Shown one piece after another: positions 1-64,000 of a stretch of DNA of 64,000 nucleotides; position 1 is the stretch's first letter, and the number at the start of each line of letters is the position of its first letter. The notes under the pieces were generated by a model. That model did no database searches. It was not told the DNA's origin and saw only the letters and a program-made list of their open reading frames with translations. A program made the translations under genes and the position numbers. The stretch is from a virus: positions 1-64,000 of the IMG/VR virus record IMGVR_UViG_3300042922_000265; one strand, 5' to 3'.

Positions 1-572
1 GTGGACTGGTAGACCTGAGTGATCTGGTCTTGAATCTGCTGCTGCAGAGAGGTACGCAGCAGGCTGTCCGCGCTCTGGCGCGCGACGATCTCGGCCTCCA
101 GGTTGCCCTGGACCACGGCGGCGGACTCGGCACCCGAGACAGGATTGCCGTCGGCGTCAACCACCTGACCGGCGTCATTGAGTCGCGCCACGCCCGAGGA
201 AACACCGACGTCAGACCACTGGACGTAGGTCTCACCGCCGATGATGTTGCCCAGGTTGTCCAGGTCGTCGAAGTCCACGTCGAAGTCGGGCATGACGAAG
301 TCGCGGGTGTACTGGCGACCCATGGGCTTCTCACGCCAGGCGATCCGATACGGGATGCGCTCGGTGAGGTCCGGGTGATCGGTGGGCACCAGCTCGAACA
401 CGGCCTGGGCGGAACCACCGGCCAGCAAAACGTCCTGAGTCTCACGACCCACCAGGGTGGCGTTCTGGTTGGGAGCGCTGGGGTTGGAAAGTGGGTTGAT
501 GGCCACTTCCATGACGACCGGCTTGCTACCTACCGACCGCTGGAAGTTAACCGTAAGCGCACGCTTCTGCAC
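1..572 (-). CDS. Putative virion structural protein, N-terminal part (runs off the window edge)
   Basis: Open frame from a GTG at 572 (VQKRALTVNF...GVARLNDAGQV...), with an AG-rich RBS upstream; not in the ORF track because it is truncated. Confidence 0.55.
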   Translation of the reverse strand, partial: MQKRALTVNFQRSVGSKPVVMEVAINPLSNPSAPNQNATLVGRETQDVLLAGGSAQAVFELVPTDHPDLTERIPYRIAWREKPMGRQYTRDFVMPDFDVDFDDLDNLGNIIGGETYVQWSDVGVSSGVARLNDAGQVVDADGNPVSGAESAAVVQGNLEAEIVARQSADSLLRTSLQQQIQDQITQVYQS

Positions 573-630
573 CGTCTCTCCTCCACGCAGCTGTTCACCT
601 ATTCAGGTGACTGCGGGAGGTGATGACAGG

Positions 631-1335
631 TCAGAACGGGAAGCAGAGGCTGTTCCAGTCAGCGCGCGTGCCGGTCTTCCAGGCCACACGCTTGAGTCGT
701 GGATCGTCCTTGCTGCGGTCCTCCTGCTCGCCGTAGAGCGCGTCGGTCAAGAAGCTGCGGCGATCGATGATCGTGGTGGGAAGTTCGTCGTTGTGGTCGA
801 CCAGGCTGGGCCACGTGTAGCTGACCTGGCACTTGGGACCACGTTGTGCCCATCGGCTGACGATCTCGTCGATCGGCATCTCGCTGCGCAGGTGCCACGG
901 CAGGTATTCGCACAGGCTTTCGAGCTGAGTGCCGTGGACAGCCACGCCTACGTGGTGCAGCAGCTCCTGCGAGACGAGCCAAGAGGGGTCAATGCCATCC
1001 ACACTCATCATGCCCAGGGCGCGGTTGATGCTGTGCTGACGGTGCGCCGGGCGGGATCGGCCCAGATACAAACTCACGACGGGCGTGGGGGCTACACCGA
1101 GGGCATCCCAGAGCTGGTCACGGAAGCCCTCCACCGGCACGGCGTCATCCTCCAGCACCACGCCCCAGGTGTCTTCCTGCTCAGCCAACCACTCCCAGGC
1201 GCGACGATGATTGCGGCCTGGGCCAATGGTGCCGTCGTCGATGAAGACACGGTCGGCGTCCACCTCGGCGGCCAGGTTCTGACACACCTCATCGCGACTC
1301 TCGTGGCTGACGATCGCGATGCTGAAACTGCTCAC
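631..1335 (-). CDS. Glycosyltransferase (GT25-like)
   Basis: VVLEDDA motif, and PIDE and PSLVDH segments typical of actinophage glycosyltransferases. Confidence 0.75.
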   Translation of the reverse strand: MSSFSIAIVSHESRDEVCQNLAAEVDADRVFIDDGTIGPGRNHRRAWEWLAEQEDTWGVVLEDDAVPVEGFRDQLWDALGVAPTPVVSLYLGRSRPAHRQHSINRALGMMSVDGIDPSWLVSQELLHHVGVAVHGTQLESLCEYLPWHLRSEMPIDEIVSRWAQRGPKCQVSYTWPSLVDHNDELPTTIIDRRSFLTDALYGEQEDRSKDDPRLKRVAWKTGTRADWNSLCFPF

Positions 1336-1643
1336 TCGGCGGCCTGGTAGGTTTCCATGAAGATGTCAGGCTGGCATGGATAGAACTCGCCCTTCACCCC
1401 CTTGATGACCCACACACCCGGCTTCACCTCGTAGCTGGTGCCCTCCAGGGTGTTGATGTTGAACCACCGGAAGTCGGTGGACTCCATCCCCTCGGGGTCG
1501 TTGACCCGATCGGTGACCGGTGTGCCGATGTTGGCGGCAGGGCACCATTCCAACCACTCGCGCTTGGTATGAGTGCCTCGGGTATAACGGAACGCCTCGA
1601 TCGTGACCGGCTTCTTAGTCCACTGACTGGGTTTGATGCTCAT
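1332..1643 (-). CDS. Conserved phage hypothetical protein (PGDYG-like)
   Basis: KKPVTIEA...PGVWVIKGVKGEFYPC...F.ETY signature. Confidence 0.7.
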   Translation of the reverse strand: MSIKPSQWTKKPVTIEAFRYTRGTHTKREWLEWCPAANIGTPVTDRVNDPEGMESTDFRWFNINTLEGTSYEVKPGVWVIKGVKGEFYPCQPDIFMETYQAAE

Positions 1644-1863
1644 CGGATCTCCTTGTCCATTTGTAGAGGCCCCATGCGTTCACGGAGCCGTAGGCAGCGG
1701 CTGAGACCAGGAATCCCGGCTGGTCGCTGACGACCGCGTAGATCACCCAGAGCACCTGGGCGACCAGCGCCACCACGAAGCCGTACCAGAGCTTCTGGGT
1801 GACCAGGAACAGGCCAAACACACCGATACCGGTGAGTAGCCAGCTCCACCACCAGTCGATCAC
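1615..1863 (-). CDS. Small membrane protein, PnuC-like
   Basis: Three hydrophobic helices ending NAWGLYKW; GTG start overlaps the upstream stop. Confidence 0.55.
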   Translation of the reverse strand: MIDWWWSWLLTGIGVFGLFLVTQKLWYGFVVALVAQVLWVIYAVVSDQPGFLVSAAAYGSVNAWGLYKWTRRSDEHQTQSVD

Positions 1864-2120
1864 GCGATGGCCTGCTTCTTGTCCTTCTTGGTGTCCCGGA
1901 TGGACGGCAGGCCCGCACGGCGCTGGCGCTGCGTCTCCTTGATGACGTCCTCCGGCATCGCGCTGAAGACCTCCTTGACGGTCCAGAACTCCCCAGACGG
2001 CAGCAGCTCTACCTCCGAGCCGACCTTGGCAGTCTTGAGGTCGATCCACGCGGCTAGAACAAACACGCTATCGCCCTCCTTGCGCTCCAGACGACATTGA
2101 TGCAGCTGCTTGTTGCTCAT
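1860..2120 (-). CDS. Hypothetical protein
   Basis: Translationally coupled ORF in the operon. Confidence 0.6.
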   Translation of the reverse strand: MSNKQLHQCRLERKEGDSVFVLAAWIDLKTAKVGSEVELLPSGEFWTVKEVFSAMPEDVIKETQRQRRAGLPSIRDTKKDKKQAIA

Positions 2121-2860
2121 GATCGACCTTCCATGGTGAGTTCTCTGATCTCGGACGGAATGCCCGCCTTGCGATAACGGGCCAGGCGGAACTTGTTGCG
2201 GATGGTGGCGGCCTTGTCTTCTTCGGTGAGGTGGTCACCCCGCCATCCCGGCAGGTGGTAGAGGTGATGCACCGGACCCATGATCCACCGCGTCGGTGAG
2301 CAGGTGATGGCGAAGGCGTGAGCCATGGCGTTGTCGTCGTACCAGCTGCCCTCGAACTGCTCATCGTAGCCACCCACCAGGTCGTATGCCTGACGACTGA
2401 TGACATTGACCGCTCCGACACTGGAGCCGTTCCACATGACACGCTGAGGCTCCGCGTCCTGGGGCCGCAACTTGCCACGACGCACCCGGTCGGAGACTTC
2501 CTCGCCCAGGTAGCGGTACTTGTCGAACGGGATGACCAGACCGGGGCGTTCCTGGGCCATCATGACGGCGTCAGCCACCTGATGGAAGGGCACGATGACG
2601 TCGGCCTCGGTGAAGACGAACACGTCGGCCTTGCTACCCCGCACAGCGCTGTTGTAGGCCGCCGATCGATTGAACTGGGCATCGCCTTCTCGGCCATCGC
2701 TGTTGGCGAACACCACCCAGTTGTGCGGGACAACATCGCACCAGTGCTTGACCACGCAGTCCAAGTTGAGCTGGCGCAGCGGGTCGGTGCCCCGGTCCCG
2801 GAACGGAATAACAACAGCAACGCTAGGCACGGGCAAGGTAACGCCTCCCCAGCTCGGCAT
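2117..2860 (-). CDS. Glycosyltransferase (GT7/galactosyltransferase-like)
   Basis: VVIPFRDR, FNRSAAYN, EAD and GGYDEQFEGSWYDD motifs. Confidence 0.85.
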   Translation of the reverse strand: MPSWGGVTLPVPSVAVVIPFRDRGTDPLRQLNLDCVVKHWCDVVPHNWVVFANSDGREGDAQFNRSAAYNSAVRGSKADVFVFTEADVIVPFHQVADAVMMAQERPGLVIPFDKYRYLGEEVSDRVRRGKLRPQDAEPQRVMWNGSSVGAVNVISRQAYDLVGGYDEQFEGSWYDDNAMAHAFAITCSPTRWIMGPVHHLYHLPGWRGDHLTEEDKAATIRNKFRLARYRKAGIPSEIRELTMEGRS

Positions 2861-3662
2861 ACTCCTTGCGGAACATGGCCCACTCCTCCTTGGGCAGCTC
2901 CTGGGGGCCGAAGGTCAGGTGAGCAGCCAGGAACCCCTGAATCACCTGACGACGCACCGTGTTGCAGGCCCCCTCGTCGCCGATCACCGCATCCGGGCGG
3001 AAGGGACGACCACACAGGACGGACGGTGACGGCCTGCCCAACTGGGTGGCCACCTGCACGCCAGTACCCCAGCCGTAGGAGATCATGTTGATGCTCAGCC
3101 AGTCCTCGATCGGCTTGGCCTCCACAGGCAGGCCCAGCAGCTGCTGCCAATGGGTGAGGAAGTAGGTGTGGGACAGGCGGGCGAACTCGCCACTCTCGTG
3201 CACGTCCAACAGCGGGATGTCCAGGGTGTTGAACCGGGCCTGCATGCCCGGCGTGTGAGTCACACTGGCACCGTTGTTGATCGTGAGTGCGCTGCTGATG
3301 ACTCCAGGAGTCAGCATGGAGTACTCCACAAACTGACCGAAGGTGTCAGCCTCCCAGAACACCACGTCGTCATCAACCTTGACGAAATGAGTGTCCTGGT
3401 ACTGGGGCTTCGTGTACTCGCGCCAGACGCAATCGAACCGCTTCCACCAGGGCTTGACGTGGTAGTAGTCGTTGCGCACCCGCAACCGAGGACTGGTCTT
3501 GATGCCGCGCACGTACTCGGCGTCCCGGTAGAGCTTGGTCAGGTTCCAGATGTCAACGGTCAACCAGGGGTTCTCGTCGAGAGCCCGATGGATGAAGGGC
3601 ATCTGCAGCTCCATGTTCTCCCTGCGACCCGCAAAGACATAGAGCACCACACTGTTACTCAC
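2823..3662 (-). CDS. Glycosyltransferase (GT-A fold)
   Basis: FAGRR and FVKVDDDVVF (DxD) motifs. Confidence 0.7.
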   Translation of the reverse strand: MSNSVVLYVFAGRRENMELQMPFIHRALDENPWLTVDIWNLTKLYRDAEYVRGIKTSPRLRVRNDYYHVKPWWKRFDCVWREYTKPQYQDTHFVKVDDDVVFWEADTFGQFVEYSMLTPGVISSALTINNGASVTHTPGMQARFNTLDIPLLDVHESGEFARLSHTYFLTHWQQLLGLPVEAKPIEDWLSINMISYGWGTGVQVATQLGRPSPSVLCGRPFRPDAVIGDEGACNTVRRQVIQGFLAAHLTFGPQELPKEEWAMFRKEYAELGRRYLARA

Positions 3663-4159
3663 ACAGCCACCTCACCGATGCGGAACAGACCTCCCGAGAG
3701 CTGCTCCACCTTCCATCCGAACTTGGCGACGGCCTCCCAGAACGCCTTGAACACGTGCGGCTCGTTCTCGTCGTAGTCATCCAGGACGATCAGGCAGCCG
3801 GGCTTGAGAACCGGCCCCACATGCGTGAAGGCCGTCGTGGTGCTGCTGTAGAGATCGCAGTCGATGTGCACCAGCCCGACGTTGTACCTGCGGAAGGGGA
3901 ACACCGGCACCGTGTCGTCGAACCACCCCTCGACCAGCTGGGCGTTCTCCACCACTGGCTTGGGACACTTCATCGAGCCCGCAGGGAACTCCTCGCGCCA
4001 ATCCTCGGGTAGTCCCTGCCATGAGTCGAAACCGATGACCGGCATGACCCCGGCAATCAGTCGCGTCGAATGCCCACCGGCTACACCGAACTCGACCGCA
4101 ATCCCCTCCGGGTCCAGGCTCAGAGCCTGACGCAGGTCAGGAAACCCTTCATCGCTCAC
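3659..4159 (-). CDS. Class I SAM methyltransferase (TylF/MycF-like)
   Basis: EFGVAGG, GFDSWQGLP, GWFDDT, HIDCDLYSST and LDDY motifs. Confidence 0.85.
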   Translation of the reverse strand: MSDEGFPDLRQALSLDPEGIAVEFGVAGGHSTRLIAGVMPVIGFDSWQGLPEDWREEFPAGSMKCPKPVVENAQLVEGWFDDTVPVFPFRRYNVGLVHIDCDLYSSTTTAFTHVGPVLKPGCLIVLDDYDENEPHVFKAFWEAVAKFGWKVEQLSGGLFRIGEVAV

Positions 4160-4440
4160 TGCTGCTGCTCCCACTTCTGACGCCACCCCTTGGCGCGCCA
4201 CTCACACATACGCTTCCATTTCACCGACCAATGCGGGGCCGCGTCCAGCAAGGACGGCCTCAACACCGCGACCCAGACCGTCTTGCACTCTGGACAGACC
4301 CAGACATCTCCCACATGAGATCGATTCCGATACTCAAGCACATGCTCCTCGTTGGGCCGATGACACCAGTCCTTGGTGCCTTCAGTGTGCTCGAACGGGA
4401 TCTTCTTCTTGCGAACCCAGCCCTGCGGGTTACCGCTCAC
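4156..4440 (-). CDS. Hypothetical protein with a CxxC motif
   Basis: Coupled ORF containing CPEC. Confidence 0.55.
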   Translation of the reverse strand: MSGNPQGWVRKKKIPFEHTEGTKDWCHRPNEEHVLEYRNRSHVGDVWVCPECKTVWVAVLRPSLLDAAPHWSVKWKRMCEWRAKGWRQKWEQQQ

Positions 4441-4751
4441 AGGGTCTCGCGCTTGACCTCGCCGCTACGCTCGTCGGTCCACTTCAGCACATAGCCGTAG
4501 TGGCCACCGCGACCCTCATGCTCGCGCGCGGCGGCTTCCTTGGCCGCGCTCTTGGAGTTGAAGGACTGGGAGACGTAGACAATCTCGTTGTTCTCGCTCA
4601 GGCAGCGCCAGTAGTACTCGCCCGTGATGTCGGGCAATACCTCCAGGATACGCAGCTTCTTGCCTCGGTTCACCGAGGTCGCCTTGTCCCGGCGGCCCCG
4701 ACGGTACGGGGTGAGCTTGGGTACCTCAGTCTTGTCTCGTTGCTTCGCCAT
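4437..4751 (-). CDS. DUF1508/YegP-like protein
   Basis: YYWRCLSENNEIVYVSQSFNSKSAA resembles the DUF1508 consensus. Confidence 0.6.
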   Translation of the reverse strand: MAKQRDKTEVPKLTPYRRGRRDKATSVNRGKKLRILEVLPDITGEYYWRCLSENNEIVYVSQSFNSKSAAKEAAAREHEGRGGHYGYVLKWTDERSGEVKRETL

Positions 4752-4992
4752 CAGGCGCGTCCTTTCGCTTGCTCCAGGGTGGGTCGCGGTCCTCGTCAAG
4801 GACCTGCAGGTACTCCAGGCGCTGACCCTTCCAGGTCAGCGTCTTGAAGCCATGCGAGTCGTGTCTGGTCGGGGTGCTTCCAAGCCCCCAGCAGACCACC
4901 CCATCCCACGTGACGCGAGTGAGATAGGCCGGATACATGAAACCCATCTCCTCGGCCAGGCCGTCGAAGATGGGTGTGTTCATGGGTTTCAC
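4726..4992 (-). CDS. Hypothetical protein
   Basis: ORF in the operon. Confidence 0.45.
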   Translation of the reverse strand: MKPMNTPIFDGLAEEMGFMYPAYLTRVTWDGVVCWGLGSTPTRHDSHGFKTLTWKGQRLEYLQVLDEDRDPPWSKRKDAPDGEATRQD

Positions 4993-5018
4993 TATACCCT
5001 ATGTGGTAGATAAAGTCG

Positions 5019-5141
5019 CTATCGTTCTCCGACCTCATCCTCGTGGGGATTGAAGAAGAACTCCTCGGCAAACTCCTCGTCCGCCTGATCCTCCAGGTAG
5101 TCGTCGAAATCGCGGGCCAGGAAGTGCTGCGCGCCGTACAT
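5019..5141 (-). CDS. 40-aa highly acidic protein (MYGAQHFLARDFDDYLEDQADEEFAEEFFFNPHEDEVGER)
   Basis: ATG overlaps the upstream TGA; 14 of 40 residues are D/E; too short for the ORF track. Confidence 0.6.
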   Translation of the reverse strand: MYGAQHFLARDFDDYLEDQADEEFAEEFFFNPHEDEVGER

Positions 5142-5776
5142 CAGACCAGCACCAGCTGGGCGGTCTCGCGCTTCTTGGCCTCGCGACGCTCCTTGGCCGC
5201 TGCCTTCTTGGCGGCCTCGAACGCGATCACGTCAGGGCGATCTGCCACGCGGGCCTTGGCTGCCTTGTAGCCTTCTTTGCCCAGGATGGACGGACCGCAG
5301 CTGGTGCCGAGGCCGATGTGTTTGCTGGTGGGGTCCTCCAGCTCGTGGCTGCAGTTCACGCAGTAGGCGTTGGCCACACCGTGGGCCGCGATGGCCTCGC
5401 CGGTCATCTTCATGTCGGCGAACAGGCCGGACATGGCACCGGGGACGTACTCCAGGCCACGCGCGGTGGTCAGCTTGGCATAGAAGCGCTGCCCGTCCTG
5501 GGTGCGCACAACCTTGAAGACCTGGCCCTGGTCGTTCTTGTAGAAGCCCTCGGCGCTGATGCGCGCACGCTGGACAACCTGCACGGGCAGGGTGGTCTGG
5601 GTGGGGCGCACCTTCTTGGCGGTGGCCTTGAGGGCGGAGATCAGCTCGGAGGCGCGGGCCTTGGTGATGCCTTCCTCAAGCTCCTCGGCGATGGAGTTGA
5701 TGCCAGCGAGGTCGATGAGACGCTCGGAGACGAGAGCTTCGATGTAGCGGATCTGGGGTGCGGTTGCGTTGCTCAT
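5141..5776 (-). CDS. DUF6011-like zinc-binding protein, leaderless
   Basis: CVNC..LEDP.S...G.G..C motif. Confidence 0.65.
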   Translation of the reverse strand: MSNATAPQIRYIEALVSERLIDLAGINSIAEELEEGITKARASELISALKATAKKVRPTQTTLPVQVVQRARISAEGFYKNDQGQVFKVVRTQDGQRFYAKLTTARGLEYVPGAMSGLFADMKMTGEAIAAHGVANAYCVNCSHELEDPTSKHIGLGTSCGPSILGKEGYKAAKARVADRPDVIAFEAAKKAAAKERREAKKRETAQLVLV

Positions 5777-5812
5777 ACTTTTATTCTAGCACGGTAGAAC
5801 GAAGTAGCGCAA
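5777..5812 (-). promoter_or_regulatory. SigA-type leaderless promoter
   Basis: TTGCGC-18 nt-TAGAAT with extended TGn, then 6 nt to the ATG. Confidence 0.7.
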
Positions 5813-6025
5813 GTGAAGGGGACGCAGGTGCGCCACCGGCACACAACTATGACCTTGGTACTAGCCGACACCACCCTGAAGTTCCAGGGCTCGAACCGAC
5901 CAGCAGGGAACCGTCACCAAGTAGTGACCGGGCCTCGAAAGAGAGGTTGTTGGATGCTGGTCTAGGCGTCGCTCATGGGCGTCCTGTGGAGGGCAATAGG
6001 TACCCCCTTTGACGCCCCCTTCACT
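5812..6025 (-). ncRNA. Unassigned structured RNA of about 214 nt
   Basis: Terminal stem AGUGAAGGGG/CCCCUUCACU encloses several hairpins. Confidence 0.5.
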
Positions 6026-6043
6026 CGCACGTTCGAGGGTAGA

Positions 6044-6088
6044 CGACAGAACGGGCGGGGGTTGGGTAAACACCCCGCCCGTTCGTCG
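6044..6088 (-). terminator. Hairpin downstream of Ro60
   Basis: GAACGGGCGGGG/CCCCGCCCGTTC inverted repeat just after the stop codon. Confidence 0.6.
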
Positions 6089-6094
6089 ACTCGG

Positions 6095-7744
6095 TTAAAT
6101 CCGGCCAGCCGAGAAATTGCTGATGATCTGCGGCACCGCCGTGTCCATGCCGCTGACATCCAGCGACAGAGGATCGAACGGAGCCACCACCGAGGTTCCG
6201 GTGGAAGTCATCGCACACACGACCAGCCGCGCGTCCGGGTTGACGCGGTTGCGGTACAGCTCCATCACCTGGAAGGGATGGCCGTGACGACCCGCCCACG
6301 TCTCACCGTCGGTGAGGATCACGAACGTGTCGGCCCGGATGCCCTTGGCGATGGCCATCTGGATCGGCTGGGTGACGTCAGTGCCGCCGTTGACCTGCGA
6401 ACGCAGGTACTTGACGTTGTCGTCCAACCGGCGACGGGGCGAGATGTCCAGCGACCACGCACGGGTGTCGAACCCGATGTAGCCGACGTCAGGCTCCGAG
6501 GAACCCACCGCCATGGCCATCACCGCACACGCCTCCAGGCAGGTCAGTGGCATACCGCTGACGCGAGTGCCGCCACCCCACGAGGAGCCCATCGAACCCG
6601 AGCAGTCGATGCCCAGGATCGTGGTCTTACCCGCAGGCTCGATCGTGCCGAGCGAGGCGTAGAACGCATCGTCCAGCGCATCGGTGATCCGACCGACCGG
6701 GGTCCAGGTGCTCGATCCCCGCTCGGACTTGCCCGCCGCGTAGGTGCGCTGTGCCACCAGCAGCTGCATCGGGTGCACGCGGCCCCGCTTGAGGGCCTCG
6801 GCGTCGGTGAGCTGGTTGACCGCCTGGGCTGCCCAAGTGCCATCCCTGCCGTACACCCGCGTCAGACGCGGGAGCTGGCGGATCAGCGCCGTGATCGGCA
6901 TGCCCTTGTCCAGGAGTTCGTCCCAGATGGCAGGCTCGTTGATCCACTTGTCGGGGATCATCTCCCAGGTGACACCGTCGACCTTGAGCAGTTCGGTGAC
7001 CTGCGCGATGGTGTCGACCCGCTGCAGAGCCTCGTAGGCCAGCACGACCTCGGGCAGGGATGCCCGCAGTCGCTTGCCCGCGCGGTCCTTGGTGGTCCGA
7101 CCGGCCAGGTAGTTGTACAGCACCCGGTGGGCGTCGTTCTTGCCCGAAGGGTGGGCCATACGCAGGGCGTCGTTGTGTGCCCAGCCCTCACGCTGCCGGT
7201 ACTTCACCAGCTGGATGGCCAGCTGATCAGCGTCCTTGCCGTCGTACCACTCGCCAACAGCACGCCGGAAAGCGCGACCCCAACCACGGAACTGCTCGGC
7301 GTAGTTGAGGAACTTGAACAGCGAGGTGGCAGTCCGACAGACCTGCGGCAGAGCAGCCAGAGCTGCCTGGCGACCGGCGACGTCCGGGGACGCCGAGGCC
7401 ACTGCCAAAGCGAAGATCGCGGCGTCCTGCTTCGGTGCGCGACCGTTGGTCGACACGTCCACGATGGCCTTGACCAGGGTGAGAGGAGCCTGCTCAGCAG
7501 CCCGCAGCACGACGGCGGCGTTCTCCTTGGTGAGCTGGCGCTCGGAGGTGTAGTACGTACCGCCGTCGGTGCCCAGAGTCAGGAACCGGTGCAGCCGTGC
7601 TTCGTCTCCGATGCTGAAGACGTATCCACCCGCCGCATTCTTGACCTGATCCTTCACCGCAGGACGGCGCTGATCGGTCTTGGACGCAGGCACCGAACGG
7701 GGTGCGCGGGTGCGGATCGACGCGAGCGCGTCATTCTTGGCCAT
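6095..7744 (-). CDS. rsr: Ro60/Rsr TROVE-domain RNA-binding protein
   Basis: NAAGGYVF, RFLTLGTDGGTYY, KYRQREGW.H.D.LR..HP, RVHP and vWA MIDAS DCSGSM...TDGET. Confidence 0.95.
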   Translation of the reverse strand: MAKNDALASIRTRAPRSVPASKTDQRRPAVKDQVKNAAGGYVFSIGDEARLHRFLTLGTDGGTYYTSERQLTKENAAVVLRAAEQAPLTLVKAIVDVSTNGRAPKQDAAIFALAVASASPDVAGRQAALAALPQVCRTATSLFKFLNYAEQFRGWGRAFRRAVGEWYDGKDADQLAIQLVKYRQREGWAHNDALRMAHPSGKNDAHRVLYNYLAGRTTKDRAGKRLRASLPEVVLAYEALQRVDTIAQVTELLKVDGVTWEMIPDKWINEPAIWDELLDKGMPITALIRQLPRLTRVYGRDGTWAAQAVNQLTDAEALKRGRVHPMQLLVAQRTYAAGKSERGSSTWTPVGRITDALDDAFYASLGTIEPAGKTTILGIDCSGSMGSSWGGGTRVSGMPLTCLEACAVMAMAVGSSEPDVGYIGFDTRAWSLDISPRRRLDDNVKYLRSQVNGGTDVTQPIQMAIAKGIRADTFVILTDGETWAGRHGHPFQVMELYRNRVNPDARLVVCAMTSTGTSVVAPFDPLSLDVSGMDTAVPQIISNFSAGRI

Positions 7745-7793
7745 GAGTGGCCTCCTCTTCGTTGTGAGTCCGTATGTGGGTGGGGGATGGACT

Positions 7794-7943
7794 AGGTGAT
7801 GCGGACATAGGGGTGCTGTCCGGGTTTTGTACGCGCTCTACCAGACTGAGCTACACCGGCATGTGGTGCCGGTGGAAGGAATCGAACCTCCGACCTCGCG
7901 CTCCTGATGCGATAACCGAATTAGCGATCGGCCCGCATCACCT
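7794..7943 (-). ncRNA. yrlA: Y RNA, YrlA type (Y1)
   Basis: AGGUGAUGCGG terminal stem, GGGCCGA/AUGUCC Ro helix, then T arm (GGAGG UUCGAUU CCUUC), acceptor hairpin and D arm (UAGCUCAGUCUGGUAGAGC). Confidence 0.9.
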
Positions 7944-7962
7944 TTCCTCTATAAAATTTAGC

Positions 7963-8032
7963 GCACGGTCATGAGAACGCTCTCCGGGTTGTTTCGGCAA
8001 ATGAAGGTAACCGAAGTGCTTGCGGCCCGTGC
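7963..8032 (-). ncRNA. Minimal Y RNA without a tRNA module (Y2)
   Basis: GCACGG stem, GGGCCGC/AUGACC, and UUCGGUU...AACCCGGA as in Y1. Confidence 0.75.
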
Positions 8033-8041
8033 TTGATGATT

Positions 8042-8052
8042 ACTTTACAGGT
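8042..8052 (-). promoter_or_regulatory. Candidate -10 element for the Y2-Y1-Ro60 operon
   Basis: ACCTG-TAAAGT about 10 nt upstream of Y2. Confidence 0.45.
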
Positions 8053-8062
8053 TCTGTAGGGG

Positions 8063-8512
8063 TTACGCAACCGCCTTGGTCCGGGTGTCACACCCGAGCC
8101 GCTTGAACACCACCGCAAGGTCCTCCGCCGTACGCGGCGAGCTACACAGGACGGTGATCGGACCGGAGCCATTGTAGGGCTCCACCCACCTGGCTTCCAC
8201 CGAAATAGCCGTACCGGAGTCGTAGGACTCCCGAACGGTATCCACCAAGACGTGCTCGTCCTTGCGCTCCTGAGCCTTGGCCTTCGCCTTGGCCGCGCTG
8301 GCGAAGTTGCCACCCAAGGTCCACACCGACTTGTCCTGGTACCAGTAGTCCCAGACCCGAGGGCGGTTCTTCCACGTGACGATCGCATAGTCGACCTCGG
8401 CGGTGATAATGGTGCGGATCTCGTCGACAGACGAGGTGGAGTTGTCTTCCGCCCGTGCGGCGGTGATCTCTGTTGCGATGGGACCGGTTGCGGTCTGCTT
8501 ATGCCATTCCAT
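8063..8512 (-). CDS. Hypothetical protein, leaderless
   Basis: CCCTG-TAGAAT lies 7 nt before the ATG. Confidence 0.6.
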   Translation of the reverse strand: MEWHKQTATGPIATEITAARAEDNSTSSVDEIRTIITAEVDYAIVTWKNRPRVWDYWYQDKSVWTLGGNFASAAKAKAKAQERKDEHVLVDTVRESYDSGTAISVEARWVEPYNGSGPITVLCSSPRTAEDLAVVFKRLGCDTRTKAVA

Positions 8513-8522
8513 TGAACAGATT

Positions 8523-9407
8523 CTACAGGGTGTGGTTGCCGGTCTTCGCCTTGCCGTGCCAGTCCTCTACCTGTTCGGCGTACCGAGACGCCTGCGGCGG
8601 CACCGGGACGACGTTGCCGTCATCGCCGGTGGACTGGCCGAACTCACCGAACTTGCTCGTCATCCGGGTGTAGGGGTAGTCGGAGGTCACCGGCTTGACA
8701 CCCAGGGCCTCGTCCGACTCGCGACGCAGCTTGTCGGCGTGCTCGTTCATCTGCTCCTCCGACCACCCCGACATGATGTCGTCGGGGTCATTGAAGGTGG
8801 TGTACGCCTCCGGGGAGTTGTCACCCTTGCCCTCCCAGACGTCCTTGAGGCGCTTGTGCTGGGGCTCGATGTCGGTATCGAACATCTGCACCGCGTCCTC
8901 GGAGGGGCGCAGGTGCTCGTGGGGAGTCTCCTGCACGGTGGTGCCCACGATCTGCGGGAACCGGCGTTGGAACTCCTCGAACGTCATGAACTCCGGCAGG
9001 TCAGCGGGGTTGACTTTCGGCACCTCCAGCTTGGCGGAGATCGATTCATCGGAGTACTGAAACGTCTGCGCGGCGGGCTCCGACGTCTCCCGCAGCTCCT
9101 GGTAGGAATCCTCCGGGATAGTCACCGGCTCGGGCTCGGTGGTCTCCACCGGCTTGTACGGGCCGTACCAGCCCGCCGGGAAGGTGACGACCGGCCACCA
9201 CACGTCATCCCTGACCTTGTAGAAGGCCGTAGTGCCGTCAGCGCCATTGAGCGCGACATTGGCGTCCAGGGTCTGAGTCCCCCAGGAGGTCTCGTCATCG
9301 ACAATCTTGCGGACCCAGATCTCATACCCCCAACCGTCAGGCAGGAGTGCGATACGGCGTCCTGCGGGGTCCGGGGTTGACTGCTGGTGCTGCGGCGCTT
9401 CCGCCAT
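8523..9407 (-). CDS. Acidic low-complexity hypothetical protein
   Basis: Long ORF with GC3-rich codons. Confidence 0.6.
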   Translation of the reverse strand: MAEAPQHQQSTPDPAGRRIALLPDGWGYEIWVRKIVDDETSWGTQTLDANVALNGADGTTAFYKVRDDVWWPVVTFPAGWYGPYKPVETTEPEPVTIPEDSYQELRETSEPAAQTFQYSDESISAKLEVPKVNPADLPEFMTFEEFQRRFPQIVGTTVQETPHEHLRPSEDAVQMFDTDIEPQHKRLKDVWEGKGDNSPEAYTTFNDPDDIMSGWSEEQMNEHADKLRRESDEALGVKPVTSDYPYTRMTSKFGEFGQSTGDDGNVVPVPPQASRYAEQVEDWHGKAKTGNHTL

Positions 9408-9726
9408 GGGTTTTCTCCGATCCACTTGGATTGCGGTACCCCTCACGATATGCGATGAATACCGGGTCCGCCTCGACCCTCTGGCGTCGGCGGCGTGTGA
9501 CAACTTGGGTGCTGAGGTAGGCATGCAGGACGACGAACATCAGTCCGCCGTAGAGAGCCAGATCAACGTATTCGGTGGTGAACCCACCGATGATGATGGT
9601 GGCGAGGATAATCACTCCACCAAGGTCCAGCCAACTAACGGCCTGCGACAGCTTCCTGTCCACCAGGAAGTCCACTACTGAGGTCATGTCGCTCTGCTTC
9701 CTCTCGGGCGATGCGGTTTGCGTCAA
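9337..9726 (-). CDS. Small membrane protein
   Basis: Two hydrophobic segments. Confidence 0.5.
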   Translation of the reverse strand: MTQTASPERKQSDMTSVVDFLVDRKLSQAVSWLDLGGVIILATIIIGGFTTEYVDLALYGGLMFVVLHAYLSTQVVTRRRRQRVEADPVFIAYREGYRNPSGSEKTHGGSAAAPAVNPGPRRTPYRTPA

Positions 9727-9876
9727 GTCGCGCTCGGATCTGCTGGATCTCCTCGGCGCTGAACGGCGGGTGCTCGCTGAACATCATCGTCCTCCTACCT
9801 CTTCAGGTGTGTCGATACCCAAAACACCGGGTGATCCCCTGACTTCAAGATCACCCGGTGTCTGGCATGGCGCTGG

Positions 9877-10848
9877 TTACGCAGGTGCCTGGACCTCGAC
9901 GGCGGCACCAGGGAACAGCTTGCAGGTGCCGGGGGTGACCTGGTTCAGATCGCGGCAGGCGCGGAACTGCGGGGCCAGCGGTCCGTACAGTTCGTTGGTC
10001 AGCGCGATGTCGGCGGCCTTGGTGGCCTCGGCCAGGCGCGTCTTCTCCGCCTGAGACGCCGCTGCAGCTGCGGCACGTTGGGTGCCGTCATCCACGGCGG
10101 TCACCAGGTCGACCACGATGCGCACCGGCTCGCAGTTGAACTGATCGCCGACGCCCGTGGAACCCGATCCGCAGATCAAATCGTTGACCGACCCGGTCAC
10201 CTGCTGGAAGGTCTCAGCGAACCGGTCGCTCATCTCATCACTGACCTGCTGGCGCAGCTCGGGACTGTTGACCTGCCAGATGGGGTCGCCGGTTTGGCTG
10301 ACCGGTCCCTCCACGATGCGCTGCAGGGTCGGGTACATGTTCTCCGCCAGCATGCGGTTCCAGCCCGGTGTGGAGGCGGCCTGAGCGCCCTCTCCGGTGA
10401 ACGCACGCGGGTCAGCAGCCGCCGCGCCATACTTGCCTTCGGCAAAGCCGATGAAGTCACGAATGGGCTCCGGCTGCTGGTTGGGCTGCCAGTACACCGA
10501 CACCCAGACATTGACCGGGGTGCCCTTCTCGGTCAGGGCGCGCAGCGGGCGGTCGGTGTCCTTGGACGGCGCGTTCTGCGGAGCGATGACGTAGTTGCGG
10601 GTCACGCAGGGGAAGACTTTGCCGAAGGACTCGTCCTTGCGGAACTCGACGGTCTGACCCTGGTAGAGGACCTGCTCCAGATCGGCGCTGTTCGGGTTGG
10701 AGTTGCTGTCCAACCCGCCCTTGCCCTGAATGAAGCCACAGAAACTCTGCGGTACGGCGAGTGCCGCATCCTCGTCACAGGCGGTGAGGCCGAACACCAG
10801 CAATCCCGCGATGGGGATGCCGATGGCGGCCTTGATGATCTTCTTCAT
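9877..10848 (-). CDS. Lipoprotein, possibly SPFH/band-7-like
   Basis: Signal peptide with lipobox LTAC; C-terminal Ala-rich coiled coil. Confidence 0.6.
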   Translation of the reverse strand: MKKIIKAAIGIPIAGLLVFGLTACDEDAALAVPQSFCGFIQGKGGLDSNSNPNSADLEQVLYQGQTVEFRKDESFGKVFPCVTRNYVIAPQNAPSKDTDRPLRALTEKGTPVNVWVSVYWQPNQQPEPIRDFIGFAEGKYGAAAADPRAFTGEGAQAASTPGWNRMLAENMYPTLQRIVEGPVSQTGDPIWQVNSPELRQQVSDEMSDRFAETFQQVTGSVNDLICGSGSTGVGDQFNCEPVRIVVDLVTAVDDGTQRAAAAAASQAEKTRLAEATKAADIALTNELYGPLAPQFRACRDLNQVTPGTCKLFPGAAVEVQAPA

Positions 10849-10886
10849 GGTGATGTGATTCTCCTTCTCGGGGGGGGGGGGGTGGG

Positions 10887-11654
10887 TTAATCGATGGTGC
10901 GTTGGATGTTGTACTTGTCGAGACTCCAGTCCGCCTGCTCCTCGGCGCGGGCCGCCACCTCCTTCCACTGGGCGCGGCGGCGCACCAGGCGACGGTGCAG
11001 TAGGAACCAGACGACTCCCAGGGCGATCACACCGGCACCAGAAGCGATGCCGATGTACCACTTGGGCGTGAACCGGAAGGACTCGCCGGGTTGGGCGCGC
11101 TGGTCATTGGTCGGCACGGTCGACGGTGGCGGAGGGACCCCTGGAGTGCCGTTGACCGAGCAGTTCGGGGACTCCTCACACGGCACCCCGTTGATGAACA
11201 CCCGCGTGTTGGACTCCCCCGGCGGCGGGGGTGGTGCCTGAGTGCGCCGTGGGTTATCGGCCTGCCACTTGTGGATCTCGTCGATCATCTTGATGATCTG
11301 GTCCACCGGTCGGCGGGTGACGTTGTCGATGCGGTCCAGACGCTCGTCCAGGAACACCTGAGGCACCCAGTCGTTGCCGATCACCGTGACGTTCTTGCCC
11401 TCGGCGTAGAGGAACACCACGCTGGTGTTCTCCACCGGGGCCGTCTCGCCCTTTCCGGTGATGGCCACCTGGATCTCATCCTTGGGGTCCAGACGATCGG
11501 CAATGCGGTTGCGGATCTGCCGAGAGTCGTCGACCGACTCGCTGACGTACACACGGTCCTCATCAGCGTGGGCTTTCGGCAACTGCATGCCGATGATGAA
11601 GGCGAGCACGCAGGCCAGAGCAAGTCCGATCGCGAAACGCCAGCGGCGAGTCAT
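10887..11654 (-). CDS. Membrane-anchored protein
   Basis: Signal peptide (AHA), Pro-rich linker, C-terminal transmembrane helix. Confidence 0.65.
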   Translation of the reverse strand: MTRRWRFAIGLALACVLAFIIGMQLPKAHADEDRVYVSESVDDSRQIRNRIADRLDPKDEIQVAITGKGETAPVENTSVVFLYAEGKNVTVIGNDWVPQVFLDERLDRIDNVTRRPVDQIIKMIDEIHKWQADNPRRTQAPPPPPGESNTRVFINGVPCEESPNCSVNGTPGVPPPPSTVPTNDQRAQPGESFRFTPKWYIGIASGAGVIALGVVWFLLHRRLVRRRAQWKEVAARAEEQADWSLDKYNIQRTID

Positions 11655-12025
11655 CGCCCTGGCGGCTTCTGCTGGAGCCACTCAAAGATCTTCTGACCGA
11701 CGTAGTCCTGGAACGCCTGATCGTTACCGATGAGCGGGTAACGGTCCAGGTGCCCACGCACGCTCTCGATGACCGCCTGCATGTTGGGATGCATCGGAGC
11801 AATCAGCTCGACCTCGTCGGCGGCGGCCTTCTGGATCTTGAACTTGAAGTCCTCCACGGCATCCAGCGCGGCCATCTCCACCATGCGCTTGAAGTCGTAG
11901 TTCTCCTCCAGATGCTTGGCGATCTGCATCTCGATCGCCGCCGCGATGATGTGCTCGGGCAGCGTGATCGTGAGCGTGCCGACCTCGACCTTGACCTTCT
12001 TGCGCTTGAGGACGCCCTTGCTCAC
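11651..12025 (-). CDS. Hypothetical protein
   Basis: Coupled ORF. Confidence 0.6.
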   Translation of the reverse strand: MSKGVLKRKKVKVEVGTLTITLPEHIIAAAIEMQIAKHLEENYDFKRMVEMAALDAVEDFKFKIQKAAADEVELIAPMHPNMQAVIESVRGHLDRYPLIGNDQAFQDYVGQKIFEWLQQKPPGR

Positions 12026-12360
12026 TTCGCGGCCTCGACCCTGATCACCCCGGTGTGGTTGGGATCGTTCTCCAGATCACCCAGGTCGTAGTCACCCTTC
12101 TCGAACTGCTCCTTGAGGTAGCGCAGGTAGTCGACCGGGTGCAGGAAGTTCTGGCCCTTGCGGTCGCTCAGCTCACGCAGGGTCTTCTTGTCGATGTCGA
12201 AGAACACCTCCACGACTAGGCGGCATTCGCCGCCGGTCAGGCGCGCCTTGCGGGCCGAAATGCTGTCGGGGTGCGCCGAGAAGTCGGTCTTGGCCAGAGA
12301 GGTGTCGATGTCACCACCAACGGTCTCCTCCGTGCGCGCGTCCATATCGAACTCAGGCAT
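12022..12360 (-). CDS. Hypothetical protein
   Basis: Coupled ORF with an RBS. Confidence 0.6.
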   Translation of the reverse strand: MPEFDMDARTEETVGGDIDTSLAKTDFSAHPDSISARKARLTGGECRLVVEVFFDIDKKTLRELSDRKGQNFLHPVDYLRYLKEQFEKGDYDLGDLENDPNHTGVIRVEAAK

Positions 12361-12429
12361 GTATAGCGATCCTTTCGTGGGCGGGTTTGGTAATCGCTAT
12401 AACTAGACTACAGGGTCTAGCACCTGGAA

Positions 12430-12969
12430 TCAACCGAGGTTGCGGCGGAGCTTCTCTTCCACGCGGACCTTGACGTCCTTGCCGACGGCACTGGCCCAGA
12501 TGCCGGTGCTCTTGAGGGTGAATCCCCAGAGCTTGACCAACAGCTTGGTGCCGACCTCGGGCTCCTTCTCCGCAAGGGCCTTGCGGGCGGCGGCCTTCTC
12601 CGCAGCGGCTGTGCGCAGGTCTCGTTCGGTCTCCACCTCGAACAGCGTCTCCAGCGAGGCATATCGACCAGCACCAGGCTTCTTGAGAGAGCCATCCTCA
12701 TTGGTGGAGACCTTGGTGTAGAAGTCAGTCACGTCGACCGAGACTGCGGTCTTCTCCGGCAGCTTGCCGGTCAGCCGCATCTCCTCCAGGTCCGCCGTGG
12801 TGAGGTCAGTGGTGCGCAACATGAGCGTGCCGCCCAGGGCTGCCGCGATGCGTTCGCACGCCTGGGACGGGGTAGGGGTGGAGGTGTGGAAGTTCCAGCG
12901 CTTGCCCGCACCGCCACGGGTGCCGAGGTCGTCATTCTGGTACCACTGCTCATTGATGATGCCGGTCAT
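12430..12969 (-). CDS. Hypothetical protein
   Basis: ORF with an RBS. Confidence 0.6.
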   Translation of the reverse strand: MTGIINEQWYQNDDLGTRGGAGKRWNFHTSTPTPSQACERIAAALGGTLMLRTTDLTTADLEEMRLTGKLPEKTAVSVDVTDFYTKVSTNEDGSLKKPGAGRYASLETLFEVETERDLRTAAAEKAAARKALAEKEPEVGTKLLVKLWGFTLKSTGIWASAVGKDVKVRVEEKLRRNLG

Positions 12970-13242
12970 GGGACTATCCCTTCATCGTGGGCCGCAGGTA
13001 CTTTCCTGCTGCCCTCTACCTATTCAGGGGCTACCACGACGTCAGACACAGTGTTGTAGCGCGCCTGCAGGGGATTCACGTAGTCGGTGATGAACTCGAT
13101 CTGCCGCAACGTCTCGTCGTCGCGATGACGTAACGCGTCCAGCTCCAGGTCTACGATCTCCCTGATGTCAGCCAACTCGTTGTCGCTGACCAACTCGGCG
13201 TCGCGGTTCGTGAAAGTGACCACGACGCCTCGGATAGTGATG

Positions 13243-13728
13243 CTAGCCACCGGCCTGGATGACGTAGTCGCCGATGGACACCCGCACATGCGCGGGAATG
13301 GGTCCCTTGGCCGCCGTGAAGGTCTGCATGTGCTGGAGATCGTCGAACCGGATGCTGCGCGGGCCGACGTAGGTCTCCGGGTTCTCCTGCGCGCGCATGT
13401 GCGGCGGGATCTCGTCGTCGTCCAGGTCCGGGACGACCGGCTTGTCATGGACGGGCGGCTGATGGCCTCCGGCCTTCTTGGCGGCGGCTTCCTCCTTGAC
13501 CCGGTGGAAGTCCCTGGGATGGCCTCCGGCCATCTCCATGGTGTTCAGGCAGCCCCGGTGGCAGCGGTAGAAGCCACCCTTCTTGGACTGATAGAAGCCC
13601 TCCCCGGCCCCCTCGGCGATCGAGTGACCGCACAGGAAACACTTGTCGCCCCACTGCAGCGGCGAGAGCCCCTGGGTGGTCTTGGCGGCGGCGGAGTAAC
13701 TACGCGCTGTCGGCTTCTCGTTGGGCAC
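13243..13728 (-). CDS. Hypothetical zinc-binding protein
   Basis: CFLC...CHRGC. Confidence 0.55.
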   Translation of the reverse strand: MPNEKPTARSYSAAAKTTQGLSPLQWGDKCFLCGHSIAEGAGEGFYQSKKGGFYRCHRGCLNTMEMAGGHPRDFHRVKEEAAAKKAGGHQPPVHDKPVVPDLDDDEIPPHMRAQENPETYVGPRSIRFDDLQHMQTFTAAKGPIPAHVRVSIGDYVIQAGG

Positions 13729-13874
13729 GACGCGCCTCCTTCCTGACTCGCTGCGCGCGGTCCGGGAACTTCTCCCGAACTCGCTTGGCGTCCACGCTCT
13801 GGAAGTGCGCGATCTCCTTGTCCAGGAAGCCGTTCACCTTCCCACCGAGACCGGCACTGGACGCATGGCGGGGA

Positions 13875-14363
13875 TCAGGCACTCTTGGACTCCTCGAAAT
13901 GGATGGGCTCGGCGATGGTGATCGCCAGCCGGGTGAACACGAAGAACAACCCGGCGAGACCCAATGACCATAGCCCAGTAGAACCCGATCGCGCCAGATG
14001 GTGGGTGATGCCAATGCCGATGAACCAGGTCGCTGCAGCCAGGCTGTATACCCACATGATCACGTTGTAGAGGTTGTCGGTGCGCGTCCAGGCCAAGCTG
14101 AAGAGGCCGACGAGGCCCAAGGTGGCAATGGCGATCAAGCTGATGCCGACGTTCTGGTATCCACCGAAGAAGTCCTTGGCAGCCTGCCAGTGTTCGGACG
14201 TCAGCTGCTGTGCACCGCCGCTGTAGAGATACTGGCCGAAGGTGGCCAAGATGATGATCTGCAATCCATCGGTGAACCGACCAAGGTTCTTGAGCCAGGT
14301 GAGCCGCCTGTTGCGGATCTCCACCTCATCGATCAGTTGCTCACGGGTGAGCAGCGATACCAT
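13875..14363 (-). CDS. Four-transmembrane membrane protein
   Basis: Hydrophobic helices; GGAGG RBS. Confidence 0.65.
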   Translation of the reverse strand: MVSLLTREQLIDEVEIRNRRLTWLKNLGRFTDGLQIIILATFGQYLYSGGAQQLTSEHWQAAKDFFGGYQNVGISLIAIATLGLVGLFSLAWTRTDNLYNVIMWVYSLAAATWFIGIGITHHLARSGSTGLWSLGLAGLFFVFTRLAITIAEPIHFEESKSA

Positions 14364-14507
14364 CTGGACCTCCGGTCAGCCTCGTCGCGCAGATCTCATT
14401 GGCCTTCTCTGCGGCGGCCAACGGACCTTTGCCCGCAGCATACTCGGCGTCAGCAGCACGCGTCATCCACCAGTAATCATCTTCCCAGGTACCGAGCTTA
14501 GGTCGCT

Positions 14508-14993
14508 TCACTTCGGAAGGATCAGCTTGCTCTTGGGGTCCTCACGGAACTGGCCGGTGTTCGGGTCGATGAAGCCCGCCTTGCCATCGGCCTTGCCGGT
14601 GACGATGTCGTGCTTCATGCGATCGTGGTCGGTCTCTTCCTCGACCTTGGTGCGCCCCGCCAGAGAGATCTGAGGGACGTACAGTGGCACGCCCTCGGCG
14701 AACGGGTTGTTGGGGGTGCCGTCCTCGTTACGGGCTTCCAGCCACTCCACGGTGACCTTCCACCCGATCTCACCGAAGATGTTGGTCGCTTGCTGATTGA
14801 AGTGCTCCGCAGCGTCAGCAGGATCGTCCACCCGCTTCTGCAGCCACATGCTCTGGAGACGCGCGAACGCCTCCTTGATGCGAGGCATCTCAGAGGGGTA
14901 GGGCTCCATGGCCTCCGGCGGCGGAAGCTGCTGGTTAACTGGTGCCGGAGCCCGTCCCGCTCGACTGATTCCGGGTGGCTGAGGTGTGCTCAC
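14508..14993 (-). CDS. Hypothetical protein
   Basis: ORF with an RBS. Confidence 0.6.
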   Translation of the reverse strand: MSTPQPPGISRAGRAPAPVNQQLPPPEAMEPYPSEMPRIKEAFARLQSMWLQKRVDDPADAAEHFNQQATNIFGEIGWKVTVEWLEARNEDGTPNNPFAEGVPLYVPQISLAGRTKVEEETDHDRMKHDIVTGKADGKAGFIDPNTGQFREDPKSKLILPK

Positions 14994-15219
14994 GGGTACC
15001 TTTCACGAAGTCTTCCAGAGTGGACTGAGCTGCAGTAACCATACCCTGTAGCTCGGTCAAAGAGGGCAGGCCCTTGCGCGCCTTGCTGAACCCCTGAGCG
15101 CTCAGGTAGTTAGCCAGATCGACGACGTTGGCCCGATCAGCCAAGTCGGAGGTGTCGCCTTGAGACACCCACTCCGAGATGACCCAGGCCAATTCGGCGT
15201 CCTGCGGGGTGGTCATCAC
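14935..15219 (-). CDS. Hypothetical protein
   Basis: Coupled ORF. Confidence 0.5.
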   Translation of the reverse strand: MMTTPQDAELAWVISEWVSQGDTSDLADRANVVDLANYLSAQGFSKARKGLPSLTELQGMVTAAQSTLEDFVKGTREHTSATRNQSSGTGSGTS

Positions 15220-15482
15220 TTCTTCTTCGGGGTGCTGGCGGGCTTCTTAGCCGTCGGAGCTGCCGTGGGCTTCTTGCTGCTCGGCTTGCTGGTCGACGTC
15301 TTCTTCTTGCGGTCGCAGTCCGAATCGCCTTCCAGCATGTCGTCGAAGTCGCAGTCCTCGACATGCTGGTTGCCCTGCTGCGGCCCGACGGGTCCGCGCG
15401 GGGAGGAGGCCCCACAGCCAGTGAGCACCAGCGCCATGCTGATGCTCACCGCACTGATGGTGAGGCCGACCCGCTTGATCAC
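15216..15482 (-). CDS. Small lipoprotein
   Basis: Lipobox LTGC; Lys-rich tail. Confidence 0.65.
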   Translation of the reverse strand: MIKRVGLTISAVSISMALVLTGCGASSPRGPVGPQQGNQHVEDCDFDDMLEGDSDCDRKKKTSTSKPSSKKPTAAPTAKKPASTPKKK

Positions 15483-15925
15483 TTCAGGCCCTTCTGGCCC
15501 AGGTAGTCGCCCACGAGGCCGTCCATGGACTTGCCGGTGTCGCCCTGGACGCGGGCCTGGGAGGCGGTGTTCTCCAGGGTTACGTCAGCCACGGCGGCCA
15601 GATTCCCGTACCCCGAGGTGGTCTGGTACGGGGAGCGCTGCGATTCCTGGCTGACACGAGCGTTGGTCTTGGCTCGCTCCAGCCCATCGTTGACGAACGG
15701 TGCGGGGCCACCATCCAGGGCCACGGCGGCGTTGGCCGTCATGACACAGTTACGCAGGGAGCGCAGGGCATCGGCCTTGTCTGCGCCGTCAGGCACGAGC
15801 TTGTTGAGCACCTTGAAGAACTCACGCGCGTGAGCGCGGATCGTCTCGTAGGTGGCCTCGGTCTGCTTGGTCGCAGGTGGGTGATAGCTGAACACGTGGT
15901 CCAGGTACTCGTCGGTGTACGGCAC
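15479..15925 (-). CDS. Hypothetical protein (Acb2/Tad1-like N-terminal motif)
   Basis: F.YHPP....YE.IR......A...L....MTANAAVA pattern. Confidence 0.5.
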   Translation of the reverse strand: MPYTDEYLDHVFSYHPPATKQTEATYETIRAHAREFFKVLNKLVPDGADKADALRSLRNCVMTANAAVALDGGPAPFVNDGLERAKTNARVSQESQRSPYQTTSGYGNLAAVADVTLENTASQARVQGDTGKSMDGLVGDYLGQKGLK

Positions 15926-15994
15926 TATGCCTCCTTGATCGTGGGTGGGTCTGTAAACATTCTACAGGGTATCAAGAGCGGTGCAAGCTCGTTG

Positions 15995-16067
15995 CTGGCC
16001 ACATAGGACTCGAACCTATACCTGACGCCTTAACAGGGCGTAGCACTGCCAATTGTGCTAGTGACCA
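15995..16067 (-). tRNA. tRNA-Asn(GUU)
   Basis: Cloverleaf; anticodon loop CUGUUAA. Confidence 0.9.
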
Positions 16068-16079
16068 ATGGTTATTGCG

Positions 16080-16151
16080 CTGCCCGTCCAGGACTCGAAC
16101 CTAGAATAGAGGATTCAGAATCCCCTGTGTTGCCGATTACACCAACAGGCA
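16080..16151 (-). tRNA. tRNA-Gln(CUG)
   Basis: Cloverleaf; anticodon loop UUCUGAA. Confidence 0.9.
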
Positions 16152-16179
16152 CTGTGAAGAAGCAGTAGACCCCGGAGGG

Positions 16180-16212
16180 CTACTGCTGTCGATTCATGGC
16201 GGTGGTGAACAT
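16180..16212 (-). CDS. Leaderless 10-aa peptide MFTTAMNRQQ (candidate attenuator leader)
   Basis: ATG 6 nt after a TACAGT -10; its end overlaps a terminator-like hairpin. Confidence 0.45.
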   Translation of the reverse strand: MFTTAMNRQQ

Positions 16213-16249
16213 GAGACGACTGTAGCACACTCCGGGGCCTCCCGGTCAA
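16213..16249 (-). promoter_or_regulatory. Promoter of the tRNA-Gln/Asn operon
   Basis: TTGACC-19 nt-TACAGT with extended TGn. Confidence 0.65.
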
Positions 16250-16252
16250 GCA

Positions 16253-16984
16253 TTACTTCTTGGAGTCGGCCAGCGCGCGACCCAGGCCCTTGCCGAACCC
16301 CTTGTTCTTGCTCTGGGGCTCCTGCGGTGGCAGCTCGTCGCCCATGGCCTCCAGACGGGCCTCCGGGGTGAAGGCAGCAGCTGCAGCCACAGCCACCGAG
16401 GCACCGCCGCGCAGCTGGCTGGTGTAGTTGCTCACCGAGGCGTACACCGACCGATTGGCGAGATGATCATGGCTGTTGAACTGCATCACCTGGTCCCGAT
16501 TGAGACCCAGGTTGCCACCGACCGCCTCAGCGTTGATGTTCGCGCCGATGAAGATGAACTTCCAGGAGTACTTCTCCTGGTGCTCGGTGATGAGTTCCTT
16601 GACCTTGGCCCAGGTCCACTCACGGCTGGAGTTCTCCCCGCCGTCGGTCATGATCAGGCAGATCACGGTGCCGGGGCGCTCGTCCTCGGGCAGCTTGGCC
16701 AGCTCCGCGCCGGTCTCGGTGATCAGCTTGCCGATACCGTCCAGCATGGCGGTCATGCCACGCGGGACCAGGCTGAGCTTGGGCACCTCGTCGATCGGCT
16801 TGTTGGTGTAGACGACCTCGTAGACGTCGTCGAACTGGGTCAGGGTGACGAGCGCGGACCCCGGCTCCTTCTTCTGGCCGTTGATCAGCTCGTCGAAGCC
16901 CTCTTGGGTGGCGCTGACCGAGGACTGCATGGAGCCCGATCGGTCAAGTACGGCGGCGATGAGGGTCTTGCTGCTGTCAGTCAC
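16253..16984 (-). CDS. vWA-domain protein
   Basis: MIDAS DRSGSM, TAMLDG and TDGGEN. Confidence 0.85.
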   Translation of the reverse strand: MTDSSKTLIAAVLDRSGSMQSSVSATQEGFDELINGQKKEPGSALVTLTQFDDVYEVVYTNKPIDEVPKLSLVPRGMTAMLDGIGKLITETGAELAKLPEDERPGTVICLIMTDGGENSSREWTWAKVKELITEHQEKYSWKFIFIGANINAEAVGGNLGLNRDQVMQFNSHDHLANRSVYASVSNYTSQLRGGASVAVAAAAAFTPEARLEAMGDELPPQEPQSKNKGFGKGLGRALADSKK

Positions 16985-18054
16985 AGGGTTACTCCTTCGG
17001 TGGTGGGAACCTCGATGCGCTCGCCGGAGCGGGTCTGGGTGATCATGACCTCGACACGCACTTCGTGGTTGGGGTCCATGGCCATGTCACCGGCCAGGGT
17101 CTGGAGGGCCATCATGGTCTTGTAGGGGACCTGGCCGTTGGCCGCCTGGGTGAAGATCTGCTGGATGTCGTAGAGCGACACCAGCTCCTCGGGCAGCAAG
17201 TCCACGCGATCCAGGATCGGACGCATGACGCGGTTGGAGAGGTTGTAGGCCGCGCCGAGCTGACGGGCGTAGCGAGACGGGTTGTTGCCGGGGACCCGCA
17301 GGTTGGCCATCTCGGCGTAGTCGGCGAGCTTGGTGTCGATGTTGGCACGGACGTTGCGCATGATCTGGTTCATCTCTTCCAGAACGTCATCGACCGTGTT
17401 GCCCCTGAGCTTGATCGCGCCAGAGGCCACCGGGGCGCTGCAGCCGTTGGTGCACCACACACGGTGCAGGTAGGGCACGACCACGGGCTCCTTCAGCTCC
17501 GTGGGACTGCCCAGGACGCGCACACCGCCACGGGTGATGTCGCCGACCTCATGCTGGCCGCGCTGGCGATCCTCGATACCCTGAACCGGCGGCACCTCCA
17601 CCTGCTTGTTGTGAGCCAGGATGTCGATATGGAAGCTGCGGTCGTCGCGCTCCAGCAGCACGATCTCGTCGTCGAGATCCATCGCCTTGGTGATAACGTC
17701 ACCGACCTCGCGCAGTGGCAGGATGGTCAGGTTGGGCTTGTGGAAGGTGACGATCTTGTCGTTGATCGTCTCGGCGACCACAGCCAGGTTGGGCTTCTGG
17801 TCCAACCAGTAGTTCAGGTTGTGAGCCTTCAGGTCCTCCGGGCACTTCGCCAGGTAGGACGGGGAAACCCCCAGGTACCGGGCCAGGCTTCGTTCGAGCT
17901 GCTCGTCGAACTGGAACTCACGGGCGGCGCTGTGGCTACCATCGTCGATGGTCAAGATGCTGCAGTCGTCATCGACCTTGAGGCCGCCGAAAGTGGCCTC
18001 GATGCTGTCCTCTTTCACTTCGGCGAGGTGACCGGGTAGATCTCGTACCAGCAA
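16981..18054 (-). CDS. DUF932-like protein
   Basis: R.WCTNG motif. Confidence 0.55.
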   Translation of the reverse strand: MLVRDLPGHLAEVKEDSIEATFGGLKVDDDCSILTIDDGSHSAAREFQFDEQLERSLARYLGVSPSYLAKCPEDLKAHNLNYWLDQKPNLAVVAETINDKIVTFHKPNLTILPLREVGDVITKAMDLDDEIVLLERDDRSFHIDILAHNKQVEVPPVQGIEDRQRGQHEVGDITRGGVRVLGSPTELKEPVVVPYLHRVWCTNGCSAPVASGAIKLRGNTVDDVLEEMNQIMRNVRANIDTKLADYAEMANLRVPGNNPSRYARQLGAAYNLSNRVMRPILDRVDLLPEELVSLYDIQQIFTQAANGQVPYKTMMALQTLAGDMAMDPNHEVRVEVMITQTRSGERIEVPTTEGVTL

Positions 18055-18107
18055 GAGTACTCCTAGAACTTATGGGTGGGGTTTTGCTATAGGGCAGAGC
18101 TTACACC

Positions 18108-19091
18108 CTATGTCCAGCCCAGGAGATTCCACTTCACCAGCAACTGCGAGGCATCGGGGGTATCGATGAAGTCGGTAGTGACCACCGGGATGGCCGATCG
18201 CAGACCCTCCTGCAGCAACAGGCGGTTGATGCTGAGCTGAGGCTGCAGGTGAACCCACCCAGCCTCATAGGTGGCATAGGGGAACCAGTGCGGGTCCACC
18301 TTGCGGCTGACGTACACCTTGGCGTCGTCGACCTGATGGACGGCAAGGAACTCCCGGTCCTTGAGTGTGCCGTAGGTGACCGCGCCGATGGACGTCAGAG
18401 GACCGGTGGGGGTGGTAAGACCGGCGATCTCACCTGGCTCACGAGTCCAGCCACGCTCGCCCTTGAACTCCCACTGCCAATTGACGTCGCTGTTGTTTCC
18501 GACGCGTCCCCAACGCTTACGCATGAGATGCACCTGGTTGGCCGTGTCCAGCCCAACGATGTTGACGAACTGATCGTCAGCCCAGACACCGAAGGCGAAC
18601 TCGATGGTGCCGACCTGCTGGAGGGTCTCTTCGCCCTGCAGGATGATCTCTCCGGTGTCACTGACCCGGTGCAGCTGCAGCAGCGCGGTGCCGTCGATGG
18701 TGCCGATGGTGAACAGGTAATCCCCGCGACTCCAGGCAGCGGTGATCAGGCGGTCTCCCTCCAACCGTGACGGGATGGCGGCGCGGGGGTTGTGCTGACC
18801 GGTGACCGGATCGAACTCGATCCAGCTGGGCTCCACGGACTGCACGTACGAGGTGTATGCCTGGGGACCGGCAGTGCCGACGACGGCGTCGGCCCACCAA
18901 GTGGAGTAGATACCCAGGAAGCGACCGTTGTTCAGGGGGTGGAACCAGATCGGCACCCCGGCGGCGAAGGCGGTGGGGTCGTAGATACCACCCTGGCGTG
19001 GCTTGTCGGCCAGCCGGGTCGCGGTAGCGATACTGACACCTGCGGTGTCGATCGATGTGTCCAGCACCTGGACAGTGGCCTCAGTCGCCAA
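18108..19091 (-). CDS. Hypothetical protein (beta-rich)
   Basis: Long ORF; TTG start overlaps the upstream gene. Confidence 0.6.
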   Translation of the reverse strand: MATEATVQVLDTSIDTAGVSIATATRLADKPRQGGIYDPTAFAAGVPIWFHPLNNGRFLGIYSTWWADAVVGTAGPQAYTSYVQSVEPSWIEFDPVTGQHNPRAAIPSRLEGDRLITAAWSRGDYLFTIGTIDGTALLQLHRVSDTGEIILQGEETLQQVGTIEFAFGVWADDQFVNIVGLDTANQVHLMRKRWGRVGNNSDVNWQWEFKGERGWTREPGEIAGLTTPTGPLTSIGAVTYGTLKDREFLAVHQVDDAKVYVSRKVDPHWFPYATYEAGWVHLQPQLSINRLLLQEGLRSAIPVVTTDFIDTPDASQLLVKWNLLGWT

Positions 19092-19842
19092 GTTCGTCGT
19101 CCTCGTCCTTGTCCATGGTGAAGTCGGCGACCTCATCAGGGTACTCATCATCATCGTCATCGCCGACCACGTCAGCGTCGATAACGTTGTCGTCATCATC
19201 GTCGTCACTGGCCACGCCGCGCAAGACGTCCAGGCGATGACTCAGGGCCTTCATCTGCTCATCGGTGAGCACCTCGCGCACAGCCTGCTGAATGAGACCG
19301 ACGTCGCGGCGCAACGCGGCGCGCTCGGCCTGATCACGGTCTCCGGCTTCCATCTCGTCGAGCTTCAGACGAGCGTCCAGACCAGTCAGGAAGCTGACCT
19401 CGGTATCCTCTTTGACCAGGTGCTCCAGGCCCTTCTGGGCGATGATCCTGAGCATTCCACGGGCGGTCAGGATGTTGGATACACCCTCGGCGAGCAGGTC
19501 GCCGTTCTCCTTGGCGTACTCCTCTTCCAGGATGCGCAGAGTGGCCGCCCGCGCGGGCTCTTGGATGTTGAAGTGGTTCTCGCGGTGATCGCGCACCGAC
19601 CAGAATCCGATCTGGTCGTTCTTGCGACGCTTGGAATTGACGTCGCCGAGATTGCGGACGATCTCGGTGGGACCCATGCCGTGGGCCAACATCGTGTTGA
19701 CCCGGCGCATGGCCTCAGGATCATGGCAGACCCGGCATTTGCGCCCCCGTGTGCTCACAGGGCGATGATCCGCCTCACTGCGAATAAGCGCCACCTCGCG
19801 GCTGACCTGACGGTTCAACTCGGCGCTGGTGGGGACGCTCAT
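19081..19842 (-). CDS. Hypothetical protein with CxxC and an acidic tail
   Basis: CRVC; D-rich C terminus. Confidence 0.65.
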   Translation of the reverse strand: MSVPTSAELNRQVSREVALIRSEADHRPVSTRGRKCRVCHDPEAMRRVNTMLAHGMGPTEIVRNLGDVNSKRRKNDQIGFWSVRDHRENHFNIQEPARAATLRILEEEYAKENGDLLAEGVSNILTARGMLRIIAQKGLEHLVKEDTEVSFLTGLDARLKLDEMEAGDRDQAERAALRRDVGLIQQAVREVLTDEQMKALSHRLDVLRGVASDDDDDDNVIDADVVGDDDDDEYPDEVADFTMDKDEDDELGD

Positions 19843-19849
19843 CGGTTAC

Positions 19850-20113
19850 CTACCCATCTTCGTTGCGCTGGCGGGACGGTCGCTTACCCGCCATGGGATT
19901 ATAGGAGCGCTTGAACAGGCCACTGACCAGGTGAGCTTCGGGATACCCGTGGCCGTTGGGGATCTCGCGGTCCCATCGGAGCATCAGCTGGTCCTCGGTG
20001 AGGTAGTCCTTCTTCTCCGAGAGCTTGGTTACCCCCTCGCGGGCCTTCCGCAGCAGCTCGTTAGCTTGGGACTCCAGGTCGAAATTGGTCCCGCTGGTGA
20101 TGCGCATGGTCAT
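19850..20113 (-). CDS. Hypothetical protein
   Basis: ORF in the operon. Confidence 0.55.
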   Translation of the reverse strand: MTMRITSGTNFDLESQANELLRKAREGVTKLSEKKDYLTEDQLMLRWDREIPNGHGYPEAHLVSGLFKRSYNPMAGKRPSRQRNEDG

Positions 20114-20160
20114 GATGAAGTCGGCCCTCTCGGCTCATGGTGCCGACTCCGGCGCGGTAG

Positions 20161-21045
20161 TTACTGGGCAACAGGTTCTCCTGTCTCCGGGTCAAGACCC
20201 GCTTCGGTCCACAGCTGGCGCAACTCTTCTTTGAGCTGTTCCTCACGCTTACGGGCAGCCTCGATCGACTTCTGCACACGGGCTGCCTTGAGGCGCTTCT
20301 CACGCTGCTCGGGGGTCTCGTAGGCGTACTTCGCCTTCTCTGCTTCCTTGCGGCGCTCCTCCTCTTCCCGGATGGACGTCTCCTCGGGAGAGCGGTACCA
20401 AGGCTTGCGGAGGAAGGCCAGGGCTTTCACCTGCTGGCCTGTGATGCCAACTCCCGCGACCTTGTTGATGTACTCAGCGAGTCGCTGGTTCTCATCAGAA
20501 CAGGTGGTCCAGTCCAGGTGAGCGAGACGGCTCGACTTCGGGCCGACTTCATCCTGAACATCTTCCGGCACTTCCGGTGTATCTACGACAGCGGGCACTG
20601 GTGGGTCTTCTCTCTTGTTTCGGCGCTTCTTCTTTTTGACGGCCTCTACGGGGTCCCATGTGCCGTCTTGTACAGCATCATACGCTGCGATCATCTTCCT
20701 CAGCGCATCATCGGAATACTGCTGCACGGGTGTGGAGAACCGGGAGTTAGGCAGGATCTCTGCTGTGGCCGCCGACTCGGTGTACTCGTTGAGGCAGATC
20801 CGGTCAAAAGCGCGGTACTGCTGGGGGGCGTTGGCCTTGAGCGCGGGTAGCCCGGTCATCAGATCCCCGTAGTAGACGACCTCCCCGTCGGGAGTGGGGA
20901 TGAAGGGCTCCATACCGTGATCTTCTTGAAGGGCGCGCCAGTGCCCTCTCTTCTGGTAGATCCGTTTGAAGATCTCCCGCCGTCGCTTGGACGTGGCATA
21001 CGGCCCGTCCGTTTCAGGGTCGTACTTAGGGAGTTGCCTTCCCAC
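20161..21045 (-). CDS. Hypothetical protein
   Basis: Long ORF. Confidence 0.65.
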   Translation of the reverse strand: MGRQLPKYDPETDGPYATSKRRREIFKRIYQKRGHWRALQEDHGMEPFIPTPDGEVVYYGDLMTGLPALKANAPQQYRAFDRICLNEYTESAATAEILPNSRFSTPVQQYSDDALRKMIAAYDAVQDGTWDPVEAVKKKKRRNKREDPPVPAVVDTPEVPEDVQDEVGPKSSRLAHLDWTTCSDENQRLAEYINKVAGVGITGQQVKALAFLRKPWYRSPEETSIREEEERRKEAEKAKYAYETPEQREKRLKAARVQKSIEAARKREEQLKEELRQLWTEAGLDPETGEPVAQ

Positions 21046-21739
21046 CGTCGTCGATCCTCCAGTACCTGATGCGCTCCAGGAGGCGACTGAAGTTGTTCAG
21101 CTCCTTCATGAATACCTCCGCATGGCTGTAGAGGTAGTAACGATAGAAGGCGTGGTATTTGTCAACACGCGACTCACGGGAGGCGTAGGCGTTGCGTGCG
21201 GGGATGGTGTCATCCACCAGTTTCTCGTACGCATCAGCAAACGCATCTTCAGCCACATGCTTGGCAAACACCGCTTCGAGCAACAAGTCGTTCAGCTGGG
21301 GAGCTAGTTCGAGTTTGATGTATGCGATGTCAAGGAGGCATTTTTCGAGATCTTGGCCAGTGAGTTGGTCCCAGTTTTCGATTTCACGGTTTCTGGAGTC
21401 CTTCTGCCAGATTACCCTACCCGAGGCATCATGTTCTACCACACCTTCCTCATTGGTCACAGGCACCCGCAGCTCCCCGTAGAGCATGTCGATGGCAGTG
21501 ATGGCATCTCCGTACAACTCCAGGAAAGCCCGGTCTACCGCCGCACGGACCTGATCCAGGATGGCCGCATCATCTGGACGCCACCGAAACTCGATCTTGG
21601 AAGCCAGCCCTTTGCGGTTGTTCCTGCGCATGGGGGCTTCCTGGTCCACCTCCTCTTCGCCCATCAGGGCGATGGCCTCCAGGTGCTTGGCCTGCAAGTC
21701 CCCGGCGACCTCGGAGACCAGGTCAGATACGCGCGCCAT
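21026..21739 (-). CDS. Hypothetical protein
   Basis: Long coupled ORF. Confidence 0.65.
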   Translation of the reverse strand: MARVSDLVSEVAGDLQAKHLEAIALMGEEEVDQEAPMRRNNRKGLASKIEFRWRPDDAAILDQVRAAVDRAFLELYGDAITAIDMLYGELRVPVTNEEGVVEHDASGRVIWQKDSRNREIENWDQLTGQDLEKCLLDIAYIKLELAPQLNDLLLEAVFAKHVAEDAFADAYEKLVDDTIPARNAYASRESRVDKYHAFYRYYLYSHAEVFMKELNNFSRLLERIRYWRIDDGGKATP

Positions 21740-22104
21740 TATTCACTCCTCGCTGCGTGGATGATGTTGATCAGGTCGTCGACCGTCATGGTCAGATACT
21801 GTTCTCCAGGCTTGCCGTGACGCACTCGCTTGTGAACGACGATGCCCGCGATGGCGTCCAGGTTCTCCGCCTCCTCCTGGGCCTCACCGACCCAGGTGCC
21901 CAAGCTCATGGCCTTCACCGTCTTGATCTCGACAGCGATCTTGCGGGTTCCCAGGCGGACGTTGGCCAGGTCACCGACGTCACGGCTGCCGACCTTGACC
22001 TGCCGGTCGATGAACTCGGCGGCGCGGTCGGGCCAGTGCTCCTTGAAGTGGTCCGCGATCAGGCGCTCAAACGTTGCGCCCTTCTTGCCGTTGGGATTAG
22101 CCAT
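21739..22104 (-). CDS. Holliday junction resolvase (PD-(D/E)XK)
   Basis: KGATFER, GD and VEIK motifs. Confidence 0.8.
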   Translation of the reverse strand: MANPNGKKGATFERLIADHFKEHWPDRAAEFIDRQVKVGSRDVGDLANVRLGTRKIAVEIKTVKAMSLGTWVGEAQEEAENLDAIAGIVVHKRVRHGKPGEQYLTMTVDDLINIIHAARSE

Positions 22105-22370
22105 CAGATTCTCTTCCAGGTGAGGTGGTAGCCGTACCACGGCTGTCTGCAATGCGGAAACTCGCGGGGCCAGACACGGTGCTCTTCGCACACGAAAATG
22201 GTGAGCCCACAGCATGGGAACAGGGCGATCCAGCTCGCCAGATTGGTGCATCGGGTCCGCTTGGAGACGGTGTATCCCAGGAAGGTCCAGCGTTCGCGGA
22301 TGTTGCAGATGGGACTGAACTCCAGATCGGCAATCACCTGGTCGTCAGTGACAGTGGCCTCTCGGGTCAT
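22104..22370 (-). CDS. Cys-rich hypothetical protein
   Basis: Multiple Cys/His residues. Confidence 0.5.
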   Translation of the reverse strand: MTREATVTDDQVIADLEFSPICNIRERWTFLGYTVSKRTRCTNLASWIALFPCCGLTIFVCEEHRVWPREFPHCRQPWYGYHLTWKRI

Positions 22371-22792
22371 CGCAACCTCATCCCCTTCCTATTGCAGCCC
22401 AGACAGCTGGGCACCAGGTTGGTCGGGTCGTTGTTGAGCTTGTCGCCGTCCAGATGATCGGCCTGGATGCCTCCGGTGCCACCCCATTCCAGCACCTTGC
22501 CGCAACCAGAGATCCCAGACCAGTGACACTCATGAGGGCCAGGACCGATCGCATCGTAGAGTACTCTGCGGTGCTCCAGCACCTCGCCGTTCTTCCAGGC
22601 CATAGGGTGCCCCCACTGCCCAGTAATGGACCGATACCCCTGAGCGGTGATGTAAGTGCCTGCCGCTGGGCGTCCTCCGGGGCGGACGCCGAGGTGTCCT
22701 TCATGCTGTTTTCGCTGGTACTCAGCCGTTTGCCAAGCTCGCTTGTTGCCCGCCGAAATGGCGGCACGCAGCTGATCAGTCATCTCCCGCAT
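22367..22792 (-). CDS. HNH endonuclease
   Basis: EHRRV...DHLDGDKLNNDPTNLVPSCLGCN. Confidence 0.85.
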   Translation of the reverse strand: MREMTDQLRAAISAGNKRAWQTAEYQRKQHEGHLGVRPGGRPAAGTYITAQGYRSITGQWGHPMAWKNGEVLEHRRVLYDAIGPGPHECHWSGISGCGKVLEWGGTGGIQADHLDGDKLNNDPTNLVPSCLGCNRKGMRLR

Positions 22793-23555
22793 AGGGCCTC
22801 ACTTTGTCGGCAAGCCAGCACTGATAACGGGCGGGGCAGTCGTGCATCTTGCGGGTGTTCTTGGTACAGCAGTGCGGAGGCGGGGTGTTGTTCCTGACGC
22901 ACTCGCGCACGTAATCGAACTTGGCGAACACCTTGGCCAGCAGATCGTCATCGCGCTCCACGGTGAACTCACGGGTGCGGAATGGCCGACCGGCCTCCAG
23001 CACCAGCAGCACGCCCATGTCGTAACCCAAGCCGTAGAGGGCCATGTTGAGCTGCAGATTCCAGCTCTCCTTGATCTCGGACTGAAAGTCGAACGCGCGC
23101 GCGTTCTGGGTCTTCAGCTCCACCGGCATCTGACCGAGCGTGGGGTGATCCACCACCATGTCGGTCCGACCGCGCACGTGGTGCTCGGTGATGATGAACT
23201 CCTTCTCCACGTTCTCGGGACGAAGGATGTTGGCCATCTGAAGCTGGGTCTGGACCACCGAGTGCAGGGCGGTGCCCTGGGCGAAAGTCATCTCGGTGTT
23301 GAAGTCGTGCGGATCGAACAACAGGCGTGCGCGGTGCTCGGGGTGGAACTGATAGTACAGGCGGCGTTCGTCCATCAGGCCGTGCGTGGAGGGGTGGAAG
23401 TAGCCGTCGCCGAGGCCGTAGTAGGGACTGGAGTCCACCGTGATGGTGTACTTCTCCGGCCACTCGGGGTCCAGCATGGCGTTCTTCAGGTACGGAGCGA
23501 CGATCTCCTTGTCACCGAGGGACCGGAAAACGTCTCTAGCTGCACTCTTCGCCAT
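22776..23555 (-). CDS. Cas4-like PD-(D/E)XK exonuclease
   Basis: GTALH, GRTD, VELKT, QLNM and a C-terminal Cys cluster. Confidence 0.8.
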   Translation of the reverse strand: MAKSAARDVFRSLGDKEIVAPYLKNAMLDPEWPEKYTITVDSSPYYGLGDGYFHPSTHGLMDERRLYYQFHPEHRARLLFDPHDFNTEMTFAQGTALHSVVQTQLQMANILRPENVEKEFIITEHHVRGRTDMVVDHPTLGQMPVELKTQNARAFDFQSEIKESWNLQLNMALYGLGYDMGVLLVLEAGRPFRTREFTVERDDDLLAKVFAKFDYVRECVRNNTPPPHCCTKNTRKMHDCPARYQCWLADKVRPYAGDD

Positions 23556-23916
23556 GCTTCTCCCACTTCTTGGCCTTCTCGACCAGGTCTACAAAGTCCT
23601 CGAACGTGATGACAGCCAGGTCCGCCGGAGACACCTGACCGCGCGGCCAGATGCGGATCGGCAGGGCGAACTTCTTGCCCGCGAACGCAGCCTGATTGGC
23701 CAGCTGCTTGAACTCCTTGTAGCCGATCGACCGGCTGGCCTTCTCGGTGTACTTGGCGTCCACCTGGTAAGCGTGCTCGGAATCGCTGGGGTCGACACCG
23801 TCGCCCTTCTGATACCACTGGCTGCCGGAGGCCGCCGTGGGGGTCAGGCCGAGGTCCTCGTTGACTCGCTTCTCCCAGACCTCCCACCCTGGCTGGCTAC
23901 TAGGCCGGGTGTTCAC
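23536..23916 (-). CDS. Resolvase-like PD-(D/E)XK nuclease
   Basis: SG...KGDG...VDAKYT. Confidence 0.65.
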   Translation of the reverse strand: MNTRPSSQPGWEVWEKRVNEDLGLTPTAASGSQWYQKGDGVDPSDSEHAYQVDAKYTEKASRSIGYKEFKQLANQAAFAGKKFALPIRIWPRGQVSPADLAVITFEDFVDLVEKAKKWEKHGEECS

Positions 23917-25031
23917 TGGGCGCGATCCAGTTCGGCCATGGCCTCAGCGGCGTCGGAGTCGATCGGGGTCAGGGCGGCCAGCAGCTCCTCGTCACCCTTG
24001 AGGACGGCCAGGGTCTCGCTGACGATGGTCTCGCGCAGGGCCTGGTCGGCCTTCACGGCGGCCTGCACGCCGTTGATGCCCTGCAGCTTGCGCTGGCCCT
24101 TGGCGTCCTCGGGGAAGGCCGGGTGGGTGTACCAGCCGGAGCCCTGGATGACGCCGGTCGCCACACCGAGGCGCACAACCTCCTCGGTGGTGTCGATGCC
24201 GAATCCGAACTCCTCGGTCCACACGTGGTACATCTTCCACTGCGCGGTGCGGAACGGCGCGGCAAGCTGATTCTTCATGCAGGTGGCCTTGATCAGGGTG
24301 CCGATCTGCATCTCCTCGCCGTTGATCTTGCGGAAGATCTTGTCCTCTTTGCTGGTCGCGGCCTTGAGCCGGATGCGCAGGATGAACATGTACTTGGCCT
24401 TGCGCCCGCCGGGAGTCATGTACCGGCGGTAGCCGTCCATATCGTCGCGCTCCTGGTTGATGAACACGCCCAGGCAGCGGTACTTGGAGCAGTAGATGTT
24501 GGCCAGGTTGAGCAGCTTGCCGATGGCCTTGGCGTCGCCACCGACCTGGGCCTTCTCGGCTTCCTTCTCCATCACCGCCATGGATGCCGACCCGCCGATG
24601 GAGTCGTAGAGCACGTAGCAGACCTCCCCGGTGCTCACCAGGTCGACGAAGATGTTGGTGGCCTGTTCGATGTGCTTGGGCTGGACGTAGAGCACCCGGT
24701 CAGAATCCATCAGCTCGTCGCCGATGAGCTTGCGCACCCAGTCCAGAGTGAGCTTGTGCTCCATATCCAGGATGAGCGCCGAGCGATCGGCGTTGCTGGG
24801 GTCGTTGAGGAACTGCACCATGGCGAGCAAGGCCAAAGTGGTCTTGCCGCATCCCTCACCGCCACCGATCTCGATGGTGCGGTCCTGGGGCAGGCCGCCG
24901 ATGCCGATAGCGAAGTCCAGGGCGTAGGACCCGCTGTGGATGCCGGGGTACACCGGCACGTCGGCGGCGCGCATCATGGTGTTATCGCCGTACTTCTTGT
25001 TCACCATGTCGATCAATTTTTGTGAGTTCAC
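23913..25031 (-). CDS. recA: RecA-like recombinase
   Basis: SGSYALD, GGLP, Walker A GGEGCGKT, DMEH, INQ and TPGG. Confidence 0.92.
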   Translation of the reverse strand: MNSQKLIDMVNKKYGDNTMMRAADVPVYPGIHSGSYALDFAIGIGGLPQDRTIEIGGGEGCGKTTLALLAMVQFLNDPSNADRSALILDMEHKLTLDWVRKLIGDELMDSDRVLYVQPKHIEQATNIFVDLVSTGEVCYVLYDSIGGSASMAVMEKEAEKAQVGGDAKAIGKLLNLANIYCSKYRCLGVFINQERDDMDGYRRYMTPGGRKAKYMFILRIRLKAATSKEDKIFRKINGEEMQIGTLIKATCMKNQLAAPFRTAQWKMYHVWTEEFGFGIDTTEEVVRLGVATGVIQGSGWYTHPAFPEDAKGQRKLQGINGVQAAVKADQALRETIVSETLAVLKGDEELLAALTPIDSDAAEAMAELDRAQ

Positions 25032-25039
25032 TACAGCTC

Positions 25040-28000
25040 CTAATCCAGCCAGTCGAGTCTTGCTACGTCCACTAGGTTAGCCCCGTCGCCCTCAAGTTTC
25101 TGCAGTTCACACACCACGGGGGCGTCTACTTTGATCATCGTGCCGAGTTTGCTCCAACTATCGGCGAAGGACAGGAACTCAAAGCTCTCCCCGTTCCAGT
25201 CGACGGTGATGAAGGCCATCATCTTGCCGTTGCGCTGGCGGTGCTGGTGGATGCGCACCACCTTGCCACCGACGCAGAATCGCTCGCCCTTGCGGTAGTC
25301 CTCCATGTCCATCGGATGCGAGATGCACTCGCCCTCGATCATGGACACGTACTCACCCATCGGGTCGCGGGTGATGAAGGTGCCGACCAGGGTCTGCTCC
25401 AGGTCCAGGATGACCTCCGGGTCATCGAACTTGAACCGAGGGAAGGCGTCGGGGTTCTTGCGCCACTTCTCCCAGACGATCTCGTTGGTGTCTTCCACCG
25501 AGAGCGCGTTGCGCTTCTTCTCGGCGATCTCCATCCGGCAGCGATGGTAGTAGACCCGTTCCAGCAAGTCCTCGCGCGACTCGCCGGTCCAGTCGAACGC
25601 GCCGATCTTGACCAGGTTGTCGACGACGCCCTTTTTGCTGCCGCCGCCCTTCTTGGTCCGGTCCAGGTAGTCCTGCAGGCTCTCGTACGGACGGTTGGCC
25701 ACGATGTCGGGCACCACCGACGGTCCGACCCCGCCGATGTCGATCAGACCGTACCGAATGACGTTGTCGTCGGTCAGAGTGAAGCGCTCACCGGAGGTGT
25801 TGACATCCGGTGGCAGCACGGGCTGCTTGCGGCGGCGCAGCTCGCGCAGGAACACCAGAGCCTTCTTCTCGCCGTCCTTGACGTCGTCGCCGTAGACAGC
25901 CAGGCAGGCGGTCTCGAACTCCAGGAAGTAGTAGTGCTTGGTCCAGATCTCCCACACGGCCTGCATCGCGTAGCCCATGCCGTGGGCCTTGTTGAAGGCG
26001 TAGCTGGCCGAGGCCAGCATGGAAAGCCAGATCTGCTCGGCGAGCTTGCGGGTGCCGCCCTGGCGGGTGAACTCCGGGTTGGCCATGCAGCCGTCCAGGA
26101 ATTGGCCCTCGAAGCTCTGCATCAGCTCCAGCTTCTTCTTGCCGATCGCCTTGCGCAGCGTCTCGCCCTCGCCGGGAGTGAAGCCCGCCAGCAGCCGCGT
26201 GGCGGCCACCAGGTCCTCCTGGTAGACCAGGATGCCCATGGTGTGACCGGTGACCTGCTCCAGCAGCGGGTGGTCGTAGGTGACCTCCTCCTCGCCGTGG
26301 CGTCGCCGCATGTAGCGGTCCAGCAGGCCGGGCACCCGCAGCACACCAGGTCGGTTGATGGACACGAGGTCGGACAGGTCCTTGAGGCTGCGCGGCTTGA
26401 AGCGCATGGCCTGCTTGGTGCCCGAGGGGGTGTTGATCTGGAAGATACCGGCGGTGTGGCCGAGGTCGATCTGCTCCCAGATGGCGGGGTCGCTGTAGTG
26501 CTCGTCGTCCATGACGATGACCTCGCGGGCGTCCTCGGGGATGCCGATGCCGAACCCGTCGTAGTCGATCCACACACCGTGACGCTCGTAGATCATCACC
26601 CGCGCCTGGGCCAGGACGTCCAGCCCCTTGTTGGACAGGAAGTCCTTCTTGATGCCGCCCAGCCAGGCGACCTCCTCCATGTCGAACTGGGTGGCGATCG
26701 GGCTCTCTTCCTTGCCACCCTTGCGCCGGGTCGGCAGCAAGCCCAGGAAGGGGCTGGGCAGCGCGACGATACCGGCGGCGTGAACTCCAGCCTGACGGGT
26801 CAGGTCGGTCATGTCCTCCAGGTAGTCGAACAGCCCGGTGTCGGCGTACAGCTCCATGTAGGGCTGCAGCTCGCCGCCGATCAGCTCCAGGGTCTCGCGC
26901 CATGTCGGCGGAACGTAATCGGGGTTGACCTCGTAGTCGTTGTCGTCGGAGAAGTCGACCTTCTTGACGATCTTGGACATGGCCAGGCTGTCTTTGAAGT
27001 CGATGCCCAGAGCCTTGCAGAGATCCTGGATCGCCCGCGCGGGACCGCTCTTGGCCTTGGTTCCGATGGCCACCACGTGGTCCTCGCCGTAGCGCTTGCC
27101 CATGTAGCCGATCAGACCCTTGCGGTGGCTCTTCTGGAAGTCGACATCGATGTCCGGGAAGTCCGGGCGGTCCGGGTTGATGAACCGCTCGAACGACAGG
27201 TCGTACTTGATCGGGTCCAGGCTGGTGATGCCCAACAGGTAGTTGACCAGGGAACCACCACCGGAACCACGGCCCGGTCCGCAGATACACGGGGTCGGCG
27301 CGGCACCAGGGTTGATCCACTTCTGGTACTCACCGGTCCGGGCGGCCAACATGTAGTCGTTGACGATGTTGAAGTACCCGGCGAAGTTCTTGTCGACGAT
27401 CAGCTTCTGCTCGCGCTCCAGGCGCGCCCGGTAGACCTCTTCGTCGAGCCCCTTGGCGGTGATGAACCGCTTGAACCCTTCTTCGCAGGCGCGCCGGAAC
27501 GCAGCGGCGTCCTCAGCGTCGGTCTCATACAGCCGGGGCATACTGATGGTCGGCTTGATCTCGACATTGCATTGATCGGCGATCATCTTGGTGTTGCGGA
27601 TCGCCTCGGTAACCACCGAGGTGGGGATGCCGTGGAAGCCCATGTGCTCGAACAGCTCGTTGACGCTCATCATCCAGTCGGCGGCGTGGACGTCACCCTC
27701 GACCTGATCACCCTTGTTGCCGGTGTTGATCTTCCACACCAGGCGGTGCTGCTTCCACTGCTCCTCCCAGGCGTAATGGGAGTCGTTGACCACGACCAGT
27801 GGCACGCCGAACTCGTTCGCGAACTGGACCTTGGCCTGGTTCATCTTGGTGATCTTGGCGTTGATGCCCTTCTGCTTCTCGTCGAGCGGGACCCCGTCCT
27901 CGAAGAAACGGAAAGTGTGCAGCTCGGAGTAGAACCGCTCGCCGAAGATGTCCAGCAGGGTGAACCACTCCATGCGGGCGGCGTCGTAGTCATCGCGTTC

Positions 28001-28468
28001 GATGGCATCGGCGAACCGGGTCAGGCCACAGCCATCGCTGGCCCACAAGCCACTGGAGTACTGCTTCATCATGACCGGGTTGAGCTGCGGCTTGCCATAG
28101 AAGTTGGCCGGTTCGTAGGCCAGGCTGGACAGGGTCCAGAGGTTCTTCAGGCCCTCGTTGTTGGCGGCCAGCAGGCAGATGTGGCTGGCGTCCAAACCCT
28201 TGGAGCCGTTCTTGCGGCTCTCGCCCACGTCATAGACCCAACGGGCCTCCTCGCCGGGGATGAACTTGATACCGGCGTCCTGGCACGCCTTCCACATGCC
28301 GATGTGGCCGTTGACCTCATCGTGGTCGGTCAAGGCGACGGCCTCGTTGCCCAACTCGGTGGCGCGGCCAACGATCTCGGAGTGTCGGGACCGACCGTCC
28401 AGGAATGAGGTGTCCGCGTGGTTGTGCAGGGCCACGAAGTCAGAATCGCGAATAGGTGGGTTGCTCAA
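25040..28468 (-). CDS. dnaE: DNA polymerase III alpha subunit
   Basis: PHP domain (LHNH...SFLDG, TDH), GPGRGS, PDIDVD, FNKAH and a C-terminal OB fold. Confidence 0.95.
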   Translation of the reverse strand: MSNPPIRDSDFVALHNHADTSFLDGRSRHSEIVGRATELGNEAVALTDHDEVNGHIGMWKACQDAGIKFIPGEEARWVYDVGESRKNGSKGLDASHICLLAANNEGLKNLWTLSSLAYEPANFYGKPQLNPVMMKQYSSGLWASDGCGLTRFADAIERDDYDAARMEWFTLLDIFGERFYSELHTFRFFEDGVPLDEKQKGINAKITKMNQAKVQFANEFGVPLVVVNDSHYAWEEQWKQHRLVWKINTGNKGDQVEGDVHAADWMMSVNELFEHMGFHGIPTSVVTEAIRNTKMIADQCNVEIKPTISMPRLYETDAEDAAAFRRACEEGFKRFITAKGLDEEVYRARLEREQKLIVDKNFAGYFNIVNDYMLAARTGEYQKWINPGAAPTPCICGPGRGSGGGSLVNYLLGITSLDPIKYDLSFERFINPDRPDFPDIDVDFQKSHRKGLIGYMGKRYGEDHVVAIGTKAKSGPARAIQDLCKALGIDFKDSLAMSKIVKKVDFSDDNDYEVNPDYVPPTWRETLELIGGELQPYMELYADTGLFDYLEDMTDLTRQAGVHAAGIVALPSPFLGLLPTRRKGGKEESPIATQFDMEEVAWLGGIKKDFLSNKGLDVLAQARVMIYERHGVWIDYDGFGIGIPEDAREVIVMDDEHYSDPAIWEQIDLGHTAGIFQINTPSGTKQAMRFKPRSLKDLSDLVSINRPGVLRVPGLLDRYMRRRHGEEEVTYDHPLLEQVTGHTMGILVYQEDLVAATRLLAGFTPGEGETLRKAIGKKKLELMQSFEGQFLDGCMANPEFTRQGGTRKLAEQIWLSMLASASYAFNKAHGMGYAMQAVWEIWTKHYYFLEFETACLAVYGDDVKDGEKKALVFLRELRRRKQPVLPPDVNTSGERFTLTDDNVIRYGLIDIGGVGPSVVPDIVANRPYESLQDYLDRTKKGGGSKKGVVDNLVKIGAFDWTGESREDLLERVYYHRCRMEIAEKKRNALSVEDTNEIVWEKWRKNPDAFPRFKFDDPEVILDLEQTLVGTFITRDPMGEYVSMIEGECISHPMDMEDYRKGERFCVGGKVVRIHQHRQRNGKMMAFITVDWNGESFEFLSFADSWSKLGTMIKVDAPVVCELQKLEGDGANLVDVARLDWLD

Positions 28469-28611
28469 GGTGAACTCCTTACTGAGAGGCTCCAGAACCG
28501 GGGCAGGTATCCCTCCTGCCCCGGCCTGGCCCGTAACCGATCACTCGGCCTCCCCCGTATGGGATACCAGGTCTACGGGTTTAAACGCCCGTGCTGGCGG
28601 GGGTTAGGGTC

Positions 28612-29532
28612 TCAGCGGTGGCGTGCCAGCCGCGACTGCAGCGACCCACCGCTCTTGGGTGCCGACGTGGCCTGAGCCTCGTCGGAATCGTCGCCCTTGA
28701 GGTCCTTCTTCTCGTTGATGCCGCCGCCGAGGAAGTACTTGACGCGCTCCTCGGAGCACTGGTCCTCAGCCCACTCCTCCAGGGTCTGCGGGCAGTAGGC
28801 GAAGCGGTCCTCGGACTCTTCGGTCAGCGGCTCACCGTCGGCGTTCTGGCCGGTGCCGTACCCGTAGTACTTGTGCAGCGCCTTGTAGGACGGGCTGATC
28901 TCGCCCTCGGGGACGTACTCCCAGTCCGGGTCGACCTGCTTCTCCATGAAGCTGTAGCTGGTGTCGGTCTTCGCGCCGGTCCGCTTGATCTTGAAGATGC
29001 GGTCGCAGAGCGTGCCGTTCTCGTCGTAGTGGCTCACCAGCGGTGCCCAGAAGTTCTTGTAGGCCATCTTGACCGTGATGAACTTGCGGGCCTCGAACTT
29101 CCCGGCCTTGGTCTCGACAGTGTCCCACTCGTCCTCGTAGCTGATGGACGGGCGACCGTTCTTGCCCTCGGTGACGACTTCCTTCTGGACCACGGCAATG
29201 GCCACGGTGCGCGTCTTGGGGGTCAGGTCCAGCAGCTCGGAACCGCCGAACTCCTTCTGGACGCCGCCGTAGGTGCGGACGTAATCCTCGGCGCTGGGGT
29301 CCTCCAGCAGGTCGGGACGGACCACGAAGGTGGAGCCCTTGCCGGAGCCGTCGCTGGGGAAGACGAACTCGTAGAAGTCGACGGTCAGAACGTCGTCGAT
29401 GTCGGTCAGGAATCGGAGGGCGATCGTCTCGCCGTCCTTGAGGGCGAAATAGCCCAGACGACCGGAGAAGCCGCCTCCGCTCTTGGAGTCGGCGATTGCG
29501 TCGTTGATGGCCTGTAGCCCTGTGCGTGCCAT
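28612..29532 (-). CDS. ssDNA-binding protein (gp32-like)
   Basis: LRFL and IKRTG.KTDTSY motifs; acidic C terminus; lies next to dnaE. Confidence 0.7.
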   Translation of the reverse strand: MARTGLQAINDAIADSKSGGGFSGRLGYFALKDGETIALRFLTDIDDVLTVDFYEFVFPSDGSGKGSTFVVRPDLLEDPSAEDYVRTYGGVQKEFGGSELLDLTPKTRTVAIAVVQKEVVTEGKNGRPSISYEDEWDTVETKAGKFEARKFITVKMAYKNFWAPLVSHYDENGTLCDRIFKIKRTGAKTDTSYSFMEKQVDPDWEYVPEGEISPSYKALHKYYGYGTGQNADGEPLTEESEDRFAYCPQTLEEWAEDQCSEERVKYFLGGGINEKKDLKGDDSDEAQATSAPKSGGSLQSRLARHR

Positions 29533-29619
29533 TGCAGTGTTCTCTCTTCTAGTTAACTGGTTGGCCGAAGCCTGATGTGGTGTTTGTATATCTGTGTTTA
29601 CTGCGGTGCTGAGCCTACA

Positions 29620-30393
29620 TCACCTCCGGGACACATGGGTAGGAAGCTGTGGAGAAACCTCAGAAAGGTTCGATAGTCCTTGGTTACCAATAACTCTCGC
29701 GACTAGAGCATTTGCAGCATGCGCCGATGGCTCCCATCTGCGGGGGATCATCAGGATCTCCTGCGGCTCGTTCCATGACGGGCGCTCACCGTCCCACAGC
29801 AAAAGACGCAGACGCCCCTTGAAGGACGATTTGTTGGCGTGCTGCATCAGGTAGTGATACCACTGCTGGGCGCACAGAGGATCGGTAGTTCGGTGTCCCA
29901 AGCTGAAGTAGTCAAACCTGCCCGCCTTGCCGTAGGGGTTAGCTCGCTGGGGCTTGAGAGCCTCACGCACCTTCTCCTGGCTCATCACCTTCATGGTGCC
30001 CAAGGTGGCCTTCAGCTCCTCGGCATACACCTTGTCCATGAGCCGCTGGCCCTCGGGCGTGCGGTCGTACTTCAGTCGTTCCTGGTCGTCGAGAAGCACT
30101 TCGGCAATGTTCTTGATCCGGGTGAGCCTCTCAGGATCGGGGGAACTTCCGGTATCGGGATGCAGCTCCACGTAGAGCCGACGCAACGCAGACTTGATCT
30201 CACTACGTGAAGCGGAGGGAGCCACCCCCAACTCTGCGTAATAGCCCACGGGATCTCGTTCGTTTCTTGGGGCCAGGACCAGCTCTGTGCAGAGGGACGG
30301 AAAACCCACTCCTGGGCTGATGTCCCTGGAGTCGAAGAGGTCATACGGGCGATTTGTCACTGGGGACGGCGGTCCCGGCTTCTTGGCGCTCAC
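29620..30393 (-). CDS. DnaJ-domain protein
   Basis: YYAELGV...IKSALRRL...LHPD...R.KYD J-domain. Confidence 0.85.
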   Translation of the reverse strand: MSAKKPGPPSPVTNRPYDLFDSRDISPGVGFPSLCTELVLAPRNERDPVGYYAELGVAPSASRSEIKSALRRLYVELHPDTGSSPDPERLTRIKNIAEVLLDDQERLKYDRTPEGQRLMDKVYAEELKATLGTMKVMSQEKVREALKPQRANPYGKAGRFDYFSLGHRTTDPLCAQQWYHYLMQHANKSSFKGRLRLLLWDGERPSWNEPQEILMIPRRWEPSAHAANALVARVIGNQGLSNLSEVSPQLPTHVSRR

Positions 30394-30528
30394 GCTTCTC
30401 CTCTACTCGGTCCAGGGCCGCCTGGCGCAGGTCGGCACTGGCCGACTTGAACTCCATCTCCTGGGCATTGAGTGCGTCGGCCAAGGTGTTGGCTGGCGTC
30501 ATCACCTGCTTGCCGCCGGGGTAGTGCG

Positions 30529-31707
30529 TCACACGCTCGCCCGACGGGAGCGTCCTTTGGCTCGGTCGTTTCTCGCCCATTTCGCTCGCTCCTCGTCATA
30601 TTGGGCCAGCTTCTCGTTGGCCGGGACCGCCGAAGCGATCTTGTCCATCATCTCATCCAGGGTGTCACAATCACCCATGTCCTGGCCCTCATCGGGCTCC
30701 ACGACGGTCACCTTGGCCTTGCGGTGCAGCTTCTCCACCAGGCGGCGCTCCGCAGAGCGACCGGCGTTGTCCGGGTCCATCCACACGACGATGCGGGGGT
30801 CGATGTCGTTCAGTAGATGCGCAACCTGGCCGTCGGTGATCTTGGCACCGAAAGTCGCCGTGACTCCTCGTAGACCGACTGCCTCAGCCTTGATCGCACT
30901 GAAGGGGGATTCGACAACAATGACAGCCCCTCCGGTGAGGGTGAGGGTGTCCATTCGCCGAGCCATTCGCGCCTCATCGAGTCGATAGAGTGTCTCGGCC
31001 TTGGGGAAGCCTGGACTACTCCGGTACTTCGGCATTGCGGGCACGGTTCCAGGCCATTCACCAGGTCGGTTCGGAACAGCCCGCTTCTGCCATCCCACCA
31101 GATTCCCTCCCCAGAAGTGCGGGATGGTGATCCGGTTGGTGAGCTGGTCGTAGCCGATATGGAGCCGGGACGCTGTGTCCACGTCGATGCCTCGTCCAAC
31201 AACATATGGGTGGACGAAGGCCCACGGTTCGAGGCTGCGCGTGGGGAGGGTTCGGATGGGGGCTGCCAGGGCTTGCGGCTCTGTCGCGGCAGCCAGAATC
31301 CGGTCCAGCTCAGCCATGAAGTCGTCAGTTGTCGCTGTCGCATCGTCCAGGAATCCTGATACCAGTCCCATGACGGCATGAGGGTCCTTCTTCCCCTCCA
31401 TCTTCATGATCAGATGGAGCATGTCGTACCCGCTCTTGTTCGTCTCCGGGTCTACGTAGCTATAGCAGGTATAGAGTTTTTTGTCCAGGTTGCAGGCCGC
31501 CGACGGGTTGGCGTCGCCGTTCTGGTGGTGTGGGTCCACCCGATCGATCAGGCAGCTGTGAATGACTTCCTCGGTGCCGTCCTCGTTGTGCTCTACACGC
31601 TGGTTGTCGGCCCCGTAGTAGTCCAGGACGGCCTGGGGATCGATCCGGCGGTGGATGTCCTCGAACTGGATCTCGGCGGCCTTCATGGCGCTCAGACCGC
31701 GCTTCAC
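30529..31707 (-). CDS. DNA primase (zinc-binding domain plus TOPRIM)
   Basis: VVESPF, DPDNAG and QDMGD motifs. Confidence 0.88.
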   Translation of the reverse strand: MKRGLSAMKAAEIQFEDIHRRIDPQAVLDYYGADNQRVEHNEDGTEEVIHSCLIDRVDPHHQNGDANPSAACNLDKKLYTCYSYVDPETNKSGYDMLHLIMKMEGKKDPHAVMGLVSGFLDDATATTDDFMAELDRILAAATEPQALAAPIRTLPTRSLEPWAFVHPYVVGRGIDVDTASRLHIGYDQLTNRITIPHFWGGNLVGWQKRAVPNRPGEWPGTVPAMPKYRSSPGFPKAETLYRLDEARMARRMDTLTLTGGAVIVVESPFSAIKAEAVGLRGVTATFGAKITDGQVAHLLNDIDPRIVVWMDPDNAGRSAERRLVEKLHRKAKVTVVEPDEGQDMGDCDTLDEMMDKIASAVPANEKLAQYDEERAKWARNDRAKGRSRRASV

Positions 31708-31985
31708 GGCTTGTACCGATCAATCATGCCTTCTAGCCAGCTGACACCAACCGGATTGGCCGAGTGCACGCGGACCACGGCGGGCCAACGGTCATTGCCG
31801 TCAGCGTGCTGCTCACACAGCCACAGCACGATGGGCCGCGTGGTGTCGTCGCCACCCAGGTCGTGGTCCAAGCTCATCTCGGTCACGCCGGGGTAGTGCA
31901 GGAAGGCCAGCGCGCGCTTGGACGTCTTGGCCCACCACCAGGTGTCATCCGGCGGGAGCCGGAGGTCATCCACCCAGAGCTTCAC
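31704..31985 (-). CDS. Cyclic-phosphate-processing receiver-domain protein
   Basis: LWVDDLR.PP, SLDHDLG and HSANPVG signature. Confidence 0.8.
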   Translation of the reverse strand: MKLWVDDLRLPPDDTWWWAKTSKRALAFLHYPGVTEMSLDHDLGGDDTTRPIVLWLCEQHADGNDRWPAVVRVHSANPVGVSWLEGMIDRYKP

Positions 31986-32294
31986 GACGGCGGCACCAAC
32001 GGTTCCAGGGTGTCGATCGCCCAGTCCAGGGCCTCCCACTCGCGCACGTCGTACTTCATCGACGACGCCGAGTCGCCTCGGGCCTGACGCTCCTCCAGAC
32101 GTCGCTCCAGGTGAGAGTGGCGACGCTTGAGGGTCGCCAGCTTCCAACCGTCACTCATGCATGCATCCCCACCCCTCGAAACTCGATCACGTGAAGTGAT
32201 AGCTGGTCCCATGCCGATTGCTTGGTCTGCCAGGGACCCTGGAGCCCCTCGCCGTACCACTGCTGGTAGCCACAGTGGCAGGAGACAGCGCAGA

Positions 32295-32651
32295 TCACTT
32301 CGGGGTCCCCTCGACCCATTTGCCGTCCACCTGCACCTCGGTCTTGAGGTTGACCGGCCACATGTCCCGCTCCACCTTGGCCTTCAGCAGGTCCTCGCTG
32401 GCGCACTGGCGCTTGACCCAGAGCTTGAACGTCATGGTCTCGGCCATCCGGCGGAACGCGGTCTTCTTGTTCTGCAGCTGGGAGCGTTCCTCGGAGGACT
32501 CGCCGACCGCGCCGGAGGCCCGATGCACGATGCGCACGGCGGTGTCGCGCTTGTTGCGATTCTGTCCACCCGCGCCGGAACCGCGCTTGGTCTGGACGTC
32601 GCAGTCCTTGAGGGTCACTGACAGCATCAGCTTCTTGTCGCCCATGATCAC
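32295..32651 (-). CDS. Stand-alone GGQ peptidyl-tRNA hydrolase (RF-1 domain; ArfB/PrfH-like)
   Basis: RGSGAGGQNRNK.DTAVRI.H, ERSQLQNK. Confidence 0.9.
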   Translation of the reverse strand: MIMGDKKLMLSVTLKDCDVQTKRGSGAGGQNRNKRDTAVRIVHRASGAVGESSEERSQLQNKKTAFRRMAETMTFKLWVKRQCASEDLLKAKVERDMWPVNLKTEVQVDGKWVEGTPK

Positions 32652-33916
32652 TCCTCGTTGATCTCTCGCACCGATGCTTCGGTGCGATCGTGCAGACGCC
32701 AGTTCAGCAGGTAGTTCTGCTTGTCACCCCGGCGGAAGCCGAGGGTGTCCATGCCCATCACATTGTTGTGCCGCATGGAATCGTTACGCCAGAGACCGAA
32801 GGCGATGTCGACGGTCTGCTCGATGAAGCTGGAGTTGGCGAAGTTCTGCAGCTGGCCGCGACCGCCGTCGGACTTCTGGCTGTCACGGTTCTGCTGGACG
32901 GCCAGCACGCACGGGATCGCCCCGGCGCTCTCGCGGGCAATCTCATCCTTGAGATCGAACATGATCTCGCCGTGCTTGAACCGCAGGGCCTGATCGCCGG
33001 TATAGCGCTGCTCGGAATCCATGAAGCTCAGCTGATCGATGTACATGATGCCCGCGCCGACCTGACGCGCCCGGTTGACCATGTAGGCCACCGTGCGCTC
33101 CCCGCGCTCTGGACGCTCCACCAGAAGGTCCCCGGCGTCACGCAGGCGTTCCTGGGCCTCGTGGAGGCGCTTGAGGTCCTTGGGCAGCATGGAGCCCTCC
33201 ATGATCTGGCTGTAGCTCACCCCGGAGTAGAAGGCATCGATCCGGTCCTCCATCTCCGAGCACGTCATCTCCAGGGTGAAAACGATGGGCTTGATACCGG
33301 CCAGGTGCGCGCTGGCCGCGCCCTTACACAACGCGAACGACTTGCCCACCTTGGTGAAGGCGGCGAAGGCCGCCAATTCACCGGGGCGCAGTCCCCTGGT
33401 GTGCTGGTCCACCAGATCCAGGCCATAGGGCACGCCAGAGCCCTGGTCAGCACCACGCGCGGCGAAGGCAGCCCGGCGGGCGTCGATGTTCTCGGCCATG
33501 TTGTTGCGCGAGGTGCGCGCGGCGGTGCGCTCGGTGATGTCGTACGCCTGCTGCCAGAGCGTCTTGATGGCCCCGATGGGGTCCTCGGCGATACTGCGAC
33601 CAGCCTGGCGCAGGATGTCCTGGGCCTGGTTGAGGACGTAGCGGTCCTTCAGTGAGCTGACGAGCCACTCCAGGGACAGATCCTCGCCCTCGGTGATCTT
33701 CTCCAGCTTGAGCGTGGGGAACTCGTGCTCCATCACCACCCAGGTGGGGGCCAGGGCCATGGCCGAGTCCTGCCAGTACCGGATGATCCACCCGAAAGCG
33801 ACCCGGTTGACCAGGTCCTCGAACACGTGGTCACGCAGGCCCATCTCCCAAACCCGGTTGATGCTGTCGGCGGAGCCGACGATCTTGGACAGCAGCTTGG
33901 TTTCCAGGTCGCTCAT
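32648..33916 (-). CDS. dnaB: DnaB-like replicative helicase
   Basis: AFTKVGKS, LEM, IDQL, QQNR and IEQTVD. Confidence 0.9.
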   Translation of the reverse strand: MSDLETKLLSKIVGSADSINRVWEMGLRDHVFEDLVNRVAFGWIIRYWQDSAMALAPTWVVMEHEFPTLKLEKITEGEDLSLEWLVSSLKDRYVLNQAQDILRQAGRSIAEDPIGAIKTLWQQAYDITERTAARTSRNNMAENIDARRAAFAARGADQGSGVPYGLDLVDQHTRGLRPGELAAFAAFTKVGKSFALCKGAASAHLAGIKPIVFTLEMTCSEMEDRIDAFYSGVSYSQIMEGSMLPKDLKRLHEAQERLRDAGDLLVERPERGERTVAYMVNRARQVGAGIMYIDQLSFMDSEQRYTGDQALRFKHGEIMFDLKDEIARESAGAIPCVLAVQQNRDSQKSDGGRGQLQNFANSSFIEQTVDIAFGLWRNDSMRHNNVMGMDTLGFRRGDKQNYLLNWRLHDRTEASVREINEE

Positions 33917-34710
33917 ACGATTGGTCGCACCTCTCCGGCCTTGATTTCGTCGTCTTCTCGGGTGCGGGCGATGGGGCGGAAATCGACGCCCTCGAACTCG
34001 ACGTAGACCGACTTCTCCTTGAGCAGCGACAGCGCCGCCGCGCCGTAGTTCTTGCGGATCATGTTCTCGGCCAGGTTGGTGGTGATGAAGGTGGGCCGGT
34101 TGTGCTGCACGCGGGTGCGCAACAGCGAGTCGAAGGTCGACTCGCTCAGGATGGTGGTGCCCAGCAGGTCCTTGCCGACATCGTCAAGCAGCAGCACCTG
34201 GGACAGCTCGAACCGGCGCTCGAACCAGCGCCGCTCCTTGGGTTCCTTCCACCCGGCGGTGTACATGTCAATCGTCTTGGCCAAGGTGGTGGCGAAGCAG
34301 GTGTAGCCACGCTTGACGAACTCCTTGAGCATCAGGTTGGCGATCATGGTCTTGCCAGTGCCGAAGTCGCCGTAGAGCCACAACCCCACCCCGCGCTGGA
34401 TGTACGCCTCATGGTTGCCGACGTAATTGTCCACCAGGTCGGTGACGTCGGTGGTGCCGTGGTAGTCGCTCCAGTCCAGGCGCTGATACGTGCCGCCGAT
34501 ACCGGCGTGCAGATAGTGCATGTGCAGGTGCAGTTGCTGCTGGCAGTCGCACTCCTGGCGCACGCCTTCCCAGAGGTAGTCGCCACGCTTGAAGCAGGTG
34601 GGGCAGTACTTCTCCGGGTCGCCGCCCTTGAGCTGTGGGTTGTCAGCGATCAGCCGCGCCAGGTCTTTGTCGTCGAAGAATTTGCTCTTGTAGGTGTCTC
34701 GGGTGATCAC
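33913..34710 (-). CDS. DnaC/IstB-like helicase loader
   Basis: CPTC..CDC, GDFGTGKT, LLLDDVG and ITTN. Confidence 0.88.
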   Translation of the reverse strand: MITRDTYKSKFFDDKDLARLIADNPQLKGGDPEKYCPTCFKRGDYLWEGVRQECDCQQQLHLHMHYLHAGIGGTYQRLDWSDYHGTTDVTDLVDNYVGNHEAYIQRGVGLWLYGDFGTGKTMIANLMLKEFVKRGYTCFATTLAKTIDMYTAGWKEPKERRWFERRFELSQVLLLDDVGKDLLGTTILSESTFDSLLRTRVQHNRPTFITTNLAENMIRKNYGAAALSLLKEKSVYVEFEGVDFRPIARTREDDEIKAGEVRPIV

Positions 34711-35084
34711 AGCTCGTCGTTCTCCACGCTGAGCATGTCCTCTCGTAGGCGGTCTTGGGTGGTGTCGGATTCGGTCTTGCGTCTGGCCCGGTTCCGGGCG
34801 TTGAACAGCCTCATGGAGTACCGGCACATCACACAGTGGCAGGGCGGAAACTTCTCGGTGGTCCCCTTGTACCGACCAGGGGTGCCATGCCCCAGAATCA
34901 ACATCAGATGATCCGATTCCCAGGTCTTCATGAAGGTGTCGTGGGCCAGGTTGCCCCGACGGGTGTCCTGCAGCAGGAACAGGTGCCCCGCGCAGTTGGC
35001 CTTGACGTTGGTAAAGGGAATCTCTAGGGCCTCCATCTCATCGATCTGAACTTGAGTCAGGGCGCGACGAGTTTCACCTGCCAC
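34707..35084 (-). CDS. Hypothetical protein (HGT...C.C..C zinc motif)
   Basis: HGTPGRY...CHCVMC. Confidence 0.55.
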   Translation of the reverse strand: MAGETRRALTQVQIDEMEALEIPFTNVKANCAGHLFLLQDTRRGNLAHDTFMKTWESDHLMLILGHGTPGRYKGTTEKFPPCHCVMCRYSMRLFNARNRARRKTESDTTQDRLREDMLSVENDEL

Positions 35085-35125
35085 AGAGTGGCTCCTTTCG
35101 TATTCAACTATACGACTACTATAGC

Positions 35126-35551
35126 CTATCCGCTGAATGCTGGCGAGTACAAGTCTTCCTGATCGTCGGGCTGCTGCACAGGCTGACCTGCGGTCCTGCC
35201 CTTGCGGACCAGCTGCTTCTCACACTGCTTGCGTAGCGCAAAGCTGTAGTCGCGAATGGCGGTTCGTTGGTCCGAGGGGAGATCGTCGACCTTACCACCG
35301 GTCTCCTCGATCCGGCGGATAGGCCAGAAGATCAGCACGGCGCGCGGCGTGTCGATGTCGGTGAGTGGGGTGGTGCTCATCTGGATGCAGCGATCGTCGA
35401 AGCCGGTGATGTAGCCGATGTGCTTGGTGCCGTCAGTCTCGGTGATCTTGAACTCGACCTCGCGATGAATGCGCCGAACCAGATACCGCTGGAAGATCTG
35501 GTCGCGTTCGAGGCCGATATTGACCTCGTCCTTCTTGGACTCGTTCGCCAT
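35126..35551 (-). CDS. Hypothetical protein, possible Sm/LSm-like fold
   Basis: DGT.H.G.I.GFD pattern. Confidence 0.5.
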   Translation of the reverse strand: MANESKKDEVNIGLERDQIFQRYLVRRIHREVEFKITETDGTKHIGYITGFDDRCIQMSTTPLTDIDTPRAVLIFWPIRRIEETGGKVDDLPSDQRTAIRDYSFALRKQCEKQLVRKGRTAGQPVQQPDDQEDLYSPAFSG

Positions 35552-35618
35552 GTGGACTTTCCCTCTACGACTTGCGAGCAACTGCTGCTCTACCCCTTCT
35601 GGTCGCTGCGGGTCTGTT

Positions 35619-36683
35619 TCACGTGGCCGGTGCGATGTCCAAGCAGGCAGTGCCCAGAATGTCCACACCCCGAAGGATCTCGCGGGTGCTGATATTCAGG
35701 GGCGGAGTCAGCCGGATGCACCGCGTGCCGCCGGGGCTGGACAGCAACAGGCCGTTGTCCCTGGCGGCGCGGACCAGACTCTTGGCGGCCTGGGCATCCG
35801 TGCACACCAGAGTGTGCAGCAGGCCGACTCCCCGGTGGGTGTCCACCACGTCCGGGAACTGCTTCTCCAGACCGTTGAGAGCCTCGTGCAACACCTCCCC
35901 GCTGGCCACCACGTTGTTCAGGAAGTCCTCGTTGGCCACCCGGCGCATGACGGACAGGCCCGCAGCGCAGATGGCCGGATGAGCCGCGTAGCGGTCCAGC
36001 CGAGGGGCGGCCTTCTCCCAGTAGGACCGAGGTGCCACCACGGCACCGAAAGGGAATCCCGCGCCTGCGGGGCCGCCGACGACGGTAATGTCACCTGTGA
36101 CACCCCAGCGGGTCTGCGCCCAGAAGTGGCCAGTACGACCGAAGCCGGTGCGGGTCTCGTCGATGATCACCCCGACCTCCATGTCGCGGGCGTCGCGGAC
36201 GACTGACGCGATCTCGTCCGGGGTGTACATCTCACCGCCAGGGGCTCTCACCAGACGAACCGTGGTGAAGTTCTCACCGTGGACCCAGGTGGCCAACTCA
36301 TGGGCGACCAGGGCCGCCTCGTCGGTGTCGGTGGTGAAGAGCACCTGCAGGTCCTCGCCGTCGGGCAGGCTGCACGCCAGGGCGTCGGCGTACTCGGTGA
36401 CCATGCGCTCAGCGAAGTCACCGGGGGCGCTGACGTTGCCGTAATGCAGCAACTGCTCATTGAGGGCGCTGCGTGCGCCGTCATCGCTGTGACCCAGCAC
36501 CAGGTGCTCGCAGGCGAAGTCCAGGTACTCAGAGCGGTACTGGTCCCAGACGTAGCAGCGCTCGGCCTGGGAGACCACGAACGTGTCATCCAGGGAGCCC
36601 ACCAGACGGTCGGAGTGGGCCTTGCGCAGGGGTGCGGTCAGCTCGTCGACCGTCTGGCGCAGCAGCTCGTCGGGGTCACTCAC
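35619..36683 (-). CDS. Class III aminotransferase-like protein lacking the catalytic Lys
   Basis: EYLDF, LGH, DETRTGFGRTG, RGVGL and IRLTPPL. Confidence 0.8.
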   Translation of the reverse strand: MSDPDELLRQTVDELTAPLRKAHSDRLVGSLDDTFVVSQAERCYVWDQYRSEYLDFACEHLVLGHSDDGARSALNEQLLHYGNVSAPGDFAERMVTEYADALACSLPDGEDLQVLFTTDTDEAALVAHELATWVHGENFTTVRLVRAPGGEMYTPDEIASVVRDARDMEVGVIIDETRTGFGRTGHFWAQTRWGVTGDITVVGGPAGAGFPFGAVVAPRSYWEKAAPRLDRYAAHPAICAAGLSVMRRVANEDFLNNVVASGEVLHEALNGLEKQFPDVVDTHRGVGLLHTLVCTDAQAAKSLVRAARDNGLLLSSPGGTRCIRLTPPLNISTREILRGVDILGTACLDIAPAT

Positions 36684-37132
36684 GCGGCGCGGACCACCAC
36701 ACGCGGGACGTCCAGCCGGTAGTCGCTCTGGGTACGGCAGCAACCACGCCCCACGGAGTACCGAATGCCGCGCTGATCGGCGAACATAAGCATCTTCTCG
36801 TTCCAGGCTCCCCGCTGTGGGGCCTGGTCGCCGAAGGCAACTACGTCTTCCAGGAACCGCTCGGCGAACTCGTCACGGAACAGATGGCTCCGGTCGCCGT
36901 TGAGGTCCTGGGCGTTCATAAGGAACCAGACCTCAGGACCTTGTCGCGAGCCGATCTTCATGTCGCGGTTGTAGCGGGGGTACAGGACCCCGTCCAGGCC
37001 CTCGGTGGCTCCGGGCTTGGAGAGGTTCTCCACGTCACAGGGCTGCGTCGGGCGACAGAACCAGTCCAGGTACTTATCGGGCACGGTGGTGGTGGTGCCA
37101 CCTGCGTGCGTGCTGCTATCAATCTTCGCCAT
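36680..37132 (-). CDS. Hypothetical protein
   Basis: Coupled ORF. Confidence 0.55.
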   Translation of the reverse strand: MAKIDSSTHAGGTTTTVPDKYLDWFCRPTQPCDVENLSKPGATEGLDGVLYPRYNRDMKIGSRQGPEVWFLMNAQDLNGDRSHLFRDEFAERFLEDVVAFGDQAPQRGAWNEKMLMFADQRGIRYSVGRGCCRTQSDYRLDVPRVVVRAA

Positions 37133-38102
37133 CAGTGATGTCCTTCTTCTTGACCCATTTGCCCGCTCGTTTTTCGAGCTTGGACGGGTGGACCCACTTG
37201 CCACGCACCCGATGCCAGCCCTCGCGTTCTCTCCACTCGCCACCGAACTCGTTGATGCGAATGCGCCGGAGGATCTTCTTCAGCTCATCCGGCTCGACAT
37301 TGCCGCGCCGGTAGTTGCTCAGCAGAATATCCCGGATGATCGGCAGCGTAAAGCGCCGAACGCCGTCACCCTTGCCGTTGATGCGCTCGGGCTCGATCGG
37401 GGTCCCGTCCGGGTGGATGAAGATCGGCAGGCCGGTGTCGGGGTCCTTGCGCAGACCCCAGTACAGCCACTGGTTGGTCTTGTCGAAGAACTGGGCCGCC
37501 TCGGTGGTGCTGTAGAAGGGCTGCACCCCGGCCTCGGCCAGCAGGTCCTCGTCGCTGATCTCCTCGATCTGACGGGCGACCTTCTTCTTCTTCGGTGTCT
37601 CGGGCTCCGGTTCTGGCTCCGGGGGTGGTGCGGGCTCGGGAATGGCCACCTTGGAGCCGCTGGGTCGCTTGCCACGACGCACCGCCTTGACCACCGGACC
37701 GGTGTCGGGGACCAGCTTGCCGTGCTTGGCATCGGCAGCAGCCACCTGGTCCAGGAAGGCCGAAAGGTCCTCGTCGGTGGCCTGCTCATAGAGACCCATG
37801 TCCTCGGTCTCTTCCACCAGCTGCGATGCGGCGATCTCCGCACTCAGGTCGTGGTTGTCGTAGTACGCACGGGCCTTGGCCACCTTGGCCTCGAACGCGG
37901 CCTTGCGCTCAGCCTCGGAGTCCTGAGGGTTCCAGTTCTTGCCACCAGGACGCAGATCGCCTTGAGGAACGTCGTCGGAGAAGACAGCACGATCCCCGCC
38001 ACCGTCGTGGTGGCGGGGAATCGGTGCAACGGAGTGGGCTACGCCGTCTGACCGGGGTGGACTCTGAGAATCCTCTCTCGTGACCGTGTGGTCTGGCTGC
38101 AT
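37119..38102 (-). CDS. Putative HTH DNA-binding protein
   Basis: YSTTEAAQFFDKT.QWL...RRFT (MerR/excisionase-like). Confidence 0.6.
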   Translation of the reverse strand: MQPDHTVTREDSQSPPRSDGVAHSVAPIPRHHDGGGDRAVFSDDVPQGDLRPGGKNWNPQDSEAERKAAFEAKVAKARAYYDNHDLSAEIAASQLVEETEDMGLYEQATDEDLSAFLDQVAAADAKHGKLVPDTGPVVKAVRRGKRPSGSKVAIPEPAPPPEPEPEPETPKKKKVARQIEEISDEDLLAEAGVQPFYSTTEAAQFFDKTNQWLYWGLRKDPDTGLPIFIHPDGTPIEPERINGKGDGVRRFTLPIIRDILLSNYRRGNVEPDELKKILRRIRINEFGGEWREREGWHRVRGKWVHPSKLEKRAGKWVKKKDITDGED

Positions 38103-38118
38103 AGCCCCTGTCCTGTTC

Positions 38119-38823
38119 CTAGATGTTGTGCACCGCGAAGCTCGGGGACTTCCACTCGCCGACCTTCAGGCTGGCCCGCAACTTCTCCAGGATCTCCGGG
38201 TCGTGCTTGGCCAGCTGCATCAGGGAACCCAGGTCGACCTCGCGGGTGACCTCGACCTTCTCGACGGTCACCTGCTCCCAGACCTTGTCGCCGAGCAGCT
38301 TGGCCAGCTTCTTCTCGTCCAGCGAGGGGTCCTTGCGGCCACAACCCTGGCGCGCGAAGCGCTTGCCGAACTCCGGGGCGTCGATGGAGGCGTTGATGTG
38401 CTCGGGGTACTCGTCGCCCTCGGCCTCGAACTCGGCGGTCATCGCGCCGGAGACACGGGCCTTGATCTGCTCACGAGTCGCCTTGGCGGTGTCCTCGACG
38501 CGGATCATCTCCAGCCAGATGTCCATCAGCTGGTTGGCCTCGGCCAGAGCGATGCGGGTGGGCTCTTCCACGCTCAGGATCGGCGCAGCGTCCTTGAGCT
38601 TGCGGATGTAGCTCTGGAAGGTCTTGTTGACGACCGCGATGTCCTTGCGATCCAGATTGGCCAGAGCGGCCTTCCAGCGGGCGGTGCGGCCCTCGCGGGT
38701 GGACTTGGTGGCGACGACGGCCTTGGAGTCCTCGGACTTCACCAGCGCTTCGTACTGCGCGACGTAGTCACCGTCGTGCTGGGCGAGGATGGTCTTGAGA
38801 TCCTGCTCGATGAGGTCGGTCAT
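38119..38823 (-). CDS. Hypothetical protein
   Basis: Long ORF. Confidence 0.65.
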   Translation of the reverse strand: MTDLIEQDLKTILAQHDGDYVAQYEALVKSEDSKAVVATKSTREGRTARWKAALANLDRKDIAVVNKTFQSYIRKLKDAAPILSVEEPTRIALAEANQLMDIWLEMIRVEDTAKATREQIKARVSGAMTAEFEAEGDEYPEHINASIDAPEFGKRFARQGCGRKDPSLDEKKLAKLLGDKVWEQVTVEKVEVTREVDLGSLMQLAKHDPEILEKLRASLKVGEWKSPSFAVHNI

Positions 38824-38901
38824 GTTCTAGGCTCCTGAAGTTTTTTGATGTTTGGTTGTTTTTGCCTTCTCGACAAGTATATCTGTAGTGACCGACAAAT
38901 G

Positions 38902-39147
38902 CTAGTCCAGTAGAACGGCAGACGCCTCCGGGTCGTTGACCCAGGCGACAGTACCGATGGTGACGCCGTAGTGATGAGCGATGGCGATGACTTCCCTGGC
39001 CAGCGGGGAGTAGTCGGCAGGACGATCACCATCGGGTTCGATGCACTTCTCCTGGGCGAGACGGATGCGTGCCCTGATGGCAGACCTCTGCCCCTTGGAC
39101 AGGTGTTCGACCCGCTGCCGCAGGATATTCGTCCTGGTCATCGTCAT
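38902..39147 (-). CDS. Hypothetical protein
   Basis: Coupled ORF. Confidence 0.5.
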   Translation of the reverse strand: MTMTRTNILRQRVEHLSKGQRSAIRARIRLAQEKCIEPDGDRPADYSPLAREVIAIAHHYGVTIGTVAWVNDPEASAVLLD

Positions 39148-39380
39148 GACGACGGACTCTCCAGCTGCTTGAGAACCGCTTCACCGGTCGTGATGAGTCG
39201 CTTGCCGAGACCGATCGCAGTCTGGGCGGACATGGGGATGACACCGATCAGAATGGCGGCATTGACCGCATCGATCGTGGGTTCTCCCGTGGGCTGCTTC
39301 AGCTCGATGTGAATCTCGCTGTCGGTACGGGCGATGACGTCGATCTCGTCCTCATCGTAGACGATGACTTGGTGAGCCAC
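39144..39380 (-). CDS. Hypothetical protein
   Basis: AGGAG RBS. Confidence 0.55.
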   Translation of the reverse strand: MAHQVIVYDEDEIDVIARTDSEIHIELKQPTGEPTIDAVNAAILIGVIPMSAQTAIGLGKRLITTGEAVLKQLESPSS

Positions 39381-39420
39381 AGAACTCCTTTTACAGACTC
39401 TTGGAAGCCTCTACAGGCTA

Positions 39421-39819
39421 TCAGACCTGCTCAGCCATCGTCTGTAGCTCCACCAACTTGACCGCCGTCATCTGTTCCAGCAGTCGTCGCTCCAGGATGG
39501 TCAGACCCAGGTCCATGTCTGCTCCGTGGACCCAGTGCTGCTGCGCGAGCAACAGCATCTGCCCCAACCACTCCATGCTGGCGTAGCCGAAGTGGTTCTC
39601 AGCGTCCAGGAGGGCGTGACGGACAGCGGAGATGCAGCTGTATCGACGCACAGTGCGTTCGGAGTCGTTGCGATCACCACCGACTGTTTCGGTCTGGGCG
39701 TAGAGGTTCTCGGCGATGTCGAACCATCGCAGGAAGAACTCCAGGAACTTCTGGCCGACGTCGTCCTGTTTCAGCTCTAGTTCCTGATCGGTCCACGCCT
39801 GCAGGTCTTTGAATTGCAT
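39421..39819 (-). CDS. Hypothetical protein
   Basis: First gene of the leftward unit. Confidence 0.6.
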   Translation of the reverse strand: MQFKDLQAWTDQELELKQDDVGQKFLEFFLRWFDIAENLYAQTETVGGDRNDSERTVRRYSCISAVRHALLDAENHFGYASMEWLGQMLLLAQQHWVHGADMDLGLTILERRLLEQMTAVKLVELQTMAEQV

Positions 39820-40112
39820 GGTGTGAACATACCCCTCTCATAACCGGCGGCCAGTCTGATAGCTAAACGCCGTACTGACGTCCTGGGATGGTCGCATCGC
39901 GTGTTCACACGGCCCAGGGGATATGTACGGAGGCATTCACTATCCCGCGCATGGTTCTCAGCGGGAGGTGCCTCTGGTATGATGGGGGCATCCCGCGTTG
40001 AACCGCGCCCCTGAGGACTGCAATCCTGTGACGGGGCGCGGTTTCATTTGTACACCCTGGCCAGTGATTTCGCCAACACGGGTTTGGAGACCCTGTAGTA
40101 GACTCCAAGCAA

Positions 40113-41951
40113 ATGCCGCACCACAGAGCCGCCGTTGACCTGGACGAAGAGATCCAGCGCGCGATCAACGCACCGCATCATCCCGACCGCATCGCCCTGG
40201 TGGAAGAGCACCCTGATTTCCCTGGCTGCCTGCACTTTGACGTCGGTGACGATGACAACCGCCAGGAGTTCTTCAAGTCCTACAGCAAGTTCGTCAGCCG
40301 TCACCTGGTGCTCAATGAGCTGTACCAGCTCGACGACTTCATCGCCAAGATCACCGAGGACGGCTGGTGGCCGATCTTCGCTCCCAACACCAGGCTGATC
40401 TTGGAGAAGCACGGCCAGTGGATGTGCCCGGTCAAGGTCGACGGGTACCAGCTGCTGGACTACCAGAGCTTCGGGATCAACCGGGCTCTGGAGAGGGCGA
40501 TCAAGGCCACCGGGACCAACTCGGACCGGTTCTTCTTCTGGAATTGGTCCGCCGGTGCCGGGAAGAGCTTCTGCAGTGGTGCCGGGATCAAGGTGCTGTT
40601 CGAGCTGAACGAGATCGACCTGGCCATCTGTGCGACCACCAGCGATCTGAAGATCAACCTGTTCCGGTTCCTGCAGACCAGCGGCCTGGACGTGGTGCTC
40701 ACCGACGGGGACAAGGACAAGCGCCGACGTCTCTACGGTGGGGGCCACCAGGTGCTGGTGATGAATTTCGAGAAGTTCCATTTCGACCTCGCCGAACTGA
40801 GCGAGATCACCGCAGGCCGCCGGGTGTTGTTCATCCTGGACGAGGCCCAGAAGCTGATCAACCAGGGCAGCCAGAACCGCTCACGGGTGGGCCTGCACGG
40901 CCTGGTGCGGCACTGTCAGGCCACCGTGTGGCCCATGACGGCCACCGCTGTGGGTGCTAGCCCGCTGCGCTACCGCGACGTCTTCTCTCTGGACGGCCAC
41001 CCCCGCAACAACGTGCTGGGCTCCAAGAAGGAGTTCGAGGCGTACTACGCCAAGAAGGTCAAGTCGCGACTGGTCAAGTCGCGCAGCGGCGGGGTGTTCC
41101 CGCTCGTCGAACACACCTGGGACCACGCTCGGCTCCAGGAGATCCGCCACCGGGTGGCAGACAGAACCATGGCCATGCGCCGACCCTCCAACATGCCCAC
41201 CATCCCGGTGATGATCGCGGCCAGCGACGGCCAGCGAGAGGCGTTCGAGGTCATCACCGACAAGGCGCGCGAGGCCGCCGAGAAGGAGTTCGACGTCGGC
41301 CCCTACTACCGGCTGCTGCGGATGGTCGCGGTGACACCGGGTGCCCTGCGGGTGACCGAGGACAAGATCGCCGCCGAGATCAACGCGGAGTTCCCGCACC
41401 TGGCCGCAGCACCGGCACCCAAGCTGGCCCACCTCTACGAGATGCTGGATGAGTTCCGGGACCAGGGCGACCAAGCGGTGTGTTTCGTGCACTGGACCAC
41501 CGGCGGCTTGCACCTGATGGACCCCCACCTCAAGGGGATCAACTACGTCAAGCACTGGGGGTCGGGCCAGACCCGGCGGCAGTCCCAGAAGGCGATCGAC
41601 GACTTCAAGGCCAATCCCGGCATCACCGGCTTCCTGTCCAGCGACGCCGGGGCGCTGGGCTTGAGCTTCCAGAACGCCCGGTACGTGATCAACATCGACC
41701 CGGTCTATGACTACGACCTGATGACCCAGCGCAACAAGCGCATCGATCGCGCGGACAGCTACCTGGAGGGCCTGACGTCCTATGTGCTGATCACCGAGGA
41801 CTCGGTGGAAGAAAGGGTCTGGCGCGTCTGCAACGCCCGCATGCGGCTGTCTGCGGCCACCCAGGGCACTGTGGAGGAGCTGACCCCGGAGGAACTGAAG
41901 CTGGCCGACATGCCGGAAGCCGAGATGATGAGATGGAGCCTGTTCGGATGA
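40113..41951 (+). CDS. SNF2-like superfamily 2 helicase
   Basis: AGAGKS, ILDEAQ, MTAT, GLSFQNA and QRNKRIDR. Confidence 0.85.
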   Translation: MPHHRAAVDLDEEIQRAINAPHHPDRIALVEEHPDFPGCLHFDVGDDDNRQEFFKSYSKFVSRHLVLNELYQLDDFIAKITEDGWWPIFAPNTRLILEKHGQWMCPVKVDGYQLLDYQSFGINRALERAIKATGTNSDRFFFWNWSAGAGKSFCSGAGIKVLFELNEIDLAICATTSDLKINLFRFLQTSGLDVVLTDGDKDKRRRLYGGGHQVLVMNFEKFHFDLAELSEITAGRRVLFILDEAQKLINQGSQNRSRVGLHGLVRHCQATVWPMTATAVGASPLRYRDVFSLDGHPRNNVLGSKKEFEAYYAKKVKSRLVKSRSGGVFPLVEHTWDHARLQEIRHRVADRTMAMRRPSNMPTIPVMIAASDGQREAFEVITDKAREAAEKEFDVGPYYRLLRMVAVTPGALRVTEDKIAAEINAEFPHLAAAPAPKLAHLYEMLDEFRDQGDQAVCFVHWTTGGLHLMDPHLKGINYVKHWGSGQTRRQSQKAIDDFKANPGITGFLSSDAGALGLSFQNARYVINIDPVYDYDLMTQRNKRIDRADSYLEGLTSYVLITEDSVEERVWRVCNARMRLSAATQGTVEELTPEELKLADMPEAEMMRWSLFG

Positions 41952-42310
41952 CCAACATCGATCGCGTGGCCCAGAACTACGACAATGTGGTGCCGTTCGC
42001 TCGGCGCACCGACCCGGAGACCTCCCACGAGGCTGTTCCGGCGCGCCAGCGCCGCGAAAGCATCCAACTGGAACTGCTGCTGGCCTATGCGCGGGCCTAC
42101 CCCCAGGGCCTCACCGATGAGGAGGCCATGGAGGCCGCAGGTTTCGATCTGATCGACGACGGCCACCGTCGCCGCTGTGGTGACCTCCGCGCCGCCGGGG
42201 AGATCGAGTATCGGGGTGAGAAGCGGGCCACTGGACGCACCGGGAAGAACCGAATGGTCTGCTACGCCACCCACCTCGGTGCCGACCGGCTAGACCGGGT
42301 GTTCGGCTAA
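41948..42310 (+). CDS. Putative winged-helix protein
   Basis: ARRTDPETSHEA, GLTDEE and RRCGDL family motifs. Confidence 0.6.
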   Translation: MTNIDRVAQNYDNVVPFARRTDPETSHEAVPARQRRESIQLELLLAYARAYPQGLTDEEAMEAAGFDLIDDGHRRRCGDLRAAGEIEYRGEKRATGRTGKNRMVCYATHLGADRLDRVFG

Positions 42311-42573
42311 GCCGCCATCGCCTTGACCATCACCGACGGCAGGATGGTGACGGTACGCCAGCCGCCATCTTCCAGGTCGGCGGCCATCCACTGCAGCAGG
42401 CCGCTGCCCCGCGTGGAGCGCAGCTTGTGGTCAATACCAGCGACTGGGGTGCCCAGGAAGGGGTCCAGCAGAACCATACCCTCCTTGATTTGATCGGCGC
42501 GGACCTCGACAAATTCCGGGGTGCTCAACGCGTCAATGTTGGCGAAGGAGTCGAGGATGGCTGCTTTGCTCAT
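42307..42573 (-). CDS. Hypothetical protein, leaderless
   Basis: TTGTGT-17 nt-TAGAAT, then 6 nt to the ATG. Confidence 0.6.
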   Translation of the reverse strand: MSKAAILDSFANIDALSTPEFVEVRADQIKEGMVLLDPFLGTPVAGIDHKLRSTRGSGLLQWMAADLEDGGWRTVTILPSVMVKAMAA

Positions 42574-42634
42574 GATTCTATTCTATCATGCTAGAACGAG
42601 CAACACAAGGATGGAGGTGCCGTAGGCTGGGGCC

Positions 42635-43555
42635 ATGAAGCTTCATATCGGTCAGTCTGACCTGGTCTCACTCAAGCCTGCCGACCGCGCTGTGGTCCTC
42701 GGACAGATCAAGGACTTTGGGTTCGACAAGGTCCGTTTCGAGGTGCCCTTCCATGCCTGGACCTGGCCGGGGAGCAAGTACAACTGGACGCCGGTGCGCA
42801 AGACGGCGGAAGACCTGTATTCGGCGGGTCTGGAGGCGTTGCCTGTCCTGGGTGCTCATCGACCGCTGTTCTGGAAGCCGACCGCGAAGCAGTACGGTGC
42901 CTGGTGCGCCACCGCCGTCTCGGCAGTCCGTGCGTCCCTGCCGGATCTCACCGAGGTGGAGGTGTGGAACGAGCCGAACCTGATCAACTTCTGGTCCAAG
43001 GCCGATCCCACCACCTTCTACCCGTACGCCCAGGCCGCCTACGAGTCGATCAAGGCCCTGTGGCCCAACCTCACCGTGGTGCTGGCCGGTATGGCCGCCG
43101 CCGCGACCGGACCGCAGTGGCCCTTCATCGGTGGCCCCAAGGACCCGGTGAGCTTCGTTCTGGCCCTCCAGAAGGCCGCTGGGGGCAAGAAGTTCTACGA
43201 CCGGCTGGCCTACCACCCCTACAACCTCAACGAGGGCTTCCAGCTGGCCAAGCCCGACCCGGATCTGTTCGGCATCAAGGCCCTGAGCCGCATGCAGGCG
43301 CTGACGCCAGGCAACGAGGTCCTGGTGACCGAGATCGGCTACCAGACCACCGGCAAGCTCGGGGACTACCACGACCTGGAGAAGAGCCTGCACCTGATCG
43401 GTGAGCGCGACGAGGTCTACCTGTACTGCTGGCGCGACGCCGACCGGGAGAAGTTCGGGCTGGTGGACGGCAACAACACGCCCAAGCGGCCCTACTACGA
43501 CCTGGTGAAACAGCTGGTGGGGCGTCCGGGTCTCGATCCCGGTATTCAAGCTTAA
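42635..43555 (+). CDS. Clan GH-A glycoside hydrolase (GH5/GH39-like)
   Basis: EVWNEPN acid/base, YHPY and VTEIG nucleophile. Confidence 0.85.
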   Translation: MKLHIGQSDLVSLKPADRAVVLGQIKDFGFDKVRFEVPFHAWTWPGSKYNWTPVRKTAEDLYSAGLEALPVLGAHRPLFWKPTAKQYGAWCATAVSAVRASLPDLTEVEVWNEPNLINFWSKADPTTFYPYAQAAYESIKALWPNLTVVLAGMAAAATGPQWPFIGGPKDPVSFVLALQKAAGGKKFYDRLAYHPYNLNEGFQLAKPDPDLFGIKALSRMQALTPGNEVLVTEIGYQTTGKLGDYHDLEKSLHLIGERDEVYLYCWRDADREKFGLVDGNNTPKRPYYDLVKQLVGRPGLDPGIQA

Positions 43556-43590
43556 AAGGCAAGAGTGATAGCCGCGTTCACCAACGCCCC
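43515..43590 (-). tRNA. tRNA-Lys(UUU) with encoded CCA and an atypical T loop
   Basis: GGGGCGU/ACGCCCC-ACCA; anticodon loop CUUUUAA. Confidence 0.75.
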
Positions 43591-43641
43591 ATGACGGGAG
43601 CGGGGACTATTTATAGCGGCGCATGGTCTCAGGATAACAGA

Positions 43642-44148
43642 TTACTCCGCAGCGCTGACGTTGATCGTTACATCACCGTCAGGGTATCTAGCAATGATTT
43701 CTTTAGCCCAGGCCAGCGCGTCGGCAGCCCGAATGCCTGCGGGCTGTGGCTTGACCCACAGCTCCAGGTTCTCGATCCGGTTGTCGTCCTTGACGCCATA
43801 CCGGTGGTGGACGTTCTCGTCGGGCAGCAGGTGCCTGCCCAGGTGGTCCTCCATCACCAGGATGTGCTCGAACACGTACTTGCAGCTGGGGGTGGCGCGA
43901 GGGTGGTTGGGTGCCCACACCATCACGTACCCCTTCTTGTGACGGGTCTTACCGCCCTTCCAGTTGCCGTTGTTGGTGCCGGTGAACTTCGCACATGACG
44001 TGCACGCGGCAGAAGCCTTTCGCTTGCGCTCACCGCAGGCGCAGAGGTCGTAACGCTCCGGTGCGTTGGACCTGCAGCGAGGACACTTCTTGTGTGCGCT
44101 GGAGGGCTTGAACTCTTGATCACACTGGACGCAAATACGACTCACCAC
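43642..44148 (-). CDS. HNH endonuclease
   Basis: EHILVME..LGR.L...ENVHH..GVKDDNRIENL. Confidence 0.9.
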   Translation of the reverse strand: MVSRICVQCDQEFKPSSAHKKCPRCRSNAPERYDLCACGERKRKASAACTSCAKFTGTNNGNWKGGKTRHKKGYVMVWAPNHPRATPSCKYVFEHILVMEDHLGRHLLPDENVHHRYGVKDDNRIENLELWVKPQPAGIRAADALAWAKEIIARYPDGDVTINVSAAE

Positions 44149-44184
44149 GGCTCCGATGTTACCGGTGGAGCCGTGGTGAGTCTA

Positions 44185-44617
44185 TGGTGGAGCTGCCGAC
44201 ATCCGAGAGTCGGGTCCTAGCGTCTATCCTTCTGCGTTCTACGGGCGTAGTCCTGTTCACCGTTTTGCCTCCGGTAGGCCAGACTGCCCAGAGGGTTCGT
44301 TGTCTTCGGTACTTCGACCTTGCGGTCGTTGATCGCCCCTCCGACGTCGCGGGTATCTAATCCGCTAGGCGAGTTCGCTGCCACTATCTTTGAAACCCCC
44401 GGCGCTGCGTGGCAGCAGGCTAACCGGGTGGCTGGTTACTGGTTAGACCAGCACCGAGTCGTTGGCGAATGCCTCGATCTCGGCGAAGTCGGCCTCAGTG
44501 ACCGTGGCGTCCTCATGGGTGCCGTTTATAGTTTGGCGCGTTCACTCAAAGTAGAAGTGCGCCCAACACTTGCCCGCTGTTCAGTTTTCAATCGGCCAGT
44601 CGAAGCCTGTCAGCCCC
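44185..44617 (-). ncRNA. ssrA: tmRNA; tag (A)GTHEDATVTEADFAEIEAFANDSVLV* at 44443-44523
   Basis: 5' GGGGCUGACAGGCUUCGAC, 3' CAGCUCCACCA, G3-U, and UAAAC before the resume codon. Confidence 0.92.
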
Positions 44618-44721
44618 TCGTGGTGACCGTTGTGGAGGCCCCAGGTGGTCATTCCTGGTGGTATATCGCCTGGACCCTCGCGGGCCACCTCCGAATTACT
44701 CAATCAGTGTAGCACATAGAA

Positions 44722-44874
44722 CTACAGGGCGTCGAGACGGTAGAACTCCTCGACCTCATCCTGGTGGATGGCCTGCTCCATGGCGATCTCGGTCTGTGTC
44801 TCACGCTTGTCTGCAGCGCGGTCCCTACGGTCATCACCACAGCATCCACAACCGGGTCGTCTGGTGCGTAGCAT
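44722..44874 (-). CDS. Small hypothetical protein
   Basis: 50-aa ORF between tRNA-Arg and the tmRNA. Confidence 0.4.
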   Translation of the reverse strand: MLRTRRPGCGCCGDDRRDRAADKRETQTEIAMEQAIHQDEVEEFYRLDAL

Positions 44875-44884
44875 TCTGCTCACG

Positions 44885-44957
44885 TACCCCCGGAGAGGAT
44901 CGAACTCCCGGCACCCGAGGTAGAAACTCGGTGCTCTGTCCACTGAGCTACGGAGGC
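44885..44957 (-). tRNA. tRNA-Arg(UCU)
   Basis: Anticodon loop UUUCUAC. Confidence 0.88.
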
Positions 44958-44961
44958 TTAG

Positions 44962-45033
44962 ATGGGGTAGCTGGACTCGAACCAACACTGCCCGGTGCCA
45001 AAAACCGGTGGGCTGCCATTACCCCATACCCCA
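44962..45033 (-). tRNA. tRNA-Gln(UUG)
   Basis: Anticodon loop UUUUGGC. Confidence 0.88.
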
Positions 45034-45069
45034 AGGCGAGATGCTCCACAGTGTAGTACCAGATCGTTG

Positions 45070-45142
45070 CACCGCTGGGAGGAATCGAACCCCCGACTCT
45101 GCGCTTAGGACGCGCCAGCTCTATCCACTGAGCTACAGCGGT
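45070..45142 (-). tRNA. tRNA-Arg(CCU)
   Basis: Anticodon loop GUCCUAA. Confidence 0.85.
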
Positions 45143-45145
45143 AGG

Positions 45146-45217
45146 TGCAGCCTCCCCGAATCCAACGGAGGTCTCCCAGGTGTTTCACTGGGCGCTCTGG
45201 CACTGAGCTATAGCCGC
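45146..45217 (-). ncRNA. Atypical tRNA-like RNA (swapped D/T elbow, 8-nt anticodon loop)
   Basis: D loop AGUGCCA, T loop UUGGAUU, anticodon loop UGAAACAC. Confidence 0.65.
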
Positions 45218-45222
45218 ATGAT

Positions 45223-45293
45223 GCAGTGCGCACAACCCGTGACGCCGCACCCCCATGAGTGGAGGTGACCAGACTCGAACTGGCCCCCGCTGC
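45223..45293 (-). ncRNA. Circularly permuted tRNA mimic without a Ro stem
   Basis: GCAG, T arm, acceptor hairpin CACCUCCA/UGGGGGUG, D-like arm, CUGC. Confidence 0.6.
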
Positions 45294-45295
45294 TG

Positions 45296-45364
45296 TGCCC
45301 TCGGCAGGAGTTGAACCTGCCAGCTCGCCTTCGGAGGGCGTGCGCCAGATCCGCTGGCGAAGGC
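45296..45364 (-). tRNA. tRNA-Arg(CCG) with a short D arm
   Basis: Anticodon loop CUCCGAA. Confidence 0.7.
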
Positions 45365-45428
45365 ATAGGGCTGATGTCGGTATTGCCCGCCGACACGGTA
45401 CAGATCGGCCTGTCAGCCCAAGCCAGGG

Positions 45429-45500
45429 TGTCCCTACGAGGTATCGAACCTCGGACCTCCTCCATGTCATAGAGGCGCTCTACCACTGAGCTACAAGGAC
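45429..45500 (-). tRNA. tRNA-Val(GAC)
   Basis: Anticodon loop AUGACAU. Confidence 0.88.
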
Positions 45501-45503
45501 ATG

Positions 45504-45611
45504 AACACACGGGCATGGGAACGAGGCCGGAGAGGAGGGCTCGAACCTCCATGATTCCTGGTGAGGGAATTTTTAACCAAGTTAACCGACTACTCAATCG
45601 GCCCGTGCGTT
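45504..45611 (-). ncRNA. Y-RNA-like element Y3
   Basis: GGGCCGA...GUCGGUU / AUGCCC; anticodon-like arm followed by a T arm. Confidence 0.75.
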
Positions 45612-45613
45612 TG

Positions 45614-45687
45614 TATCCCGAGCAGGACTCGAACCTGCGGCTTCCACGTTCGTAGCGTGGCACTCTATCCATCTGAGCTACCGGGAC
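45614..45687 (-). tRNA. tRNA-Arg(ACG)
   Basis: Anticodon loop CUACGAA. Confidence 0.9.
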
Positions 45688-45693
45688 ATAGGA

Positions 45694-45828
45694 GAATGGG
45701 CATTTAGCCGTTACCGGCAAGGGACTGGACTCGAACCAGCGACCTCCACCTTAAAGGGTGGCGCTCTACCAACTGAGCTACCCCGCAGAAGGTTGGTTGC
45801 GGGAGAACCGATAACTATCGGCCCATTC
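45694..45828 (-). ncRNA. Y-RNA-like element Y4 carrying a whole permuted tRNA
   Basis: GAAUGGGCCGA...UCGGUU / AUGCCCAUUC; acceptor hairpin, then D, anticodon and T arms. Confidence 0.8.
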
Positions 45829-45832
45829 AACG

Positions 45833-45906
45833 TAGCCGTCCAGGGAGTCGAACCCCGTATCTCCGCCATATCAGGGCGGCGCGTTTACCACTTACGCCAC
45901 ACGGCC
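45833..45906 (-). tRNA. tRNA-Ile(GAU)
   Basis: Anticodon loop CUGAUAU. Confidence 0.88.
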
Positions 45907-45914
45907 ATAGATGC

Positions 45915-46090
45915 GTGATAGGGAGCTTCTCAGGGCTCCGAGCCATTGGACACCAGTGCGCCGACCGTCGAGTCATTGGACGCCTGGGCCTGACAGCGGG
46001 TTACGAGACTATCGGTTCCATCCACCAGCGCTGACTGGCTTCACCCCACATTGACGCCCGGTCGGGAACGCCACACTCTGTCACTATCAC
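45915..46090 (-). ncRNA. Unassigned structured RNA
   Basis: Closed by GUGAUAG/CUAUCAC; internal 16-nt near-repeat. Confidence 0.4.
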
Positions 46091-46118
46091 AGGAGGCTGT
46101 ACGGGCCTCCCGTTCGCG

Positions 46119-46191
46119 TACCCATGGATGGTCTCGAACCATCTGCCTCGCCGTTATGAGCAGCGCGCTCTGCCAGATGAGCTACACGGGC
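46119..46191 (-). tRNA. tRNA with CAU anticodon (elongator Met or Ile2)
   Basis: Anticodon loop CUCAUAA. Confidence 0.85.
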
Positions 46192-46197
46192 TTGACC

Positions 46198-46317
46198 TGA
46201 GAATGCGAGCACCAGCCACACCACATCCTGCCCTACCGGCGTCCCGGTGGGGTGTCGCTGCAAGGTTTGCGACCCCTGCGTTGACGCGGAAGTCGGGAAT
46301 CGAACCCGAACCTCTCA
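46198..46317 (-). ncRNA. Permuted tRNA mimic with an insertion, without a Ro stem
   Basis: UGAGA, T arm UCGGG UUCGAUU CCCGA, acceptor hairpin, D-like arm, extra hairpin, UCUCA. Confidence 0.55.
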
Positions 46318-46320
46318 TTG

Positions 46321-46395
46321 CGACTCTGATGGGATTTGAACCCACGGCCTCCACCGTGACAGGGTGGCGATCACTCCAGACTGATCTACAGAGCC
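46321..46395 (-). tRNA. tRNA-Asp(GUC)
   Basis: Anticodon loop CUGUCAC. Confidence 0.9.
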
Positions 46396-46435
46396 ATAGC
46401 TTGGAGGGACCAGGACACGTTCTCCTGGACCTTTG

Positions 46436-46508
<73 letters not shown>

Positions 46509-46581
46509 ATTGTCCTGTTTCGCTGGACCAGCGACAGGGTTGCCACATCCTGCTATATGCCGGGAGACCCGGACGGCGACG

Positions 46582-46653
46582 AGCTGAATCGGAGGATTGA
46601 ACTCCGGGCCTTTCCCATACCAAGGGAACGCTCTACCACTGAGCTAATCCAGC
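46582..46653 (-). tRNA. tRNA-Thr(GGU)
   Basis: Anticodon loop UUGGUAU. Confidence 0.88.
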
Positions 46654-46712
46654 ATTAGTGCAGCAACCCCGAGGGGCTCCTGGTCCACCCAGGTTCACCG
46701 GGTGTAGCTGCG

Positions 46713-46784
46713 AGCCTCAGGCCAGGATCGAACTGGCGTCTTCGCTTTACAAGAGCGGTGTCCGTACCACTGGACCACAGAGGC
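46713..46784 (-). tRNA. tRNA-Thr(UGU)
   Basis: Anticodon loop CUUGUAA. Confidence 0.88.
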
Positions 46785-46819
46785 ATACACCCTTGCTGCC
46801 GTCAGGCCCTGGGGGATTG

Positions 46820-46892
46820 AGCTGGAGGCGAGAATCGAACTCGCTTCTGCGCGTTACGAGGGCGCTGCGTTGACCATTCACGCTTCACCAGC
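46820..46892 (-). tRNA. tRNA-Thr(CGU)
   Basis: Anticodon loop CUCGUAA. Confidence 0.85.
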
Positions 46893-46963
46893 AGGTGGGG
46901 AGCTTTCGCGGGGTCGTTACACCGCAGGCGCTTGTGTTGTCGTCTCCCCTATGGACCGCAACG

Positions 46964-47036
46964 TAGTTCGGACGGGAATCGAACCCGCGTGTCTCGCCTT
47001 GAAAGGGCAAGTGGCTAGCCAGCACACCACCGAACC
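46964..47036 (-). tRNA. tRNA-Glu(UUC)
   Basis: Anticodon loop CUUUCAA. Confidence 0.88.
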
Positions 47037-47041
47037 ATTGA

Positions 47042-47173
47042 TGAAGGGCATAAAAGTGCAGCCGATGTTTTTAGGTGTTCTACCACTAAACTACGAGGTC
47101 CGGGGACCCCGGCGGGAATCGAACCCGCGCAACCCGCTTGACAGGCGATAACCGACATGCTGTCGGCCCTTCA
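47042..47173 (-). ncRNA. Y RNA, YrlA type (Y5)
   Basis: UGAAGGGCCGA...GUCGGUU / AUGCCCUUCA; T arm, acceptor hairpin, D arm. Confidence 0.85.
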
Positions 47174-47176
47174 ACG

Positions 47177-47249
47177 TAGACCCGGCAGGGATCGAACCTG
47201 CGACATTCCGATTAAGAGTCGGAAGCTCTACCAACTGAGCTACGAGTCC
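47177..47249 (-). tRNA. tRNA-Lys(CUU)
   Basis: Anticodon loop CUCUUAA. Confidence 0.9.
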
Positions 47250-47322
47250 ATACTGTGGGTTTTCCCGGTCCCACCCGGTCCATTTGTCACCGGTAACGGA
47301 CAAACCGGCACCAACGTGTACG

Positions 47323-47395
47323 TAGTCGATGCAGGGATCGAACCTGCGGCCTCCCCGGTGTGAACGGGGCACTCTTCCAACTGAGCTAATCGACC
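47323..47395 (-). tRNA. tRNA-Val(CAC)
   Basis: Anticodon loop UUCACAC. Confidence 0.88.
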
Positions 47396-47589
47396 ATTGG
47401 AGTCTTGGGGAGCACGTCACCGCTCCTCTGCCAGGGTATGAGCCCGGAGTGCTTGCCCTCTTGATCCGACCTGGCAGGGCCAGATCGAAAAGACACAGGT
47501 GACTGAGTCACAGGCCGTTGCCGGGTCGGCTGCCACCGAACACCGAACTTTCCTGTGCGCCACCATGGACGACTTACACCACCGCAACG

Positions 47590-47661
47590 TGCCGACACCA
47601 GGGCTCGAACCTGGTTCTCTGAGGCTTCAACTCAGCGCTTCTCCACTCAAGCTGTGACGGC
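47590..47661 (-). tRNA. tRNA-Phe(GAA)
   Basis: Anticodon loop UUGAAGC. Confidence 0.82.
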
Positions 47662-47745
47662 ATACTTCGGATTACGCGCCGTTTCCCGCGAGGATCTCTA
47701 ACCCGTCCTACGGGGGCACGCATAGGGTTGAACCCCCGTGCTACG

Positions 47746-47818
47746 TGGAACTGGTGGGGATCGAACCCACTGCCTCCGGTATGCCATACCGGCGCTCTAC
47801 CAACTGAGCTACAGCCCC
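47746..47818 (-). tRNA. tRNA-Ala(GGC)
   Basis: Anticodon loop AUGGCAU; G3-U70. Confidence 0.9.
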
Positions 47819-47971
47819 ATTGAAGTTTGATGCCCTGTACCGGGTGGGGAGAGCATGTTCCCCGGATACCCATTGCACCACCCCAGGACATCCAGGCGGT
47901 CCGCGTACCGTTCGGTCAGTGTCGACCCCGACTCGGGTGGTAAACCCATGCGCCCCCATAGGGTCCTAACG

Positions 47972-48042
47972 AGCGCCTGACAGGAATCGAACCTGCGTAG
48001 CCAGCTTGGAAGGCTGGAGCACGACCACTATGCCACAAGCGC
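47972..48042 (-). tRNA. tRNA-Gly(UCC)
   Basis: Anticodon loop CUUCCAA. Confidence 0.88.
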
Positions 48043-48131
48043 AATGTCCACGTTCGGTCGTCTTGGCGGTGGACGCGCCTCAATGAGGGGATCTAAACCC
48101 TGGACCTTCTACACAACTATACCACTTCAAG

Positions 48132-48207
48132 TGGGGAGACCGACCGGAATCGAACCGGCGAAGGCCAGGGTCACATCCTGACTGCACAACCAGCAGTGCA
48201 CGGCCTC
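48132..48207 (-). tRNA. tRNA-His(GUG)
   Basis: Anticodon loop AUGUGAC; C73 and encoded CCA. Confidence 0.8.
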
Positions 48208-48209
48208 AG

Positions 48210-48283
48210 TAGCTCGTACGGGACTCGAACCCGTCATCTCCGCCTTGAGAGGGCGGCGAGATTACCATCTACTCCAACGAGCC
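48210..48283 (-). tRNA. tRNA-Glu(CUC)
   Basis: Anticodon loop CUCUCAA. Confidence 0.9.
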
Positions 48284-48342
48284 ATTGGGGAGCCTTCACA
48301 GGGCGCTCCCGAACCCTTTAGTCCGTTATCAGGACCATAACG

Positions 48343-48414
48343 AGCGCCTACCTGGAATCGAACCAGGGAATAGCGGGTTTGCAATCCGCCGCGTTGCCAT
48401 TTCGCCATAGACGC
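48343..48414 (-). tRNA. tRNA-Cys(GCA)
   Basis: Anticodon loop UUGCAAA; U73. Confidence 0.88.
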
Positions 48415-48418
48415 AGAG

Positions 48419-48491
48419 TGGAGATAATGGGAATTGAACCCACCACACCGATCTTGCAAGGATCAGTCGCCCCCAAGGAACATGTACCCCC
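48419..48491 (-). tRNA. tRNA-Ala(UGC)
   Basis: Anticodon loop CUUGCAA; G3-U70. Confidence 0.85.
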
Positions 48492-48496
48492 ATTGT

Positions 48497-48623
48497 GATC
48501 TTGGATATTGCTTGAGGCCGGAACGCCCCGCCAGCACGGTTTCCCGTTGGGGCTGTCCAGACCATGGGTGGTCTGGACTGGAATCGAACCAGTGATAACC
48601 GACTACTCGGTCGACCCAAGATC
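48497..48623 (-). ncRNA. Y-RNA-like element Y6
   Basis: GAUCUUGGGUCGA...GUCGGUU / AUAUCCAAGAUC; T arm, acceptor hairpin, expanded D-like region. Confidence 0.78.
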
Positions 48624-48627
48624 TTAG

Positions 48628-48701
48628 TCGCGGAGGGAGGATTTGAACCTCCGACCTCCAGGTTATGAGCCTGGCGGGCTACCGAACTGCCCTACCCCGC
48701 T
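48628..48701 (-). tRNA. tRNA-Met(CAU), initiator-like
   Basis: 1:72 mismatch; anticodon loop CUCAUAA. Confidence 0.85.
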
Positions 48702-48851
48702 ACCGTGTCCCTGCTGTTGCCAGCAGGGACGGTGCCTAGAGGAATGGTGGCCTCTAGGCGGATCTATGTACTACACTATGGAGTTCTCAAGATTCAAACG
48801 AACTAGAGTAAAAGGTACCTCTAGTCGGTCAATCCCGCAAGGGATTAAACG

Positions 48852-48935
48852 TGCCGCATTGAGGAATCGAACCTCACCGTCCCGAAGGCCACAGGGTTAC
48901 AGCCTGCTCCCAAACACCAGTTGGGCATATACGGC
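48852..48935 (-). tRNA. tRNA-Tyr(GUA)
   Basis: Anticodon loop CUGUAAC; long variable arm. Confidence 0.85.
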
Positions 48936-48936
48936 A

Positions 48937-49011
48937 TGGCGAGGACTGGAGGAATCGAACCCCCTCGTGACGGGTTTGGAAGCCGTTGCCATCCCATTAG
49001 GCGAAGTCCCC
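48937..49011 (-). tRNA. tRNA-Trp(CCA)
   Basis: Anticodon loop UUCCAAA; encoded CCA. Confidence 0.88.
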
Positions 49012-49043
49012 ATCGCATGCTGCAGATATTCAGTTGTTTTACG

Positions 49044-49114
49044 TCGGGATGGGAGGAGTCGAACCTCCGCCACCTGGTCCCAAACCAGGCATGATTCCGT
49101 TTCACTACACCCCG
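49044..49114 (-). tRNA. tRNA-Pro(UGG)
   Basis: Anticodon loop UUUGGGA. Confidence 0.88.
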
Positions 49115-49139
49115 CTCGTCGCGGAGGTTACTCCGGCGA

Positions 49140-49220
49140 CTAAAGAACGATGCGCTTATGCCACGGTCGATAGGGCGCTCGTTCGAGCATCCCTCGCGTG
49201 GTATCGGCAGTCGTAAACAT
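49140..49220 (-). CDS. Leaderless 26-aa peptide MFTTADTTRGMLERAPYRPWHKRIVL
   Basis: ATG 7 nt after a TATGGT -10. Confidence 0.45.
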   Translation of the reverse strand: MFTTADTTRGMLERAPYRPWHKRIVL

Positions 49221-49258
49221 GGGACCTACCATAGCACAGGTCCCATCGAGCTTGTCAA
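49219..49258 (-). promoter_or_regulatory. Promoter of the main RNA island
   Basis: TTGACA-19 nt-TATGGT; the -10 is flanked by an ATGGGACCT/AGGTCCCAT inverted repeat. Confidence 0.7.
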
Positions 49259-49263
49259 CACCT

Positions 49264-50523
49264 CTACTTGAACAGAGGCAGATCCCGCTTCGGGACGGCC
49301 ACCCGCACCCAGGAGTCTCCCAGGTAGGTGACCACAATCTCCTCGTCGATCACGTAATAGGTCTCGCGCTGTTCGGGGTTGCGGGGCAGGTCGGTGAGGT
49401 GTTCCACGCGCCAGTTGCGGTACTCGCGCTTGGCCTCGTCAGGGGTGCGTCCCGACAAGCAGACAGAGCACCTGTAGCCCGGAGGCTGCCTGTCCCAGCC
49501 CATGACGGGGTTCTCGGTATCCAAGAGACCGCACTGGGCACAGGTGGCCAGGAATCCCTGGGTGGGCAGCTCATTGGCCTGGATCGGCGAGGTAGCCCGC
49601 TGGTAGGCCGTGCGGACCCGATTCTCGGTAGCCTCCACCCCGGCCTCGAATCGAGAACCATTGATCGAGACCGGACCCGGCATCTGATACCGGGTGAAGT
49701 CCTTGGCATCGACCTCGGCGTTGATCGCCCCCTGCAGGTAATGCTGCAGCGGGTCGTGGGCCAGAATCACACCCAGGCGATCCAGGAATGGGCTTCTGGA
49801 CTCGATCTTGTCAGCGCGCACCGCTCGCGCCGCTACGACGTCGTCGGACCGCTGCGACCATGCGTTCGCGCTCGCGCTTTCGGCGGCGACACTCTCGGCA
49901 CGAGCACCCATCGGGCGAAGCGGGTGACAAGCCGCGCAGCGCCATCCAGCGACGGTGTTGTAGCTCCCGTTGGTCCCGTCCTCGGATTTGCGGTGGCACA
50001 CCGTGCACTCCCAGTGACTCACCTCCTGGTACGCCGTCGGCGGGAACGAGACGAGCGTATCGCCCCTGAAGGTGGTGATCTTCTGCGCCGTCGTCGTCGG
50101 GACGGCTGCCTCTTTTGGGAGATCAGGACCATCTGGCTGGACCTGGACCATCAGGCCGTCATCGGTCATCCGCCACAGACGCATGTGGACATCGCGGTCC
50201 TTGGTCAGAGTCTCGCGCAGCTTCAGCATGCAGGGCTTGCAGCCCATCTCCAGCTGCTCCAGCCAGACGACCGACTCGACGTTGTGATCGCCCCTGATGC
50301 AGTAGTACTTGGTCTCAGCCTGGGTCACTTGATCCTCCGTGGGTGTGTCGACCTCGGAAGACTGCTTCCTGCGGTCGATGGCCATGTTAGCGAACATGAC
50401 CCCGAACATGGCAATGAGCACCGAATCCATCATTGGCGGTGGGACCGGCTCATACACCTGAAACCCCGTCCACACGGTGGTGGACAAGGCGCAGGCGATG
50501 GTACTGGCGTGACGTCTGTTCAC
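49264..50523 (-). CDS. Hypothetical protein with N-terminal transmembrane segments and CxxC motifs (possibly two genes)
   Basis: Long ORF; internal GGAGG-GTG near 50330. Confidence 0.5.
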   Translation of the reverse strand: MNRRHASTIACALSTTVWTGFQVYEPVPPPMMDSVLIAMFGVMFANMAIDRRKQSSEVDTPTEDQVTQAETKYYCIRGDHNVESVVWLEQLEMGCKPCMLKLRETLTKDRDVHMRLWRMTDDGLMVQVQPDGPDLPKEAAVPTTTAQKITTFRGDTLVSFPPTAYQEVSHWECTVCHRKSEDGTNGSYNTVAGWRCAACHPLRPMGARAESVAAESASANAWSQRSDDVVAARAVRADKIESRSPFLDRLGVILAHDPLQHYLQGAINAEVDAKDFTRYQMPGPVSINGSRFEAGVEATENRVRTAYQRATSPIQANELPTQGFLATCAQCGLLDTENPVMGWDRQPPGYRCSVCLSGRTPDEAKREYRNWRVEHLTDLPRNPEQRETYYVIDEEIVVTYLGDSWVRVAVPKRDLPLFK

Positions 50524-50655
50524 AGGTGGTAGAACCAGACCGCCAAACCCATGGCAGCGGCGAAGAAAGTCCACCCGGCGGCGGCCCCTCCCCAGACGGC
50601 GGGCAGGAAGTCTTTGAAATTCGGGTCGTCCATTATTGCTCCTTCTCGGGGGTGG

Positions 50656-50820
50656 TTAGAGGACGACGAGTTCGTGGTCGCTGAACTTCAGCTGTTGGAC
50701 CTCGTGTCCGATCGCGATGGCGACCAGGATATTGAGCTGGTCTTGGATCTCGATGATGACGCCGGTCATGTCGAGGAACACGTCATCACCAGAAACGATG
50801 ACGCGGTCGCCGACCTTCAC
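50656..50820 (-). CDS. 54-aa KOW-motif protein
   Basis: VKVGDRVIVSGDDVFLDMTGVIIEI...; GTGA overlap with the upstream gene. Confidence 0.6.
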   Translation of the reverse strand: MKVGDRVIVSGDDVFLDMTGVIIEIQDQLNILVAIAIGHEVQQLKFSDHELVVL

Positions 50821-50960
50821 CGCCCCTGCTTCCAGGAGTTGCGGTTACCCTTGCCGGGACGCTTGGCCTGGCGGGCCTTGTTGGCGGGCTTGGCAGCGGC
50901 GCGAGCCTGCGCGGTGCGGCGCTCGGCGTGCGCGCGTCCGGTGCTGATGTCGTTGCTCAT
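50817..50960 (-). CDS. 47-aa basic protein, leaderless
   Basis: TTGCGC-17 nt-CATACT, then 6 nt to the ATG; R/K/A-rich. Confidence 0.55.
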   Translation of the reverse strand: MSNDISTGRAHAERRTAQARAAAKPANKARQAKRPGKGNRNSWKQGR

Positions 50961-50998
50961 AGTTCAAGTATGACAGGAACTAGAACAACGCGCAACCC

Positions 50999-52312
50999 TT
51001 ACGAGACAGGAATCCCCAGGGCGTCGACAGCCAGGTCGGCCAGGACCTGATGGCCTGCGGCGTTCAGGTGGAACTCATCGGCGTAGAGCGCAGGGTGCTC
51101 CGAGAACGGCGGGATCTGCGGCCAGAAGTCCAGCAGCGCGGTGCCAGCGGTGTCGGCCACAGCCAGCACCTGGTCCCGAACAGTGCTCCAGGTCGGCTGC
51201 CAGTAGGTCTGCAGCGCGACGTCGGCGTTCGGGCAGATGTCGCGCATCTCGGTGACGACGGTGGACAGATTCACGGCCACGTCGTCGATGATGATCGGAT
51301 CATCCAGGTCGTTGGCTCCCAGGGCGATGATCACCAGATCGGGGTCGAAACCGTCGGCCAGGGCACGGGGGATGGCGTTACCCCAGTCCTCGACCGCCGT
51401 GGTGCCGCCGGTCAGACGGTCTACCCACCACTTGGCCGTCACATCCGGTTGAGCCAGACTCATCACGTCCAGCTTGGCGTCGCTCACCTTGGCGTTGAAG
51501 CCGTACCAATAGGTCTCGCCACTGCCGCCGTTGGGACGAACGCTCAGGTCCGCCGCACCGCCCATGTCAGCGATGCGCTGATAGTCGATCAAGCCGGTCT
51601 CTGGCCAACCGTTCGACCAGACGCTACCGGGGACCCACGGTCCCTGCCAGGAGCCCTCGTCGTAGCGCCATTGGCCCATCTGTGCCGAATCCGGGGCGAA
51701 CAACACGTCGATGTCGGTCAGGTGGGCCACATCGTTGAATCGGCTGATCTGGGCATCGAGCAAACCGTTGGCGAAGGCGACGTCCAGGTAACCCGCAGGC
51801 TCATCGGCGCGCTGGGGATCGAACCACATGCGACCAGCCAACTGATGCTGCCAGCTGTAGCGTTCCGAGGAGGCCGAATCCCCGACGATCAAGATGCGGG
51901 GATTACGGGTGCCGCGCAGTCCCACAGCGGCACGCCAGTGGTTCAGCTCGGCACCGGGACGACCGGCGACGTTGAGGGTCGCACGAGCCTGGGAGACGGT
52001 CTGAGAGCCGAGAAGGGTGCGCCCAACCGCACCGGAATCAGTAATGTCGGCACGCTGCAGAACAACGGCCCCGTCGCGCCCGGCGACCGAGGTCACCGGG
52101 GCGCTCTGCAGCGCGCTGTTGGCGTTCGCCAGGGCGCTCTGGACGGCGGTGGAGAGGTCTCCGGTAGGGATGCCCGCACCCGGCTTGGTGTACTTGGCTG
52201 TGGCGAGGGTGTGCGCATCGTCGATGCCGGTCTCGATGTGGTTGAGACGCTCGGCGGAGATGGGCGAGTCGGTCGACGGGGCGTCGACCCATGTCTGCTT
52301 GAGGTAGGCCAT
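50999..52312 (-). CDS. Minor tail protein with an SGNH/GDSL hydrolase domain
   Basis: P.SAERLNHIE.GI head, VTSVAGR.G repeat, and GDS / GAND / DEFH blocks. Confidence 0.8.
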   Translation of the reverse strand: MAYLKQTWVDAPSTDSPISAERLNHIETGIDDAHTLATAKYTKPGAGIPTGDLSTAVQSALANANSALQSAPVTSVAGRDGAVVLQRADITDSGAVGRTLLGSQTVSQARATLNVAGRPGAELNHWRAAVGLRGTRNPRILIVGDSASSERYSWQHQLAGRMWFDPQRADEPAGYLDVAFANGLLDAQISRFNDVAHLTDIDVLFAPDSAQMGQWRYDEGSWQGPWVPGSVWSNGWPETGLIDYQRIADMGGAADLSVRPNGGSGETYWYGFNAKVSDAKLDVMSLAQPDVTAKWWVDRLTGGTTAVEDWGNAIPRALADGFDPDLVIIALGANDLDDPIIIDDVAVNLSTVVTEMRDICPNADVALQTYWQPTWSTVRDQVLAVADTAGTALLDFWPQIPPFSEHPALYADEFHLNAAGHQVLADLAVDALGIPVS

Positions 52313-52319
52313 CAGTTTC

Positions 52320-55300
52320 TCACTTCAGGTAGTAGGGGGTGACGCGGCAGCCGTACGCCCAGGCGCGCGGTGACAGGATGGTGGCCGTGACGCTGACGTC
52401 AGTGACCGGGGTGGTGGTGGTCAGGACCGCCCGACCATCGGCGTAGCGAAGGTCGGTGACCTCATGCAGGTAGGCCCCGACGCTGCCCAGGCGCACGAAA
52501 TAACGAACCAGGGCGACGTCGGTGTAGAGGTCGGACAAGTAGACCTCGTCCTCGTCGTCGCCTTCCAGGGTGAAATGCACCTCGTAGTCCTGGTCGTCTC
52601 CGGCAGGAATCTCGACGAACTTGGTGGTGAACTCGTGCCACCGGCCAGCCGGGGCATTCACGGTCTCCTCGTAGACGATTACACCGTCACTGATCCGCCG
52701 GAGGCGGACGGTGGCCATGTTGTCGTTGGCGACGGGCTTGTAGAAGACGGCACCGATGCGGAAGAGGCCCTGCGGAACGAAATTCGTCCACTGCTTGACC
52801 TTGATACCAGCCTCACCAGCGCCCGCATCCCGGCGAAAGCGTAGAACGCGCTTGCCCTGGTAGCGCCGTCCAGGATCGACACTGATACCGACCAGCTGAT
52901 AAGGACTTCCCCACGTAGCTTCCTCAGACGCCCACGTTTTCTGTGTGTCACCCCAGGTACCTCCAGGCATCGTCTCGGGAATGGTGCGGGTGTAGTAGGC
53001 CAGCTGTGTGTCGTCAATCGACTGGCTGTCCGGGTTGATGTCGGCCCACATGCTGTCGCCGCGCACCAGGCCGGAGTCCTTGAAATCGACAGCGACTTTG
53101 GCGAACGACGATCGGGTCTGCAGGGCCTTGAACACGGTGGCCACCGTGGTGTCGGTGGTGTCCAGGGAGACCCCGTCAAACCACAGCTGACCTTCGCTGG
53201 CCGCGCCGGTCACCTGCAGGAAAACTCGCATTCGGTTGACCCCGTCGGGCACCGTGACGATCGCGTCACGGTCCTCCCAGAAGGTATAGGTAATCGCGTC
53301 CTCGTGCGGGATCTCATCGAGCACCTCGGTGTCGACCAGCGTGTCGTTCGAGTAGAACCGCACCCCCCAGCGCATGACGATCGCATCGGGGTCGTCGGCG
53401 ACGTTGTCGCCCGAAACGGGGTAGTTGAAGGGGCTCGGGTAGGTGTCGGTGCCGGGGTAACGCGGGGCGTAGCCGACCTCCCGCGTCATGACACCCAAGC
53501 TGATCTTGATCTCGTCATCGGGTGCGACATCGGCCAGCGCGGACAGCAACACGTTGTCGATACCGGCAGCGTCCACGCGCGCGGCACCGCGCTCCCAGTG
53601 GCCCTTGATCGGGTCCCAGGCCCAGTTACCGGACTCGACGATCCAGTTGGCCAGGTTGCGCTCGAACAGTCGGTTGGCCACCTGGTAGGTCTTCTTCTGA
53701 GTGGTCGTCGGACCGGACGGCAGCTGACGGATGTGATTGGTGACGAACTGGTCAGGATCGTAGGTCGGGAAGTCGTAGAACGGCTTGTCCTCACCCGCGA
53801 TGAACGTCGACTGCATCGGGGTGATCTCACGGACGGCAGCGAAGTAGGCGATGGCCGCGTCCCGCTTGACCGTCTTGTAGTCGTAGCGGTGCACGGCGGT
53901 GGTGTTGAAGCGGACACGCTTCTCCAAGGTCAGCTTGCGCTCGATCACCGTGGAGGTGTCGGTCAGCTTCTCCATGACGTAGGCCGGGACCTTGAGCTGC
54001 TGACCAGGGTAGATCCACCAGTCCGTGCCCCGGATCGGCAGTGTGCCGGTGGTCTTGACGTGGGTGATCGCGCCGGGGTTGGCGGTCTCGATGTCCTCCC
54101 ACGGCACGTCGGTGTACTGAGCGAGCTTCTGCAGGCCCTCGGCCTTGATGACCGTGACGTAGGCGTTCTCGCTCAGGATGTAGGGCTGCAGCTCCTCGCG
54201 GCGGTAGACGTACTGGCTGCCCATCTCCAGACGGCGGTATTTCTCCAGGTCCAGATTGCCCGCGTTGGGCAGTGTCTCGCTGATGTAGCCGTTGCCCTGT
54301 TCGATCTGGATGACGTCGTACTGGGTGTTGAGCACGGAGCCGACCGCTGACAGCACGCTGGCCGGGTTGAGCCAGTTGACCGAACGCACGCCGTTGGTGC
54401 TGATGTAGGTGCCCAGGCCCAGGAAGCCGCCCTTGCCGGAGTAGTGGCGGATGCCCTGGCTGGACTGCTGGACAACCGAGGTCGGGAAGACCTTGTACCG
54501 GATCTCGATGTCGGACTCATAGATCGGGTACGGCTGCTCGGTGAGCTGGGAGAACTCGAACTTCCAGTACTTGGCACTGATCGCCTGGGGCAGAAACAGC
54601 ATGCCCTTCTCGACGACGAAGTTGCGCCAGACTGGGGTCCATTCCTTGTCCTCGAACGTGGTCTCGCTCATGCCGCCGGAACCGTGCTCCTGGGCGGTCC
54701 AGGAGACGGCATAGACCGCGTTATCCAGGCTGGTGGCCGGGACAATTCCGGTGGCCGGGTCCGGGATGACCGGGTCCGGGTCGACGTAGTAAGTCGGATT
54801 GGCGATGAAACCCTCGACGTGTCCGACGTAGCGCTCCATTTTGACGATGAGCGCACTAATGGTGCCCCGGAAATTCCAGATCTCGCTGGTGCCGTCGAAA
54901 CTCACTTGCAGCGGCAGCGTGGGCGGGTTGGACTCCACCTCGGCGATGGTCACGCCACGATGGTTGACCACCCTCAGCAAGACGGTGTCGGGGTTGTAGC
55001 GCCACCCGGCGACGATCTTGAGGGTGTCTCCGGCCTCGAATGCGGAGGTGATCGGCGCGCTGTAGGTGCGGGTGTCAGCACCGTTGTCAAACTGCAGGGT
55101 GAACTCGCCCGCACCCACGTCGTACTCGACGGTGGGCTTCCACTGGCCGCCAGGCTCGCGCACGCGGTACAACACGGGGTTCTGCGGCGGACCGGTGCCA
55201 GCGGCGAAGTCAGGGGTCCATTCGACACCGATCCAGGCCGCCTGGCCAATCTGCGGACCGAGCCCCATGGTCCAGCGGTAGTAGCTCTCCTGGATGCCCG

Positions 55301-56156
55301 TAGAGGTGTCGTAGCGGCCCCGGCCCAGTCGCCATTCGGTGTTCTGATCCTCGTTCGGGCGCAAGCTGATGGGGTTCAGCTTGCGGGTGCCGATCGTGTC
55401 ATCGCTGGAGTAGTAGAGGTTCAGGTGCTGGCCGGTGTAGACCGGGTCGATGTAGAACTTGTCGATGGAGCGCGGACCGCCCTCGTCGTTGCGCAGGTCC
55501 AGGAACAGGTTGGCCACCGCCGCCGGGTCGGGCATGGGGGCGGACTTCCAGAAGGTGTAGGGGTCATCGTCGACTGCCTGGGAGGCGTCCCAGTCCTTGA
55601 TGTACTTGGTGACGACGTTGCCGAGGATGTCCTGCTCTTCCTCGAAATACTGCTGGCCCTGCGCACGGTCGTAGACGTTGCGCCGGATCAGACCGTTGCG
55701 CAGGCCGATGACGTAGGGTGCGCCTTCCAGGGTCAAATCGTTGACGCGCTCGACCAGGATGCGCATCTGCTTGGCGACCACCGGGTAGACCCGGCTGGTG
55801 AACTTGTAGAAGCTCTTGGCGTCCGCGCGGGACACGTTGATCCGCAGCGGCAGCCGGGTCATGTCCAGCATGGGACGCCAGTTGTTGCTGCGATCCTGGT
55901 ACTCGAATGTGACCACGCACGGCATGCGCAGGATCTCGATCGAGACCTCCGAGATGCTCAGTGGCAGCTTGAAGGTGGTCGTGATGACTTCCGCGCCACC
56001 GTCGGCGAACGGGCGAGGCTGGCTGAACCACTCGCGGGTCGCCGGGTCGATGACCTGGGCGTCCGGGCCGCGCTTGCCGAAGATGGCGTGCAGAATCATC
56101 TGCACCACCTTCATCGGGTAGTGGAAGTCGAAGTAGAACTTCTGCTGATCGGCCAC
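52320..56156 (-). CDS. Large minor tail/baseplate protein
   Basis: 1278 aa beta-rich ORF in the baseplate operon. Confidence 0.7.
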   Translation of the reverse strand: MADQQKFYFDFHYPMKVVQMILHAIFGKRGPDAQVIDPATREWFSQPRPFADGGAEVITTTFKLPLSISEVSIEILRMPCVVTFEYQDRSNNWRPMLDMTRLPLRINVSRADAKSFYKFTSRVYPVVAKQMRILVERVNDLTLEGAPYVIGLRNGLIRRNVYDRAQGQQYFEEEQDILGNVVTKYIKDWDASQAVDDDPYTFWKSAPMPDPAAVANLFLDLRNDEGGPRSIDKFYIDPVYTGQHLNLYYSSDDTIGTRKLNPISLRPNEDQNTEWRLGRGRYDTSTGIQESYYRWTMGLGPQIGQAAWIGVEWTPDFAAGTGPPQNPVLYRVREPGGQWKPTVEYDVGAGEFTLQFDNGADTRTYSAPITSAFEAGDTLKIVAGWRYNPDTVLLRVVNHRGVTIAEVESNPPTLPLQVSFDGTSEIWNFRGTISALIVKMERYVGHVEGFIANPTYYVDPDPVIPDPATGIVPATSLDNAVYAVSWTAQEHGSGGMSETTFEDKEWTPVWRNFVVEKGMLFLPQAISAKYWKFEFSQLTEQPYPIYESDIEIRYKVFPTSVVQQSSQGIRHYSGKGGFLGLGTYISTNGVRSVNWLNPASVLSAVGSVLNTQYDVIQIEQGNGYISETLPNAGNLDLEKYRRLEMGSQYVYRREELQPYILSENAYVTVIKAEGLQKLAQYTDVPWEDIETANPGAITHVKTTGTLPIRGTDWWIYPGQQLKVPAYVMEKLTDTSTVIERKLTLEKRVRFNTTAVHRYDYKTVKRDAAIAYFAAVREITPMQSTFIAGEDKPFYDFPTYDPDQFVTNHIRQLPSGPTTTQKKTYQVANRLFERNLANWIVESGNWAWDPIKGHWERGAARVDAAGIDNVLLSALADVAPDDEIKISLGVMTREVGYAPRYPGTDTYPSPFNYPVSGDNVADDPDAIVMRWGVRFYSNDTLVDTEVLDEIPHEDAITYTFWEDRDAIVTVPDGVNRMRVFLQVTGAASEGQLWFDGVSLDTTDTTVATVFKALQTRSSFAKVAVDFKDSGLVRGDSMWADINPDSQSIDDTQLAYYTRTIPETMPGGTWGDTQKTWASEEATWGSPYQLVGISVDPGRRYQGKRVLRFRRDAGAGEAGIKVKQWTNFVPQGLFRIGAVFYKPVANDNMATVRLRRISDGVIVYEETVNAPAGRWHEFTTKFVEIPAGDDQDYEVHFTLEGDDEDEVYLSDLYTDVALVRYFVRLGSVGAYLHEVTDLRYADGRAVLTTTTPVTDVSVTATILSPRAWAYGCRVTPYYLK

Positions 56157-56160
56157 TGGG

Positions 56161-57507
56161 CTATGTCCTCACGAAGTTTGCTGGGTCCCGAACCTCACGG
56201 TTGGCGCTACGTGGGTGTCGTGCCGTCCAGCTGCTGGTCACCGTAGAATCTCGCGCAGGCGCGGAGTACGCGATGGCCAGATCTGCGGTGAACGTGCGCT
56301 TGCTGACAGATGCCTTCTCCACTGGGAGACGGTACCGCTGGTCGTCGGCGTAACCGCCGATGGCCAGGACCTCGGCCTTGCGCTCGTCGATGTATTCCTG
56401 CTGCGAGGTGTAGGGGAACTGGTAGGCAGTCCGGTCGGGGTTGACCGCTGGTGCCTCGGTCGGGGTCAGACCGAACTTACCGCCTGGGTAGTTGTCCGGG
56501 CTGTCGGCCTTCTCGTATTCCATCCACGCGGTGAACTGGCCGGTGGACTCGAACATCTCGAACGGCGGCTCGTTGCGGAACTGGCCGTCAGGCAGCCGGT
56601 AGCTGTACCCCACCGCATCGATCGGGCTGCGCTTGCCGCCGCCGACCAGGTAGTAGTAGCTGTACTCGCTGGTGATGTTGAACCGGGCGTAGGGGGCCAG
56701 CTCGGGGCTCTTGGACCACATCCACCGCTCGGACAGCTCCAGGTCGGCGGCCAGCAGCTCTGGTGCCGGGTAGTCCTCCAGCACGGGAGTGCCGGTGACG
56801 ACCTTCTGGACCTCGTAGTAGACGCTGTCGGCGACGATGCCGCGCACGGGCACCGGAGCCGAGACGCTCAAGCCGTTCTCGTCGATCGTGGCGATGGTGT
56901 CCTGCGGGGTGATCTTGTCGAGCATGTCGCGCAGCAGTCGGCGTTCCTTGGGGTCCAGCGCGGCCTTGTGGGGCCGGATGGTGACCTCATTACGAGCACT
57001 GAACGGCGCTCGGCCCACGTTGGCACCGAGACCGAAGTTGTCGATGTAGCGCCAGTTCTCCATGATCTCGCAGTCCACCGAGCAGGCGGCGTGCACGGCC
57101 CTGCGGATGCCCTCCGGGGTGCCTCCGGCGGTGCAGGCCGCGAAGTACTCGGTGATGCGCGCGCGGTACCAGGCGTCGGAGACCTCCACGACGTTCCACT
57201 GCTCGCTGGTGAGCATGTCGGTCATGGTGTTGTAGGGGTAGCTCTCCGAGGGCGCGCGGGACAGGAACTTCATGTTGCCGAAGATGTAGTCCAGATCCGA
57301 GCCGTAGATGCCCGAGATCGCGCCGGAGAGGCGCTGCAGGAAGATCTCCTTCTTCAGCGTCCCCGCCCCGGCGTCACCGCACATGGCGTCCATGAACTTG
57401 TACAGGACCGTGGTCGGGTCGGCGACATAGACGTTCTGGTCAAAGTGGGCCAGCCGAAGCTCGGTGGACTTCGGCGGCAGCAGCGGAAACGGTGCGTTAT
57501 TGGGCAT
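56161..57507 (-). CDS. Baseplate wedge protein
   Basis: YRARI...GGTPEGI motif; follows baseplate J. Confidence 0.7.
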   Translation of the reverse strand: MPNNAPFPLLPPKSTELRLAHFDQNVYVADPTTVLYKFMDAMCGDAGAGTLKKEIFLQRLSGAISGIYGSDLDYIFGNMKFLSRAPSESYPYNTMTDMLTSEQWNVVEVSDAWYRARITEYFAACTAGGTPEGIRRAVHAACSVDCEIMENWRYIDNFGLGANVGRAPFSARNEVTIRPHKAALDPKERRLLRDMLDKITPQDTIATIDENGLSVSAPVPVRGIVADSVYYEVQKVVTGTPVLEDYPAPELLAADLELSERWMWSKSPELAPYARFNITSEYSYYYLVGGGKRSPIDAVGYSYRLPDGQFRNEPPFEMFESTGQFTAWMEYEKADSPDNYPGGKFGLTPTEAPAVNPDRTAYQFPYTSQQEYIDERKAEVLAIGGYADDQRYRLPVEKASVSKRTFTADLAIAYSAPARDSTVTSSWTARHPRSANREVRDPANFVRT

Positions 57508-57510
57508 GGG

Positions 57511-59253
57511 TCACCTGTTGGCCTTGCGCAGGACGACCGCCTCGACGAAGACCGGCAGGGTGTTGTCCGAGAGCTTGAAGTCACCGGTCTGGATGCTCTG
57601 CGGGACGGTATCCGAGCTGGCCGCGTACACCTTGACGCCATAGTTGGTGCCGTGCTCGGTGCTGGTGGTGATGTTGACGTTGTCCACGCCCAGGACCTGG
57701 TGCACGGCCAGATTGATGTCGCTCATCTCAATCCAGGACCCGAACGGCAGGCCCGCGAAGTACTGGCGCAGCCGATCCTGAATGGCGTTGGTGATCTGGC
57801 CGACGACCATGCCTCGATCGAACTCGATGGACAGGTAGATCTTGAGGTAGGCGTATCCGGCCTGGTGGACCATGACGTCGGTGGTGATCTGCTTGTTCTG
57901 CTTGACCACGGCACCCAGAACCTCTGGCACCCGGTTGTAGACGTAGGACAGGGTCAGCGGGGTGCCAGAGGACGGCCCTGCGGGCAGCCATTCGATACCG
58001 GCGACCTCGCGGGTGGACCCGGCATCCAAGGTGGTACCGCGCAGCAGGTGGTAATGCACACCCTGCTGGTAATTCGTCACGCCGACAACGATGGACGACG
58101 GGAAGGTCAGGATTGGTACCGACCCCAGGCGCATGAACCGGTTGGACGACGATGGGCTACCGGCGGTGCCCACTCGGGCGAAGTTGCCGGTCCACAGCTC
58201 GTCGGCGCTGTTGCTGGAGAGCAGCTGGGCGCTCACCACGGTGCGCTCGGTGATCGTATAGGGGTCCTGGCCGTTGACGAACAGATCGACCTTGTTGGTG
58301 ATACCCGCCTGCGGGTTGTTGCGGCTGGAGCGGGTGGTGTACTCGAACTCCACATCCACGATGTCGCCGACGACCATCGCGCCGGAGGAAATACGTTCGA
58401 TCTGCGGGGATGCGCCTGAAACGAAGACATAGTCGTCATAGGGGCGGTAAAATACTTCGCCCTCTTGGCCCAGGTTCTTGAATACGGTCTCGCCCTTGGG
58501 CCAGGCGTACTTGACGTCGGCGGTGACCGGCAGGTTGAGCACGGTATCCGGGACGGCGATCTGGGTGACGTACTTCTTGATCGGGCCAAAGCAGCTGGCC
58601 TTGGATACGAACTGATTCTGGTATGCCAGTCCCAGGTACCAATCCTCGGTGCCTGCGATGTTACGCATGAAGGTGTCCTTGAACCGCTGACGCAGCTCGG
58701 CGTCGGTCTCGACGTCCACGCCGCCGGTCAGTGCGTTCAGGTTGGTAACCGAGGTGGCCCCGATGATGGAGCCCAGGAACACGATGGAGTCAGGCGGGAC
58801 GTTACCGGCAGTGCCCACGACAGTGCACTGGATCGGCACGTCAGCGACATAGCTACCGGTGGGGATGACCACAGCCTGGGTAGAGCTGAAATAGAGCTGG
58901 GAGGCACTGCCGGGAAGACCCTGTCGGGTGTAAAACTGAGTGCCCTGCGGGATGGGGATGTCCTGGGCGTTGGCGGTAGCCAGCTCCACTCGGACAACTC
59001 CCGAGGACTGGCGTCCCTGCAGACGGGCAAAGCCAAAGATACCGACCCATTGCTCCAGTTCCAGACCGGCCTTGGACTCGATGTCGAGCAGAGACCCCAC
59101 CAGGTACTGATCGACGTAGGCGTCAGCGATCGACTCGGCGACGGCGTCAAGCATCTTGCGTTCGGGGGTGCCCAATTCCAGGCTGAAGCCTGGCGCGGTG
59201 ACACGGAGCTTCGCCAACATCTCCTTGGCGATCTCATCGGGGGTCTTGGCCAA
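57511..59253 (-). CDS. Baseplate J-like protein
   Basis: IPQGT, GTAGNV and GGVDVETDAELRQR. Confidence 0.9.
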   Translation of the reverse strand: MAKTPDEIAKEMLAKLRVTAPGFSLELGTPERKMLDAVAESIADAYVDQYLVGSLLDIESKAGLELEQWVGIFGFARLQGRQSSGVVRVELATANAQDIPIPQGTQFYTRQGLPGSASQLYFSSTQAVVIPTGSYVADVPIQCTVVGTAGNVPPDSIVFLGSIIGATSVTNLNALTGGVDVETDAELRQRFKDTFMRNIAGTEDWYLGLAYQNQFVSKASCFGPIKKYVTQIAVPDTVLNLPVTADVKYAWPKGETVFKNLGQEGEVFYRPYDDYVFVSGASPQIERISSGAMVVGDIVDVEFEYTTRSSRNNPQAGITNKVDLFVNGQDPYTITERTVVSAQLLSSNSADELWTGNFARVGTAGSPSSSNRFMRLGSVPILTFPSSIVVGVTNYQQGVHYHLLRGTTLDAGSTREVAGIEWLPAGPSSGTPLTLSYVYNRVPEVLGAVVKQNKQITTDVMVHQAGYAYLKIYLSIEFDRGMVVGQITNAIQDRLRQYFAGLPFGSWIEMSDINLAVHQVLGVDNVNITTSTEHGTNYGVKVYAASSDTVPQSIQTGDFKLSDNTLPVFVEAVVLRKANR

Positions 59254-59268
59254 CTGACGGCCCTCCTG

Positions 59269-59688
59269 CTACTGGATCGAAGACGCCACGTTGATCGTGG
59301 CGGTGTTGCCCGACCCATTACGCAGCTTGATGGTCACATTCACCGTGTCGAAGTCGACTCGGGTCTGAATATCGTCGATGGCCACCAGCAACTCACTGGT
59401 GCTGTAGTCCTGCGGGTTCTCCTTGATCCCCCGCAGCTGAACAGCCTGGTAATTTCGCAACACCCGAAGGACCTCGGATTGGACCTCGGCGCGAGTGGAA
59501 TCACTGACCACGCCGCCGATGAACTCCTGAAGGATACTGCCCATGGTGACGTGGAACCGGTCCCAGCCGTAACGCTCCATGATCCACAGGTAGATGTCCT
59601 GGTTGAGCTTGTCGACGCCATGCACAAGGTCAAGCCGGTTGCCCTGTTGCACCAGATCGCCGTCGGCAATTGCCAAACTGAAGCTCAT
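59269..59688 (-). CDS. Baseplate wedge subunit (gp25-like)
   Basis: DGDLV...DRFH...GS.L; precedes baseplate J. Confidence 0.75.
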   Translation of the reverse strand: MSFSLAIADGDLVQQGNRLDLVHGVDKLNQDIYLWIMERYGWDRFHVTMGSILQEFIGGVVSDSTRAEVQSEVLRVLRNYQAVQLRGIKENPQDYSTSELLVAIDDIQTRVDFDTVNVTIKLRNGSGNTATINVASSIQ

Positions 59689-59722
59689 CAGTCCTCCTCA
59701 TTCATTCCGGTCGCTCGTGGCC

Positions 59723-60529
59723 TCAGACCCACTCCACGCGGGTCAGGGGGTCACCACCACTGGTGCCTGATCCCGGCGTGGCACCACCACCGCCGCCGCC
59801 GTTACCACTGCGGCTGTTCCTGACGCCTGCCGTGCCTGGCGCGCCCCGGAAGTTCAGGCCGCCGGGGGTACCGCCAGTCGCCGTACCAGATGCGCCACCA
59901 CCGCCGCTGCCGTTGTCTCGCGACCCACCGCCACCACCGCCGCCGGAGCCCGCGCCGTTGGAGCGCGATTGACCTGAGACACCGGAACTGACGCCAGAAC
60001 CGCCACCGCCGCCATTGCCGCCGGAATCCACAGATACACCCGTGACACCTTGGACCAGAGTCGCCCCACCAGCACCGCCGCCGAAACCGGGGCGACCCCA
60101 ATTGGCTCGCAGGATCACTCCCCCGGAGACGAACTGACAGGGGCGCGCGACCCAGGTGAACCCACTCTGATACCAGGTATTGCCCATAGTCAGCGTGAAG
60201 GTCTCACCGAGCAAATCCGCCGGGACGAAGAATCGGTTGATGCGTGCTCCACCGCCACCGCCGTCGCCACCCGTGGCGATCTTGTTGGAGCCACTTCCCG
60301 TACTGCCGCCGCTACCGTTCCCGCCGCCGCCGAGCAAGGTCACCCAGCACCCCTCGGTCCAGGCCGGTACCGGTTCGTCGGTGTAGTTGATGTTCTGGAT
60401 GGTGAACGGAACGAAGGTTGGCCAGATACGTGCGCCCTGCAGATAGGCGGCCTCGACCGGGACGTCCCCGATGAACGCACCATCCATGCCTCGGTAGAAC
60501 TCGCCGAGGTCTCCGACTCCCATCCCCAT
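59723..60529 (-). CDS. Glycine-rich minor tail protein
   Basis: Gly runs; VTLLGGGG...RVEW ending. Confidence 0.75.
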   Translation of the reverse strand: MGMGVGDLGEFYRGMDGAFIGDVPVEAAYLQGARIWPTFVPFTIQNINYTDEPVPAWTEGCWVTLLGGGGNGSGGSTGSGSNKIATGGDGGGGGARINRFFVPADLLGETFTLTMGNTWYQSGFTWVARPCQFVSGGVILRANWGRPGFGGGAGGATLVQGVTGVSVDSGGNGGGGGSGVSSGVSGQSRSNGAGSGGGGGGGSRDNGSGGGGASGTATGGTPGGLNFRGAPGTAGVRNSRSGNGGGGGGATPGSGTSGGDPLTRVEWV

Positions 60530-61623
60530 TACATGACCACCAGGTAGAGGGTGTTGGGGTCCTTCACTCCGATCGCGTCATACTGGGCCTGAGTGCCACG
60601 CCAGATGGCCAGGTTGTCCGGGGTGCCGTTGTTGGTCGCCACGACGCGCCCGGTCGCCAGATCGCTCGGGGGGATGCCGGTCGGAGGCTTGTTGTAGGCA
60701 CCGATGACTGTCCGCGCGTACGCCTCATTGGGGGCGGTGAGCAGCTCACGTCCGATCACTGTGGAGTCGGTGATGTCGGCGCTGGTGGTCGCTGCACCGA
60801 TAGCCTCACGCGCGGCAGCCTGGGTAGGTGCGGTCAACACGGCGCGACCGATTGCCGTGGAGTCCAGGATGTCCTCGGAATTGGTGCTGACTCCGGTGCC
60901 GATGTTCAGCGCAGCACGCGCGGCGGCGGCGTCAGCCGCCGTCAACAGCTCGCGGCCCACGGTGGTGGAGTCCAGGATGTCCTCGGACTCGATCTCGGTC
61001 AGGCCCGCATCAGCGGCTGCCAAAGACGCCTGGACGTCGGCGGACAGATCGGTACGGGGAATGCCGCTGCCGGGTTTGGTGTAACTACCTGCGTTGATGA
61101 GCGCCCGGATGGCCGCCGCATCAGCGGCGGTGAGCACCGCGCGCCCTATTCCGGTGGAATCCTGGATGTCGGTACTCAGCACGTAGGAGCCCGAGGACGG
61201 GATGACCGGAATCCAGGTGCCGTCGTCCTGCTGCTTCTCCAGTTTGCCATCAGTGCTGCGATAATGGGTCCCGCCCAATACGAGATCCGCATTGACGTTG
61301 ACCTGGCTGCCGTGCAGCTCCAGCGGACCCTTCTTGCCCCCGACGCTGACCTGGCCCTCCACGGCCTCGGTCAGCAAGGTCTCGTCATTGAAGGGGATGC
61401 GTCCGTACAGTCGCCAGACCCCATCGAACCGTTCGACATACCACTGCTCGCCGATCGCCGGGGTGATGGTGATCTCGCCGACCGAGAAGCTGCAGTCGAC
61501 GGTGATCAGGGTCCCAATGCGGGTGATGACGGCAGCAGAGCGCGTCGCGGGGTCCACCGAGTGAATCGCCACCGGTTGAATATCGCGATCGGCGTTGCTG
61601 TGCCGCGTGTAGCCGTCAGCCAC
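60529..61623 (-). CDS. Baseplate spike/minor tail protein with DIxDSTxxGRxxLTA repeats
   Basis: Four repeats; WRGTQAQYDAI..KDPNTLY terminus. Confidence 0.7.
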   Translation of the reverse strand: MADGYTRHSNADRDIQPVAIHSVDPATRSAAVITRIGTLITVDCSFSVGEITITPAIGEQWYVERFDGVWRLYGRIPFNDETLLTEAVEGQVSVGGKKGPLELHGSQVNVNADLVLGGTHYRSTDGKLEKQQDDGTWIPVIPSSGSYVLSTDIQDSTGIGRAVLTAADAAAIRALINAGSYTKPGSGIPRTDLSADVQASLAAADAGLTEIESEDILDSTTVGRELLTAADAAAARAALNIGTGVSTNSEDILDSTAIGRAVLTAPTQAAAREAIGAATTSADITDSTVIGRELLTAPNEAYARTVIGAYNKPPTGIPPSDLATGRVVATNNGTPDNLAIWRGTQAQYDAIGVKDPNTLYLVVM

Positions 61624-64000
61624 CGGGGTGCATCCATTCGTAGTTCGATGGCATCGGCGTGCCGTCGACATCGCGCTGATCCCAGTGGGTGCCGAAGACC
61701 AGTCCCTCGTCGATCCGCTGCGCGATGCGCCGGATGTTCGGGTTCGATGGTGCCATGATCGTGGCCGTGGTGGTGAACCCATTCTCAAAATCACCCGAAT
61801 GGGTCACGCCCGCGACATAGACCTGCAGGTTGTGACCCACAAGGTTGATACGCATGCCGGGATACATGTCGGGCATGAAGGTGAAGTCGACCTGGGTGGA
61901 GTACTGCTCGGCCCACTTGGTCATGAAGATCTGGAGTGCCATCAGGAACTCCATCTCACCGTTCATGATCGTCGACATGCTCTGCACCAGCGGACGGACA
62001 CCGAACCGTCGCATGATGTCCTTGCCGTTCTTCAGCTCGGACCCGTCCGGTGTCGGCGCGGCGGCGGTCATCCGGCGGAACATCCATTCGTTCTCGACGG
62101 TTGCTACGCCCTTGGTGGCCAGCCAGCCCTGAATGCCTTGGGGCGCGCCACGAGGGCTCGCCGAACCGGCAACGTAGACGTGCGTGGCCAGCGCATCGTC
62201 GTTCCAGTTGATGGTGATGTTCTTGATCTCGATGTCCTCGATGTCCATGACGGCATCCTTGCCGTCCAGACCGAAGTAATCGGGGAAGTAGGCCGCGAAA
62301 CTGCCGTCAGGCATGGACTGGAAGTTACGCAGACCCGCCTTGCAGACCGAGGCCACGGACTGGATGATCGGTTCGTCATTGATGAACGCCTTCTCCTCCT
62401 GCTCCTTGCCTGATCCGTAGTACGAGGAGATCGCGCTCATGAATTTGCCAGGCTCGAACATGTAGGAGAACAGGTTACGAGCAATCGGCTCGGAGGACCC
62501 CGTCTGGTACGTGCCACCATTGGTGCCCTGAGCTGCGGTTCCGGGAGCTACGCCCGTGCTGGGATTGCCTGCCACCTGCGCGGCACGGATCGGATCAAAA
62601 GCGATCGGAGATGGCCCCGAATAGGTTGCTGGCGGGTAGGTGACAACCAGTTCAGGCTCAAAGTACAGCGGGGCGACCTTGACGACGTCACCACTCTGTG
62701 GAGCATGCAGGATGCTGTTTGCGCCCAGGTAGATGACCACGTGGCCCAGTCCCGGCGGGAAGAGCAGATCCCCCGGCTTAGCCTGTGCCATGGTGATCCG
62801 CTGGCCGTTGCTGGCCTGGGTGTAGGTGTCGCGACCGATCTTGATGCCGATGTAGGCGTAGCACGCCTGGGTCAACCCCGAGCAGTCGTAGGCCACCGGT
62901 CCGGTAGCGCCCCACTGGTACGGACGGCCCAGCTGAGCCATGGCGAAGTTGATGACCTCGCCCAGGTCGTACTGGGGACGGTTGATGGCCTGATTGACGC
63001 CCTGGGTGCTGACCTGACCGTTGACAGTCGGAATGCCAGGAAGGCCACCGGTGCTGCCGGGGATACCGGCGGTGATCGCAGGCGGCGCAGTGCCACCACC
63101 GGGGATGCCGGTCACACCCTGGCTCATGCCGCCGGTGCCGGTAGCCGTGCCGGTACCCAGCCGGATCGCACGCACCTCCTCGATCGACGTTGCCTCGTGG
63201 GTGGCGTAGTTGCTGCCGTCAGAGAACGCCGAACGCTGCACGGCCTGGCAGGCCGCTGCGCGCGGCATGTTGCGCCAGTCGTGGTCCTTGAGCGCGTTGA
63301 GGAACATGCCGGTGGACTCGCGGACGTTCATCCGCTGATCCACATTGCCCCACCCTGGCTGCTGCTGGTAGAGGCCCACCGAGAGGTGATCGGAGCCCAG
63401 TGCCTCGTGCGGGAACTTCAGCGATTCCGGCACGGCGGTGTTGGCGTACATGATCCAGTTGGACTCGGCCATGATGGTCATGAAGCAGTGCACGGCGGCG
63501 TCGCTCTTCATGGCCGCGTCGGTGTAGTTGGCGTACAGGCGCTGCTGATCCTTCCACGCCTGCTGGTCCTTCCAGTCCGTACCGCCGGAGGCGGCAGTGG
63601 CCGCACCCTGGCCGAGGCCCAGGGACCGGGTGTCCACACCCATACCCATCTCGTCGACCGCGCGAATGACCTCCAGCTTCCTGGACACCGCGTCCAGGTG
63701 GTAGCCACCCTTGGTGACACCCAGCTGGCGTCCCGCCTGCGCACCGACACCACCGGAGGTGTCACTGCCCAGCAGCATCCGGCGGAAGTCCTCGACCTGC
63801 TTCTGGCTGCCCTTGAGCCTGTTGAGCTGGTCGCGCATGTAGTTCATGTAGCCCATGGGGAAGCGCTGGATATGCACCTGAGAGCTGTCCCAGTTTCCGG
63901 CCTCGGTGAGCAGACGGCGCAACGTGGAACCCAGACCGGCGTCCAGCTGGCCGCCCTCAAACCCGTCGCGCTCGTTGTTCTTCATCTGGTCGAAGATCTC
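61616..64000 (-). CDS. Baseplate hub/tail-associated lysin (lysozyme-like plus NlpC/P60); 5' end outside the window
   Basis: AES...SVGLYQQ...QAVQRSAF and PYQWGA.GP..YDCSGL...HV. Confidence 0.85.
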   Translation of the reverse strand, partial: EIFDQMKNNERDGFEGGQLDAGLGSTLRRLLTEAGNWDSSQVHIQRFPMGYMNYMRDQLNRLKGSQKQVEDFRRMLLGSDTSGGVGAQAGRQLGVTKGGYHLDAVSRKLEVIRAVDEMGMGVDTRSLGLGQGAATAASGGTDWKDQQAWKDQQRLYANYTDAAMKSDAAVHCFMTIMAESNWIMYANTAVPESLKFPHEALGSDHLSVGLYQQQPGWGNVDQRMNVRESTGMFLNALKDHDWRNMPRAAACQAVQRSAFSDGSNYATHEATSIEEVRAIRLGTGTATGTGGMSQGVTGIPGGGTAPPAITAGIPGSTGGLPGIPTVNGQVSTQGVNQAINRPQYDLGEVINFAMAQLGRPYQWGATGPVAYDCSGLTQACYAYIGIKIGRDTYTQASNGQRITMAQAKPGDLLFPPGLGHVVIYLGANSILHAPQSGDVVKVAPLYFEPELVVTYPPATYSGPSPIAFDPIRAAQVAGNPSTGVAPGTAAQGTNGGTYQTGSSEPIARNLFSYMFEPGKFMSAISSYYGSGKEQEEKAFINDEPIIQSVASVCKAGLRNFQSMPDGSFAAYFPDYFGLDGKDAVMDIEDIEIKNITINWNDDALATHVYVAGSASPRGAPQGIQGWLATKGVATVENEWMFRRMTAAAPTPDGSELKNGKDIMRRFGVRPLVQSMSTIMNGEMEFLMALQIFMTKWAEQYSTQVDFTFMPDMYPGMRINLVGHNLQVYVAGVTHSGDFENGFTTTATIMAPSNPNIRRIAQRIDEGLVFGTHWDQRDVDGTPMPSNYEWMHPGG

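What the first reader, a model, noticed from the sequence alone, without database searches (positions are those of the whole stretch)
45694..45828. Y4: a complete tRNA permuted at the T-stem/acceptor junction and mounted on a Ro stem
Seen: after UCGGUU comes UCCCGCA-A-CCA-ACCUUC-UGCGGGG, a 7-bp acceptor stem with discriminator and CCA closed into a loop. Then follow UA, a textbook D arm (GCUC AGUUGGUA GAGC), an anticodon arm CCACC-CUUUAA-GGUGG with only a 6-nt loop, AGGUC, and a T arm (GCUGG UUCGAGU CCAGU) returning to the Ro stem. Canonical YrlA is opened at the anticodon arm and lacks one. This element keeps a Lys(UUU)-like loop that is one U short. Inference: an unchargeable bait for Lys-anticodon nucleases (PrrC- or VapC-type). 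A downstream CCCUUGC could form an alternative unpermuted acceptor, so it may switch conformation.
Basis: partly seen in the sequence, partly recalled or inferred. Interest (0 to 1): 0.85.

Follow-up and report, generated by a model that had tools for sequence, protein, structure and literature searches.

The report
Whole tRNA mounted on Y-RNA stem
A Myrna-like mycobacteriophage hides in its tRNA gene array a conserved small RNA that joins the stem typical of Ro60-binding Y RNAs to a complete tRNA body; the tRNA's 3' acceptor strand and CCA are encoded upstream and its anticodon loop is one base short, an arrangement I found in no paper.

Summary
On the minus strand at 45828-45694 an 8-bp terminal helix and a GGGCCGAU...UCGGUU/CCGG scaffold enclose four arms. 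These are a 7-bp acceptor hairpin (UCCCGCA-A-CCA-ACCUUC-UGCGGGG), a canonical D arm, an anticodon arm with a 6-nt loop, and a T arm.

The element sits between tRNA-Ile(GAU) and tRNA-Arg(ACG) in five genomes: the window, Myrna, Phabba, ScoobyDoobyDoo and one metagenome contig. Seven base pairs show compensatory changes. GenBank annotates the orthologues as suppressor or Ser tRNAs, which is probably wrong.

The same scaffold occurs five times in this phage, always on the tRNA strand. One copy lies directly upstream of the Ro60 (TROVE) gene and is a canonical YrlA. I therefore read Y4 as a Y-RNA paralogue with a new cargo topology. It is probably nicked by RNase P to expose a CCA end, as was shown for M. 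smegmatis YrlA.

The Lys-nuclease bait idea is not supported. The loop sequence differs among orthologues, only its 6-nt length recurs (4 of 5), and the body is closest to tRNA-Gly(GCC). The proposed switch to an unpermuted acceptor costs 7.5-10.7 kcal/mol.

No expression or binding data could be obtained. First-stage notes of this scan describe the same scaffold on this genome.

The parts
45821..45828 (-). Terminal (outer) helix, 5' strand GAAUGGGC
   Evidence: Pairs with 45694-45701. There are 2 compensatory pairs among 5 orthologues. Paralogues have 7-13 bp helices of unrelated sequence at the same place.
45817..45824 (-). GGGCCGAU, Ro60-binding-type motif (compare GNCGAAN0-1G of YrlA and GGUCCGA of vertebrate Y RNAs)
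   Evidence: The module GGGYCGA-N(3-14)-UCGGUU occurs 5 times in the genome. All copies are on the minus strand, and there are none on the other strand or in the reversed control. One copy abuts the TROVE gene. Motif definition from PMC4201824.
45808..45814 (-). Inner scaffold helix, 5' strand UUAUCGG
   Evidence: Pairs with CCGGUAA at 45711-45717. A-U changes to G-C and U-A to C-G among orthologues.
45798..45804 (-). Acceptor 3'-type strand UCCCGCA (tRNA positions 66-72), encoded upstream
   Evidence: Forms 7 bp with UGCGGGG. Invariant in the five orthologues.
45794..45797 (-). Discriminator A plus encoded CCA
   Evidence: R-CCA is conserved in all five orthologues. Only about 2 of 28 true tRNA genes in the window encode CCA.
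45788..45793 (-). Loop ACCUUC that closes the acceptor hairpin; the predicted RNase P cut lies at its 3' edge, before U45787
   Evidence: Inference from M. smegmatis YrlA processing (PMC4201824). Not tested here.
45781..45787 (-). Acceptor 5' strand UGCGGGG (positions 1-7)
   Evidence: Invariant.
45763..45778 (-). D arm GCUC-AGUUGGUA-GAGC
   Evidence: 0 of 19 columns vary across positions 8-26. G18, G19 and A14 are present and G15 can pair with C48.
45746..45761 (-). Anticodon arm CCACC-CUUUAA-GGUGG with a 6-nt loop
   Evidence: ARAGORN reports a 2-nt anticodon. The stem covaries (A-U to G-C). 6 of 7 loop columns vary.
45741..45745 (-). Variable loop AGGUC
   Evidence: Invariant.
45724..45740 (-). 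T arm GCUGG-UUCGAGU-CCAGU
   Evidence: Two compensatory pairs.
45718..45723 (-). Linker CCCUUG; CCCUU is invariant. Possibly a remnant of an ancestral 3' acceptor strand.
   Evidence: Pairing with GGGG is disfavoured.
45711..45717 (-). Inner scaffold helix, 3' strand CCGGUAA
   Evidence: A CCGG element is shared by nearly all paralogues (UCGG in win_47169).
45702..45710 (-). 3' side of the internal loop, CGGCUAAAU
   Evidence: Variable in sequence (7 of 10 columns). Ends in AU, or AC in the metagenome copy, as in most paralogues.
45694..45701 (-). Terminal helix, 3' strand GCCCAUUC
6095..7744 (-). Ro60/TROVE protein gene (549 aa), the presumed protein partner
   Evidence: Pfam TROVE at 90.6 and 64.6 bits. 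78.6% identical to Phabba 'RNA-binding protein' and about 50% to cluster C1 'Ro-like RNA binding protein'.
7794..7946 (-). Canonical YrlA next to rsr with the same scaffold; its acceptor hairpin is CACCGGC-A-CCA-CAU-GCCGGUG
   Evidence: Best Rfam YrlA hit in the genome, 36.8 bits and below the gathering score. Sequence.

Best explanation
Y4 is one of at least five paralogous Y RNAs of this phage.

**Scaffold.** It shares a Ro60-binding scaffold with the YrlA that sits beside the phage's Ro60 gene. The scaffold is a terminal helix, GGGYCGA, a spacer, UCGGUU paired to CCGG, and AU-RYCC.

**Cargo.** Its cargo is a whole class-I tRNA body. The tRNA is opened between the T stem (position 65) and the 3' acceptor strand (position 66). 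The gene order is therefore scaffold, 3' acceptor strand-A-CCA, short loop, 5' acceptor strand, D arm, anticodon arm, variable loop, T arm, scaffold.

**Likely processing (inferred).**
1. It is transcribed as part of the tRNA array.
2. It is released when the flanking tRNA-Ile and tRNA-Arg are processed.
3. RNase P cuts 5' of U45787 in the acceptor hairpin.
4. The tail is trimmed to CCA, or CCA is rebuilt by the phage or host CCA-adding enzyme.

The product would be a two-piece RNA held together by the acceptor helix and the scaffold helices. It would show a free tRNA acceptor end, an intact elbow and a non-decoding anticodon arm.

**Likely function (inferred).** Bound to phage Ro60, it would present an almost complete tRNA to a tRNA-recognising host or phage protein. 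It would act either as a tether that brings Ro60 and an associated exonuclease to that protein, or as a competitor for it. It is not a decoding tRNA.

**Shown here:** sequence, fold, conservation, covariation, shared scaffold, and the presence of Ro60 and a PolyA_pol-family nucleotidyltransferase gene.

**Not shown:** Ro60 binding, the RNase P cut and the function.
For: - **Anatomy and fold:**
- **tRNA likeness:** Rfam tRNA 48.2 bits. All standard tertiary-pair positions are kept, by direct reading of the sequence.
- **Five syntenic orthologues** with 7 doubly changed pairs and 97.5% pairing.
- **Stronger conservation than the flanking genuine tRNAs:** 83-89% pairwise identity, against 59-64% for the window's tRNA-Ile compared with its four orthologues (88-99% among those four) and 71-83% for Arg. 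This argues for purifying selection.
- **Scaffold distribution:** 5 times in this genome, only on the tRNA strand, 0 in controls. One copy is the YrlA directly upstream of the TROVE gene. Myrna, Phabba and ScoobyDoobyDoo each have 4-5 copies.
- **Link to the published family:** ET08, whose YrlA is in Chen et al. 2014 Fig. 1D, has the same GNCGA...UCGGUUAC module upstream of rsr. The rsr-adjacent copies in Myrna and ScoobyDoobyDoo read GCCGAACG, an exact match to the published GNCGAAN0-1G motif.
- **Helix covariation among paralogues:** GGGC:GCCC against GGGU:AUCC, and the outer helices have unrelated sequences.
- **A 7-bp stem plus A-CCA recurs** in acceptor hairpins with different stem sequences: the rsr-adjacent YrlAs of the window, Myrna and ScoobyDoobyDoo, and one in Gordonia phage Sixama. 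Only about 2 of 28 real tRNA genes in the window encode CCA.
- **Precedents (PMC4201824):** M. smegmatis YrlA with a 7-bp acceptor hairpin is cut by RNase P in vitro and in vivo and carries CCA. D. radiodurans Yrn1 has an 'anticodon arm' with a 6-nt loop. Y RNAs can be cotranscribed with tRNAs.
- **Phage genes:** a PolyA_pol-family (CCA-adding type) nucleotidyltransferase is present.
- **Array context:** no promoter-like site in the array and no terminator-like site within about 1 kb of Y4.
Against: - There is no expression, end-mapping or Ro60-binding evidence.
- Y4 lies 38 kb from rsr, whereas published YrlAs lie within 4 kb.
- Its motif reads GCCGAUAG, one base off GNCGAAN0-1G.
- The Rfam YrlA model does not recognise it.
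- The acceptor hairpin and D arm are invariant among the orthologues, so covariation says nothing about them.
- In ScoobyDoobyDoo a 4-nt insertion separates the 7-bp stem from ACCA. The exact juxtaposition is therefore not strictly kept.
- U1-A72 with C at position -1 (window) is not the optimal RNase P context.
- The functional partner is unknown.
Confidence: 0.55

Rival explanations
1. Decoy or bait for host anticodon nucleases. The exposed, non-decoding anticodon arm soaks up or inhibits a tRNase such as a MazF, VapC or PrrC type. Ro60 may then recruit an exonuclease or shield the RNA.
For: - The element sits in a phage tRNA array, a context proposed to counter tRNA-depleting defences (PMC10264068).
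- The anticodon loop is the only fast-evolving part: 6 of 7 columns vary. Myrna and Phabba are identical over the whole element except for 3 changes in the loop. An arms race could produce this pattern.
- Three of the five loops contain UUU.
Against: - The loop sequence is not conserved and does not consistently mimic any one anticodon.
- The body is closest to tRNA-Gly(GCC), not Lys.
- The pattern of a variable loop with a constant body fits relaxed constraint on a non-decoding loop equally well.
- The clustered Myrna/Phabba differences could be a single mutational event.
- No nuclease partner is known, and the laboratory host M. smegmatis is, to my knowledge, poor in such toxins.
Confidence: 0.15
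2. A chargeable two-piece tRNA. After the RNase P nick, the CCA end is aminoacylated. The RNA then acts in or near translation, tmRNA-like or as an amino-acid donor, while carrying Ro60.
For: - It has a full acceptor (7 bp, A73, CCA), an intact elbow and an anticodon arm.
- Chen et al. raised possible aminoacylation for cleaved M. smegmatis YrlA.
- The phage encodes its own tmRNA and a CCA-type nucleotidyltransferase.
Against: - The 6-nt loop in 4 of 5 orthologues and the variable 'anticodon' argue against decoding.
- The scaffold helix leaves the molecule at positions 65/66. To my knowledge, this is on the acceptor/T-helix face that EF-Tu contacts.
- No synthetase identity set could be recognised.
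Confidence: 0.1
3. An ordinary, if odd, tRNA gene as annotated in GenBank for the orthologues (suppressor TTA or CTA, or tRNA-Ser). It would use the in-place acceptor UGCGGGG/CCCUUGC, and the flanks would be mere spacers.
For: Rfam tRNA 48.2 bits and an ARAGORN call at 45716-45786. GenBank annotations of Myrna gene 161, Phabba tRNA-Ser and ScoobyDoobyDoo gene 159.
Against: - The in-place acceptor pairs at only 4 of 7 positions, against 7 of 7 for the upstream strand, and is 7.5-10.7 kcal/mol worse.
- The loop is 6 nt in 4 of 5 orthologues.
- The three annotations disagree on identity.
- The flanks are conserved, covary, and match the Y-RNA scaffold.
Confidence: 0.04
4. A permuted tRNA gene matured into a normal continuous tRNA. 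The scaffold helix would be cleaved, positions 65 and 66 ligated (circular intermediate), and the acceptor loop then opened, as in Cyanidioschyzon permuted tRNAs.
For: The 3' acceptor strand with CCA lies upstream of the 5' strand, and the ends are brought together by a helix.
Against: - The junction helix carries a conserved Y-RNA motif with asymmetric internal loops, not a bulge-helix-bulge.
- There is no RtcB gene in the phage.
- The 6-nt loop argues against a decoding product.
- The same scaffold carries non-tRNA cargos in the paralogues.
Confidence: 0.03
5. A decaying relic of tandem tRNA duplication and recombination with a Y RNA, with no function of its own.
For: - The arrangement (3' end of one tRNA, spacer, next tRNA) and the CCC-UU-GC remnant after the T arm look like a tandem-tRNA junction. 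This is my reading of the sequence.
- The distribution is narrow: Myrna-like phages only.
Against: - It is better conserved than the neighbouring functional tRNAs across about 20% genome divergence.
- It has compensatory changes in four helices and invariant D and V regions.
Confidence: 0.05

Closest known systems
YrlA RNAs (Rfam RF02553; Chen et al. 2014, PMC4201824; structure in 10.1101/312249), including mycobacteriophage ET08 YrlA and M. smegmatis YrlA
   Same: - A terminal 5'/3' stem with a GNCGA-type motif.
- A tRNA-like cargo with canonical D and T arms.
- A closed acceptor hairpin. In M. smegmatis it has 7 bp, is cut by RNase P and ends in CCA.
- Encoded in a genome that has Ro60.
   Different: - YrlA is opened at the anticodon stem, has the order V-T-AS-D and has no anticodon loop. 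Y4 is opened at the T/acceptor junction, has the order AS-D-AC-V-T and keeps a full anticodon arm.
- Y4 lies 38 kb from rsr inside the tRNA array.
- Y4 is not detected by the Rfam model.
Deinococcus radiodurans Yrn1 (Chen et al. 2014)
   Same: The order is D-like region, then an 'anticodon arm' with a 5-bp stem and 6-nt loop, then the T arm. It is cotranscribed with a tRNA and bound by Rsr.
   Different: In Yrn1 the Y stem takes the place of the acceptor stem, the D arm is degenerate and there is no variable arm. Y4 has a separate 7-bp acceptor hairpin with CCA and a perfect D arm and V loop. The paralogue at 45504-45611 is the closer Yrn1 analogue.
Two-piece tmRNA from circularly permuted ssrA genes (alpha-proteobacteria, some cyanobacteria); from my own knowledge, not checked here
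   Same: The 3' acceptor strand and CCA are encoded upstream of the 5' acceptor strand. An intervening loop is removed to give two base-paired RNA chains with a tRNA-like end.
   Different: tmRNA has no anticodon arm, carries a tag reading frame, is charged with alanine, and has no Ro scaffold.
Permuted tRNA genes of Cyanidioschyzon merolae (from my own knowledge; reviews listed)
   Same: The 3' part of the tRNA is encoded upstream of the 5' part.
   Different: Those genes mature through a circular intermediate by the splicing machinery into ordinary decoding tRNAs. In Y4 only the 7-nt acceptor strand is displaced, no BHB is present, the loop has 6 nt and the junction is a Y-RNA stem.

Membership tests
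YrlA (RF02553) | GNCGAAN0-1G motif near the 5' end | tested here: inconclusive
   Y4 has GCCGAUAG, with U in place of the second A. The rsr-adjacent copy in the window has the same variant (GCCGAUCG). The copies in Myrna and ScoobyDoobyDoo match exactly (GCCGAACG).
YrlA (RF02553) | Long stem formed by the 5' and 3' ends | tested here: met
   An 8-bp outer helix plus a 5-7-bp inner helix, with 4 compensatory pairs. Paralogues keep the helix with different sequences.
YrlA (RF02553) | tRNA-like module ordered V-T-acceptor hairpin-D, with the anticodon stem continuous with the Ro stem and no anticodon loop | tested here: not met
   The order is acceptor hairpin-D-anticodon arm-V-T, and a complete anticodon arm is present.
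YrlA (RF02553) | Score at or above the Rfam gathering threshold (69 bits) | tested here: not met
   The only overlapping hit scores 23.2 bits. It spans the Y4 T arm and the D arm of the next tRNA. The canonical copies in this phage also score below threshold (36.8 and 33.5 bits).
YrlA (RF02553) | Encoded within about 4 kb of rsr on the same strand | tested here: not met
   Same strand, but 38 kb away.
Y RNA (Ro60-bound RNA, functional class) | Ro60 orthologue encoded in the same genome | tested here: met
   TROVE match at 90.6 bits in the 549-aa ORF at 6095-7744.
Y RNA (Ro60-bound RNA, functional class) | Physical binding to Ro60 | not testable with these tools
   Needs RIP/CLIP or EMSA. Binding is inferred only from the scaffold shared with the rsr-adjacent YrlA.
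Canonical tRNA | 7-bp acceptor stem formed by the 5' end and the segment after the T arm | tested here: not met
   UGCGGGG against CCCUUGC pairs at 4 of 7 positions. The forced fold is 7.5-10.7 kcal/mol worse.
Canonical tRNA | 7-nt anticodon loop with U33 and a purine at position 37 | tested here: not met
   The loop is 6 nt in 4 of 5 orthologues. The single 7-nt loop (Phabba, CUUGAUC) has U at position 37.
Canonical tRNA | D arm, T arm, V loop and tertiary-pair nucleotides | tested here: met
   Rfam tRNA 48.2 bits. U8, A14, G15:C48, G18, G19, G53:C61, U54:A58, U55 and C56 are all present.
Permuted tRNA gene (Cyanidioschyzon type) | Bulge-helix-bulge at the junction of the termini, with maturation through a circular intermediate | tested here: not met
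   The junction is the Y scaffold with an asymmetric internal loop (5' side 5-8 nt, 3' side 8-14 nt), by inspection. There is no RtcB gene in the phage. Circular RNA could not be tested.
Yrn1-like Y RNA | Y stem replaces the acceptor stem, with D-AC(6-nt loop)-T order | tested here: inconclusive
   The order and the 6-nt loop are met. However, Y4 has an additional, separate acceptor hairpin.

The most novel reading that the evidence does not exclude
Myrna-like phages run a modular adaptor system. One Ro60 protein is loaded with a set of Y RNAs whose interchangeable cargos display different faces of a tRNA: acceptor/D/T, anticodon/T, or, in Y4, the whole molecule with a free CCA end after an RNase P nick. 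Y4 would then be the first Ro60-tethered, two-piece and possibly aminoacylatable complete tRNA. It would be used to direct Ro60 and an exonuclease at a host tRNA-binding defence or translation factor, or to shield against it.
Probability: 0.15. Interest if true: 0.85.

Novelty: new variant of a known kind. Interest (0 to 1): 0.6.

Why it matters
- **An open question becomes testable.** What the tRNA-like domain of Y RNAs is for remains unknown (Chen et al. 2014; Wang et al. 2018). A natural series of Y RNAs on one scaffold, in a culturable phage of M. smegmatis (Myrna), carries different subsets of tRNA arms. One of them is a complete tRNA. This series offers a direct way to ask which tRNA features the unknown partner reads.
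- **Annotation.** The element shows that Y RNAs can hide in phage tRNA arrays far from rsr. It also implies that 'suppressor', 'Ser', 'Met' and 'Asp' tRNA annotations in cluster C2 mycobacteriophages are misread Y-RNA cargos. This affects tRNA counts used in studies of phage codon use and anti-defence.
- **Evolution.** The Y scaffold has captured tRNA at a second permutation point. This supports repeated origins of Y-RNA cargos from tandem tRNA junctions.

Tried and rejected
- **Expression evidence.** There are no RNA data.
- **Viral contigs pattern scan** for scaffold plus D arm: 19 loci. Only Myrna and Phabba were true; the rest were tandem tRNAs.
- **Viral-contig scan** for the scaffold alone: more than 119 loci, mostly chance matches in GC-rich DNA. 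Seven were Y-like (L101 with four in tandem, L167 with two). None was of Y4 type.
- **Metagenome scan**: 9 loci. Two identical contigs (L187, L193) gave the fifth orthologue. The others were ordinary tRNAs.
- **GTDB genome scan**: 7 loci, all ordinary tRNAs.
- **Covariance model R1** of Y4, run against ET08 (C1), Gordonia phage Sixama, Microbacterium phage Pumpernickel and Streptomyces phage LukeCage. The four top partial- or full-length hits inspected (ET08, Pumpernickel, two in LukeCage) were ordinary tRNAs with their flanks; the Sixama hits and the lower-scoring full-length hits were not inspected. No Y4 type was seen outside Myrna-like phages.
- **Rfam at relaxed threshold**: nothing informative for the stem.
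- **Literature searches** for a described Y RNA with an anticodon arm, permuted tRNAs in phages, a Myrna suppressor tRNA, or Y RNAs in tRNA arrays: none found. Two reviews (PMC10870794, PMC6047535) are not held, and the supplementary tables of Chen et al. are not held. I therefore cannot exclude that Myrna's element is listed there.
- **Local hairpin CCGAU...AUCGG** as an alternative to the long-range inner helix. It is compatible with all sequences but shows only one-sided changes. The long-range helix shows double changes. The two may alternate.
- **Lys identity of the body:** rejected.
Full report
**1. What is there**

The window is the first 64 kb of a 167-kb phage record with direct terminal repeats. 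Its nearest relatives are the cluster C2 (Myrnavirus) mycobacteriophages Myrna, Phabba and ScoobyDoobyDoo, at about 79% identity in this region.

A minus-strand array of 26 tRNA genes and a tmRNA gene spans 43.5-49.1 kb. Between tRNA-Ile(GAU) at 45832-45906 and tRNA-Arg(ACG) at 45613-45687 lies the element at 45828-45694.

Read 5' to 3' on the minus strand, it contains, in order:
- GAAUGGGC
- CGAUAG
- UUAUCGG
- UUC
- UCCCGCA
- A
- CCA
- ACCUUC
- UGCGGGG
- UA
- GCUC-AGUUGGUA-GAGC
- G
- CCACC-CUUUAA-GGUGG
- AGGUC
- GCUGG-UUCGAGU-CCAGU
- CCCUUG
- CCGGUAA
- CGGCUAAAU
- GCCCAUUC

Rfam's tRNA model scores the in-place body at 48.2 bits. ARAGORN reports a tRNA of unknown identity with a two-base 'anticodon', that is a six-base loop.

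**2. Conservation**

The same element occupies the same Ile(GAU)-X-Arg(ACG) slot in four other genomes:
- Myrna, where it is gene 161, 'tRNA Sup TTA'.
- Phabba, where it is annotated 'tRNA-Ser'.
- ScoobyDoobyDoo, where it is 'tRNA-Sup(cta)'.
- A metagenome contig, Ga0075464_10000626.

On the five-sequence alignment, 97.5% of pair cells are standard pairs, against 37-51% when the partners are slid. Seven pairs change on both sides: two in the outer helix, two in the inner helix, one in the anticodon stem and two in the T stem. With five related sequences this is supportive, not a formal test.

The acceptor hairpin, the D arm and the variable loop are invariant. Covariation is therefore silent about them. 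The evidence for the hairpin is its perfect 7-bp complementarity followed by R-CCA in all five genomes.

Y4 is 83-89% identical among the five. The flanking genuine tRNA-Arg is 71-83% identical, and the window's tRNA-Ile is only 59-64% identical to its four orthologues, which are 88-99% identical among themselves. This argues for purifying selection and against a decaying relic.

The anticodon loop is the exception, with 6 of 7 columns variable:
- CUUUAA in the window and Myrna.
- CUUGAUC in Phabba.
- ACUAUG in ScoobyDoobyDoo.
- UUUGAA in the metagenome copy.

Myrna and Phabba are identical across the whole element except for three changes inside this loop. The loop length of six recurs in 4 of 5 genomes, but its sequence does not.

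**3. The scaffold is the phage's Y-RNA scaffold**

The module GGGYCGA-N(3-14)-UCGGUU occurs five times in the genome. All five copies are on the minus strand, with none on the other strand and none in a reversed-pattern control. The copies start at 7934, 48617, 47169, 45824 (Y4) and 45604.

The copy at 7934 lies directly upstream of a 549-aa ORF with a TROVE domain, that is Ro60. It also carries the best Rfam YrlA hit in the genome (36.8 bits, below the 69-bit gathering score).

Myrna, Phabba and ScoobyDoobyDoo each have 4-5 such modules on the tRNA strand. ET08, whose YrlA is published, has the same type of module upstream of its Ro gene.

All copies share a 3' counterpart: YCGG, then 8-14 nt ending in AU (AC in the metagenome copy), then RYCC and the closing helix.
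- GGGC pairs with GCCC and GGGU pairs with AUCC.
- UCGG pairs with CCGG.
- The outer helices are 7-13 bp long and of unrelated sequence.

The rsr-adjacent copies in Myrna and ScoobyDoobyDoo read GCCGAACG. This matches exactly the GNCGAAN0-1G motif that Chen et al. proposed as the Rsr contact (PMC4201824). Y4 reads GCCGAUAG.

I take this as good indirect evidence that Y4 is a Ro60 ligand. Binding itself is not shown.

**4. How Y4 differs from known Y RNAs**

Canonical YrlA is a tRNA opened at the anticodon. The Ro stem continues the anticodon stem, the order is V-T-acceptor hairpin-D, and there is no anticodon loop (10.1101/312249). The copies at 7934 and 47169 have that topology.

D. radiodurans Yrn1 has the opposite orientation. 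The Y stem replaces the acceptor, and an 'anticodon arm' with a 5-bp stem and a 6-nt loop sits between a degenerate D region and the T arm. The copy at 45604 resembles that type.

Y4 combines the two. It keeps a separate 7-bp acceptor hairpin with A-CCA and also has D, anticodon (6-nt loop), V and T arms in normal order. The scaffold is therefore inserted between positions 65 and 66.

Searches for this topology elsewhere:
- A covariance model of Y4 gave no Y4-type hit among those inspected in ET08 (C1), Pumpernickel and LukeCage; the Sixama hits and the lower-scoring full-length hits were not examined.
- Pattern scans of IMG/VR, metagenomes and GTDB genomes found it only in Myrna-like phages.
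- I found no paper describing it. The supplementary tables of Chen et al. and two reviews could not be read.

**5. Mechanism**

*Shown by others.* M. smegmatis YrlA is unusual among the characterised YrlAs in having a 7-bp acceptor hairpin. RNase P cuts it in vitro and in vivo, and the 5' half ends in CCA.

*Seen here.*
- Acceptor hairpins with exactly 7 bp followed by A-CCA recur with different stem sequences. They occur in the rsr-adjacent YrlAs of the window (CACCGGC-A-CCA), Myrna (CGCGGGC-A-CCA) and ScoobyDoobyDoo (GGCGGCC-A-CCA). They also occur in a Y RNA of Gordonia phage Sixama and in Y4.
- Only about 2 of the 28 genuine tRNA genes in the window encode CCA.
- The phage encodes a PolyA_pol-family (CCA-adding type) nucleotidyltransferase and no RtcB.
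- No promoter-like site was found in the array, and the only two terminator-like matches lie more than 1 kb from Y4.

*Inference.* Y4 is released from the array transcript by processing of its tRNA neighbours. RNase P nicks it before U45787. It then becomes a two-piece RNA with a free CCA end, a full elbow and a non-decoding anticodon arm, carried on Ro60.

What the tRNA face recruits is unknown. Tethering Ro60 and an exonuclease to a tRNA-binding protein, or competing for that protein, are the two readings that fit Y-RNA biology.

**6.

- **Lys-anticodon bait.** CUUUAA is literally the phage tRNA-Lys(UUU) loop CUUUUAA minus one U. However, the loop is not conserved among orthologues, and the body is closest to tRNA-Gly(GCC) (84%) rather than Lys. 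The hypervariable loop could reflect an arms race or simply relaxed constraint. I keep a decoy role as a 15% rival.
- **Conformational switch.** The alternative unpermuted acceptor pairs at only 4 of 7 positions and is 7.5-10.7 kcal/mol less stable in all five orthologues. The invariant CCCUU linker is unexplained. It may be a remnant of the ancestral 3' strand (CCC-UU-GC against CCCGC), which would fit an origin from a tandem tRNA junction.
- **'Unchargeable'.** This is not established, because an RNase P nick would free the CCA end.

**7. Verdict**

This is a real, conserved, structured RNA. It is a new topological variant of the YrlA/Yrn1 kind of tRNA-mimicking Y RNA, and it is restricted, as far as I could search, to Myrna-like phages.

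Confidence by step:
- The structure: about 0.9.
- Ro60 binding: about 0.7.
- The RNase P nick: about 0.5.
- The function is open.

The GenBank annotations of the orthologues as suppressor or Ser tRNAs are very probably wrong.

Noticed in passing
window 47042-47173 (-): A canonical-topology YrlA (V, T arm, 6-bp acceptor hairpin, D arm) lies between tRNA-Glu(UUC) and tRNA-Lys(CUU). Rfam YrlA scores 33.5 bits. Its Myrna orthologue is annotated as 'tRNA-Asp' (gene 166), and the Phabba orthologue is unannotated.
   Followed up: partly
window 45504-45611 (-): A Y RNA whose cargo is only an anticodon-type arm (AUUCC-CUCACCA-GGAAU, 7-nt loop) plus a T arm. The scaffold inner helix stands in for the acceptor, as in Yrn1. 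The Myrna orthologue has the loop CUCAUAA and is annotated 'tRNA-Met' (gene 163).
   Followed up: partly
window 48497-48623 (-): A Y RNA with the GGGUCGA scaffold, a T arm and a long GC-rich hairpin. Orthologues exist in Myrna, Phabba and ScoobyDoobyDoo.
   Followed up: no
window 7794-7946 (-): The rsr-adjacent YrlA has a 12-bp terminal helix and a 7-bp acceptor hairpin with A-CCA encoded in the loop. This makes it a likely RNase P substrate, like M. smegmatis YrlA.
   Followed up: partly
window 45143-45425 (-): This 283-nt gap in the array holds two T-loop-containing tRNA-like pieces (GGUUCAACUCC and AGUUCGAGUCU) and a CAGGCCGAU motif, but no called tRNA. Not analysed.
   Followed up: no
window tRNA array, 3' trailers: In about half of the tRNA genes the discriminator is followed by CG(U), for example ...UACGUUGAA before both Y4 and the YrlA at 47169. 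CCA is not encoded. This suggests a shared 3'-processing signal, or duplication of units made of a tRNA end plus a Y RNA.
   Followed up: no
G000 127305-127679 (-), outside the window: A 399-aa ORF carries a PolyA_pol (PF01743) domain at 114 bits. It is probably a phage CCA-adding enzyme. No RtcB gene is present in the genome.
   Followed up: partly
L101 9019-9489 (IMGVR_UViG_3300037440_000195): An unrelated viral contig has four Y-scaffold modules in tandem within about 470 nt, with different cargos. L167 has two. Multi-Y-RNA clusters are therefore not confined to Myrna-like phages.
   Followed up: no
L171 3929-4560 (Gordonia phage Sixama): Y-scaffold RNAs are interleaved with tRNA genes just downstream of the Ro gene. 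One of them has a 7-bp acceptor hairpin with the loop A-CCA-C.
   Followed up: no
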